Shown: piece by piece, positions 1 to 64,000 of the stretch
How positions within the stretch are numbered: the first letter of the stretch is position 1
Layout of the letters: each line of letters opens with the position of its first letter
Source of the DNA: Squalus acanthias
Taxonomy: Eukaryota
Length of the DNA stretch: 64,000 nucleotides
NCBI GenBank assembly: GCA_030390025.1
Contig: CM059432.1
Location: 89,282,001 to 89,346,000, forward strand
Direction: 5' to 3'
Program-made: the position numbers and the translations under genes
Notes under the pieces: generated by a model
Told to the model about the DNA's origin: nothing
The model's input: only the letters and a program-made list of their open reading frames with translations
Database searches by the model: none

Positions 1-1274
1 AGGTTAGATGGCACAAAGGGTGTTAAGAAATAGTTGTACATACATTGGCCGGGTTTTGTGGTCAACGGCGAAGGAACGGCACTCGCCATTCACCTCTCTG
101 AGAACTGCCCACAAAGTTTTTGCGAGCTTCAGAGTGCAGACTTGCTCCAATCTAGTGTTTGAGCCAGTGCGGCACCCTCTACAGGGCAGCTGTGGTGTCT
201 GTGAGCAGGTCAAGAAACAGTGATGCTTTTCAACCAATCAGATTGAAGAATCCTCACTAAGACACATGGGGTGAAATTGGGCTCAGTAACGCTGTTTTTG
301 GGCACTATAAGGCCCCTTAAGGTTCCAAAATGGCATCTGCAGCACGCGCACACTTCTGGAGCGAAGAACGGCAGTCGCCATATTGTTAAAGGGATTAGTG
401 TGCGCACACCTAACGTCCGCCGGCAGCATGCATATCATGATGTCAATCAGTGTGCAATGCTGATTTGACGCCAGTACTGCCATTTTGGAGCTCCACCCTC
501 CAGCTTACACCCTCTTGCCACCTCTCACAGTTGAACACAGGTTCAACAGTATGACATACCTCCCACCAGCGCTGTTTAAAGGGATCATCAACTACTTACA
601 GGTTATTTACTGGATGAGTTCTTCTGGCTGTTGCTGCAATTCTACATATTTTGGGTGCTTTTCCATATTTGTTAAAAGTTTCAATAGTTTACAGGAAGTG
701 GTCTGACTGGTACTGCAGTACTTTTTTAGTAGCTTAAAGGCTTGTGTACAAACCAGTTGCTTCCAGACATAATAGTGCTTCCTCTTGGCATTGAGCATGA
801 CTGGGAGGATGAGCAGAGGTCATACAGAGCAGGTCAAGCTGCTAGAAGAGGGAGGAAGAGGAGGGGGAGAAGGGCTCTCAGCAGGAGGTCATATCCGCAG
901 AGGGTCTTTAGGGAGCAGATCTGTTAGAGAACAGATTGCAGGAGTGCTGTGACACCCTGGAAGCCCCTTTGCACACTAGTATCCAGAGCCATGATGGCAG
1001 CAGTCTGAGCTTCCATGGTACCAAGCTGAGAATGCATGACAGCAGTCTGAGCTTCCACTGCAGCACTCAGACGTTGGGTGTATGCTGCTTGCGCTACAAT
1101 GGAAGCTGAGACATCGGCCATCAGAAGCTGCACATTGGTTGGCTCCACAGGTTTGTTGATGGAGGTGGCCACCTATTCCATGTTGGAACGGATGGGCTCC
1201 AAGCTTTCCAAGGATTCCTCCATGCTCCTTGACATTGAATGTAGGGTTCCTGGCAGATTTTCCAGTGCACCAAG

Positions 1275-2838
1275 CATTTGGCAATCTACACCTCCTTATC
1301 TCTGTAATCTCCTCCAGCCCTATAATCCCCCTAGACCTCTGTGCTCCACCTATTCTGGACTTTTGAACATCCACGATTTTAAATACTCCACCATTGGTGG
1401 TCGTGCCTTCACATAGAAACATAGAAGATAGGAGCAGGAGTAGGCCATTCGGCCCCTCGAGCCTGCTCCGCCATTCGATGAGATCATGGCTGATCATCCA
1501 AACTCAGTACCCTGTACCTGCCTTCTCCCCATATCCCTTGATACCTGTAGCTTTATGAAATATATCTAACTCATTCTTGAATATATTTAATAACTTGGCC
1601 TCAACTAACTTCTGTGGTAGAGAATTCCACAGGTTCACCACTCTCTGGGTGAAGAAATTCTTCCTCATTTCTGTCCTAAATGGCTTACCCCTTATCCTTA
1701 GATTATGACCCCTGGTTCTGGACTCTCCGACCATCGGGAACATTCTTCCTGCATCTACTTTGTCTAGACCTGTCAGAATTTTATATGTTTCGATGAGCTC
1801 CCCTCTCATTCTTCTATACTCCTGTGACTATAAGCCCAATCGACCCAATCTCTCCTCATATGTCCTTCCTGCCATCCCAGGTATCAGCCTTGTGAATCTT
1901 TGCTGAACTCCTTCCATGGCAAGAACATCCTTCCTCAGATAAGGCGACCAAAACTGCACACAGTACTCAAGGTGTGGTCTCACCAAGGCCCTGTACAACT
2001 GCAGCAGGACATCCCTGTTCCTATACTCAAACCCTTTTGCTATGAAGGCCAACATACCATTTGCCTTCTTCACCGCCTGCTGCACCTGCATGCTTACCTT
2101 CAGCGACTGGTGCACAAGGACACCCAGGTCTCGTTGCACTTCCCCTTCTCCCAATCTATTGCCATTCAGATAATAGTCTGCCTTTCTGTTTTTGACACCA
2201 AAGTGGATAACCTCGCATTTATCCATGTTATATTGCATCTGCCACGCTTCTGCCCACTCACCCAACCTGTCCAAATCATCCTGGAGTTTCTCGGTATCCT
2301 CCTCGCTGCACACACGCCCACCCAGCTTTGTGTCATCTGCAAACTTGGAGATATTACATTTAGTTCCCTTATCTAGATCATTAATGTATATTGTGAATAG
2401 CTGGGGTCCAAGGACCGATCCCTGCGGTACCCCACTAGTCACTGCCTGCCACTCGGAAAAAGACCCATTAATTCCTACTCTCTGCTTTCTGTCCACCAAC
2501 CAGTTCTCTATCCAAGTCAATACCTTGCCCCCAATCCCATGTGCCTTAACTTTACACGCTAATCTCTTATGCAGGACCTTATCGAAAGCCTTTTGAAAGC
2601 CTTCAGGTGCATAGGGCCCACGCTCTGGAATTCCCTCCCTAAATCTCTCCGCCTCGCTACCTCTCTTCCTCCTTTAAGACTCTCCTTAAAACCTACCTCT
2701 TCGACCAAGCTTTTGGTCATCTGCCCTAACATCTCCTTTTATGGCTCGGCGTCAAATATTGTTTTTTTTATAACACTCCTGTGAAGCGCCTTGGGAAATT
2801 TTATTACATTAAAGGCGCTATATAAATATAAGTTGTTG
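1275..2838 (+). mobile_element. L2 LINE 3' end (1275-1411 and 2599-2838), split by a CR1 insertion
   Basis: Typical L2 3' sequence (ctctgtaatctcctccagccc...ggtcgtgccttca | ggtgcatagggccc...aaaggcgctatataaat) is continuous once the CR1 is removed. Confidence 0.8.
1412..2598 (-). mobile_element. 5'-truncated CR1 LINE (RT C-terminal half plus 3' tail), 7-bp TSD GCCTTCA
   Basis: ORFs 1828-2520 and 1504-1809 carry [16 protein letters not shown] and LEYCVQFWSP. GCCTTCA lies at 1405-1411 and 2599-2605. Confidence 0.95.
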
Positions 2839-4026
2839 TGCAATCTGTTTGAATGATGAGACTGTCATGGTTGAATAGCTGTCAGTGTGTGCAAACTGTG
2901 AGATGTGGGTTTAAGGCTTGCAACAACGTTAAGTGTATGAGGATGAGGTGAAGCATATGAATGTGAGATATGAGTCCTGATTGATAGAGATTGTTGGTAG
3001 GTGAGTGATGGGGATGTGGTGAATTGAGCAGTGGCTGAGGCTAGTGTTACAGTTGATAGGATATTTCACTTGAAGATGCATTCACTGACCTTGACCACTC
3101 ATGTGAGATCATTAAACATCTTCCGGCACTGCATCCAGGTCCTTGGGGCTATACTCCTGGCACTGACCTCCGTGGCTTTCTGTTCCCACTGCCTTATCAT
3201 CATGTGTCTGGATGGCCTCCTGTCCCCACCCCCCCAGCCCCCGCACCCACTCCCCCACAAATCCCCCCCCCCACCCCCCACAACCCCCACACCCAACACT
3301 AATTAGCTTCTGAGTGAATGAGACTCCACACTTGTAAAATTAATTTTTCAGGAGCAGAGAGGTTGTTCGGCAGTAATTATCATGTATCACAATGTTAAAA
3401 ACTCACTTACTCCTGAATGCACCAGCCCTAACTTTTTCTGCCATCTTTAGTGGGGAAGTAGTGGGCAAGTACCCCAAGTTCACGCTGTTGCATTCATTTC
3501 AGTGCCAGGTTTATCGGCGAGGACTGCAACAGTGCACCCTGTGGATGAGTGGAGTATCTCTGACAGCAACTTCTGCATTTCCGCATTTAACTGGGCATGT
3601 GCGGACGGCAGAAGTTGCTGTCAGATTTATCCCATTATAACGGTAAGCGCTGTTAGCCTCACTGTTATTCTTATCGCAAAATCTGGCCCAATGTTTCAAA
3701 TTTTTGGCACTTTTAGGCAGAATATGTTGTTCTACAAAGTAAACATAACTTGTGCACCTAGAGTACTGAGTCAATGCTGTGTATGCATTCTCTTTTTTGG
3801 GAGTTTGTATGATGACATGCAAAATGTCAACTTCTATCTTATGAAGAAACTTGGTAGAAGTCTTTGACAATTTGGAACTTTGTGAGAATGGGCAGATGTG
3901 AAGTGTCTTTATTTGGTGAGTCAATCTTTATTTATTAGAAATACTGGGCTATAAGTTGTGCCTTCCTTTCACTGACTGCTGGCTGTCCTGTCTTGTCCTG
4001 TCTTGTCCTGTGCACTCTGCTCATGC

Positions 4027-5880
4027 TCAGGAAGGAGGAGATTCTTCCACTTCCACTTCATCACCTGAAACTTCCGGAAGCAGCCAACATTTTCTCATTG
4101 CAATATTACACAGAACGCAACAAGCTACAATGATTTTTTGAGACTCTTGGTGGATCATGTTGCAGGGCTCCATCAGACTTATCCAGACACCAAAAAAGAG
4201 TTCCCATAATTTCTCTATGATATTTCTTGTAGTGACATGGGCCTCATTGTATCTGCTGTCCCCTCTGTCTGTGAAAGTCTTAGTGGAGACAACATCCATG
4301 ACTGCAGAGGTTAGCCCTGATTGTGAAGGAATAAGCCGTATAACCTATTCAGAAAAATACACTATCTTATGAAAGAATTCTGGCCTTATTAAAACATGAC
4401 AAACTGGGTTTGGAAATTTAGAAACCTAACTATGAAATAGCTGTGAAAGCATTCTGGCTATTGAGATAAGACAGTTGTTGACCCTGAATAAATAACCTTA
4501 TTGAAACAGAAGGTGCATGGCTCCGACAGGCTGACCTTTGGGAACAAAAACAATGGTTCACCATGGATAAGGTGTTCTAATTTACACTTCGTAAAGAGGC
4601 ACATAAGATAAGGAACATCTGCCCTCGTAAAGATGACATCAAGTAAGGAACACCTGCAGTCACACCGTTTTTATATGGTAAACTTAGAACACCTAGAGAG
4701 GAGACATGATTCTGGCTGAGGTGGCTGTAAGAGTTGCAGAGGTCGGCAGAAAAATGACTAGAGATAATTAACTTGCATCAGCAGAAAACCTTAAAGGAAA
4801 TACCACTGGAAAAAGGTATAAATATTGAACTCTCAAATGGGATAACAGACTCGCTTTAATCGGGCAAAGCAATTCTCGGCTTCAGAGGCGGCTCTGTAGT
4901 CTCCAACTCTTTGTACCTCGGGGATCAAAGGTATTTGATATTGGTGGATATCCTGTAGAACACTTTAAGAACTGTAATACTGTAGTGAAGTTAAGATTTA
5001 AAAGTAAGATTCTCTGTTAATAATAAGATAGCATTTTTTCTCTTTTTGGAACTGTTAATGTTACGATTGACTCACCAACTGTAAATTGCATGTCAGTTCT
5101 TTAATAAATCTATATATTTTTAGAATTGTCTTACATAAGACTTCTGTATCAAAAACTCGTGAACTCAATCTCTGTACACTCTTTGGTGAGGAGTTGCAGA
5201 ATTCTGGGGGAGTTTTCCGGACCCTCATAATATCCGGAACGTTACAGTCTAGCTAAACTTATTAAAAGTGCTATCTGGAGGACGGTAACATTCTCGGGTT
5301 GTTCCTTTCCTTTAGGGAGAGATAGCTTGGACCTCTAGACCCAATTAAGCGTCTTTAGGATTCGGCTACCTCAAACTTTAGTTGAAAGTGAACGTCTGAG
5401 AAATACGCCTGATCCGGGGTAACCCTAAAAGGGCTAGGACTAGTAAATATCCCTTCATGATCACCAGTCAACCATCCATTTCGAATAAGGGAACATAGCT
5501 ATAAGATAACCTACAGTGGGCAGCATGGCCTTCAGAAGCATCGATGGTCAGAAAAGACTAAGTACCATTTTCTTGATCTGTATACCCTGGTGAGCACATT
5601 GGAATGATACATCTTCTGTGATGCCTGACTCCAAGAACCTCCAATCTAACACCTTCCATTTCCTCATCCTTCTCTTCTTCAAAGTGTACGAATAGAAGGA
5701 TTGCCATTGGGAAATCTAATGCCAGGCAATACTTTGAGCACAGCGTAGGGAAACTAACAGCAAAAGTCATGACTGAGCTTCCAAGATACTAAAAGAGATT
5801 GATATTCAGGCAAAGTAAGACTGAACTTCGATAACAGCACAAAATGACCTCCTCAATATATAATCCGCCTCAGAATACCT
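4027..5880 (-). pseudogene. Degenerate Harbinger (HARBI1-like) DDE transposase, split by a solo LTR
   Basis: YNEAHVTTRNIIEK...KIIVACCVLCNIA at 4027-4299. Removing 4322-5457 and one TGAT restores GWLTGDQG*PLQSW, the GWLLGDxGYPL motif. The extent beyond ~5480 is approximate. Confidence 0.8.
4322..5457 (+). mobile_element. Solo LTR (family A), 4-bp TSD TGAT
   Basis: Begins TGTGAAGG and ends CCCTTCA, with TGAT on both sides. TATAAAT near 4817 and AATAAA at 5103. Homologous to 15562-17775 in the opposite orientation. Confidence 0.85.
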
Positions 5881-6461
5881 TTCTACAGCTCATACCATCA
5901 CTTATACAGTGGTGGTAATTGTTTGGGGAGTGTATGGGGTGAAATGTGGGGGAAATGGACTGGAAGGGTTAATTGCACCCACTTGACTCTATTTGCTTGA
6001 GGCAGATTGGGCTCCCAGCAAGTCTTAAAGGGGACTGGCTTTTTGGGAGGAGGTTGATAATTCAGGTACATGTTTTCATTAATGAATTTGAAGCAGTAGC
6101 CTATAAAAACCTGATTTACTCCATTTACTGCCCCAAAATGGGTAGTAATTCAGAGCAAATTCAAAGCCATTATGCCACCAATTCTGGAAACAACAGCAAG
6201 ATATGATTGCTGATTGATATTTCAATAGTTGATGTTGCACAGAGTCAACACTGCAACAACGTTGTCTAACTAATAGCAAAGCAGTGGACAAAGAATACCA
6301 TTATAAAACAATCAAACATGCCACTATTTCATAATAGCAGTGGTATTCCACTTGTATATTTGACATTGACATCCAAGTTATGAGGTCATCACAGATGTAG
6401 GGATTTCCTGAAACACCAATGACCCAGCCTTAGACCTGGTTAAAAATAGAGATAGAATATA

Positions 6462-6752
6462 AAGAAAGACTTGCATTTATATAGCGACTTTCACGACCAC
6501 CAGATGTCCCAAAGCGCTTTACAGTTAATGAAGTATTTTTTGAAGTGTAGTCACTGTTGTAATGTAGGAAACGTGGCAGCCAATTTGCGTACAGCAAGCT
6601 CCCACAAACAGCAATGTGATAGTGACCAGATCATCTGTTTTAGTGATGTTGATTGAGGGATAAATATTGGCCAGGACACCAGGGATAACTCTCCTGCTCT
6701 TCTTCGAAAATAGTGCCATGGGATCGTTTACGTCCACCTGAGAGAGCAGACG
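6462..6752 (-). mobile_element. Deu-domain SINE (SacSINE1-like) fragment with L2-type tail
   Basis: Tail revcomp ...cgctatataaatgcaagtctttc. Body tgaagtgtagtcactg...cccacaaacagcaatg...atagtgccatgggatc...ccacctgag is also found at 59440-59785. The family name is from recall. Confidence 0.7.
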
Positions 6753-7572
6753 AATATGAATGAAAAATCATTGTAATGTTGTGCCTAGCACTCCGTTATA
6801 TGACCAACATTCAACTTTGAATAAATTAAAAATTCTGACAATTGCTGTGCAAAAGAAGTATTTTAATGGTAAGGATATTAAAAATAATCAATAAGAAACG
6901 ATAAAATAATACAGAATCCATTAAAGTAAAACAAATCTCAATTAGGACAGCAAAGAAAGAAGCATTTAATAATTAATTGTAAATTATTATAGCATCCAAG
7001 TGATGTTAAGTTATGTCCAATTCACCATATTGATTAAGCTAATATCTACCGCATTGCTCAAGTGTGTTATTTACCGATAAACATGTTTTAACTATTACAA
7101 GTTAAGGATATTTGTTTTCTTAGGCATGTATACACTATTTGAAAAAAATGGATTTTACGTATAGAAACTTGCATTTTCCTGAGAAATGTACCCTAAATAT
7201 CCTCTTTTATATTCTCCTTCTCACTAATGATCCAAAAAATGAATTCCATAACTCTGTCTAAACCAACATTACCCTTTCACTCCAAACTAATAGGCCATTA
7301 ATGACTTTGTAATTGGTGTTTAAGCATACATTCCGATTTAGTTTGACTGTTGCTGCATAAGTCAATTGCAATTTATCTTGTTGTTTCTCTTGATTATATG
7401 GTTCCCTTCGATGATCATGGGGAGTCGTAAGTGAAGCACGTACCCGTGATCTCATCATCTGTGGCCTTCCTGACCCAGTCTGTACAAATTTTCATTGTTA
7501 GGTTTCAGCCTGACTCAGCCACTAATAGATTAGTAAAAAGTTCTGTGAAACACAAGGATATAGAATTAAAGA

Positions 7573-7652
7573 AAATGCTGGAAACATTCAGCAGGTCAAT
7601 CAGAATCTGTGGAGAGAACAGACAAAATAACCTTTTGGGTGTCACTCTTCAT
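7573..7652 (-). mobile_element. Degenerate Penelope-like 3' tail fragment
   Basis: Revcomp ctctccacagattctgattgacctgctgaatgtttccagcatttt matches 35345-35395. Confidence 0.55.
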
Positions 7653-7989
7653 ATGTACCGAAAAAGTGAAAAAAATAACAACACTTAAATAGAAAGGGGA
7701 GGAAAAGAAAAAAAACACAAACAAGTGATTAGGGGGTTATTTTGGTGAAAAGGTGAAAACAGGCGCTAAATGGGTGCTGTGCTAATAAGACACGCCTGTT
7801 TGAAAGTCTGGATTTACCAAGCAATTTTAGGCTAATTGCTGATTACCATGATATAAACATGCCTGCAGGCGTTAAAACAGACACCTGCACGTTTAGCACT
7901 CAAGCGTTGATTAGAAGCAATTTTCCTGAAGCGCTATATATAATCTCCACACACCCACTTTCATTGAAGGTGTGGAGTGCGCTGGCTGG

Positions 7990-9050
7990 CAAAAAAGGGG
8001 ACATTTTATCATTGCAGGCTTCCAGGAGCAAGATCCAGCTCGACCCCTGGAGGAAGAGGAGGAGAACAAGGAAGATGGCACTGCGTAAATCGCTACCGCT
8101 GTCGCAGGCATCAGCTCAGAGACCGGCAGCATGCGTAAATTAGAGGCTGGGTTAGAAGAGGGATCGTCATGGTGGGAGGCACCAGGCACTAGTGGGCAGC
8201 AGCCATGCCAGGTGGAAGGGACACCACCGTGCCGGGGGGCGGGGGGGCAAGGTCGTATACTAGTTCTGCTGTAGAGGAGTCAGATGAGGACCTCGCAGGG
8301 CCAAGTTTCAGAAGAACACTGATCGGTTTGTCAAACCAAATGCTTGGTGCAATGGAAAGCCTGCCTGAAAGCTTATGGGTCATGGCTAGGGGAATGGAGG
8401 TGTCCGCCTCTGCCTTGGCGCAGAGCCTGGAACCCATGGGGAGGCCGGCCAATTCCAGCCAGCGACCTGTGGAGCTCGACATCATAAAGCATTGCATGAC
8501 TGAGGTTGCAGCTTCCACTGCAGTCATTGCAGCTTCTATTGAATGACTATAATGAAAGCCCAAACAGCTTCCATTGCACTACTAGCATCTTCCATGGAAT
8601 GGCCAAGTGCTGCAATGGAAGCTCAGGCAGCTACCATGGTGGCTCTGGGCTCCTCGGTTAAAAGTGGCTTGCAGATTGTCTCTGATGACCACAGATCTGT
8701 CCTCCAGCAGTTCACTGGGTGGGTTGAACAGATGCCCTGAGGTGGGAATCATGGATCAGGAACCTACTGGCTTCTCTCTGGATGCCAGCATTGCTGTTCC
8801 CTCCCCCGCCACTCCACCATTGCTCTTGCCATTGCCTGTCAGCCAGGCGGCCTAGACTGTTGAAGCCCGTGCTGAGATGGTGCAGTCTGAGGCAGGGCCA
8901 TCATGGCTCATAGCCTCTTGAGGGCATCGCAGGAGGACATCTGAACTTCCCTCTTCAGATTCTCAGCAGCCATCCACCTCGCCTGCTGCTGCCACTGGGG
9001 TTGCACTTCGTAGAAGCATCAGATTAGGCAAGAGCACTTCTAGATAGCCA
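7990..9050 (+). pseudogene. Harbinger accessory (Myb/SANT-type) gene, 3' exon remnants
   Basis: ORFs 8205-8546 and 8543-8740 (QMLGAMESLPESL...AAMEAQAA) resemble the remnant at 924-1260. It is convergent with the transposase. Confidence 0.55.
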
Positions 9051-9279
9051 CTAAGGGTAAGCACCAGGTAGAATAGTTCAATACTTGTTATTTAAACCAT
9101 GTTTCCATTGTTTCCTTTTGCTGCAGATAAACATGGATCATAGTAATTGGGTAGTGGTGGAATTGGTGGTCTATTTTATTGTGTTCTTCATGGGGAAGGG
9201 GTTGAAAGGATTGAGTGCAGATGGTGGACTGCCTGATGGGTCTTCAGTCCTGGAAGCTAAGGCATGTGGCAGCAGTGTC

Positions 9280-12200
9280 ATAGAGTCATAATGGCACAGA
9301 AGGAGGCCATTCGGCCCATCGAGTCCGTGTCAGCTCTCTGTAGAGAAATCCAGTCAGTCCCATTTCCCCGCTCTATCCCTGTAGCCCTGCAAGTTTATTT
9401 CCCTCAAGTGCCTATCCAGACTCCCTTTTAAAACATTGAGTGTCTCTGCTTCCACCACTTCTGTCGGCAGCGAATTGCAGGTCATCACAATTCGCTGCGT
9501 AAAAAAGTTTTTCCTCGCATCCCCCCTGCATCTCTTGCCCAAAACCTTAAATCTGTGTCCCCTAGTCCTTGTACCATAAACTAGTGGGAACAGCCTTTCC
9601 CCGTCTAGCCTAACCAAACCCGTCATAATCTTGTATACCTCTATCAAATCACCCATCAACCTCCTTTGCTCTAATGAAAACAAATTCAGCTTCTCCAACC
9701 TGTCCTTGTAGCTAAGATCCCCCATCCCCGGAACCATTCTGGTAAATCTCCTCTGCACCATCTCAAGGGCTTTCACATTCTTCCTAATGTGTGGTGACCA
9801 GAACTGGACGCAATACTCCAGTTGTGGCCTAAACAGCGCTTTATAAAGGTTCAGCATAACATCTCTACTTTTGTACTCAATACCTCTATTTATGAAGCCC
9901 AAGATCCCATATGCTTTGTTAACCACTCTCTCAATATGTCCTGCCACCTTCAGGGACCGATGCACATTAACTCCCAGGTCCCTCTGTCCCTGCACACTCT
10001 TTAAAACTGTGCCATTAAGTGTATATTGCCTCTCCCTGTTCCTTCTGCCAAAATGCATCACCTCACACTTCTCCATATTAAATTCCATCTGCCACTTGTC
10101 TGCCAATTCTGCTAGCCTTTCTATGTCCTGTTGCAGTCGATTGGTATCATCATCACTGTTTGCCACCCCAAGTTTGGTGTCATCGGCAGATTTAGAGATT
10201 CTAATCTGTATTCCAATATCCAGGTAATTTATATATATCAAAAAAAGCAGTGGCCCCAGCACTGACCCTTGGGGAACACCACTGTCTACCATCTTCCAGT
10301 CTGTAAAACAGCCATTTACCACAACTCGCTGTTTTCTGTCCTTAAGCCAATTCCTTATCCAAGCTGCCACTGACCCACCTATTCCATGAGCCTCAATTTT
10401 GTTAACCAGCCTTCCCTGTGGTACTTTGTCAAACGCCTTCCGAAAATCCATGTAGACAACATCCATTGCATTCCCTTCATCAATCCTCCCTGTTACTTCA
10501 TCAAAAAATGTAATTAGATTAGTCAAACACGATCTGCCTTTTACAAATCCGTGTTGGCTCTCCTTAATTAGCTTAAACCTCTCCAAGTGCTCGTTAATTT
10601 TTTCCTTGATTATTGTTTCTAAAACTTTACCCACCACTGATGATAAACTGACCGGCCTGTAGTTACTAGGATTGTCCTGACACGCTTTCTTGAACAATGG
10701 TGTCACATTTGCCACTTTCCAATCCTCAGGCACCTCCCCCGCATCTAGGGTAGATTAGAAAATTATGCAAGCCCTTCCACTATCTCCTCCCCCAATTCCC
10801 TTAGCAACCTGGGATGCAAGCCATCTGGACCAGGTGACTTATCCACTCTAAGCATACCCAGTCTTTCTAGTACATCCTGTCTATCAATTTTCACCCCTTT
10901 TCACCACCTTTTTCACTTCTACCGATATTTTGTCAGCATCCACCTCCTTAGTAAACATTGATACAAAGTACTCATCGAGTATTCTAGCCTTTGCCTGCGC
11001 CTCTAAGCATATATCACCTTCTTTGTCTCTAAAAGGCCCCACCCCGCCTCTTACTACCCACTTACTGTTTACATGCCGGTAGAAGATTTTTGGGTTCCCT
11101 TTTATGTTAACCGCCATTCTACTCTCATATTCCCTCTTTGCCAATCTTATTTTCATCTTCACTTCCTTTCTCAACTTATTGTATTTGGTCTGGTTCTCCC
11201 TTGAAGAATTCACCTGACATGCATCATACACCCTCTTTTTTTGTTTCATCATCTTCTCTATCTCCTTCGTCATCCAAGGAGCCCTTGCTTTGGTTCCCTT
11301 ACCCTTCCCTCTTGTTGGAATGTACCTAGCCTGTACTTGGAACATCTCCTCCTTAAAGATCACCCATTGTTCCGTTACAGTTTTTCCTGTCAGTCTTTGG
11401 TTCCATTTTACCCTGGCTAGATCCTTTCGCATCCCATTGAAGTTAGCCCTATTCCAGTTTAGAAGTTCCACTCTAGATTGTTCCTTGCTCCTCTCCATTG
11501 TTAATCTAAATCTTATGCTTCTATGATCACTCGTACCCAAGTGTTCTCCCACAGACACTTGGTCGACCTGGCCCACCGCATTCCCCAGCACCAGATCCAG
11601 CAATGCCTCCTTCCTAGTTGGGCCAAGAACATATTGTTCAAGGAAATTCTCCTGAACACATTTTAGAAATTCCTCCCCCTCCTTTCCCTTTACCCTAGCA
11701 TTATCCCAATCGATATTTGGGTAATTAAAGTCCCCCAATATCACCACTCTATGGGGGAAAAATTCAGTTGGTTTGCACCTCACGTTAGCGCCTTAAGAGG
11801 GCGTTAATGGGGCGCAAAGTAACTAGCGCCGGGGCGCAGCGATATCTGCGCCTCTCGCGAAATTGACCAGACATTTTGCGGCGGCGCTAAAAACTACCGC
11901 CACGATCTCCTGCACCGACAGATCGTGATGTCAGTCGAGTGCGCAACGCCCCGGTAGCGCCCTGGAGTGGATATTGAGTGGCGCCCCTGCCTTACCGCCT
12001 GCCGCTAGCAACGACAGGTTGAGCGGAGCGTTTTGCAGTCAGCAAGGGACTAGGGGAGCGCTATTTAAAGGCGAACGCTTCCTGCCTTTTTTTGTTGGTG
12101 ACATTTTTGCACCACGCATTCAGAGAGAGAGAGAGAGAGACTTCTGGAGAGATTCAACGCTGTGTGAAGGAGTTTTGGGTACTGAGCAGCACTTTGCAGG

Positions 12201-14036
12201 TTCATTTTGATTTGCCCTTCCTTGCATCTATTTAGAAGAGACTGTGGGGGCTGCACTATGAGCTCTTTCCAGGTCTCTCCATTGTTCTTTCCAGCAGATC
12301 TGATGTACAGTTCTCTCCAGGCCGAGATTCAAGGCTGCAATGAGCAGGATGTGGATGGAGAGCAAGATCAACCCTCCCCTTTAAGAACTGGCTGGCGCCA
12401 TTGTGTCTGTGTTCCATTGCTGACTGACATCACATGAGCTTCGCCAGCGCTCTGAGGTAGCGCCTCGCTCCTCGGCCTTTGCGAGTTAAGACAGGTGTGA
12501 AGCGCCCGATTTAGCGCTCCAATCACCTCCAGGGGCGATAAAAGCCAAGTTTGCAGTCGGAGGCGATAATTAGTGCCAAGCGCTAATCTTTGCGCACGGC
12601 CGATAATTACGCCCCAAATGGGGCGATACTGAATTTTTCGCCCTATAGCTCTTTCATATCTCTTCGATTTCCCTGCAGATTTGCTCCTCTACCTCCCTCT
12701 CACTATTTGCTCCTCAACTGTAACCAAATGGATTCTGTCCTTGTCCCCTCAAGAACATCCTCCCTTTCCAACACTACAATGTCTTCCTTAATCAGCACTG
12801 CCACCCCACCTCCCTTTTTTCCTTCCCTATCTTTTCTGAACACCTTGTACCCTTGAATATTAAGTGCCCAGTCCTCACCGTTTTTAAGCTACGTTTCCGT
12901 TATTGCCACAACATCATATTGCCACACAGCTAATTGTGCTTGTAGCTCACCAACTTTATTCACCACACTTTGTGCTTTTACGTACATGCATTCTAAACCT
13001 ATTTTTGAATTTTTCGTAGTTTTTCTTAGTCTGATCCTATCTAATATGGTACTACTAACGCCTCTAGTACTATCTTCTGTCGTACTATCCAACACACTCA
13101 CTCCTTTATGCACCTTATTCCTCTTTTCTACTCCTATAGGCTGGTGCCCATCCCCCTGCCAAGCTAGTTTAAGCCCTCCCCGACAGCACTAACAAACCTC
13201 CCCGCGAGAATATTGGTCCCGGCTTTGTTGAGGTGTAACCCGTCCGGCTTGTACAGGTCCCACCTTCCCCAGAAACAGTCCCAATGCCTCAGGAATCTAA
13301 AGCCCTCCCTCCTGCACCATCTCTCCAGCCAATCTTTCATCTGTCCTATCCTCCTATTCCTGTACTCACTAGCACGTGGCACCGGGAGTAATCCGGAGTT
13401 TACTACCTTTGAGGTCTCACTTTTTAATCTCTTTCCTAGCTCCCTAAACTCGGCCTGCAGGACCTCATCCCTCTTTCTGCCTATGTCGTTGGTACCGATA
13501 TGGACAACGACTTCTAGCTGTTCACCCTCACCCCTCAGAGTGTCCTTCAGCCGTTCAGTGACATCGTTGGCCCTGGCACCAGGGAGGCAACATACCATCC
13601 TGGAGTCACATCTACGGCTGTAGAAACGCTTGTCTGCTCCCCTAACTATTGAATCCCCTACCACTATTGCTCTTCCACTCTTTTTCCTCCCTCCTTGTGC
13701 AGCTGAGCCACCCGCGGTGCCGTGGACTTGACTTTGGCTGCACTCCCCAGAGGAACCATCGGCGTCACCAGTACTCAGAACAGAATACTGGTCGGGGAGC
13801 GCGATGCTCTCCGGGGACTCCTACACTACCTGCTTGGTCCTCCTCTTCTGTCTGGCAGTCACCCATTCCCTCTCTGCCTGCATACTCTTAAGCTGCGGGG
13901 TGACCACCTCTAGAAACGTGCTATCCACGTAACTCTCAGCCTCGCGGATGCACCGCAGTGACTCCAGCTGCCGCTCAAGCTCCGAAACCCGGAGCTCGAG
14001 TTGCTGTAGCTGGTGACACCTCCCGCACATGTGCTC
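9280..14036 (-). mobile_element. Long CR1 LINE: ORF1 esterase (13164-14036, frameshifted) and ORF2 EN/RT (9354-13160, frameshifts and deletion), with a MITE inserted
   Basis: ORF1 has VGDSIVR, VHIGTND and DGLHL (SGNH hydrolase). ORF2 has [35 protein letters not shown] and ADDTK. The 3' tail is at 9280-9350. Confidence 0.95.
11753..12643. mobile_element. Harbinger-type MITE, TSD TAT
   Basis: TIRs GGGGGAAAAATTCAGT / ACTGAATTTTTCGCCC. TAT lies at 11750-11752 and 12644-12646. It interrupts the CR1 endonuclease region. Confidence 0.9.
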
Positions 14037-14099
14037 CGAAGTCTGATGGTGGAGGATGTTTCTCAAAAGTGGTTTTTAATTAGATGGCGGCGAGCATCC

Positions 14100-15290
14100 C
14101 TCCCAGGTGCAGGCCATCTACCTGAAACCCTCTGGTGCTCACCGTGGACCCCTACTCTTCCTCTCTCCTCCTCTCTCCTCTTGTGGCTTCCAAGCTTGAC
14201 CCTCTGGCACAATTGCTGGTGGTAATGGTTGATCTCTCATGATCCCCAGATTGTGGAGCTTGCAGCAAATCACCACGAATCTGGAGATCTTCTCGGCCGA
14301 GTACTACAGGGCACCTCCTGATCGGTGAAGGCATCTTAACCTTTGTTTCAGGACCCCAGTCGTCTGCTCAATGTTATTCCTGGTGGCTGACTATCTCTCA
14401 TTGTATGAGTGGTCAGCTGGTATCTGGGGCTTTCTCAAGTGAATGATGCGCCATCATATCATAGGGTATCCCATATCACCTAGTAGCCAGCCGTGCACGT
14501 TGTGTTGGGGCTCAAAATTCTGTGGAATGGATGACTGTCTCATTATAAATGCATCATGGCAGCTCCCTGGATAGCAGGCATTCATCTGCATGATGCCCTG
14601 TCAGCAGTCGCCTTTGAGCTGCACATTGAGGGAATGGAATCCCTTCCTATTCTTGAACACCTCCGAGTTTAAATGAGGGTCTTGCATGGCAACATGTGTG
14701 CAGTCAATGGCTCCCTAGACCATGGGGAAACCCGCAATCCTAGAGCTCCATTCTTCTCTGGCAATACGGAATAATATAGTCATTCCCCAGAGCGTATAGA
14801 GCCTCAGCGATCTCCCTTATGCTGAAGTGCACAGAGGATTGTAGTATGTAACTGATATCACCTGTGGCAGCCTGGAAGGTTCCACAAAAATTAAGTGCTA
14901 CTGTGACCTTGACTGCCACAGGCAATGCAGTCCTGGCTGTGCTGCGTGGTCTGAGTCTTCGTTCCACGAGGCCACAGATTTCTGGAATAACCTCCTTGGT
15001 AAAGCGCAGCCTCCTCATGCACTGGTCTTAGGTCATGTGAATGTAGGAGTAGTGCTCTCGGAATACCCTGGTCGGATAGCGCCTGCTGCTGAGAGCCCTC
15101 CTGTTCCTCTCTCCTGCAGCAGCTGGTGCTGCTCTGCCTGGCCTCATCTCCTCCTCCCACTCCTCATGCAGATCAAGGGGACCCCCAGTAAAATGCCCAT
15201 GACCAACCACCCCCTTTCTTCTGGTGACTCGTATAAGGTGTCCAATAAGGTAGAGTAGCACAGCACTCATCTTTTTAGGTGAAGTCCTGA
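14100..15290 (-). pseudogene. Harbinger (HARBI1-like) DDE transposase, degenerate but near complete
   Basis: Motifs in order: [85 protein letters not shown]. Stops and frameshifts are present. Confidence 0.9.
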
Positions 15291-15354
15291 GAGAATTTCC
15301 AGAATAAATATTGATAGGGTGTTGGTGAAGCCTTGACAAAGTGTCCCAGAAAGT

Positions 15355-15477
15355 CATAGAAACATAGAATCATAGAATCGTTACAGCACAGTAGGAGGCC
15401 ATTCGGCCTGTCGAGCCCATGCCGGCTCTCTGCAAGAGCACTTCAGCTAGTCCCAATCCCCCGCCCTTTCCCCGTAT
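15355..15477 (-). mobile_element. CR1 3' tail fragment
   Basis: catagaatcatagaatc...aggaggccattcggcc tail, the same type as at 9280 and 54237. Confidence 0.8.
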
Positions 15478-15561
15478 TTCTCCTGATGTGTCTCAAGCGT
15501 CTTCTTCAAACACAGTGTAGTCAGTTGATCTCAGTCAGCAAGTGAACAGTGAAAGCTGAGC

Positions 15562-17775
15562 TGAAGGGATAATTACAAGTCCTAGCCCTTCTCGGGCTAC
15601 CCCAGATCAGGCATATTCCCCAGACGTTCACCTTCAACTAAAGTTAGCGGTAGCCGAATCCTACAGATGCTTAATTGGGTCTAAAGGTTCAGACTATCTC
15701 TCCCTAAAGGAAAGGAACGGCCTGAAGATGTTACCATCCTCCGGATAGCACTTTTAACAAGTTTAACTAGACTGTAACCTTCCGGATATTGGCCCGAAAA
15801 TTAGACCTAATACGGGAGATTACGCACTGTGTACTCTCGCGTATTAGGTCCCGAAGAGCCGGTTTCCTGCATGCACTGCGCATGCACGGGAAACCGGCAC
15901 TTCGGGTATTGCGAAGGGGGCGGTTCCTAAGTGAACCGCGTGCGCGCTACAGGTTGTGCGCACGCAGCGCACTTAGTTTTTTTTTCAGGTTTGAATGCGC
16001 AGGTAAGTGTTGAGGATTTTACATAAAGAAAGCAGGCGTAAGACCCCCTTTTAACAAGGTAAGTAGTTAATTAAGTATTATTTTAATTTTTTTTCAACAG
16101 GTTTATCTTTTTTAGAGACTTTAAAGAAAGGTAAGTTTATTTTTATAACTTTTAAAAAGAATTTAAATTTTTTCAAAAATTTTAATTTTTGTTTAAAGTG
16201 GTTAATTTATTTAACTATAGTTATTTTATTAATGTGATGGCTTTTTTTAAATTTAATTGAGGTTTAGCTGTTCTTTTGGGGGCTTATTGTATTCATAGTT
16301 TTGACAGCTCTTCCTGTCAAAACTATGAATGAAAGATGGTGTGCTGCCATTGGCTCTAACTGGCCCACATGATCCCAGAGGTCGCATCGCACTAACTGCA
16401 CCTCTGGGACACGCACACACTGCGCGCCGGCACCAGGGAGAGGCCCAGGAACTGAAGTTCGTGTGGGCCAAAACCATAAAGGTAGGCGCGGAGTGCAATA
16501 TCGCGGGGGATCCTTACCCCCGCGGCAACCATCAAAATCCAATTTCTGGGCCATTATGAGGATCCAGAAAACCCCCCAGAATTCTGCAACTCCTCACTGA
16601 AGAGTGTGCAGAAATTGAGTTTGTGAGATTGATACAGAAATACTCTTTGAGACAATTCTAAAAATATATAGATTTATTAAAGAACTGACATTTAGTTAAC
16701 AGCTGGTATGGCAATCGCAACTTTAACCGTTCAAAATACAAATAGCTTACATTTCTTATCAGAGATCCTTATTCTCAAATCTTAACTTCGTTACATTTCC
16801 ACACTTCTACTTATTTCTTAATCCAGAATATCCACCAAAATCAAATACCTTGATTACCCGAGACTCAGAGTTGTAGGCCTACAGAGTGGTTCTGAAGGCA
16901 AGAATCGCTCTGCCCCTTCCCAGCGACTTCTGTTTTCTCATTTGAAAAGCTCTTATTTTTATACTCTTTTTTAGTGGTATATTCTTTGAAGTTTTCTTTT
17001 GATGTAAACTAATTGTCTCTAGTGATACTCTATTGAATTCTTTTCTATTCTTACAGTCATTTCAGCTGCCAACTTTTAGAATTCTGTCTCTACCTTTAGG
17101 TGTTTCAAAAACTATCATAAAATGGTTATTGCAGATTTATCTTTTGATGCTATTCTTAGGAAGTCTTTCTATTGACTTCTTAATATCACTTAACTGCTTG
17201 TAAGCCAGACGTCGTGACTCCATGGTGTCCCAAGTTCAATACAAGCACAATGTAATTGCTTGGTGTCATCTATTGATATTATATCTTCAAAGCCTCTCTG
17301 CAGATATCTTTTACAATTTGTAAATTGAAAACACTTCTCTTAGGGTGTTTACTTGTTTTCTTGCTGTCTCAATTGGTTGCATATTTAATCGTGTTTCCTG
17401 TCTTATTTGATGTTACTTTATGAAGGCATATGGCTGTTTAATGTTCTAAGTTTCTGTTTCCCTGAGTGTTAGCTTATAACACTTTACTTGGGTCATTCCA
17501 TTGTGTTTCTCCCAAACTCCAGACCTTCTGGAAGCGCCAATGGTTTGCTTCAATAGAGGCATTGTTTTTGTGTTTACAACCATCTTCCATTTCAAAGCTT
17601 GTGGTGTTTTATAGCTTTTGTTAACACTTCACCTTATCTCAGAAGCCTGTATTGTGTTTGCAGCCTGTGTCGCCGAGGGTTTCCAGACTTTTAAACTCAG
17701 TATGTCATGTATTAATATTATCAAAATCTGTTCATAGGATGATGTATTTCTTGGAATATGGCTTATTCCATTACA
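15562..17775 (-). mobile_element. Solo LTR (family A, longer variant), 4-bp TSD GAGC, containing a MITE
   Basis: TGAAGGGAT...CCATTACA termini, with GAGC at 15558-15561 and 17776-17779. Reverse-complement homology to 4322-5457. Confidence 0.85.
15791..16552. mobile_element. Harbinger-type MITE (AT-rich-core family), TSD ATT
   Basis: GGCCCGAAAATT / AATTTCTGGGCC termini and ATT duplicated. The empty site ttccggatattatgagg is seen in the LTR copy at ~5223-5239 (revcomp). Confidence 0.9.
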
Positions 17776-18354
17776 GAGCATGGCTTTAAGTAGCGCTCAA
17801 AATACTCAGCAATGACTTGTTTACTCCTGTTCAGCTGGTCAGTGTTAGAAGAGGTCGTTAATTGCAGTGCTACCCATCAAGATGCCATGCATCCTTTTTA
17901 ATGAGCACGAGCAGGCAATTTAATTGTCAATCAGCCCATTAGCGATCCTCCGTGTGGCCATTCCTAGTGTATGCTTCAACTCCTTTACCAAGATGGTGGC
18001 TATCACTATACCCGAGTTAACCCGTTGTTGCAGCTTAAGACACCATCTTGCCCATGTCAGAAACTCTTTGCTGCCTAAAATATCTGGTGAAAATCACCAC
18101 CCAAATATGGATAGAATAACCTGTAGTGTGCTGAAAAATAAATCAAGAGATGGTTAAACAGCTGAAATGATATTAAAGTGAGACGATAGGAAGATGCATA
18201 ATAAAAGAAATTCAAGACATGAGAGACAAAGAACATGTGAATCGCTGAGGCAGAGGAAGATAAGACAGGTCTAAAAATGAAACGGGAAAATCTGGCAAAG
18301 CAGGGCAGAATCAATGGCTTCCTGAGAAGAAAGCAGGACGACCAAAGACACAAG

Positions 18355-19712
18355 GTGGCTAAATTCGATAGCCCCTGAAAACGGGCGTGGGGATCGCAAT
18401 GCGCGATTAACCCGCGCCCATTAAATCTGATGCAGGAAGAAGCATGTCAACTTCGTGCTGCATGCTGATTAACATGATTGCAGCATGCAGCCAGCACTAA
18501 CCGCACTGTTGATTTGGCTGCACGCATCAGCAGGGGACCCAAAATCGTAGAGGCTAGCACCAGTTAAAGCTAGCCTGCACCTCTTAAAGGGGAGGTACAT
18601 TGTGGCTGGAGCAGGTGCTGGAAGTCGTTCTACAAATGATTTTGACCTGAGAAACACTCAATAATGGCACAACATGGTGGAGAGTGGGCTCCAAGGTTTT
18701 CCGATGCTGCACTAGAGGCCTTGGTGGAGGAGGTGGAAAAGAGAGATGTGCTATATCCACAGGCCCTCCAGACACACACTCAGAAGCCAGTGGGAGCAGG
18801 TAGCTGTGGTGGTAAATGACAGGTGTCAAGCCCCGAGGACTTGGATGCAGTGCCGCAAAAAGTTAAATAACCTCACACAAGTGGTCAAGATCAGTGAATG
18901 CATCTTCAAATGCCATATTCTACCAACTGCACCTCTAGCCTCAGCCATTGCTCAATTCACCAGACCCCATCACTCACCTACCAACAATCTCTATCAATCA
19001 GGACTCATATCCAACATTCATATGCCTTACACACTTAGCACTGTTGCAAGATTCAAGCCCACATCTCTCAACTAGTACACACTGCCAGTTATTCAACCAT
19101 GACAGCCACATCACCCAAACAGATTGTAAGACACTCACTGACACACTTCCCTCACTCTTGCAGGACAAAGTGGCATACAACCAGAGACAGCAGGTGCTAA
19201 CCATCAGGCAACAGGCACACTTGCATGTTCTAACCCCCATGGAGGGGAGGGTGCTGGCCATTATGGGAAGGGCCATTGCTGAGGCTGTGGCCAACAGAAG
19301 GGCTGAAACCATAGAAGATGACTGTATCCTCATACTAATCCTCCTTTTCACATCCCACTTCCCCCTCATCACACACTCTCTTCTGATTTACAAGCTGCAG
19401 ATGGTGTAGGCATGCACCTCCTGCTTTCACCACTGCCCCCTCCCTCACCGCAACCTTACCCTTGTGCATTTTTCCTTTCTGATACCCAAGAAATGCAACT
19501 TAGCCAGGCAGTAGAGGAAGAGCAAGAATACAGCGGTGATGAAGATGAAATGTAACTTGATTTCACACTCGCAGCCACTAGCTCAAATACTGACACTACG
19601 TGTAATTTAGAGGATAGCATCGAGGCAGGATCTGCACGTGGTGAGACACCGGGCACAAGTGCACTGCAGCCAGGGCAGGGGGCAAGGATAGCGCAGGTGT
19701 CAGCTCGCCAGA
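18355..19712 (+). mobile_element. Truncated Harbinger element carrying an intron-containing Myb/SANT gene remnant
   Basis: ATG 18664 gives MAQHGGEWAPRFSDAALEALVEEV..., then QWEQVAVVVNDRCQAPRTWMQCRKKLNNL. Acceptor ctcttgcag at 19163 is followed by DKVAYNQR. CpG-rich subterminal region from ~18355. Confidence 0.75.
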
Positions 19713-19734
19713 GTTAGTATAGTAAATTGAAGGA

Positions 19735-20511
19735 CATTGCTAGGGGGATAGAATATAAAAATAGGGAGGTATTGCTTCAGTTGTACAAGGTATTGGTGAG
19801 ACTGCACCTGGAATACTGCATACAGTTTTGGTGTCCTTACTTAAGGAAAGACATCCTTGCTCTCGAGGCAGTGCAAAAAAGGTTCACTCGGTTAATCCCG
19901 GGGATGAGGGGGTGGTCATATGAGGAGAGGTTGGGTAGATTGGGACTCTACTCATTGGAGTTCAGAAGAATGAGAGGCGATCTTATTGAAACATATAAGA
20001 TTGTGAAGGGGTTGGATCGGGTGGATGCGGGGAGGATGTTCCCGATGACGGGTGAGACGAGAACTAGGGGACATAGTCTTAGAATAAGGGGCTGCTCTTT
20101 CAAAACTGAGATGAGGAGGAACTACTTCACTCAGAGGGTGGTAGGTCCATGGAATATGCTGCCACAAAAAGCTGTAGAAGCTACAACATTAATTAAATTT
20201 AAAACAGAAATAGACAGTTTCCTAGAAGTAAAGGGCATTAAGGGTTACGGGGAGCGGGCAGGAATTTGGACATGAGTCTAGGTTCGGATCGGTCATGGCC
20301 CTGTGGGTAGTGGAGCGGGCCCAGGGACTGTGTAGCCTGATTCTGCTCCTATTTTGTGTGTGCAATTCTGTTAGATGCAGGAGATGGTTCTGTGATAGAT
20401 AGTAGATTGGCGGTTAGGATCAGATCAGCCATGATCTTATTGAATGGCGGAGCAGGCTCGAGGGGCCGATTGGCCTACTCCTGCTCCTATTTCTTATGTT
20501 CTTATGTTCTT
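19735..20511 (+). mobile_element. 5'-truncated CR1 with double 3' tail, 9-bp TSD ATTGAAGGA
   Basis: ORF 19727-20275 is a CR1 ORF2 C-terminus. ATTGAAGGA lies at 19726-19734 and 20512-20520. It ends in (ttcttatg)n. Confidence 0.95.
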
Positions 20512-21759
20512 ATTGAAGGATATGTTGATAGGGTGAGATGAAGGATAGGAGGAGGCTTGTGTGGAGCATAAACACCAGCAAAGACCTGTGCCAAATGGTC
20601 TCTTACTGTGCTAAAATTCTGTATTTATATGATATATTTACATTCTTACCGTGTAATTTTCTCCATTGAAAGCTGCTGTGTCAACATTTTCTGTGAGGAT
20701 TCCCATATTCCGACATCCACACTTACCCGTTACATTTCTTTATGGTGCCAGTAAGTGGTGCTCTATAGGATTTCCCATATTGATTTATCACTTGCCTGTC
20801 ACAGTTGGTTGTTACACCATAACTTGATGCTGTGGAGCCTGCAGATCCATTGCCACAGCTTCTAAACTGCTGCATCTCCTGTGTTAACTTGAAATGTATA
20901 TTTATTTTTGGTGTTCCTAGCTTGCTTCCTAACCCATTTTCTAGGTTTCCTATATTGGTTCTCTCCCGCTGTTGGCTCTCACTATTTGCCTCGAGGCTCC
21001 CCACTGCATGGTTCCATTGTTAGTCCCATTGCTTCTTGATGTTTCAAAAGTGGCTTTCTCCTCTGGTTTTTTCACCCCCGCAGACTTCCGTTGTTTTTCC
21101 CGCAGCTTCCCAGCGTGCCCCCGCCCCCCGCAATTCCTGAGGTTTGTTCCATTAGTTCTTCCTCCTTTCCTGGATCCACTTTCCTCCCTGGACTGACCTG
21201 ATCTTTTTCATGCCCAGAAGCTTCTTGCAGAGCTCCCTGACTGCTTTAATAGTGGCCTGCTTTTCAACCTCAGCCAAGCTTCTTTTTGTGCTGGTTTATT
21301 GTCCTGTTGTACTTTTGAGCTTTTCATAGCCCCAGTTGTACTGCTTTTCTCCCCCTTTCCCTGTGCTTCTTCAGTGTCCCCATGTGCAATTTTTTTTTAA
21401 AGCCTCATTACACATCCCGTTTTTGTTTCTTTTACATCCTTGTTTTTGAATGCCTATTTCCCACTGCTTTTTTTTCTTTTCAGAAACAGTGCACACCCCC
21501 AACTCCTCACTATTCCAATCTCCCAAACACTCACTACCCCATTACTTCCTCCATCCACTCAACTAATCGCTATCCATCCATTCTCCTTCGGTATTGTGTC
21601 CCAACTACCCATCAATAATCAATACTTTTCTTACCAATATTTATCCCCCCCACTTGATTGCTCCCACATGCATCTCAAATCCTTACAAATTAAGAATTTT
21701 TTTCCAATGAACAAAATTCTCTCACATAATGTGGCCTGTACCACAACACTTTGATGGTA

Positions 21760-22720
21760 GATTCTTGTCTTCACCACTTGGCTGACAAACCAGATTTTGT
21801 GAAAGTCGGACGGTTTCTCTAATAGGCAGGTGATTAGTCTGCCCCAACGGAGAAGACAAAAATCTACTCCATTCACTTTCTCATAAAAGACTTGCCCTCA
21901 GGCTTCGCATGAGCAATGCCATAAGAGAGCCACGAAGATATATATTGAAACTAGTTCTGAGAGGGGGAAGGAGTTATGGACGGTAAATCCATAAGTATGG
22001 GGTTCCTGAACATTCAAAGTCTTTTCAATTTTTTCCACGGGTATCCCACCCGACAGCCAGCCTGATGGATAGGCTACCTGTCGGGTGGGAAAGCCTGCAG
22101 CAGAAGGCCATATCCGAGTAAAGAGCAGGTATGGAGGCAGCGAAAGATCGTGGTCTGGGGAGGACTAGTGGTGGTCGAGGGGGAGTCTCGTGGTGACCGG
22201 GGGAAGAGATCAGGCAGGAGAGATCGCGGGAGGTAGAGCATGATTGAGGGGAGCGAGATGGTGGTTGCAGGGAGAGATTAGGAGAGGGAGAGATCATAAG
22301 GGAGAGTAGAGGGTGGTTGGAGGAGTGAGATGATGGATGGGGGGGGGTCGTGGGGTGGGGAGATTACGGGAGGGGGAAGTCAGTGTTCGCAGGGAGTGAA
22401 ACAGGTAAGCTTGTTGGGCCAGGGGAAACATTCCTGCTCCTCTTAGCCCAAAAGCAGTGCTGTAAAGACACTTACCTTATTGATCCGGCCCTTCTCACCT
22501 GCTTTTACTTGCCGAGTGTCCTGAGACCCGGCTGATATTAGTGAAAGATAAAAAGCTTGTAAAAATAGAGTCACGCAGCCTCCTTAAGAGCTTTTACCGA
22601 CCCACCCACCTCCTGAGAGCGGATGGGCCGCCCCCGGAAGTGGGCGGGTTTGAGATTTTTGGAATTTTAACTTCTCACCTGACCCAAAGCCACCAGTTTT
22701 TGGGGGTTAAAATTACTCCC
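21760..22720. mobile_element. Probable non-autonomous DNA transposon remnant
   Basis: CpG-rich subterminal-like motifs and a right end GGTTAAAATTACTCCC similar to other MITE termini. The left end was not identified. Confidence 0.4.
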
Positions 22721-23104
22721 ATGATGTCAAGAAGCTGTTATAATATCCAATCTCTGTAAGTTGCCAGTAGTGTTGAAACCATTCTTACAATTCTATTTAT
22801 AATCTGATTCCGATGTAGATCCGTTCCCAAGTTGTCTGATCTCTGGACCTCAAAAAGCTTAAATTATTATCCTTGCCTTTTTGGCCTACAATTTACCTGG
22901 CGTGCTGCATGGAAGAGCTCATCAAAATTCATAAGAACATAAGGAAGTGTTAAGGATGAGGAAAGGCCATTTGGCTCATCAAGGTCACCCCATATTCAGA
23001 CCTTAATTGTTCTGGATCTGGCCTATATCATTCCCTCCCTGCTGCAAACCATATAGGGGTTGAAATTGGGATGCAGGAGGGTGCAAGGGTGAATAACAAG
23101 GTAC

Positions 23105-23335
23105 TGTGGCGGATCGCCACCTAAACGGGTATTATCCACTTTTCCGTCCGTGGACAATATATCGAGCACCTTGCCTTTAAGGCAGGAGAAAAGGAGTGGG
23201 CGGGGCCTCAGGATTTTTCCAGAGAATTCTGGGAGCAGTCTGTTCAGCCATTTTGGACCATGCAATTGTATTAAAAAGCCTTTGTTTCCCACACATGGAT
23301 TCAGTCTTAATTCGTGTTTCGCGGCAGCCTCAACA
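23105..23335 (+). repeat. 5' LTR (231 bp)
   Basis: TGTGGC...CAACA. It differs from the 3' LTR by 3 substitutions and a 16-bp indel. Confidence 0.95.
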
Positions 23336-23336
23336 T

Positions 23337-23350
23337 TGGTGACCCCGACG
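23337..23350 (+). promoter_or_regulatory. Primer binding site complementary to tRNA-Trp
   Basis: TGGTGACCCCGACG lies just after the 5' LTR and is complementary to the eukaryotic tRNA-Trp 3' end (...CGUCGGGGUCACCA). Confidence 0.85.
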
Positions 23351-23375
23351 CTCAGAACGTATTCCGAGCACTGCA

Positions 23376-26300
23376 ATGGCGGACACGAACACCGTTTCCG
23401 TGAAACTGCTGGAGTTTTGGGAAAACCAGCCCGAAGCCTGGTTTCTCCAAGCTGAATCCCGCTTCCGGCTGCGAAACATCACCACAGATGGGACGCAGTA
23501 CGACTACCTCGTCACATCACTCGGTAGCGCCACAGTTTCGAAGGTTTGGACAGCGCTGCAGAACCCACCAGAGGAAGGCAAGTATGCACATCTGAAGGCA
23601 GCGCTCCTTAAAAAATTTACGGCCTCGGCATATCAGCGAAACTGCCACCTCCTCGACCTTCCAGGCCTCGGTGATGCCTCACCGTCAGACCTCCTCTCCC
23701 ACATGCTCTCCCTCACCGACGAGAGCCCACCCGGATCCCTCTTCCGCATGCTGTTCATCCGCCAGCTCCCTCTCAGCATCCGCCCAGCGATCGTGGTGTC
23801 CGGCCTCACGAACCTGGAAGCCCTGGCCGATGAGGCCGACAAGCTGCTGTCCGCTCACTCCAGCCGCGACGTCACTCCAGACCTGGCAGCCAATGCCTGG
23901 GCGCGCCCCTCACTGGCCACCACACGGCCACAAGGATCAGCCACCAGGCCCACGGGGCCTTCGCGCCCCACTAACCCGGGCCACTGTTACTACCACGCAC
24001 GGTTCAGCGCCAGGGCACAACGGTGCACACCTCCCTGCTCTTTCAAGTCCGCCCCCGTACCAGCCCCCGCGATGGCCGTGGGCCACGCGGGCTCCCTGCT
24101 GTACGTCACGGATGACAAAACCGGTCGTCGGTTCCTGTGCGGCACTGGAGCTCAGCACAGCATCATCCCGGCCTCCTCCCTCGACATCCAAAAGGGCGAA
24201 CGAGGACCGGCGCTGGCTGCTGCTAACGGCTCGGAAATCCGGACGTATGGCACCCAGACAGTCACCCTCGACCTCGCTGGTCGCCGCTACCGATGGGAGT
24301 TCATCACTGCCAAGGTGCTCTCCCCTCTCATCGGCGCAGATTTCCTGTGCGCCCACGGCCTACTGGTAGACATCCCTCATCACCGCCTCGTGGACATGAA
24401 CACCATGTCCCCCATCCTGGGCGCCATGGCCCCCCGTCAACCCGTCGACATGGCATCACATGGCCACGCCCGGGCCACGGATGACTACTCGGCACTCCTG
24501 GCCGAATTCCCGACCACCAAGTCCCCATCCACCCTGCGGACGTCCCCAATCCGACCTTCTCCGCAGAGGCCGCCAAACACGGGGTGGAACACTTCATCCC
24601 CACCACAGGCCCCCCAGTGTACGCCCACGCCTGCAGGCTGGACCCGGCCAAACTGGAGATCACGCGGACCGAGTTTGCCACCATGGAACAGCTTGGCATC
24701 ATCCGCCCCTCCAACAGTCCCTGGGCCTCCCCACTCCACATCGCCCCCAAACCAGACGGGGGTTGGCAGCCCCTGCGGTGATTACCGCTGCCTCAACGAC
24801 GCCACCACCCCTGATCGGTACCCCGTGCCGCACATTCAGGACTTCTCGGCTAGACTGGCCGGCCGCTCAGTCATTTCCAAGGTCGACCTGGTGCGCGGCT
24901 ACCACCAAGTCCCCGTCCACCCCGCGGACGTCCCCAAGACAGCCGTAATCACCCCCTTCGGCCTGTTCGAGTTCCTGCGGATGCCCTTCGGCCTCAAAAA
25001 TGTGGCCCAGGCATTCCAACGGCTCATGGACTCGGTCCTTCGGGACCTGAAGTTCCTGTTCGTCTACCTGGACGACATCCTGGTAGCCAGTTCCTCCAAG
25101 CAGGAACACCATGAACACCTTCGCATCCTGTTCGGGCGCCTCAGCGACCACGGGCTCATCCTCAGCCCAGCCAAATGCCAGTTCGGCCTGGACAAGATCG
25201 ACTTCCTCGGCCACCACATCACCCATGCTGGGGCCATTCCCCTGCCCACCAAGGTGCAGGCCGTCCAACAATTTCCCCGCCCCACCACCATCAAAGGCCT
25301 CCAGGAGTTCCTCAGGATGGTGAATTTCTATAACCGCTTCATCCCCAAAGCGGCGTCCCTCATGAGGCCCCTGTATGAAGCCCTCCGGGGCAGGAGCGGC
25401 AAGATGGTGGTCGAATGGACGGCAGACGCGTCCGCCGCCTTCGACTCCACCAAGACCGCGCTCGCCAACGCCACCCTGCTCGCGCACCCACGGCCCAATG
25501 CCAGGGTAGCGCTCACCACGGACGCCTCCGACCACGCGGTCGGCGCCGTGTATGAGCAGTGGGTCGACGGCGCCTGGCAACCACTTGCCTTCTTCAGCCG
25601 CCAACTACGCCCCCCAGAGGTCAAGTACAGCACCTTCGACCGCGAGCTCCTCGCGCTGTTCCTGGCGGTCCGCCATTTTCGGGTTTTGATTGAGGGCCAC
25701 CCCTTCATTGCGTTTGTCGACCACAAGCCCCTGACATTCGCAATGGCAAAGACAACCGACCCCTGGTCCACCAGGCAGCAGCGCCAGCTCGCGGCAGTGT
25801 CCGAGTTCACCACGGACATCCAACACGTCTCCGGCTGAGACAATGTGGTAGCCGACTGCCTCTCCCGCCCCGCCATCCACGCCGCACACCTGGCAGTCAA
25901 CTACGCTCAACTCGCAGCAGACCAGATCACCGACCCTGATCTGCTCTCTGCACCTACCAACCTACCAGGGCTACGCCTGGCCGACGTCGCTTGTGGCCCG
26001 ACCGCAGTCACGGTCAAGTGCGACATATCCCTATGTCAACCTCGGCCCGTCGTCCCTGCGTCCTGGCGCCGCCGGGTATTCGACATTCTCCACAACCTCT
26101 CCCACCCCGGCGCCCGCGCATCCATCAAATTGGTAGCCAACCGCTTTGTCTGGTGCGGCCTTCGCAAGGATGTGCGTATTTGGGCCAACTCCTGCCTAGC
26201 CTGCCAACGGGCCAAGGTACAGCAACACACGAAAGCACCCCTCGAAGAGTTTACCGTCCCCTCACGGAGATTCGACCACATCCACGTGGACATCGTCGGG

Positions 26301-27215
26301 CCCCTGCCGCCGTCGCAAGGCCACACGCACTTGCTGACGATCGTTGACCGCACCACGCGCTGGCCCGAGGCAATTCCACTGACCTCTACCACCACCGCCG
26401 ACATCGCCAGAGCCTTCGTCAGCACCTGGGTCTCACGGTTCGGCGTCCCCTCCGACATGACGTCGGACAGAGGTCCGCAATTTACCTCTGAACTCTGGAC
26501 CGCTGTCGCACGCAATCTCGGGGTGACCATTCACCGCACCACAGCGTACCACCCCCAAGCCAACGGACTGTGTGAGTGGTTCCACAGATCCTTGAAGGCA
26601 TCTCTTCCAGCCAGCCTCCAGGATGGCGCCTGGACCGATCGACTTCCGTGGGTCCTCCTCGGCCTGCGCACCGCGGTTAAAGAAGACCTCCATGCATCGG
26701 CAGCAGAGCTCGTGTACGGTCAGCCGCTGCGCGTACCCGGCGAGTTCCTGCCCACCGCCACGACACCCTGGTCAGCCGACCAGCAACGCCACGACTTCGC
26801 CTCACCGGCGCTGCAGTTCGCCCCGGTGCCCATTGCCCGACACGGCGAATCCACCTCACACGTCCCACTAAGCCTGCACCAGGCACGGTTCGTTTTCGTC
26901 CAGCACGACGCCCACCGCGGACCCCTTCAACCCCCGTACGACGGGCCCTACAAGGTGCTACAGGCTGGGGACAAATTTTTCACCCTGCAAGTGGGCGACA
27001 GGACCGAAAAAGTGTCGGTTGACCGACTCAAGCCAGCACACTCGGAGCCCGGTGAGCAGGTCCTTGTAGCTCGTCCACCGCCACGCGGCCGACCTGCCCT
27101 CAAGCCGGTTCACCCGGCGGCTCCACGCCCGGCCGTTCCACATCCACCGGCGTCCTACAAGAGCTGCTCCGGCCGGCCCATCAGACCGCCGCACCGTCTC
27201 GTCCACACCTCCTAA
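23376..27215 (+). pseudogene. gag-pol: Gypsy gag-pol polyprotein (single-ORF type), disrupted
   Basis: Gag CHCC knuckle CYYHARFSARAQRCTPPC. Protease site FLCGTGA (catalytic D replaced by G). RT YLDD and RNase H TTDAS. A TGA at 25836-25838 interrupts VSG*DNVVAD. Integrase has HHCC and HVDIVG/SDRG/NGLCE. Compensating frameshifts lie at ~24513-24770. Confidence 0.93.
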
Positions 27216-27235
27216 GCGGATTCTGGGGGGAGCTG

Positions 27236-27482
27236 TGTGGCAGATCGCCACCTAAACGGGCATTATCCACTTTTCCGTCCGTGGACAATATATCGAGCAC
27301 CTTGCCTTTAAGGCACCTTGCCTTTAAGGCAGGAGAAAAGGAGTGGGCGGGGCCTCAGGATTTTTCCAGAGAATTCTGGGAGCAGTCTGTTCAGCCATTT
27401 TGGACCATGCAGTTGTATTAAAAAGCCTTTGTTTCCCACACATGGATTCAGTCTTAATTCGTGTTTCGCGGCAGCCTCAACA
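27236..27482 (+). repeat. 3' LTR (247 bp), preceded by polypurine tract GGGGGGAG (27225-27232)
   Basis: Direct repeat of the 5' LTR, with a tandem duplication of accttgcctttaaggc. Confidence 0.95.
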
Positions 27483-28203
27483 GTACCATGAATTTGGGCA
27501 GAACCTAGGTTCCTCATCCTATTTACTATCCATCCCAAATTCTGATGTTAGCTGTGGGTGAGACTTGGCCCACCTTCCTATTGCCATGGTCTGCTTTGGG
27601 CATGTCTGGGGGTATTCCACAAGCTACCTCATTGGCTGAGCTGTACCTACATCTTCTGAGAGCAGGTGTAGGTGCCATACTGAGATATAAGAAGGCTCCA
27701 AGATTGCCTGAAAGAAAAGGGATCAATTTCCTTTAAAATGCTTCCACTTTCATCCTTTAGGAGCATTCAAAGAATTATGTAGACTCATTTATTTTGCCAT
27801 TCCTGGGGCTTGGAGTACCCCGGAGGAGCTGGGTGATGTTCTTTTGGGTGGGTGCCTCTGTTGTGCCTGTACAGTACAGGCCACCTGCCTCAACGATGCG
27901 AATGTCCCCATAATTTGTGACGAGGTCAACGCCAAGGCTCAGTGGTGGCTGGCAGTCTGGCCCAACTGCACTTCTGATGGTGGATCAGGGCTCCAGGTGT
28001 TTCGGCAGCATATTGTTTTATTGACTAGGCCTCAATAATTAGATTTATTAGAATCAATGAATTCTAATTTATTGCATGAATCTTCACTTCATATAATTAG
28101 TGGTGACTGGTAGAGATTGATAAGTAGTCTATTGTGCATAACAATAATTTCCCAAAGTTATTTATTCATCAGTTACTGGTGCCTCCTTGTAATTCATAGA
28201 CAA

Positions 28204-29050
28204 AGGCTGAAATTTTGCCTACCCGGGCGATTGCCATGGCGGGTCGCGACCCCGCTGCTGGCTCCATCCCGCTGCTGAAAATGACTTTACCTTAATAGAG
28301 CCTATTAAGCCCGCCCTGCGCGTTACCCGGCCCAATTAAATGGTGCGGGTCTGGTGACATCATCAATGATGCATTTTCAGCTGGAATATTTGAAGGGGCC
28401 ATGGCCACATTGGATTTGAATGTCAATGTAACATAGTGCTGTCAGTGTACTAAAGCATTGGAGTGCTGCAAACACTGACAATGACTCCGATATGCTTATG
28501 GAGGGAGTCAGAGCACGCAGGGAGGTTCTCTTCCCTTCCAATGGGCAGAAGAGACCTCCCCAGGACACCAAAACAGCCTGGTTGGAGATTGCAGAGGGCA
28601 CCAGCAGGGACGTGGTCAGGAGGACCTGGGTGCAGTGCCGCAAACATTTCAATGATCTCATTAGATCAGGAAACATGAGTACAAAGCCACACTCACCTTC
28701 ATCCTGCTGTGCCTCTCATCACATCCCCATCACTCTGCCTTCCCAACCCTACTCCTGTACATCATTACTCACACCAACATACCTTGCACGTCCACCCATC
28801 CCTCTCTCTCTATTTACATTATCACTTCCCCATCTCACTAGCCACCCCTCACACTCACCCGCATTCTAATGCAATCACACCAACTAACAACACACAAGGA
28901 GGCCACTTGGCTTTGGCTGACAGACGCGCCTGGGGGAAAGGCATGTGGGAGCAGGATGGCGGCGGGTTCCCGACCCGCTCCCAAAAATAACAATTTTCCC
29001 ACCTGACCCGCCTCTGATGGCGCCCGCTACCACCCCGGAAATTCCGGTCA
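28204..29050 (+). mobile_element. Non-autonomous Harbinger derivative retaining Myb/SANT exon 1
   Basis: 28492-28670 reads EGVRARREVLFP...AWLEIAE...RRTWVQCRKHFNDL. Termini GGCTGAAATTTT / GAAATTCCGGTC are imperfect. Subterminals resemble 53346-54201. Confidence 0.7.
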
Positions 29051-29944
29051 AAGTTAGTGATGGCAGCCTGTGAGCAATCAATAGCTCACCAGCGATTGTC
29101 CTTGTTAGTCAGTGGTGCCTACTTATAATCAATAGATATTGTACCAGGGAGCGTAGTGATTCCTAGTCATTTACTTGTTAGAGGTGCCTATTTATAATCA
29201 GTAGGTGTTGTACCAGGGAAACTAGGGATTCCTCAGTTTGCTTAGTTGCATTTGTGGCTTTTGCTGCAATCAATAGTAGGAGTTCAAATGGATTTATGTA
29301 AAAGTCCCCCCGTTAGAGTGCATAGTTGCCCTAGGATTATTGGAGCTGCTTCTTAAGTTCCCAAATTCATGTTTCTACATTTAACATATGCATTAAATAT
29401 GAAGTGTATCTACAGTAAGGCAATGCAAGTTGAATAATGGATGTTGCACACATTAAGGACAAGTTCGAAACTTTTTTTAACCAACCAAATCATCACTTAC
29501 CTCAGGCAAGATGTTATTTTCTAAAAAAAATGTATTACTCCTTGAAGAAATAATTTTGCCAGTGCAATAATTTGAAATCTGATTTAATGATAAAGCAAAG
29601 TGATCCTATTGATCATCTTTTTTACAAATGCTAATTTCATTACTAAGAAACACAATAAGCTGGTGTCATTATATACTGTTGATCATTAGCCCTAATGAAC
29701 TTGTAGTGTTTTCTCTAATGGCCTTTGAAACAATACTAGGAATAAGCTCCTGATAATAGGAGCAAAAATTCAAGTCAAAGTTCAGAAGACAAAATTTAAA
29801 TGGCCATTTAAATAATTATATTATTACTTTCTGTTGCAGCAACAATACTACAATACCACAATAGTATATTAAATTACAGAATTAGTCAAACATAACAGTC
29901 GGGGCAGTATTTTAACCTCAGTGTTTTCTGAGGCTCCACTGACT

Positions 29945-30683
29945 GGGCTAGAAATTCGGTATCGCCCTGGTTGGGGTGCTAACTTTTGAGAAGTTGGAAG
30001 TTTAGCGCCAGGTGCTAAAAAATCTCGCTGCCCGCTAAATTCAGTCTCAGCGCTCAAAGACTGCAGGGGAGCGATAAATCAGGCGCTAATGGTATAGGTG
30101 AGTGGCGTTAGACTCCAAGCGATAACTAATATGCAGCATTGTGTAATCGGGAGTGAGCATTGGCGAAGGTGCCATCCAGACATTAAAGGGGAGGGTCACT
30201 GGAGTCTGCACACCAGCCCCCAGTGATTCGAGGAGTGCAGAATGGCAATATGCTGTGGGATGAAATGCAAAGTGCTTTGATGGGCCGCAACACTCTGGGG
30301 ACTAAACATCCTTTGTTTGGCTGCAGATACATCCTGTGCTCTCTGCCACTCATAACTGACCTTTGGAATGGAAGTTCCTTGACAGCTGGGGCACATCCCT
30401 TTAAGGAGCGCCCCACCAGCTGGCTGGTTCACGCCTCCACTCCCTGGCGCTGTCGGCGCGAGGTGGTAAGGTGAGGGGCGCTACTTAAGTTTGCAGATTG
30501 GGTGCCCAGCTTGCTGACATCACGATCTGCATGGCGAAAGGAGCCGAGGCACTAATTGTTATCGCAGGAGCTACGGGGCCGGCCAATTTGCCGTGCAGCG
30601 CAGGATTCACCCCGCCACGGCGCTACTGCTTGAGCGCCCCGTTAGCGCCCCCGCCAGGCACTAACATGCCGAATTTCTCCCCC
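29945..30683. mobile_element. Harbinger-type MITE
   Basis: GGGCTAGAAATTCGG / CCGAATTTCTCCCCC termini. The (tagcgcc)-rich subterminals resemble 11753-12643. Confidence 0.75.
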
Positions 30684-30788
30684 AAAATATTTAAATTAAC
30701 TTACCCAGGAAACTCCCTCTGTTGGTGAATGGTGTAACTTTCTGGCACAACAATGGCATAACTGTCATTGAGGAAATTCGGAGCCAAT

Positions 30789-31531
30789 GGGCTGGATTTT
30801 GAATGACCCATGGAGTCGGGTTTGGAGGCGTCTGGGGGGTTAAATTTGCGGGGTCGGGGTTTCCGACCCCATCCCGACTCCATCCTGCCTCCACGCAATT
30901 TTGACATAATCAGTCGCGGGGTTCACGACTCCGTCCCGCCTTCAAGAGGCGGGAGAGGCCATTAAAGCCCTTAACAAGCTCTAAATTGGCTCTGTAATGC
31001 CATTTTGAAATGCTATAGCTAGTTTAACCCTCTTCTGACGTGTGAAACACTCCAGTGAAACCTGGCGGGAGCACAAGTGGATAGCTATCGGCTGCAGGTC
31101 CACTATTACAACGGAGATGTGATGAAGGTAGTAGTAGTAGTATTAGGTGTGAACATCGCCTCTGATGCTGCTGCATTGAATGTCTTCAGAGACTGCCTGG
31201 GAGGACTTGCTTGGCAAAAAAATTCATATTCTCTCTCTCTCTCTCTCTCCCCCCCCCCCTCATTTTTGCATCCAGGTCCACTCACATCAAAAGCCAGGCA
31301 GGTCCTCTCTCACCAACAGTATCTGAGACTAGGCAGTCAGCAATGATGACATCATCAGAGGCGACTTTCAGACTGAAAACACTAATTAGTTCATGGGTTC
31401 CCACATGCTCCAACTCAATTGCCCAATTAAGTGAAAATTGCATCAGGCATCCACATTAATCTGGAGTCGGGGGGGAAACACGAAATGCGGATTACACGAC
31501 CCCAACCCGACCCCAAGACAAAATCCAGCCC
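30789..31531. mobile_element. Harbinger-type MITE
   Basis: Perfect 13-bp TIR GGGCTGGATTTTG / CAAAATCCAGCCC, with flanks AAT / ATT. Confidence 0.8.
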
Positions 31532-33104
31532 ATTTGTCTTTCTTCACTTGTAAATATAATAGATCGGTGCTGGGGGTTTTGGACAATTTCTCACTTTCTC
31601 ATGCATTGTGTCAGCATCAAGCATTCCCAGTCATCTCCCTGTCCTTTTCCAGTTTCCTTCCTGCCGGTTAAAATTATGTTAGTTATTCATTTCCTAAGAA
31701 TGGATTTCCCAACTGCCCTCACCAGTTCTTCAGGCAAGGATCATCTGAGCAGGGATCAGGACAAGGCCTTAAGGATGTATCTTTGCCCAGTTCCTACTAC
31801 TCGCTGTTTTCCAGCTAGAGATTTCTTTCATACTCCGGGGCTTCAAAATGTACCACATTCAAATTACATTCAAATATTTTAATTTGCTCCGAGCAGGACT
31901 AACAACTTTTCCCTGGGATCGTGCTGTTTGTCCTGTAAACTAATTTGAACTGGGCCAGGGGAAGCTACATGTGCAAAAGTTCTTAAAGCCTTATTTGTAA
32001 TGGAATATCATTTTTAATATTGTGCTGTTTTTCAAAATATATTGTTCTAATTCAAATTTAAAATAAATATTTTTCCTATATTTTCTGGTACAATTTGTAT
32101 TTTGTCATAATAGTAGGCTGTTTTTTAAACATCCTGAAAACAATAACTGATTATTATCTAAGTCACCAGAAAGTCAGCTACAATTGAAGTATTTACAAGA
32201 CTCTAGGAGAACAGGGACAGATACAAACTTTTATGGAAGCTAAGGGAGCCCCAAAGCATCTAAGTGCAATCTACAGAATCCTGTACTAGTCAGTAAATCA
32301 AGGCAAATTTAATAACGGGATTAGTTTTGATATTGCTCAAATACAATATTTCATGGTCAAATCAGTACAACATAAAAGAAGGTATGCAAGGGAGATCAGT
32401 CGGCACCAGAGCTACACTGCCAATGGCATCAACCATACCTGCAGATCTTGGCACACGGACCTGGCAATGACTGAGGACAAATGCCTGGACTTGCGACTGG
32501 TTAGCAGAGCACCAAATGCAAAGCTTGGATATCTGCTGCATGCAAGGATATCTATAGTCAACTTCTAACATAGGAATAGTACTGCCAATGCCAATTAAGA
32601 TCACTACTGCCATCTGTACGTCTGCAGTTCATTCTAGGCTAGCACTACGTTATTAGCTAATGTGCTGCCAAAGATGTATCAAACAGGTGACTTATCCAGC
32701 AGCCAGCATGGCCAGCACTTGCATCCCTTTATCTACTGAAGACCACAAAAGCATGACACGCTGACCAATGGCACCACATTGCTGTATTGAGAGGCTCATT
32801 GATACCAGGCAGGTGGCATCGATTAGCATTTTCCAGTTACTACTCCTCCTCCTCCTCCTCTGCCATTATCTCTTGATTATTCTCACCTATTTGCTCTGCC
32901 CCAACCAATGCTATCTCCTCAAGCACAAGTAATTGCATCTCCTGGAATGTGTGGCGCTGTGGTGGTGTTAACAAACTTTGGTTAGAGGGATGCAGGGTGC
33001 TTTTTGGAACTCTCTTGTTTTGAACTGCTGGTAGATTGTCCTTCCAGTAACATAAAAGGAGCAAACATTGGTAACAAGAGGCACCTTCAAACAGAGCGTA
33101 CATT

Positions 33105-33509
33105 ACATAGAAACATACATAGAAACATAGAATCTAGGAGCAGGAGTAGGCCATTCGGCCCATCGAGCCTGCTCCACCATTCAATACGATCATGGCTGAT
33201 CATCCAAATCCAGTACCCTGTCCCTGCTTTAATCCCCACAGTACACATATCCCACCCTACCCCCGTAACCCCACGTATTTAATTCCCCCTAACATATCCC
33301 ATCCTATCCTATCCCCATAACCCCACATATTTAATCCCCCCCTAACACTAAGGGTCAATTTATCATAGCCAAATCAACCTAACCCGCACATTTTTGGACT
33401 GTGGGAGGAAACCGGAGCACCCGGAGGAAACCCACGCAGACACGGGGAGAATGTGCAAACTCCACACAGACAGTCACCTGAGGTCAGATTCGAACCCGGG
33501 TCTCTGGCA
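33105..33509 (-). mobile_element. HE1-like V-SINE (partial tRNA-derived head, V domain, CR1-derived 3' tail)
   Basis: B-box-like GGTTCGAATC at ~33488-33497 (-). V-domain GTTTGCACATTCTCCCCGTGTCTGCGTGGGTTTCCTCCGGGTGCTCCGG. CR1-type tail at 33105-33230. Confidence 0.85.
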
Positions 33510-34477
33510 AGATAATGTGTGATTGTGCAGTTATGTTTATGACTGTGTGGAAGTGAGTGAGAAAGGGACAAGACCTAACAGCAGGATATTACTAGCCAAA
33601 AGCTAGGGGGAGCCTGTCGCTTCACATTTCCCTACTTCCTCCATGCTTTTATGTGCAAGAATTACCAGAGTGCCCTCCTTGAAAGGAGTCAAGAGCTTAT
33701 GATTTCTGAACCTTTCTCAAGTTCAGGTCTGTTTCTCTGTGTTCTGTGCCCCTGGTGTGCATGGAGAGTGGTTCTCTTGAAATGAAGGGAATTGAAGGAA
33801 GACAGTGGTATCAGTAACTAGCTATCAGCAGCTAAGTTGTGATACAATGACTTTATGTGTGAAGCCCTTTGAAGATGCTAAGGTTTTCAATTATAAGTTG
33901 CAGGTTGAATATTTGCCCTCCTCAAGTATCAATATGCATAAAAAGCATGAAACAGCTGTTAAATTCTGTGGCTTGGCAGCAGCCAGCAGTAAATGTGGAA
34001 TAGGTTGTCGAGCAACACGTTTCATGGGCAAAAATGGAAGATCTACCTGGTAAGCTGACCTTGGCAGTTTCCTTAAGCTGTGCCATTTTTTTCTTCACCT
34101 GTTCCCAGACTATGTGGGTGGTGTGCAAGCTTAGTCATCACCTTCTGCCGGGCATATTAGGCACTTTACAACCTTCCGGATTCAACATCGAGTTCAACAA
34201 TTTCAGATCATAACCACTGCTCTCATTTCTTCGGACAGCAGGTGCTGGTAATGGTTCTGCTGTTGCCATTTTCAGCTCCTCTGGACCCATCTTTTGTTTC
34301 TTTTCTTGTCCCGTTACCACCCCCTGTTGCCTTGCACCATCATCCATTTTGTCATTTAATCACTCCTGCCTTCCACTCTATCATAGATCTTCCCTTTGGT
34401 TCTTTCCTCCTCTCCTCCTCCCCCATTCTTTCCCTGCCTCTGCACTTTCTTAAAAATTGTTACATCTCTAACTTCTT

Positions 34478-34512
34478 CCAGTTCTGATGAAAGGCCATCG
34501 ACCTGAAACGTT
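34478..34512 (+). ncRNA. Minimal hammerhead ribozyme core (disrupted)
   Basis: CUGAUGA at 34484-34490, stem II aggcc-atc-gacct, GAAAC at 34505-34509 and palindromic AACGUU. The 3' strand of stem I is displaced to 35335 by the MITE. Confidence 0.6.
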
Positions 34513-35331
34513 GGGGCTGATTTTGCCAATGGGGGCATGTTGGAGGTGGGACTGCTGCTTGTCGGGTTTTAGTCCTGCCTTGATCGACTTGTGGCCAACC
34601 CACGCTATTTTCCCTTGACTGACCTTGTTAAGCCGCCCAGCGGGCTTATCAGACCAATTAAGGGAAAGCCGGTGACAGAGAACGTCAGCGTATGATGTTT
34701 CATCTGTCAAAAATTTTTGACAGATGAATTGTCGTTTGACAGCTTTGAGAATTGTCAAACATTGACACTCTCTGTTATTTGGTGAGTTCTTGTACAAACC
34801 TATTTCCTGAGCAGAAAGCAGATGGCTGTTGCATCGGAGAATGCAGCAGTGATTCTGTCATCTCTGCCATTGAGATGCCAGAGCCTCCGCATCCCCAACG
34901 ATTGAAGCCTGCAGGAAGAAACAAAGGTAAGGAAACTTTTTCTAACACTTTTCACTCACCTCACATACTTACCTCTCCACACTTGCACCCATCACTCACC
35001 TCCACAGCGCACTTTTCGAACCCTCTCACCCCCGCAGACCCACTGCTCACCTCGCTGACCCTGGTGGGGTTTCCCGACATTGGGAAGTCCGCACCTCTGT
35101 TGGAAAAATGGGGATAAACCTCTTAACTGCCTGTTAACTACCTGTTAAGTGGCTGTAATCCCCTTCCCACCTCCAGGTGACGGGACCCGGTGCGGGTCGG
35201 GTACCCGTCTCCTGAGAAGATGGCACGGAGGCGGGTTGGGGGGCGAGATGCGTATCCGCTCCCAGATTCTGCCATTTTCCCGGCAGTCCCACCTCCAAAC
35301 CCGCCTCCCCAGTGCTGGCAAAATCGCCCCC
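34513..35331. mobile_element. Harbinger-type MITE
   Basis: GGGGCTGATTTTGCCA / TGGCAAAATCGCCCCC termini, with flanks GTT / ATT. A second copy lies inverted at 51213-52058. Confidence 0.9.
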
Positions 35332-35489
35332 ATTAACTCTGGTTCTCTCTCCACAGATGCTGCCTGACCTGCTGAGTATTTCCAGCATTTTCACTTTTTA
35401 TTTCATATAACACTGCTGTGCTCTGGTGAATGATATCATGGAATGTCAATCATGCCAATCATTCTTGCAATCATCTCTTGCAGCAGCAG

Positions 35490-35770
35490 TGTAGATGAGC
35501 AGAGAGACCTTGGAGGCCATATACACAAATCCTTAAAGGTGGCAGGGCAAGTTGATAAGATGGTCAAAAAAGCATATGGGTTAATTGGTTTTTATAAATA
35601 ATGGGATAGAATATAAAAGGAAAGACATCATGCTAGAACTTTATGAATCACTGGTTAGGCCTTAGGAGTATTGTTGACAATTCTGGGCACCACATTTCAG
35701 GAAAGATGTAAAGTCATTAGAAAGGGTGCAGAGGAAGTTTACCCAGATGTTACCAGGGATAAGGGGCTTT
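35490..35770 (+). mobile_element. Old CR1 ORF2 fragment
   Basis: Degenerate EQRDLG..HKSLKVAGQVDKMVKKAYG..GIEYK..QFWAPHFRKDV coding. Confidence 0.75.
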
Positions 35771-36795
35771 GATCAGTTCTTGTAGCCAGAGTATTTATGT
35801 GGCTGGTTCAGTTAAGTTTCTGGTCAAAGGTGACCCCAGGATGTTGATGGTGGGGGATTTGGCGATGGTAATGCCGTTGAATGTCAAGGGGTGGTGGTTA
35901 GACTCTCGCTTGATGGAGACAGTCATTGCTTAGCACTTGTACGGCGCGAATGTTACTTGCCACTTATCATGACAAGCCTGAATGTTGTCCAGGTCTTGCT
36001 GCATGTGGGCATGGACTACTTCCTTATCTGAGGAGTTGCGAATGGAAATGATAACTGCAATCATCAGCGAACATCCCCACTTCTGACCCTATGATGGAGG
36101 GAAGGTCATTGATGAAGCAGCTAAAGATGGTTGGGCTTAGGACACTGCCCTGAGGAACTCCTGCAGTGATGTCCTGGGGCTAAGATGATTGGCCTCCTAC
36201 AACCACAACTATCTTCCTTTGTGTTAGGTATGACTCCAGCCAGTGGAGAGTTTTCCCCCTGATTCCCATTGACTTCAATTTTACTAGACTCCTTGATGCC
36301 ACACTCGGTCAAATGCTGCCTTGATGTCTAGGGCATTCATTCTCACCTCACCTATTGAATTCAGCTCTTTTGTCCATGTTTGGACCAAGGCCTGGTCTGG
36401 AGCCGAGTGGTCCAGGCGGAACCCAAACTGAGCATCGGTGAGCAGGCTATTTGTGAGTAAGGGCCACTTGATAGCACTGCCGATGACACCTTCCATCACT
36501 TTGCTGATGATAGAGAGTGGACTGATGGGGCGGTAATTGGCTGGATTGGATTTGTCCTGCTTTTTGTGGACAGGCCATACCTGGGCAGTTTTCCACATTG
36601 TCGGGTAGATGCCAGTGTTGTAGCTGTACTGGAACAACTTGGCTAGAGGCATGGCTAGTTCTGGAGCATGTCTTCAGCACGACATCCAGGATGTTGTCAG
36701 GGCCCATAGCCTTTGTGCACTCAGCCGTTTCTTGATATCACGTAGAGTGAATTGGTTGAAGACTAGCTTCTTTGACGAAGGGGACCTCAGGAAGA
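35771..36795 (-). mobile_element. Non-LTR retrotransposon RT fragment (CR1-group, distinct family)
   Basis: [55 protein letters not shown] and FADD. Confidence 0.85.
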
Positions 36796-36864
36796 GGCCT
36801 GTGCATGTTTACGTGGCCATGTATGCAGAGCTACACTCCTCCAGGTTAATCGTTAATGTTTACA

Positions 36865-38710
36865 TAGGATTACATATGATTACATAGGATATACAGCACA
36901 GAAGCAGGCCATTCAGCCCAACTAGTCCATGCCAGCATTTATGCTCCACTCAAGCCTCCTCCCGTCTTTCCTCATCTAACTCTATCAGCATAACCCTCTA
37001 TACCCTTCTCCCTCATATGCTTGTCTAGCCTCCCCTTAAATGCATCTATACTATTCGCTTCAACCACTCCCTGTGGTAGCGAGTTCCACATTCTCACCAC
37101 TCCCTGGTTAAAGAAGTTCCTTCTAAATTCTCTATTTGATTTCTTGGTGACTATCTTATATTGATGGCCTCGAGTTTTGCTCTTCCCCACAAGTGGAAAC
37201 ATTCTCTCTGTATCTAATCTATCAAAGCCTTTCATAATTTTAAAGACCTCTATTAGGTCACCACTCAGCCTTCTCTTTTCAAGAGAAACGAGACCCAGCC
37301 TGTTCATCCTTTCCTGATAGTTATACCCTCGCATTTCTGGTATCATCCTTGTAAATCTTTTTTGCACCCTCTCAAGTGCCTCTATATCCTTTTTACAATA
37401 TAGCGACCAGAATTGTACGCAGTACTTCAAGTAAGGTCTAACCAAGGTTCGATACAGGTTTAGCATAACTTCTCTACTTTTCAATTCAATCCCTCTAGAA
37501 ATAAACCCTAGTTCTTGGTTTGCTTTTTTTATGGCCTTGTTAACCTGCGTCGCTACTTTCAGTGATTTGTGTATTTGTACTCCGAGATCCCTTTGCTCTT
37601 CTACCCCACTTAGATTCGTATTTTCCAAGTAACATGTGACCTCCCTATTTTTCTTACCGAAATGTAATGGCCCAGAAATTGATCTCGCTCTGTTCCCGCG
37701 GGGGTAAGGCTTCCCCGCGATCTCTCACTCCGCTTGTGCTTTTTCAGATCCAGCTCGCACGAACTTGATGTTCCAGACATCAGCTGGGCAGTGCTTGCGT
37801 ATCCCACCGGCGTAGTGAATTCGTGCGAGCTGTGGGATCACGTGACTCAGTTAGAGCCAATGGCAGCACACCATCTTCCATTCATAAGTTTCACTTACGT
37901 GCTGTGAAATCTATGAATCTTACACCCCCCCAAAATAACAGCTAAACCTCAATTAAATTTTTAAAAAAACCATCACATTAATAAAATAAGTATAGTTAAA
38001 TAAATTAACCATTTTAAATAAAAAATTAAATTTTTGAAAAAATTTAAAATCTTTTAAAAAGTTATAAAAATAAACTTACCTGTCTTTAAAGTCTCTAAAA
38101 AAGATATACCTGTTAAAAAAAATTCAAAAAAATACTTAATTCACTACTTACCTTGTTAAAAGTGGGTCTTACTCCTCCTTTTTCCATTTCTAAAATCTTC
38201 CGTACTTACCTGCGCGTCCAAAGCATGAAGTGCACAGCGTGCGCGCAGCCTGTAGCGCGCACGCGATGCACCGAGGAACCGCCCCCTTTTCAAAAGACCA
38301 AGTGCCGGTTTTCAGCGCATGCGCAGGGCATGCAGAAAACCGGCAATTGGAGAGAGAATACGCGAGAGTACGCAGTGCGTACTCTCGCGTCGCGAGATGA
38401 ATTTTTGGCCCAATACCTCACATTTATCTGTGCTGAATTTAATTTGCCAATTATATGCCCATTCTTCAAGTTTATTCATGTCATCTTGTAATTTGTTGCC
38501 GTCCTCCTCAGTATTGATTATCCCACCCGCCCCCCCCCGCCCAAAAAATTGTGTTTTTGATTCCAATTTAATATAAATTGTAAACAACAGTGGTCCCAGC
38601 ACTGATCCTTGTGGAACACCAAACGCCACCTTCTGCCACTCTGAATAGCTACCCTTTACCCCCACTCTCTACTTTCTGTCTTGAAGCCAGCTAGTTATCC
38701 ATTCTGCTGC
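36865..38710 (-). mobile_element. 5'-truncated CR1 LINE interrupted by a MITE
   Basis: ORFs 38312-38665 ([13 protein letters not shown]) and 36972-37628. Tail (tacatagga)n at ~36865. Confidence 0.92.
37669..38411. mobile_element. Harbinger-type MITE (AT-rich-core family), TSD AAT
   Basis: GGCCCAGAAATT / AATTTTTGGCCC termini and AAT duplicated. Inverted homologue of 15791-16552. Confidence 0.9.
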
Positions 38711-38760
38711 ATTGGTGTTACTGGAGAGACAGTGAGAAGAGTCAAAAATAAGTTAATAAT

Positions 38761-39208
38761 GAGGAGAGATTAAGTAGACTAGACCTATATTCCCTAGAGT
38801 TTAGAAGAATGAGAGGTGATCTAATTGAAACATATAAAATTCTTAAGGGGCTTGACAGGGTTAATGCTGAGAAAATGTTTCCCCTGGCTGGGGAGTCTAG
38901 AACACGGGGTCACAGTCACAGAATAAGGGGTCGGCCATTTAGGACTGAGATGAGGAGAAACTTCTTCACTCAGAGAGTGGTGAATCTTTGGAATTGCCTA
39001 CCCCAGAGAGCTGTGGATGCTCAGTTGTTGAGTATATACAAGACAGAGGTCAATAAACTTTTGGGAACTAAGGAAATCAAGGGATATGGGGATAGTGCAG
39101 GAAGGTGGAGTTGAGGTAGAAGATCAGCCATGATCTTATTGAATGGCGGAGCAGGCTCGAAGGGCCAAATGGCCTACTCTGGCTCTTATTTCTTATGTTC
39201 TTATGTTT
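38761..39208 (+). mobile_element. CR1 3' fragment flanked by 95-bp direct repeats
   Basis: ORF 38809-39114 plus tail. 38666-38760 is repeated at 39209-39303. Confidence 0.92.
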
Positions 39209-39614
39209 TCTCTACTTTCTGTCTTGAAGCCAGCTAGGTATCCATTCTGCTGTGTTGGTGTTACTGGAGAGACAGTGAAAAGAGTCAAAAATAAGATAAT
39301 AATTTTACTAGGAGGTGGAATGGATTTCCTGGGTACTTAGTACTGGGCTGGAGTTATACTACATCAGCTGTGAACCCGAAGTGGTGTTAAACTACCTACT
39401 AGAAGTGGTCTCAATTCTTGCTTTAGTGCAAATCTGATTACCAAGCTACTCCAGAATTATGCTGTCACTTTCACATTGATGCACACTGGAAACCTCATCG
39501 CATTGACACAGAGGTGGAATTACAGCAGCAGTCTTAAATTAACTTTTAACTTGTCACAAATAATCATTTGATGCTTAACCAAAGGAAACACATTCTAAAG
39601 AACAAAATACATCA

Positions 39615-40797
39615 GCACGAATTTTTCAGTGGTAATGACGATGAAACTGTCAGCGTTCGCCGTCATTACCACTCTGAAACTGACAGCAAGTTCTGGAGGT
39701 AGTGCATGTGTACATAAACGTGGAATTCATGAAGTTGCTGTCAGTGATTCTGCGCTTTTCCATAGGATGTGCTGTTGAACTCCCTGTAGCCAGCTATCTT
39801 TGAGAAATCACTGAACTGACGAGAACTTAAGCTTTTACCCTGTAATATTACTCTTTAAAAAAAAAAGGTTAAGTGACGTTGAATGAGGAGTAACTGGGTT
39901 TTCAATGGCGTACTGATTCATAATTACTGCTGAATAACCATTCTGGCCCTGAAAAAATAATTTTATATTTGTGGAATGTCAAATTTTTAAAATTCCATTG
40001 TTTGTTAATATCATATCATTTTTATTTTTATTTTAAAGTTTGTTTATGATATTTTAGCTACTACCTTAATCCCATCTGTATGTCTCAATCTTTATTTCAC
40101 TCTCTAAAATGATTAAAAAGTGAAGGAAAATCAGTACATTTTACTTCCTGGTGTGCTGTTTGTGAGAATTCTTCAATGTGATTCGCTGCTTAGCTAGCTT
40201 GATGACATCACTGCTGCTGGATGGTGGAGATCCCCTAGACTGACGTCAGCATGAAATTAACATTGGGGAAGCTACTGGAACGGTAGCATAGTGATAATGT
40301 CACTGGGCTAGTAATCCAGAGGCCTGGAATAATGATCCAGTATGTACCATCTACAAGATGCACTGCAGCAACTCGCCAAGGCTTCTTCGGCAGCACCTCC
40401 CAAACCTGCGACCTCTTCCACCTAGAAGGACAAGGGCAGCAGGCGCATGGGAACACCATCACCTCCAAGTTCCCCTCCAAGTCACACACCATCCTGACTT
40501 AGAAATATATCGCTGTTCCTTCATCGTCGCTGGGTCAAAATCCTGGAACTCCCTAACAGCACTGTGGGAGTACCTTCACCACACGGACTGCAGCGGTTCA
40601 AGGCGGCGGCTCACCACCACCTTCTCAAGGGCAACTAGGGATGGGCAATAAATGCTGGCATTGCCAGCGATGCCCACATCCCATAAACAAATTTTTAAAA
40701 AGTTCACACCACAGAGATCGCTAGACCTTTGTGGGCAGCTTTCTTCCAGGTCAGCGACGAGCGCCATCACTTCGCCATTGACTGCAAATTCCAGGCC
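39615..40797. mobile_element. Probable old MITE hosting a SINE
   Basis: The left part resembles the reverse complement of 3540-3689. Right end GCAAATTCCAGGCC. Termini are decayed. Confidence 0.4.
40276..40695 (+). mobile_element. SINE-like element: tRNA-like head fragment joined to a LINE-derived 3' tail
   Basis: A-box-like ggtagcatagtg...ctagtaatccagagg, then atgcactgcagcaactcgccaaggc...gggcaataaatgctggc...cccacatccc. Confidence 0.6.
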
Positions 40798-42021
40798 AAT
40801 ATTATTAATGAAATAATCTGTAAGTAACACCAGAGCTACAACAGGTCTAAAGGATCAGATACAGCAAGATAACAGAAAAAAACAATAACAGATAGAAGAT
40901 TTTGCTTTAATTTTCAGTTCATTTTTGCCAGAAAATAACCTTCCCACGGGTGATTGGCTGGTGCCTTGGGGGACTGTCCTTTTACTTTTGGACTGCAGTT
41001 TCAATCTAGTCCAGACTACAAATAAAACTTTCTAGAAGCTTTAAGAGTCTGATAAGAAGTGAACTTGGCCAGTCCCCTTTCTAAGTGGGCCATTCAGGAA
41101 ACAGCCTCAATTTGTTACAAACATTGGTAATCTCACCCCAAGAAGCCATAAAGATGGTTGGTGTAGGAAATGGAAAAATGATCACACTAGTGAGTAGAGG
41201 ATGTTCTTCTGTGATTATGATAAAAAGCACTTTTTGCACTGAAGCAGAGGAAGCTTTATTCTGCAGTTAACTATGCTGTACAAAATTTGGGAGTATTCAA
41301 TGCCAAGGGTAAGATTGAAATTCCTCTTTCCCCCATCCCTTCCCCCAGCCAGGTGATAGTCAGGTGAAGTGCACCCAAAGTGTCCTTCACCTCACATGAC
41401 CTGAACCTGCATGTATTTCCAGGTTATGGTTATAAGCCTAGGCCAGACACATTACCAGCTAAAACAGCCAGACAGACTCATGACAGAGTCTTGAGAGCGC
41501 ATCCAGTGCTTCTACATCAGGAACATCCACAGGAAAACTCCTTTCACAGTCCCTTAACACTATGGCTGTGCTTCTGTCCCATGATCCCACCCAAAATCAG
41601 GCAGAATCACAGTGGCAAATGAGGCCTATTGTCATCTCGCCATCCACCCTATATTTTCCTCCCCCTGTCCCCGCTGGGACTGCTTCTGGCCTCTTCTTCC
41701 CTGTCCAATGCATGTAAGTGACAGCGGGGTGGGGAAAATGGGGCCCAGATCCGCAGGAGGCTTTCCTCCTGTCCATCCATGTTACAGCCACTTCCCAGAG
41801 CCGGTAAACCATGGGAGAACATAAGAACATAAGAACATAAGAAATAGGAGCAGGAGTAGGCCAATCGGCCCCTCGAGCCTGCTCCGCCATTCAATAAGAT
41901 CATGGCTGATCTGATCCTAACCCCAAATCTAAAGAACACAAGAAGTAGGAGCAGGACCCGGCCACTCAGCCCCTGGGCCCGCTCCGCCACCCACAGGGCC
42001 CTGACCGATCCGAACTCAGCC

Positions 42022-44970
42022 TCATGTCCAATTTCCTGCCCGCTCCCCGTAACCCCTAATTCCCTTTACCTCTAGGAAACTATCTATTTCTGTTTTAAAT
42101 TTATTTAATGATGTAGCTTCCACAGCTTCCTGGGGCAGCAAATTCCACAGACCTACTACCCTCTGAGTGAAGAAGTTTCTCCTCATCTCAGTTTTGAAAG
42201 AGCAGCCCCTTATTCTAAGATTATGCCCCCTAGTTCTAGTTTCACCCATCCTTGGGAACATCCTTACCGCATCCACCCGATCAAGCCCCTTCACAATCTT
42301 ATATGTTTCAATAAGATCGCCTCTCATTCTTCTGAACTCCAATGAGTAGAGTCCCAATCTACCCAACGTCTCCTCATATGTCCACCCCCTCATCCCCGGG
42401 ATTAACCGAGTGAACCTTCTTTGTACTGCCTCGAGAGCAAGTATGTCTTTTCTTAAGTATGGACACCAAAACTGTATGCAGTATTCCAGGTGCGGTCTCA
42501 CCAATACCTTATATAACTGCAACAATACCTCCCTGTTTTTATAATCTATCCCCCTAGCAATAAAAGCCAACATTCCATTGGCCTTCTTGATCACCTGCTG
42601 CACCTGCATACTAACTTTTTGATTTTCTTGCACTAGGACCCCCAGATCCCTTTGTACTGCAGTACTTTCCAGTTTCTTGCCATTAAGATAATAACTTGCT
42701 CTCTGATTTTTCCTGCCAAAGTGCATAACCTCACATTTTCCAATATTGTATTGCATCTGCCAAATCTCCGCCCACTCACCCAGCCTGTCTATATCCCCTT
42801 GTAGGTTTTTTATGTCCTGCTCACTTTCTACTTTCCCTCCCATCTATGTATCATCTGCAAACTTTGATATGTTACACTCGGTCCCCTCCTCCAAATCGTT
42901 AATATAGATTGTAAAGAGTTGGGGACCCAGCACCGACCCCTGCGGAACACCACCGGCTACTGGTTGCCAGTCCGAGAATGAACCATTTATCCCAACTCTC
43001 TGCTTCCTGTTAGATAACCAATCCTCCACCCATGCCAGAATATTACCCCCAATCCAGTGATTTTTTATCTTGAGCAATAATCTTTTATGTGGCACCTTGT
43101 CGAATGCCTTCTGGAAGTCTAAATACACTACGTCCACTGGTTCCCCTTTATCCACCCTGTACGTTATGTCCTCAAAGAACTCAAGCAAATTTGTCAGACA
43201 TGACTTCCCCTTCATAAAGCCATGCTGACTTTGTCCTATTAAATTATGTTTATCTAAATGTTCCGTTACTGTCTCCTTAATAATAGACTCCAAAATTTTA
43301 CCCACCACAGATGTTAGGCTAACTGGTCTATAATTTCCAGCCTTCTGCCTACTACCCTTTTTAAATAAGGGTGTTACATTAGCAGTTTTCCAATCTGCCG
43401 GGACCTTTGCTGAGTCCAGGGAATTTTGGAAAATTATTACCAAAGCATCCACAATCCCTACTGCCACTTCCCTCAAGACCCTAGGATGTAAGCCATCAGG
43501 TCCAGGGGATTTATCCGCCTTGAGTCCCATTATTTTACTGAGTACCAATTCCTTAGTGATTTTAATCATATTTAGCTCCTCCCCCCCTAGACCCACCTGT
43601 TTGTCCAGTGTTGGGATATTCTTAGTGTCCTCTACCGTAAAGACTGAAACAAAATATTTGTTCAGCATTTTTGCCATCTCCATGTTTCCCACCATTAATT
43701 TCCCGGTCTCATCCTCTAAGGGACCTACGTTTGCCTTAGCCACCCTTTTTCTTTTTATATAACTATAGAAACTCTTGCTATCTGTTTTTATATTTTTTGC
43801 TAATTTATTTTCATAATCTATCTTCCCTTTCTTAATCAATCCTTTAGTTACTTTTTGCTGTCTTTTGAAGACTTCCCAATCTTCTATCCTCCCACTAAGT
43901 TTGGCTACCTTATATGTCCTTGTTTTTAGTCTGATACTATCCTTAATTTCTTTACTTAGCCACGGATGGCTGTCATTTCTTTTACACCCTTTTTTCCTCA
44001 GTGGAATATATTTCTTTTGAAAGTTGTAAAATAACTCCTTAAATGAACACCACTGCTCATGTACCGTCTTACGCTTTAATCTATTTTCCCAGTGCACTTT
44101 AATCAATTCCGTTCTCATACCATCATAGTCTCCTTTATTCAAGCTCAGTACGCTTGTTTGAGAACCAACCTTCTCACCCTCTAATTGGATATGGAATTCA
44201 ACCATGTTATGGTCACTCATTCCAAGGGGATCCTTAACTAGGACATTATTAATTAATCCTGACTCATTACACAGGACTAGGTCCAAGGTTGCTTGCCCCC
44301 TTGTAGGATCAGTTACATACTGCTCAAGAAATCCATCCCTAATACACTCAATAAACTCTTCCTCAAGGCTGCCCTGCCCAATTTGATTTGTCCAGTTAAT
44401 ATGATAGTTAAAATCCCCCATAATTATAGCTGTTCCCTTATTACATGCCCCAACTATTTCCTGATTAATACTTCTTCCAGCAGAGTTGCAACTATTAGGA
44501 GGCCTATATACTACTCCCACTAGTGTTTTTTTCCCCTTATTATTCCTTATCTCCACCCAAACTGTTTCATTATCCTGATCCTTTGACCCAATATCATTTC
44601 TCTGTATTACAGTGATTCCTTCCTTTATTAAAATAGCCACCCCACCTCCCCTTCCTTCCTGCCTGTCCTTCCTGATTGTTAAATACCCTGGCATATTTAG
44701 TTCCCAGTCGTTGTCACCCTGCAGCCATGTTTCTGTAATGGCCACAAGATCATACCCATACGTAGTTATTTGTGCCGTTAACTCGTCCATTTTGTTACGA
44801 ATGCTACGTGCATTTAGATAAAGAACTTTCAAATATGTTTTGTGACACTTAGTTCCTGCTTTTTCCTTTTTTAACACTTTACCTTTTACTCCATACCTTC
44901 TGTCCCTTCCTGACACGCTTTCCTCTGTCTCCCTGCTCAGGTGCCCAACCCCCTGCCACTTCAGTTTAAA
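42022..44970 (-). pseudogene. CR1 ORF2 (AP endonuclease plus reverse transcriptase), one premature TAG at 42844-42846
   Basis: YLNARS, AITETW, GVVYRPP, GDFN, LDLVL, SDH, QHGF, DFQKAFD, GVPQGS and FADDT*MGG. The two ORF-track segments are in the same frame. Confidence 0.95.
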
Positions 44971-45911
44971 CCCTCCCCAACAGCACAAGCAAACACTCCC
45001 CCTAGGACAGCGGTCCCGGCCCTGCCCAGGTGCAGACCGTCCGGTTTGTACTGGTCCCACCTCCCCCAGAACCGGTTCCAATGTCCCAGGAATTTGAATC
45101 CCTCCCTCTTGCACCATTCCTCTAGCCACATATTCATTTGAAATATCCTTCTATTTCTACTCTGACTAGCACGTGGCACTGGTAGCAATCCTGAGATTAC
45201 TACCTTTGAGGTCCTATTTTTTAATTTACCTCCTAACTCCCTATATTCTGCTTTTAGGACCTCATCCCCTTTTTTACCTATATCGTTGGTGCCTATGTGC
45301 ACCACGACAGCTGGCTGTTCGCCCTCCCCCTCCAAAATGTTCTGTAGCCGCTCTGAGACGTCCTTGACCCTTGCACCAGGGAGGCAACACACCATCCTGG
45401 AGTCTCGGTTGCGGCCGCAGAAACGCCTATCTATTCCCCTTACAATTGAGTCCCCTATCACTATAGCTCTTCCACTCTTTTTCCTCCCAGCCTGTGCAGC
45501 AGAGCCACCCATGGTGCCAGGAAGTTGGCTGCTGCTGCCTTCCCCTGATAAGTCATCCCCCCCAACAGTATTCAAAGTGGTATATCTGTTTGAGAGGGGG
45601 ATGTCCACAGGGGACCCCTGCACTACCTGCCTGCACCTCTTACTCTGCCTGGTGGTCACCCATTTACTTCCTGCCTGTACACCCTTTGCCTGCGGTGTGA
45701 CCAACTCGCTAAACGTGCTATTCACGAGGTTCTCAGCATCGCGAATGCTCCAATACGCATCCAATCGCAGCTCCAGCGCCGTAATGCGGTCTGCCAGTAG
45801 CTGTAGCTGGATACACTTCCCGCACACATGGTTGTCAAGGACACCGGAAGGGTCCCTGATTTCCCACATAGCACAGGAGGAGCATACCACGGGGCCGAGC
45901 TCTCCTGCCAT
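44961..45911 (-). CDS. CR1 ORF1p (316 aa): N-terminal Cys cluster, coiled coil, SGNH esterase
   Basis: CSSC...[34 protein letters not shown] and DGLHL, with no interruption. Confidence 0.92.
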
Positions 45912-46172
45912 GACTTACCCTTTAATTAATTCAAATTAAATTAAAACAAATCAATCCCACCAATTGCACTACAGTTAAATGATATACTTAAGGGCCCTGG
46001 TTTACCAACAGTCCCCGCTACACCACAGAGAGCTTAGAAACTATAAACCACAGAGTTTAAGTTTAAAAAGAGAGAAATACTCACCAACCAATCACTTACC
46101 TGCTTTCTGGTGACGTCACACTTCGATTACTTTTTACTTTTCTCCCTCCGAGCTCGGAGATTGGTAAGCCTA

Positions 46173-46318
46173 CCTGGTCTCTGCCACCTCTTAAACCTCG
46201 CCGCCGCCGCCTGGTTCCCCGCAGGTCCGCCGCCGCTCTGAGGCCTACGTGGTCTCTGCCACCTCTTAAACCTCGCCACTGCCGCCGCCGCCGCCTGGTT
46301 CCTTGCAGGTCCGCCGCC
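46173..46318 (-). repeat. Two ~75-bp tandem units in the CR1 5' UTR
   Basis: tggtctctgccacctcttaaacctcgcc(gcc)n tggttcc..gcaggtccgccgcc occurs twice. Confidence 0.85.
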
Positions 46319-46804
46319 TACCAAGGTACAGATTTTCTGACATTCGAGTTATTTATGCCCCTCTAACTGCTTGGCCATTTCTTTGAGTGCTGTAGTGGTG
46401 GCTCCACTGTAGCACTGCTGGGATCTTATGGCCGGCCAATGGCAGGCTCCCTTCAGGCAGTGGGTTTCAGCAATGTTAGAGCGGTGGGCAGAAGTCTTGT
46501 CCCACTAGAACAATGCCACTGGGAGGCCAATCCTGGCTAATGTCTTCACTGCCACCTTCCTAAGAGCAGCATTTGTTGCACACATGTAACATTTCTATTT
46601 CCCACATCAAATATTCTGGCATGTTCTGAGTGAAATGGTCAATTGGGTGGCCGATTTTTGCATATATATATATGGGCAATTTATGCCAACTTTGTTCTAG
46701 TTAATGCCAGATAATGGTAATGCATTCTGATCCACTAGGAACAGTATTAGGACTGCCCACATTTATTTCACTTAGGATTTTCACAGCTGGCAGAGTAAGA
46801 AGAC

Positions 46805-47265
46805 ATCCATTGCCGTACACGGAGCAGGTAAACGACCTCTCCCCGGTGTGGATGCGCTGGTGCCTCAGCAGGTAGGATGAGCAGGTGAATCCCTTCCTGC
46901 AGGCGGAGCAGGTGAAGGGCTTCTCCCCAGTGTGCATCTGCCGGTGGGTCAGCAGGTTGGCGGAGCGGTTGAAACCCTTCCGGACAGGCGTATAGCCTCT
47001 CGCAGGTGTGGACCCTTTGGTGCACCAGCAGGTAGGAGGAGCGGGTGAATCCCTTCCCATAGGCCAGGAAGGTGAAGGGCCACTTCCCAGTCTGGATGTG
47101 CCAGTGGGTCAGCAGGTGGGATGAGTGGGAGAATCCCTTCCTGCAGGCCGGGCAGGTGAAGGGCATCTCCCTGTTGTGCTTCCGCCAGTGGGTCAGGAGG
47201 TGGGAGGCGTGGGTGAACCCTTGCCCGCACTTGGAGCAGACCAGTGACCCCTCCTCCTCGTCTGC
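46805..47265 (-). pseudogene. Degenerate tandem C2H2 zinc-finger array (about 5 fingers plus a truncated one)
   Basis: CSKCGQGFTHASHLLTH, CPACRKGFSHSSHLLTH and HTGEKPFTCSACRKGFTCSSYLLRHQRIHTGER. There is a frameshift near 46985, and several Cys/His ligands are lost. Confidence 0.85.
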
Positions 47266-47632
47266 GTGGACCCGCTTAGAACCAAAAGCCCCCCTTTCCC
47301 CATCCCGTCCTCCCTCACCTCGCTACTCCCCGCTGTGTTTTTTTCAGTCTGTATAACTGCTCGAAGCTCGATCTATCCACACAGTCAGCGCACTGGGACA
47401 TTCTCATTCCGTCGGTTGTGTGTGTGTGTGTCTGTCTCAGTGATTTTCCAGCCACACTGATGCTTCAAACCTTTTGTTACCCCACAGATGCAACACACAA
47501 ACACTTCTGCTTCTGCCTGCAAAGGCCAATGATGTTCAGGTTTCCGATGATTCGAGCTACGCCATCAGACCATACGTGTTGTTTGGCTGGTTTTCTTGTC
47601 AGCAAAAATGCTCCAATCTAAAACCCTTTAGG

Positions 47633-48625
47633 ACAACAACTTGCATTTATATAGTGCCTTTGAAGTAGCAAAACATCCCAAGGCGCTTCACAGGAACAAT
47701 CATCAGACCAAAATTTCACACCGAGCCACATAAGGAGATATTAGGACAGATGACCAAAAACTTGGACATGAAGGGGGAAAAATTGGGTAGATTTGCACGG
47801 GGCGCAAATCCCCTAGTGCCCGGGCGTGGCGCCGCTAACGCCTCCCATGGAATTCAGCAGGAGGTTAGTGGCAGTGGTAGCTGGTAGCGCCCCGTGGCGC
47901 TGCACTTCTGGCAATGATGTCATCGCCGTGTGCAGCGCCCTGCTGCGCCCCGGCCGCAAACTTCGCTTGCGCCCCCTGACCTATCGCCGGACGTAATGTC
48001 CGACAATATCAGGGGGCGTTTTTGCAGCGGCGGCAGCACTAGTAAAAGGGGCAGGTGTCGGGCGGCCATTTTTTTTTTGACTGACTGCCAGCACCTGCCC
48101 CCTTCCCCTTTTTTTCTCGGGGTGCCGGCCACTAATCACTCAGCCCGGCACTCTTCTTGAGTGCCATGGGGCCATTGCACGTAGCGCCGCGATCTTCAGT
48201 TGTAGCGCCCCAGGAAGGAGGTGGAGCACTTCCAGTGGTGCTCCACCTCCTGCTTGGGGTGCTACTAATGAATATCCGGCGGAGGGGCGCTAACTTTTTC
48301 GTGCAGCTAAATTTAGCGACCTGGCGACATTTGCACCCCAAAAGGGGCGCTACCCAATTCCTCCCCCCCCCCGAAGCGTCTTAAAGGAGGAAAGAGAGGT
48401 AGAGAGGCAGAGAGGTTTAGGGAGGGAATTCCAGAGTTTAGGGCCTTAGCAGCTGAAGGCACAGCCACCAATGGTGGAGCAATTAAAATCGGGGATGCAT
48501 AAGAGGCCAGAATTGGAGGAGCACAGAAATCGCGAAGGCTTGTAGGGCTGGAGGAGGTTACAGAGATTGGAGGGGCAAGGACATGGAGGGATTTGAAAAT
48601 AAGGATGTGAATTTTAAAATTGAGG
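47633..48625 (-). mobile_element. L2 3' end interrupted by a MITE
   Basis: Reverse complement of the L2 tail seen at 1290-2838. FKIHILIFKSLH coding remnant. Confidence 0.8.
47773..48372. mobile_element. Harbinger-type MITE, TSD GAA
   Basis: GGGGGAAAAATTGGGTAG / CTACCCAATTCCTCCCCC termini, with GAA on both flanks. Confidence 0.85.
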
Positions 48626-48820
48626 CATTGGACATAGACAGACCGGTGAAATGGGCAAACACACGGCAGATGAAATTTAAAGCAGAGAAGTATGAAGTGA
48701 TTAATTTTGATAGGGAGAATGAGCAGAGGCAATATAAACCAAATGATACAATTTTAAAGGAGGGTTGAGGGGGCAGGAACAGAGCACCCTAGGGTGCACG
48801 TACACAAGTTTTTGATGGTA

Positions 48821-51138
48821 CATAAGAACATAAGAAATAGGAGCAGGAGTAGGCCATTCAGCCCCTCGAGCCTGCTCCGCCATTCAATAAGATCATGGCT
48901 GATCTGATCTTGGCCTCAACTCCACTTTCCTGCACGCTGCCCATAACCCTTGATTCCCCTGTTTTTCAAAAATCTGTCTATCTCCGCCTTGAATATATTC
49001 AATGACTTAGCCTCCACAGCTCTCTGGGGTAGAGAATTCCAAAGATTCACGACCCTCTGAGAGAAGAAATTCCTCCTCATCTCCGTTTTAAATGGGCGAC
49101 CCCTTATTCTGAAACTATGTCCCCTAGTTCTAGATTCCCCCACAAGGGGAAACATCCTCCCTGCATCTACCCTGTCAAGCCCCCTCAGAATCTTAAATGT
49201 TTCAATAAGATCACCTCTCATTCTTCTAAACTCCAATGAGTATAGGCCCAACCTGCTCAACCTTTCCTTATAAGACAACCCCTTCAACTCAGGAATCAAC
49301 CTAGTGAACCTTCTCTGAACTGCCTCCAATGCAAGTATATCCTTCCTTAAATAAGGAGACCAAAACTGTATGCAGTACTCCAGGTGTGGTCTCACCAACG
49401 CCCTGTACAGTTGTAGCAAGACTTCCCTACTTTTATACTCCATCCCCCTTGCAATAAAGGTCAATATTCCACTTGCCTTCCTAATTACTTGCTGTACCTG
49501 CATGCTAACTTTTTGTGTTTCATGTACGAGGACATCCAGATCCCTCTGTACTCTGTAGTCTCTCTCCATTTAAATTATATTTTGCTTTTTTATTCTTCCT
49601 ACCAAAGTGGATAACCTCACATTTTCCCACATTATACTCCATCTACCAAATTTTTGCCCACTCACTTAACCTATCTATATCCCTTTGCAGACTCTTTGTG
49701 TATTCCTCACAAATTGCTTTCCCATCTATCTTTGTATTGTCAGCAAATTTGGCAACAGTACACACGGTCCCTTCATCCAAGCCATTAATATAGATTGTAA
49801 ATAGTTGAGGCCCCAGCACTGATCCCTGTGGCACTCCACTAGTTACAGTTTGCCAACCTGAAAATGACCCATTTATTACAACTTTCTGTTTTCTGTTAGT
49901 TAGCCAATCCTCTATCCAGTCTAATATATTACCCCCAACACCGTGAGCTCTTATCTTGTGCAGTAACCTTTTATGCGGCACCTTATCGAATGCCTTCTGG
50001 AAATCCAAATAAACTACATCTACTGGTTCCAATTTATCCTCAAAGAACTCTAGTAAATTTGTCAAACACGATTTCCCTTTCATAAAACCATGTTGACTCT
50101 GCTTGATTGCATTATGATTTTCTAAATGTCCTGCTATTACTTCCTTAATAATGGATTCCAGCATTTTCCCAATGACAGGTGTTAGGCTAACTGGCCTATA
50201 GTTTCCTGCTTTCTGTCTCCCTCCTTTCTTGAATAGGGGAGTTACATTTGCGGTTTTCCAATCCGCTGGGATCTCTCCAGAATCCAGGGAATTTTGGTAG
50301 ATTACAACCAATGCATCCACTATCTCTGCAGCCACTTCTTTTAAAACCCTTTAAAAAGGATGCAGGCCATCAGGTCCAGGGGACTTGTCAGCCTTTAGTT
50401 CCATTAGTTTGCCTAGTACTTTTTCTCTACTGATGGTGATTGTTTTAAGTTCCTCCCTCCCTATAACCCCTTGATTATCAATTATTATTGGAATGCTTTT
50501 AGTGTCTTCTACCATGAAGACTGATACAAAATATTTGTTCAAGGTCTCTATCATTTCCCTGTTTCCCATTATTAATTCCCCAGTCTCATCCTCTAAGGGA
50601 CCAACGTTTACTTTAGCTACTCTCTTCCTTTTTATATACCTGTAGAAGCTCTTACTGTCTGTTTTTATATTTTTAGCTAGTTTGCTCTCATAATTTATCT
50701 TCTCCCTCATTATTATTTTTTTAGTCATCCTTTGCTGGTTTCTAAAAATGTCCCAATCCTCTGGCCTACCACTAATCTTTGCAACATTGTATGCCTTTTC
50801 TTCAATTTGATACCATCCTTAACTTCCTTAATTAGCCACAGATGGTTCATCCTTCTTGTACAGTCTTTCTTTCTCACTGGATAAACCTTTGCTGAGAGTT
50901 ATGAAATATCTCCTTAAATGTCTGCCACTGCTTATCTACCGTCTTACACTTTAATCTATTTTCCCAGTCCACTTTAGCCAACTCTGTTTTCATACCTTTG
51001 TAATTGCCTTTATTTAAGTTTAGGACACTAGTTTCAGACACAAGTTTCTCACCCTCAAACAGAATTTGAAACGCATTCATGCTATGATCACTCTTCCCTA
51101 GAGGATCCTTTGCAATGAGATCATTAATTAATCCTGTC
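48821..51138 (-). mobile_element. 5'-truncated CR1 LINE, 6-bp TSD ATGGTA
   Basis: Frameshifted ORF2 pieces from 48916 to 51138. ATGGTA lies at 48815-48820 and 51139-51144. Confidence 0.93.
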
Positions 51139-51212
51139 ATGGTAGTAGGACAAGTTGATTTAAGGCTAGTAAGAAGGCATGCGGGATCCTTGGCTTTATA
51201 TATAGAGGCTAC

Positions 51213-52058
51213 GGGTGCGATCTTGCCAGCCCTGGGGAGGTGAGTATGGAGGCGGGACTGCTGGGAAGATGGCAGAATCTGGGGGCGGGTGCCCATCCTG
51301 CCCCCAACCCGCCTCCATGCCATCTTGCCAGGAGGCAGGTAGCTGACCCACGCCGGGTCCCGTATCCTTGGAGTCAGGAAGGGCATTACAGCCACTTGAC
51401 TGCCTGTCAACAGGTAGTTAACAGGCAGATAAGAGGATTATCCCCATTTTACCCACACAAGCGTGGGCTTCCCAAAGGCTCCGAAACCCGCCAGGGTCAC
51501 CGAGGCGAGTAGTGGGTCTGCGGGGGTCAGCGGGGTGCAAAAGTGCGCTGTGAAGGTAAGTGATGGGTGCAAGTGTGGAGAGGTGAGAATGTGAGGTAAG
51601 TGGAAAGTGTTAGAAAAAGTTTACTTACCTTTGTTTCTTCCTGCAGGCTTCAATTGTTGGGGATGTAGAGAGTCTCGCATCTCCGCGGCAGAGATGACAG
51701 ATGGCTGATGCATTCTCCAATGCAACAACTATCTAATTTCTGCTGAAGAAAGAGGTTTGATGAGTCTTGAATTCAAGAACTCATCAAACTACAGAGAATG
51801 TCAGTGTTTGACAGCTTCCCAGAGCTGTTAAATGATGACAATTCATCTGTCAAAATTTTTTGACAGATGAAACATCATACGCTGACGTTCTCTGTAACCG
51901 GCTTCCCCTTAATTGGCCTGCTAAACCCGCTGGGCGGACTTAACAAGGTCAATCAAGAGAAAATAGCGTGGGTTGGCCAGAAGTTGATGGAAGCGGGACT
52001 AAAACCCGGCAAGTGGGAGTCCTGCCTCCAAAAGCTCCCCATTGGCAAAATCCAGCCC
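51213..52058. mobile_element. Harbinger-type MITE (same family as 34513-35331, inverted)
   Basis: GGGTGCGATCTTGCCA / TGGCAAAATCCAGCCC termini. Shared internal palindrome catctgtcaaaa-ttttgacagatg. Confidence 0.88.
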
Positions 52059-53345
52059 ATAGAGTACAAAAGCTCAACCTTTATAAAACACTGGTTAGGC
52101 CCCAGCCGGAGTCTTGTGGCCAATTCTGAGCACCACACTTGAGGAAGGATGTCAAGGCCTTCGAGAGGGTGCAGAGGAGATTTACGAGAATAGTACCAGG
52201 AACAAAAGGCTTCAGTTACATGAAGAGACTGGAGAAACTGGGGTTGTTCTACTTAGAGCAGAGAAGGTTAAGGGGAGATTTGCTAGAGGTGCTCAAAATC
52301 TTGAAGGGTTTTAATAGATTAAATAAGGAGAAACTGTTTCCAGTGGCAGAAGGTTCAGTAACCAGAGGACACAGATTTAAGAATATTGGCAAAAGAACCA
52401 GAGGCGACATGAGGAAAACATTAGATACGCAGCTAGTTGTTATGATCTGGAATGCACTGCCTGAAAGGGTGGTGAAAGCAGATTCAGTAATAACTATCAA
52501 AAGGGAATTGGATAAATATTTGAAAATGGTATAATTTGCTAGGCTATGGGGGAAAGAGCAGGATTGTGGGACTAATTGGAAAACTCTTTCAAAGAGCCGG
52601 CACAGGCACAAATGGGCTGAATGGCCTCCTTCTGTGCGGTATCATTCTATGATTCTACTGTATTGGCTTGGACTGCAACTGAATTGAGGTCTCAAAAGTG
52701 AAGTGGCAGCAGTCTCCAGCTGAAATGTTTACTTCCTACTCAATGTCAGTCAGTAGATTCATCAAAACATTTCCAACTGCTTTTGTGTCTTTGTTTATTC
52801 CATTATTTATACTAATCTAAGCTGACTCAGCATGAATGTACATTTAATTTTAATTTATCAATATACACCTGAATGTATCGTAAATATTTTAAGGCAATCG
52901 TAAATCCATGCTGTTTTTTTGCTTGTTGGCTGGTTGGTTACAAGAAAATTGGTTATAATCATCCCCCATGCAAATGGCAGTGAATTTATTGTATTGCAGG
53001 TGGAATTATTACTGCCCATCAAATACATATGCGAGCAGGAAAATTAAGTTTAATGGGACTAATTTGCTATCCCAGCAAAATGGCTGGCAGGACTGCTGGG
53101 AATGTGAGCAGGATCAGCTGGTGGTGAGAAGACCGGCAGTGCCAGATTTTATCGGGTCATCTCATCCCACTCATTTTAATAAACTCCTCTGAGAGTCCAA
53201 CGAGTATTGGGAGCATTATAATTGGCATGGGGCAGGAAATTTCATTTCAATAGGGGCACCATTTTGTGGCCAAAAGCATTGCAGCAAACATAAAGATACA
53301 GAAGGTGGAAGAAATATGGGGACAACATCACCATTTGAAGACAAA

Positions 53346-54201
53346 GGCCACGATTTTGTGATCGGTGTCGGGATGGGTGCAGGACAGCTGGTTTCCGGGT
53401 TCCGGTCCTGCCTTCAGCTGCCTTCACTCCACAAACGTGATTTTCCCTTGATTGACCTTGTTAAGACCGCCCTGCGGGCTTACCGACAATTAACAGGAAG
53501 CGGGTCTGATGACGTCATTTGATGATGCGTCATGATCCTTAAAGGGACCATACACAATTTTATTTTGACAGTTGATTTCTCAGTGTTTGACAGCATTGAG
53601 GTGCTGAAAACACTGACAATCACTGCTTCAAAGGTGAACGCTTGCACTCAGGCTCTCCAATGACTCCCTCCATATGCTAGAATAGATGGCAGCTACAGGT
53701 GAGGTGACAGACGCGATCTGTCACTGGTGAGAGAGGTTCTCCCATTGAGGTGGCACTGGACATATAGTTGGATTTAAAAACTTGTAAGCTAAAAAAATCT
53801 GTGTATGTTTTAAAAATGCAGTAACCAACATTTTCTTTGCTCTGAACCTCACCATGTGCATCCTTCACACCACTTCTGCAGCTGTCATCTTTTCACAAAC
53901 ATTACACCAGACTCACAACACGCTACACTTACCTGGCGTGGTGTCCGGACGTCGGGAAACCTGACCCAGAAGTGGGAAAATCCAAAAACAGGCTAAAAAC
54001 TACTGACAAGTACCTGTTAATAGGCAGGTAATTGCTTATATCTGTTTCCTGCCGCTAGGAGTCGGGTCCATTTGCAAATCGGGGACCCGACACTTGGGAA
54101 GGTTGTGTGGAGGCGGGTTGACGGCGGGTTCGGGACCCGCCGTCAATCAATAGCACTTTAACCTCTGACCCGCCTCTCTGAGCACCGGCAAAATCGCGGC
54201 C
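53346..54201. mobile_element. Harbinger-type MITE, TSD AAA
   Basis: GGCCACGATTTTG / CAAAATCGCGGCC termini, with AAA on both sides. Confidence 0.82.
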
Positions 54202-54236
54202 AAAGCTTCAGAAGGCTCATCAAAGAAAGCTGCAGA

Positions 54237-56145
54237 TCATAGAATCATAGAAATTTATGGTACAGAAGGAGGCCATTCGGCCCATCATGTCTGTGCCGGC
54301 CGAAAAAGAGCTATCCAGCTTAATCCCACTTTCCAGCTCTTGGTCCGTAGCCCTGTAGGTTACTGCACTTCAAGTGCATATCCAAGTACTTTTTAAATGT
54401 GATGTGGGTTTCTGCCTCTACCACTCTTTCAGGCAGTGAGTTCCAGACCATCACCACACTCAGAGTGAAAAAAGTTCTCCTGAACTCTCCTGTAATCCTT
54501 CTACAAATTACTTTAAATCTATGCCCCCTGGTTATTGACCTCTCTGTAAGGTTTCCAAAATTTGCAGATCCCCAAAACCTAAGGAAAAAGGACTTTGGAA
54601 CTACCTCAGAGTGATAAAAATGCATTTGGGCCTAACATAAGGAATTTAAGACCAAAGACCAAGTTTTGGCGTTTTAAAAACATGTCTGGGCCTGTCAAGG
54701 GAAAAAAGGCTGTGAAGGAAGTTGGGTTCGACCTCTGTAAAAGTAGTTTTGGGTATTGCAGTTAATTGCAATGTCTAGGGAATCGGGATGATGTCACTCA
54801 AAGCTCCAGCAAGCATTAACATTTTGACAATAGACCCTGGGAGAAGACAGTCCCACCCAAAATAACAGGCCCCATCAAACTGTTTACAGAACCCATTAAA
54901 GACATGCATAAAGCAAATATTATATAGAAGTCCTAGGCCCAGTCAAGAAACCCAAAACATGAGGACAATTCAAACTCCGATTAAACAACAGATTGACAGG
55001 ATGGAGCTATCCTGAAACCACTTCACACATTTACAAAACCAGTTAACACGCTAGTAAAGTCGTTACTGTTAACGAGGCCTTACAATGACCGGGATTTGAT
55101 TTGGTTTTGATAAGGCCACTTCAATTTAGTATAATTGAAGGCCCATCAAGCAGTTCAACAGAAAGCAGTAACAACAGTTCAAGTTCGAGTTCTCCAGCAA
55201 AGAGTTCAACAAGCAGGCAGAAGGCAGTTTCCACAATTCTGCAAGAAGGCAGTTCCACAGCTTGGAAGAAGACAGTTTAAACAGAGGCAGAGTTCAACAG
55301 AAAGAAGTTCAACAAAGAAGGCCAACAGCTCCAGAAGTAGGCCGACACGCAAGAAGAGACCAGAGCCACCGCCTCAGTGACCATCGGACACCTCGCGGCA
55401 ACAAGGGCCTTACAAAACTTTTTACTCAAAAGACTCTAAACCCTAACTCTCAACTGTCAAGGATTCGTTTGGTGAGCATTATCCCTGGTTCTCCAGAGTC
55501 CAACCTAGCTAGTGAAGTGGGATTGGGAGGGGTGAAGTATTCTTCCAATGTTATTTCCCTCGCTTGTACCAAAGTGTTCCCCACCTTTAGAGTGTTAAGA
55601 GTGTTTGTGTTGTGTTTTACTTTCTTGAATAAAGATCGAAGTTCTTTCATCAAACTCAGTTGTCTGCTGCACCTTTTGTATCACAACCCCCAAATAAGTC
55701 CAAGGTCTAGAACCAAGGGAGTGGAAGCGATTCAAACCGCTCAGAAGTCAGAGGCAAAGCTGACACAAAAACACCACCCCCTACATCTCTGCTAAGGGAA
55801 ATAGGTCCTTACTATCCACTCTATCTAGGCCTCTCATAATTTTGTACACCTCAATTAAGTCTCCCCTCAGCCTCCTCTGTTCCAAAGAAAACAACCCCAG
55901 CCTATCCAATCTTTTCTCATAGCTAAAATTCTTTAGTCCTGGCAACATCCTCGTAAATCTCCTCTGCACCCTCTCTAGTGCAATCACATCTTTCCTGTAA
56001 TGTGGTGACCAGAACTGTACACAGTACTCTAGCTGTGGCTTAATTAGTGTTTTATACAGTTCAAGCATAACCTCCCTGCTCTTATATTCTATGCCTTGGC
56101 TAATAAAGGAATGTATCCCATGTGCCTTCTTAACCATCTTAAACC
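54237..56145 (-). mobile_element. CR1 3' fragment split by a solo LTR
   Basis: ORFs 55781-56137 and 54320-54545 rejoin across the insert. Confidence 0.9.
54545..55785 (+). mobile_element. Solo LTR (family B), 4-bp TSD TCTC
   Basis: TGTAAGG...CCCTACA termini, with TCTC at 54541-54544 and 55786-55789. TATAA near 55130 and AATAAA near 55629. Confidence 0.88.
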
Positions 56146-56754
56146 AACTGTCCTGCTGCCTTCAGGAACAGCTTTGGAACAGCTTCTTGTAAAATTAGAC
56201 GTGCAAAATTCCAGGTTGGAAATGGCGAATAGAATCAGCACAGGCACAAAGGACTTGGGGGAAAAACTATGGGAAAAGTTTGCAGGCATCAGGAGGAGTA
56301 CAAAGTTAAACAACCCAAATTTGGCAACTAATAATATTGGGCCTTAGCATGCAAGTACAAAAATTACTTCTAATTTGGTGCACTGTCAGAGAGGTAGGAT
56401 GCAAAGCATGGAGACAACCTTGCAACTTTTTCACATATACTTCCATGTCCATATTACTGCAGGGCTTGCACTGTCTTGTAAGTTGTACCCTGACCATCAC
56501 TGCCACCAGAAACTACAAACATGCTGCATTATCATAGACTTTCACACAGCGGATATAGGATAGACACAGGGTAGCTGTCTCACTGTTCCCCCAAAGTCTA
56601 GCATCTGTATGCTTTCAGGACAAGACAATGCATAATTATTAAGAGATGGTCAACTCCATCCCATAAGACCCTCATTGAAGAACAGCAGCCTGCCACCACT
56701 CTTGCTCTTCCTACTAAGCTAGTGCTTAGACATAGCACAGATTAGATTCTAATC

Positions 56755-56990
56755 ACAAGATAAATAAGGATGAGGAAGCCCATTTGGCGCATCTTAGCTC
56801 ATCCATTCACAACGACCATACAGTTCTCTGCACCCTGCCGCCAACCCACCCCTCTCACTCCCCTCCTAGTCAGGGCATCCAATTATTTCTTAAATAATTC
56901 CAGGATCCTTGCCTTCACTACTCTACCCAGATGTTCTGCCATATGTTGATCATTCTTAATGTTAAGAACTTTCTGACATTAGTCCAAAAT
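56755..56990 (-). mobile_element. Old CR1-type 3' tail fragment
   Basis: taaggatgaggaagcccatttggc...; similar to 22930-23000. Confidence 0.45.
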
Positions 56991-57838
56991 GTTATTAGTA
57001 CTGTTTATCTCAGGGAATGTATTTGTTTTTGAGCTTTTTAGCCTGTCTAGGACTTCCAGCTCATTACTATTGAATGGCACACACTATACAGGCTCACCAA
57101 GAGCAAGCACTGGGATTATCATCATTAGCTGCCATTCACTTTTCATTTGTAGGTAAATAACATTTATTTCACTTTATTTCAAATTTGTGCAGAGTTTCTT
57201 TGAGAAGAGACTTATTAAGGTCACAGAAGATAGAAGGATGAGCAAGCTTGGTACTTAAACTAAAATAGGTGAGAATGGATGGCTCGTTGTTAATGAGCCA
57301 CTGTACATTGACAAATTGAAAAGGACTGATTGTTGCAGGGATTAGTGACTTAATTGAAAGTTATCTATTAGTGACTGGTGTACCATTCTTCTTGGTTGAA
57401 AATCTCCTTCCTCCATTTCTTGTTCTTTTTTTCAGTCTGGGTCTTCTTTTCATCCTGTTGCATGATTATCCTTCAGCCTGCCTCCCCCTTTCATGATATC
57501 ACTTTTGGGGGACAGGACTGTCAGGCTACAGGGGTCCCCAGAAACCTTGCCAGTTTCACCTACTATACAGTTAGCTATAAGCATGTCTGCATGAAGCAAG
57601 CGTATTTGTCAAACCCCACAATATCCTATCCAAAAAGAGAAATCAACTGCTATTTGGTTGTGCTCAACCCAGCAAGAGTGCAGAATTGGAGAACTAAATA
57701 TGAAAGTCAAAGGGCATTTTGTTCATTGCCTGGTTAAATGGAGATTTTAAGAAGAAAATAATTATTTTAAGAGATGATTTTCTTTTTACCGGTATTGGCT
57801 TTGATTGGATGCATTTTAGTGCAATTTGAGCTAATAAA

Positions 57839-58594
57839 GGCCCAGAAATTCCGTTCGCAGCCCTCCCACGGGCGGAGGGCTGCAATTTGGAAAAATCTGC
57901 GCCTGGACCGGAGGGCTCCCGGGAGGCGCAGAATTCCGTTGCTGTGCCTCTTCGAACTGCCGGTGTGCAGGGCATGCGTATCCCAGGGGCGCAGGTAGTT
58001 CGCAGCGTCCCTGGGATCACGTGGGCCATGGGGAGCCAATCAGAGCAGGGAATCTCCATTCATAGATTTGACAGGAAGACCTGTCAAATCTATGAATAGA
58101 GATCAGCCCCAAAACATAAGTAAAACTTCAAATATATATTTTTTTAAATCACATTTTTAAAATGACTATAAATTACATAAATTAACTATTTTAAACAAAA
58201 ATTTAAATTTTTGAAAAAAATAATTAAAGTTTTTAACGGGGCTAAAAATAAACTTACCTTTCTTTAAAGTATTTTAGAATGATAAATCAGTGGAAAAATT
58301 ATTATTTTTTTTTAACTTTCTTCAACTATTAGCCTGGTAAAAGCAAGCCTTGCACCTGCTTTTCCAGGCGCAGCTGTTTCCGACTTACCTGGACTGAAGC
58401 AACTGTGAAAAAAACGGAAGTTTCTGCCGTACGCGCTGCCTATCCGGCGCAGGCGTTTGATCTGTCAAGCCCTTTCTTCACAGAACGGAAGTTCCGGTTT
58501 CCAGCGCACAGCATGCGTAAAACCGGCACTTCCGTTGGTCCTACGGGTGAGTACACAGCGCGTACACACCCGTAGGGAACGGAATTTCTAGGCC
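57839..58594. mobile_element. Harbinger-type MITE (AT-rich-core family)
   Basis: 17-bp TIR GGCCCAGAAATTCCGTT / AACGGAATTTCTAGGCC (1 mismatch). Core homologous to 37669-38411. Confidence 0.88.
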
Positions 58595-58664
58595 ATTCTG
58601 TTTTCTGCTTATGGATGCTTCAAATACTTTCTGACACCCTACAGACACCTTCCCATGCATTATA

Positions 58665-60300
58665 ACAACAACAATAACTTTTCCCAAGGGCTTCATGGAG
58701 GCATTGGGAAAAACAACCATATAGCCAAAGAAAGATATTTAGGAGGGTTGACCAAAGACCAACTCAAAGAGCTGGGCTTTAAGGTGGATCTTAAAGGAGA
58801 GGAGGGAGGTGGAGAGGCATAGGGGTTCGGGAGGGAATTTGAGAGTGGGACCTAGCTGACTGAAAATCATGCCCGCAGATGGTGGACTGAAAGGAGTGGT
58901 GATTACACAAGAGGATGGAACCAATGGAGCAGAGAGATTGGTGAGGGGGAAACCATGAAGAAAAAATAAGAATTATAAATTTAAGACATTACGTGGCGAG
59001 AGCCAATGCAAATTAGCAAGGACAGGGATAATAGGTGAACTGAACTTGGTGAGGGTTAGGATACGAGCAGCAAAGTTTTCAATCAGCTGCAGTTTGTGGA
59101 AGGAGGGGGATGGGAGACTAGCAAGGAAAGCATCGGTGTATTCAAGTGTGGCATTAACGAAAGCATGAATATGGGTTTCAGCAGTGCAAGGGCTGAGGTA
59201 TGGGCAAAGGCGGGCAATGTTACAGAGGTGCAAGTAGGTGGTCTTTGTAATGGAGAGAATATGAGAATGGAAACTCAGTTTGGAGTCAAACAGAACTCTG
59301 AGATGCAAACAGTCTGATTAAGGCTAGAAAGTTTGATGGAGTTAGTAGTGAGGTAGTGGACTCTATGGTGAGGGCCAAAAATGATGACTTCAGTCTTCCT
59401 ATTGTTTAGCTGGTGTAAGTTAAAGGAAGATTCACAAATTCAGGGTGCTCCAAAGTGCTTAAGTGCCATTAAATTACTTTGAAGTGTAGTCACATTTGTT
59501 GTGTAGGCATAAGCGGCAGCCAAGTTTCACACAGCAAGGTCCCACAAACAGCAATGAGATAAGTGACTAGTTAAGCTGTTTTGCTGGTGTTTGTTGTGGG
59601 ATAAATGTTCACTAGGGTACCAAGAGATTTCCCCTGCTCTTCTTTGAATAGTACCATGGGATCTTTTATATCCACCTGAACAGGTAGATGGAGCCTCGGT
59701 TTAATGTCTTATCTAAAAGGCGCCTCCAACACTGCGGATTCCCTCAGTACTGCACTGAAGTGTCGGCCTAGATTATCTCTCCAACGATCATCCAAGACTG
59801 AATGTCAGACAAGCAGTCTGACAGCACAGAGGCAGTTGAGGGATTGAAAGAGGTGGTGAAGATGCACAGCTGGTTGCCATTGCATATATATGGAAGCTGG
59901 TCTGGTGCCAGTTGATGATGTCACCATGGAGCAGCATATAGATGAGGAAGACAAGGGGGCCAAGAATGGATACTTCAGGTACTCCAGAAGTGACAGTGCA
60001 GGGATAATAAGAGACGTTATTGCTAGAGATGCTTTGGCTATGTTCGGATATGTAAGAGTGGAACCAAAAGAGGACAGTCCCACTAAGCTGTAATTTGGAG
60101 GTGTTAGAGAAGGATAGTGTAGTCAACTATGCCATAAGCTGCAGAGAGGTTGAGGAGGAGGCACAATCATAGAGAATGTAATTCTTGACTTTGATGCTGT
60201 AGGAAGCCTGAAAACCAGATTGGAGGGATTCGCACAGGGAGTGGTGGGAGAGGTGGGCACAAGCTTGAAAGCAACAATATATTCAAGGACCTCAGAGAAG
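58665..60300 (-). mobile_element. Old L2 LINE (RT C-terminus and tail), interrupted by a SINE
   Basis: LRVLFDSKLSFHSHILSITKTTYLHLCNIARLCPYL, WFHSY and TSGVPEVSILGPLVFLIYM. Confidence 0.85.
59440..59785 (-). mobile_element. Deu-domain SINE fragment
   Basis: Homologous to 6462-6752 and extends to ccctcagtactgcactgaagtgtcggcctagatt. Confidence 0.7.
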
Positions 60301-60379
60301 AAATACACGGAATTTACAACACAGAAAAAGGCCATTCGGTCCAAACAGTTCATGACAATACCCTCCATGAGAGCAAATA

Positions 60380-61181
60380 TAGTAAAACGTCACTATAATG
60401 AACGCTGCTTATAACGAACCCCCAGTTTTAGTGATTTTAGCAAGGTGCAATTTCATTCCAATGGAAATCAGCCCTACTACAATGAACACATAAGGAGGAT
60501 CTACCTGGATCAACCAGGATACAACGGTGGAATCCACGCTGAGCCTAATTGAAAGATAATCTATTGTAGTGTGAATCCCGCATGACGTATGCATTGGTTG
60601 GCTGATAAGACGGCTCGCCATCTGCATGCAAACTGTAATGAGGCAACGGGAGTGCGTAGGCCAGAGCTACCAGGCAACATGTGTGAAGATGGCGAGTAAA
60701 AGATCATCTTTGCCTCTGAAAGCAAATCTTCAAATCATCGATGACCTGGACCATAAAAGAAAATCGCAAACCACAATCTGCAATTAACTCGGCTTAGCAA
60801 AGAGTAATGTTGCAACCGTGTGGGCCAACAGAGGAAAAATCAAGTCTATTATAGTCAAAGGTGAAACACCAATCCAAAAGAAATATTAAATCTGTACTGC
60901 GAGTCATGAAGATCTTGATGAAGCAGTCATTACCTGGAATTGAGGATCTTTTTGAACTGGTTAACAAGATGGAAACAGTGTGCATTGAGAAAAGCATGAA
61001 TAAGATGGAGCAATCTATGCTGTATAGTTTTTTTTAACAGAATAAAATTATGTTCAATTCCAATTGGTTATTTCTTCATTTTTCTGATGCAGCAAATTGG
61101 CAAACCTTACTATAGTGAACACCATGAGATAACGATCTTTTCTGCCAGTCCCGAGAGGTTCGTTATAGTGAAGTTCAACTG
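60380..61181 (+). mobile_element. Non-autonomous Tigger/pogo-like DNA transposon, TA TSD
   Basis: TIR (T)AGTAAAACGTCACTATAATGAAC / GTTCGTTATAGTGAAGTTCAACTG with TA flanks. From 60688 it reads MASKRSSLPLKANLQIIDDLD...LGLAKSNVATVWANRGKI (CENP-B-type HTH remnant). Confidence 0.85.
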
Positions 61182-61367
61182 TAGTCCAAATCACATTTAC
61201 CTGCCCTGCTCCCATATCACTTTATTCCTATTTTTTCACCACCTATCCAATCTAATCTTAAATGTTGACATAGTTTCTGCATCAACCAATAACCCTGGAA
61301 GTGAATTCCACAGCCTCACATCTCTTTGTGTAGAGAAGTTTCTCCTGCCCTCTGTTCTAAACCTCTG

Positions 61368-62390
61368 GGGGGGCGACTTTCGGCAGCACGTTCAGGTGTT
61401 AAAGCTCCTCCGAGGTGGCTAGAGTGGATTCTTGAGCTGAAACGCCAGTTTAGCCCACATTTAGCACAAGACGCCATCTTGGTAAAGGAGTTGAATCGCG
61501 CACTAGGAATGGCTGCACGTCGGCTTGTTAAGGGGCTGACTGCCATTTAAAATGCCTGCTAGTGCTCATTAAAGAGGCTGCACAGCTTTTTGGTGGCTAA
61601 CACTTCAGCTAACGCCCTCTCCTAACAGCAACCAACTATTTGGGCATTGATGTCAATTTCAAGCACTACTTAAAGGGATACTCAACATTTCATGTTCATT
61701 GTTGCTGGAGCTGTGAAGAGGACCTCTGAAACACATCGGGAGACGTCCTGGGACACTTTGTCAAGACTTCACCAACACTCGAGCAACATTTATTCCAGAA
61801 ATTCTCTGATAACCATTTAAAAAGAGTAAGTTCTGTGCTACTCCACCTTACAGGAGTCACCAGGATAAAGGGAGTGCTTGGTCATGGGCACCTTGCTAGG
61901 AGTCCCCCTTGGTCTGGATAAGGAATGGGAGGAGGAAATGAGGCCAAGCAGAGCAGCACCAGCTGCTGCAGGAGAGGGACAGGAGGCCGAGCAGGGTGAT
62001 TTGGAGTCCTTCCCCCCTGTGGGTACAGGACATCCCTCCTCCTCTGGACCTTCTCCACCAGGACCTCCAGTGCCGCATCCGAGAACCTGTGTGCCCTCTC
62101 CCTCGGTTCCTGAGCCATCCTACAACATGCCACTGTATGTCAGCCAGCACACTCCACACCTTCAGTGGGTGCAGAGCCCACATATACTGCACCACAAAAA
62201 TGATGTTTAATCAGCACTTGGGTGCTAAACCTGCAGATGTGTGGTTTAGCACCCACAGGCAAGTTCAAATTATGGTAATCAGCAATTAGGACCAAAATTG
62301 TGCGCTAAATCCAACCTTTCAAACAGGCGTGTCTTATTAGCACAGCACCCATATAGCACCTGTTTTCACCCTTTGGCCAAAATAATTCCC
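61368..62390. mobile_element. Deletion derivative of the Harbinger family at 7732-18085, probable TSD CTG
   Basis: Both ends are homologous to the large element. The transposase 5' end (+, ~61830-61990) is fused to the Myb 5' end (-, MAQEPRERAHRFSDAALEVLVEKV). Confidence 0.85.
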
Positions 62391-62899
62391 CTGATGTTTA
62401 ATCTTATATCTAAGCCCCCTCATTTTAGACCCCTTAACTACTGGAAACAGTCTGCTTGCATCTACCCTGACCCATTCTTTTATAATTTTAAACACTACTA
62501 CCAAATCGCCTCGTAATCTGCATTATTCTGATGAAAAAAGCCCCAATTTTTCAAATTGTTTATTGTAATTTTATTTTCTCATACCAGGCAGCATCCGAGT
62601 GAATCTACGTTGCACCCTCTCTGAGGCCTCAATATCCTAGAAAGAAAGGAAGGTTAGAAATGGGACAGTCGGTATCAGTTGATTTGGTCAATAGCTTTCT
62701 CACCTTTACTTTTGATGTCCTTGTCCCAACAAAACCTATATTCCCACTATAATGGGCCTCAGAGAATCAAACAATCTGAAAAGGAATGCCTGAGAAGAGT
62801 GAACCATTTACAATATCAGCTATCATGGGGTCCAGCAGAAGTTCTTGAGATTGGTGAGAATCGGGTGCGGGTGGAAAAGATAAGTCTCATGGACAAAAT

Positions 62900-63620
62900 T
62901 AACTTGTAAAGAATGGGTGGAGAAACTGAAGAGTGACAGGGGATCAGAGCTAGGGTAGGAGTAGGACTGGGGGGAGGGTTAGCTAAGAGTAAAAGGGGAA
63001 GGGGAAGCAGAGGTGGCAGCTGACCTGATGGTGTTAGAGGTGATGGTAGAGAAGCCAGGGGAGAGGGGTTTTAGAAGGCAGTCAGCATTAGAGAAAAGGG
63101 CCCTCCAGGATAATCCTAGAGTGGTTTGACAGCAGAATGTACGTCACAGTAGAGATTGATGTGGCCAAGTCATATCTGGCGATGAATGCCTAAGCCAGTT
63201 GTGCACGTACATTTGTACCCCTATGATTTGAGGCCTTAACAGGGGAATGGGAGGGATGAGAGACAGTGCAGGGTTTGCTGGGACAAGGACATCAAAAGTA
63301 GAGGTGAGGGAGCTGTTGAGCAAATCAACAGCAGCAGGGGTGTCAAGGTTAATAGAGGGCCACAGGCTAGGCAGTTGGAATTTAGAAAGTGCAATTGTAA
63401 GCAAGTTAAGGAAGATATTTTTCAAAGCTTGAATGCTAAAGGAAGTGGGGTTGAAATGGGGTAGGGGAATATGGATGGCGAAGAAGGCAAAGAAATGGTT
63501 TGGGAAAGCCTTGTCAGTGTTCAAGATGACAACAAGAGATGGTGCTTTGAAGGGGATGTGGATTTTATATTGAAGAATAGTGAATTCAGAGGTTAATAAG
63601 AGGAGAGGAATTTGAAGGGG
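62900..63620 (-). mobile_element. Old L2 ORF2 fragment
   Basis: AVDLLNSSLTSTFDVLVP and LFSNADCLLKPLSP resemble the L2 EN-RT linker. Confidence 0.6.
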
Positions 63621-63900
63621 GGACAGGAGAAGAGCTCGGAGAGGGGAGAGGAGAAGAGCTCAGAGGCGGGGAGAGAAGGTCACCAGCTCGAGGTGGGGGG
63701 AAGGTCAGGAACTTGGGGGGGGTGAAGGTCTGTAACTTAGGCAGGAGAGAAGGTAAGGAACTTGGGGGGAGAAGGTCAGGAACTCGGGCAGGAGAAAAGG
63801 TCAGGAATTCGGGGGGACAAGGTCAGGAACATGGGGGGAAGGAGAAGGTCAGGTACTCGGGGGGGGGAGGAGAAGGTCACAAATTCAGGGAGGGGGGGAT
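63620..63900. repeat. Purine-rich degenerate minisatellite (~22-bp unit gagaaggtcaggaactyggggg)
   Basis: About 8-10 imperfect copies are visible. Confidence 0.7.
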
Positions 63901-64000
63901 AGGGCACGGAGAGAAGAGTGGGGATGGGGGAAGAATGTGATCCAGGTCTAAAGGGGGAGGGATGAGAGCAAGAACATGATCCAGATCATATTCTCCCCCT

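Follow-up and report, generated by a model that had tools for sequence, protein, structure and literature searches.

The translation of LINE ORF2 has been called an open and important question (PMC3894237), and the accessible parts of the reviews describe reinitiation, not frameshifting. Human L1 and silkworm SART1 have a bicistronic mRNA in which ORF2 depends on translation of ORF1 (PMC2881922, PMC3894237, PMC3708506). These elements reinitiate and yield a separate ORF2p, whereas in the CR1 element described here the two frames overlap at a heptamer and ORF2 often has no usable AUG. Frameshifting has been reported in other non-LTR elements: the APE-type Dictyostelium elements TRE5-A and TRE3-A both require a -1 frameshift for ORF2 (PMC5911963, figure legend), although these are amoeba elements of another lineage, and a +1 frameshift has been suggested for Paramecium LINEs. 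The term 'frameshift' is absent from the accessible part of PMC3159450. It is also absent from the corresponding part of the paper on ZfL2-1 (PDB 4c1b; PMC3905857), whose ORF1 is an SGNH esterase as in the CR1 element.

In retroviral gag-pol and nidovirus ORF1a/1b, as in CR1, an X_XXY_YYZ site stands at the end of the first ORF and the polymerase follows in the -1 frame; PMC5009743 counts U_UUA_AAC and G_GGA_AAC with the heptamers most prone to slippage. The CR1 junction differs from these viral sites in belonging to a non-LTR element and in having an unstructured G5 run instead of a conserved 3' pseudoknot or hairpin, neither of which was found (pseudoknots lie outside the folding model used). 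A short motif also serves the -2/-1 signal of PRRSV nsp2, which has a 10-nt spacer, works over 9-11 nt and is bound in trans by nsp1beta and PCBP (PMC4937337). The CR1 G5 run shares the 10-nt spacing, but the PRRSV motif is C-rich and that of CR1 G-rich, and the likeness is one of analogy only.

CR1 ranks first in abundance among the repeats of the chicken genome (PMC11835228). Frameshifting in CR1 did not turn up in our literature search, whose scope excluded the 1997 chicken and turtle CR1 papers, Kapitonov and Jurka 2003 and the Repbase notes; these could mention it. Here, we analyze a CR1 copy in a 64,000-nt stretch of the Squalus acanthias genome (the window) and find that the signal at its ORF1-ORF2 junction is real, deeply conserved and far beyond chance. 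Judged from sequence and its conservation, ORF2 of this CR1 LINE is likely to be made by programmed -1 ribosomal frameshifting at U_UUA_AAC, which would give an esterase-endonuclease-reverse transcriptase (RT) fusion of about 1,300 residues beside free ORF1p. This analysis adds a count across the genome, the G5 run at fixed spacing and the xGN clade, and it rejects pairing both local and long-range.

Results

The element is listed with its parts in Table 1. A sister copy (L212) is 98.6% identical to the window copy over 41821-46241, and its ORF2 is open for 982 codons counted from the heptamer; in the window copy, a single in-frame stop (42846-42844) interrupts the RT part of ORF2. The ORF1 profile matches PDB 4c1b, a solved LINE ORF1 esterase, with an E value of 4e-46, and the closest named homolog comes from a sawshark (77%). 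Short tandem repeats at the 3' end and frequent 5' truncation are the mark of CR1; in this element the end of ORF2 precedes 8-nt tail repeats, and the 5' ends of the sister copies vary through 5' truncation. Membership in the CR1 clade is judged from architecture and from bird ORF1 homologs rather than from an RT phylogeny; a place in CR1 and not L2 is suggested indirectly by the presence of ORF1 homologs in birds, in which the LINEs belong to CR1, R2 and RTE (PMC11835228). The 5' UTR contains splice-donor-like motifs at 46099, 46084 and 45918 (-), one of them immediately before the ORF1 ATG, and near 46041 there are also a pyrimidine tract and an AG. Of the 15 sister copies that span the stretch, none has cleanly lost about 60 nt of this UTR.

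Table 1 Features of the CR1 copy (positions in the window)
Feature	Position	Strand	Evidence
Near full-length, young CR1-type LINE copy	41816..46318	(-)	Sister copies match up to 46318; 3' repeats
5' UTR, two similar units of ~70-80 nt each	46168..46318	(-)	Self-matches 46318-46243 and 46234-46168
ORF1, 316 aa, Cys-rich N-terminus and SGNH esterase, C-terminal Leu-Asn-stop	44961..45911	(-)	Lipase_GDSL_2, E 1e-13
Slippery heptamer U_UUA_AAC, X_XXY_YYZ phase relative to ORF1	44964..44970	(-)	Sequence and conservation
ORF1 stop directly 3' of heptamer, TGA in window copy	44961..44963	(-)	
Conserved G5 run, 10 nt 3' of heptamer, candidate 3' stimulatory element	44949..44953	(-)	
Linker, 50 codons, without Met, open in -1 frame	44821..44970	(-)	
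ORF2 in -1 frame, APE endonuclease and reverse transcriptase	42022..44970	(-)	Exo_endo_phos, RVT_1
First in-frame ATG of ORF2, 10 codons past start of first endonuclease motif	44788..44790	(-)	
3' tail, 8-nt repeats, 3.5 copies	41816..41843	(-)	

A preliminary description of this DNA had placed a slippery heptamer in frameshift phase directly before the ORF1 stop, and the minus-strand sequence confirms it: ORF1 ends GAG GGT TTA AAC TGA, with the heptamer at 44970-44964 and the stop at 44963-44961. ORF2 lies in the -1 frame as described, reading FKLKWQG...YLNARS...MDE from 44970, and its first Met does fall past the YLNARS motif (in-frame ATG at 44790 vs motif at 44820-44803). The statement that no AUG occurs between the ORF1 stop and YLNARS is right for the ORF2 frame but not for the linker as a whole, which has ATGs at 44894 and 44813, both in the ORF1 frame. 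A -1-frame ATG 147 nt upstream of the heptamer can be reached in the window copy only through the loss of a -1-frame TAG six codons upstream; the other 29 of 30 sister loci retain this TAG. Being private to the window copy, the ATG was rejected as a general ORF2 start. The bare 10-mer is seen once in the 64 kb against 0.82 expected by chance, and its significance therefore rests on position and conservation, not on the word itself.

Constraint at the nucleotide level was evaluated in 24 representatives (13 lineages of this genome and 11 metagenome loci), which were picked after their junctions had been seen and are related by descent. The final Leu codon is TTA in 24/24 (background 12 of 153 Leu codons) and the final Asn codon AAC in 24/24 (background 25/66), whereas each further conserved column of Leu, Asn or Gly draws on two to six codons. 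T is the last letter of the codon before Leu-Asn (LN) in 23/24 (background 23%), whether that codon specifies Ala, Gly, His, Cys, Tyr or Ser; the sole exception reads G_UUA_AAC (L092), and PMC5009743 lists G_UU(A) for equine arteritis virus. Synonymous identity reaches 1.00 at LN vs 0.49 over the last 150 ORF1 codons. Since these codons are invariant despite free synonymous sites elsewhere, the constraint acts on the nucleotides and not on the protein. The stop that follows the heptamer varies (TAG 14, TAA 8, TGA 2). A tandem G_GGU_UUA slip site was rejected as a general feature, as it exists only where the preceding codon is GGT (6/24).

Within the genome, the heptamer is present in 30/30 of the best sister copies of the window's own subfamily, five of which have TAA replacing TGA, and in 30/30, 30/30 and 20/20 copies of three other young lineages found with protein queries; in the first of these, 2/30 copies are out of phase through an upstream length change. 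For a count free of circularity we anchored the search on the DGLHL codons upstream of the junction, a pattern that excludes the window's own subfamily, and obtained 22,884 matches genome-wide vs 1,275 for the control; CR1 ORF1 copies in this genome number in the tens of thousands. A blind sample of 50 loci, composed of the first 30 of the anchor list and 20 of the next 70 with the junction unseen, had the exact heptamer in 34, one letter changed in 8, two changed in 4 and no heptamer in 4, at least one of these last four not being an ORF1. Genome-wide, ORF1 ends with Leu-Asn-stop at the canonical spacing read exactly T TTA AAC in 11,683 of 12,574 cases, counted with a stop pattern, TRR, that also admits TGG. 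No RNA run was listed as a carrier of the sequence. Contigs of four sequencing runs from four organisms, weak evidence given their uncertain RNA status, carry TGA>TAA at 44962; none of the 40 differences listed (of 326) hits the heptamer and none of the 15 joints listed (of 16) spans the junction. A query with a distant esterase retrieved only lineage E among the 20 loci fetched from this genome. In this lineage (L295-L314) the copies differ in the length of a G run immediately 5' of the heptamer, which shifts the ORF1 phase in 11/20.

The site extends to other hosts. Scanning metagenomes yielded 53 loci of host DNA that share about 25-50% protein identity, and 21 of them reach the ORF1 end: 15 read T TTA AAC plus a stop, one G TTA AAC, and two are one letter off, the remaining three forming a distant group without the site. 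Full-length ORF1 homologs (140 of 186 proteins reach the ORF1 end) terminate in LN in 101 cases, in GN in 14 and otherwise in 25, and the named LN-ending proteins come from sharks, rays, coelacanth, frogs, turtles, squamates and birds. In 99/101 the residue preceding LN has a codon with a final T (background 79%). Before GN, a final G is possible in 14/14 and a final T impossible in 11/14; on this protein-level reading, the xGN residues are always compatible with G_GGA_AAC. The GN ends count as one event, since they form one group on a 72-row tree built from all sufficiently long non-LN rows and 35 sampled LN rows. DNA for the xGN clade was not found in the viral or prokaryotic collections, and a candidate (L234) proved to be unrelated phage. 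The ORF1 ends in the group P0097, P0107 and P0126-P0165 and in P0109, P0110, P0124, P0129, P0130, P0137 and P0170 read xGN, FFR, GFLG, MFF or LGF, ends that, judged from protein, other slippery heptamers could encode; in the same clade, those reading CRG, VSR and VGR fit no heptamer. Longer fused homologs gave two matches, one a ray gene model reading esterase-GGFKLDVQG-endonuclease; this model is probably a copy with an indel, and hence no proof of fusion. One CR1 ORF1 homolog at 61% identity (P0007) bears the source label Pseudomonas aeruginosa, likely host contamination.

An endonuclease motif was found in 19 of the 24 representatives, and it lies in the -1 frame in 19/19, after a linker of 37-76 codons. 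Over 988 linker codons there are 5 stops in the -1 frame, 68 in the 0 frame and 89 in the +1 frame. The -1 frame is closed within six codons upstream of the heptamer in 13/19, and thus opens at the heptamer. No Met precedes the endonuclease in 7/19, and the other 12/19 have a linker Met at scattered positions, including codon 3-4 in four (lineage K of this genome and three bird-like loci, L098, L100 and L110). In lineages A, B and D, which have an intact ORF2, the first Met stands at codon 60, 166 and 255 vs an endonuclease motif at 50, 45 and 52. An AUG overlapping or near the ORF1 stop is absent in the window subfamily, and one within four codons occurs in only 4/19 representatives. The preliminary description had tied a frameshift to conservation of the heptamer, its phase and the -1 offset, and to the lack of an in-frame AUG or splice acceptor supplying ORF2; the first three are conserved across these junctions, and neither a conserved in-frame AUG nor a conserved acceptor was seen in them.

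The search for a stimulator separated sequence from structure. The G-rich block that the preliminary description had offered for this role is indeed conserved, as a G5 run at 10-nt spacing, but its proposed CAGG/CCUG hairpin is no stabler than shuffles in the window (z 0.55) and the hairpin part of the idea is unsupported. Folding over 60 nt gave z <= -2 in only 3/24 representatives, and neither local folds nor a scan for long-range partners found a conserved 3' RNA structure 5-9 nt downstream. In a set of 26 cluster representatives, for 25 of which the exact heptamer served as the anchor, G occupies positions +11 to +15 3' of the heptamer in 25, 25, 25, 23 and 24, respectively, with variable flanks. 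A G5 run starts at +8 to +12 in 23/26 vs 6 such runs in 4,477 nt further downstream, and three of its five Gs are dispensable for the ORF2 Gly codon. A G-quadruplex was rejected: G4Hunter scores span 0.64-2.2 across lineages, and because intact lineage D scores 0.64 the structure is not general.

The long-range helix scan covered 64 upstream and 122 downstream aligned windows, the latter within the first kilobase or so of ORF2, and drew attention to the CCLPGA codons of ORF1, some 420 nt upstream (mean -17.7 vs -7.8 +/- 2.4 kcal/mol). This partner was rejected, as covariation failed (cognate pairs were no better than swapped pairs, p 0.78) and there was no synonymous peak (0.41-0.47 vs 0.49) once 7 frame-broken clusters and one mis-anchored copy had been dropped. 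Against synonymous shuffles, the real CCLPGA codons did better in 16 of the 19 related lineages tested (mean z -1.0), an effect both weak and post hoc, and a looser scan of the whole element for a pairing partner found no shared site.

Discussion

Under the proposed mechanism, most ribosomes would stop after the heptamer and release abundant free ORF1p, and a minority would slip back one base with the Leu and Asn tRNAs on U_UUA_AAC and go on to make the esterase-endonuclease-RT fusion of about 1,300 aa. The candidate stimulator is the fixed-spacing G5 run rather than a local hairpin, a weaker part of the proposal, and equally weak is its most likely role, as the binding site of a protein that would block the mRNA entry channel. 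Slow termination at the adjacent stop may also help slippage. Because local and long-range pairing are unsupported, a trans-acting binder or slow termination is favoured. Counting against frameshifting are the linker Met in 12/19 representatives, the lack of a conserved RNA structure at these junctions where most known -1 sites have one, and the 25/140 ORF1 ends that are neither LN nor GN.

Termination-reinitiation is the accepted route in other LINEs (PMC2881922; PMC3894237), and ORF2 of L1 can be translated without its AUG (PMC5009743). A ribosome that, in the manner of L1 or SART1, stopped at the ORF1 end and restarted at a non-AUG codon or at an AUG close by would give free ORF2p, the conserved letters then being a reinitiation signal. 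With a linker Met in 12/19 representatives, this route is open to those lineages, and lineage K, L098, L100 and L110 even have an in-frame ATG 3-4 codons 3' of the heptamer. It would have to do without any Met before the endonuclease in the other seven, with a first Met as late as codon 255 in one intact lineage, and with a codon after AAA that in most lineages is CTA, a poor start. Reinitiation also leaves the exact X_XXY_YYZ phase, the invariant -1 offset and the G_UUA_AAC variant unexplained, and we regard it as unlikely for CR1.

The two further accounts we rate lower still. Reframing of the RNA, through splicing or polymerase slippage that brings ORF2 in frame with ORF1, has in its favour an AG at +10/+11 in about 16/26 representatives, the donor-like motifs of the 5' UTR, and G runs adjoining the heptamer that vary among copies (11/20 of lineage E, for example). 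Yet the junction lacks a pyrimidine tract and a conserved acceptor, no ATG precedes the first donor-like motif in the 5' UTR, the heptamer is general where the G run upstream of it is lineage-specific, and the -1 offset is kept in master elements, which together make this account very improbable. The heptamer could also be a by-product of shared ancestry and of a need of ORF1p for a C-terminal Leu-Asn; N316 is invariant in the alignment and L315 nearly so, and the lineages are related by descent. The codon data of the 24 representatives largely refute it: the codons never vary although Leu could use six and Asn two, and the T persists across six preceding amino acids. Related esterases end differently (xGN, FFR, VCS), and protein constraint supplies no route to ORF2; we give it hardly any credence.

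Programmed -1 frameshifting, if true, would give CR1 a gag-pol-like fusion that ties the esterase to the RT and sets the ORF1p:ORF2p ratio, and would move the annotated ORF2 start. A -1 signal consisting of a heptamer, a stop and an unstructured G run would, if true, also be an unusual type of stimulator. More tentatively, and with the odds against it, esterase-type LINEs might generally fuse ORF1 and ORF2 by recoding, with a -1 frameshift in vertebrate CR1 switched on in trans by a G5-bound protein, G_GGA_AAC in a distant clade and UGA-C readthrough in another. If so, the G5-dependent CR1 signal would be a cellular counterpart of the PRRSV signal.

Two distant esterase LINEs have no heptamer, their ORF1 ending TGA CTG (L135 about 1686, L128 about 740). 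In L135 the ORF1 frame runs on for 187 open codons beyond the stop and reaches into the endonuclease motif, as UGA-C readthrough would require; a Met at codons 72 and 88 and an ATG overlapping the stop are alternatives there.

Other features of the window

Immediately upstream of the element, C2H2 zinc-finger-like reading frames with breaks occupy 46701-47322 (-). Other LINE fragments of differing age and type lie at 48824-51136, 19736-20510, 1411-2594, 38798-39207 and 9788-10762. A second, older CR1 copy at 14036-12700 (-), with an ORF1 identity of 65%, has a junction at 13173-13164 that reads C TTA AAC TAG, followed by the same G5 run. Its C is likely to be decay, judged by the T that close relatives carry.
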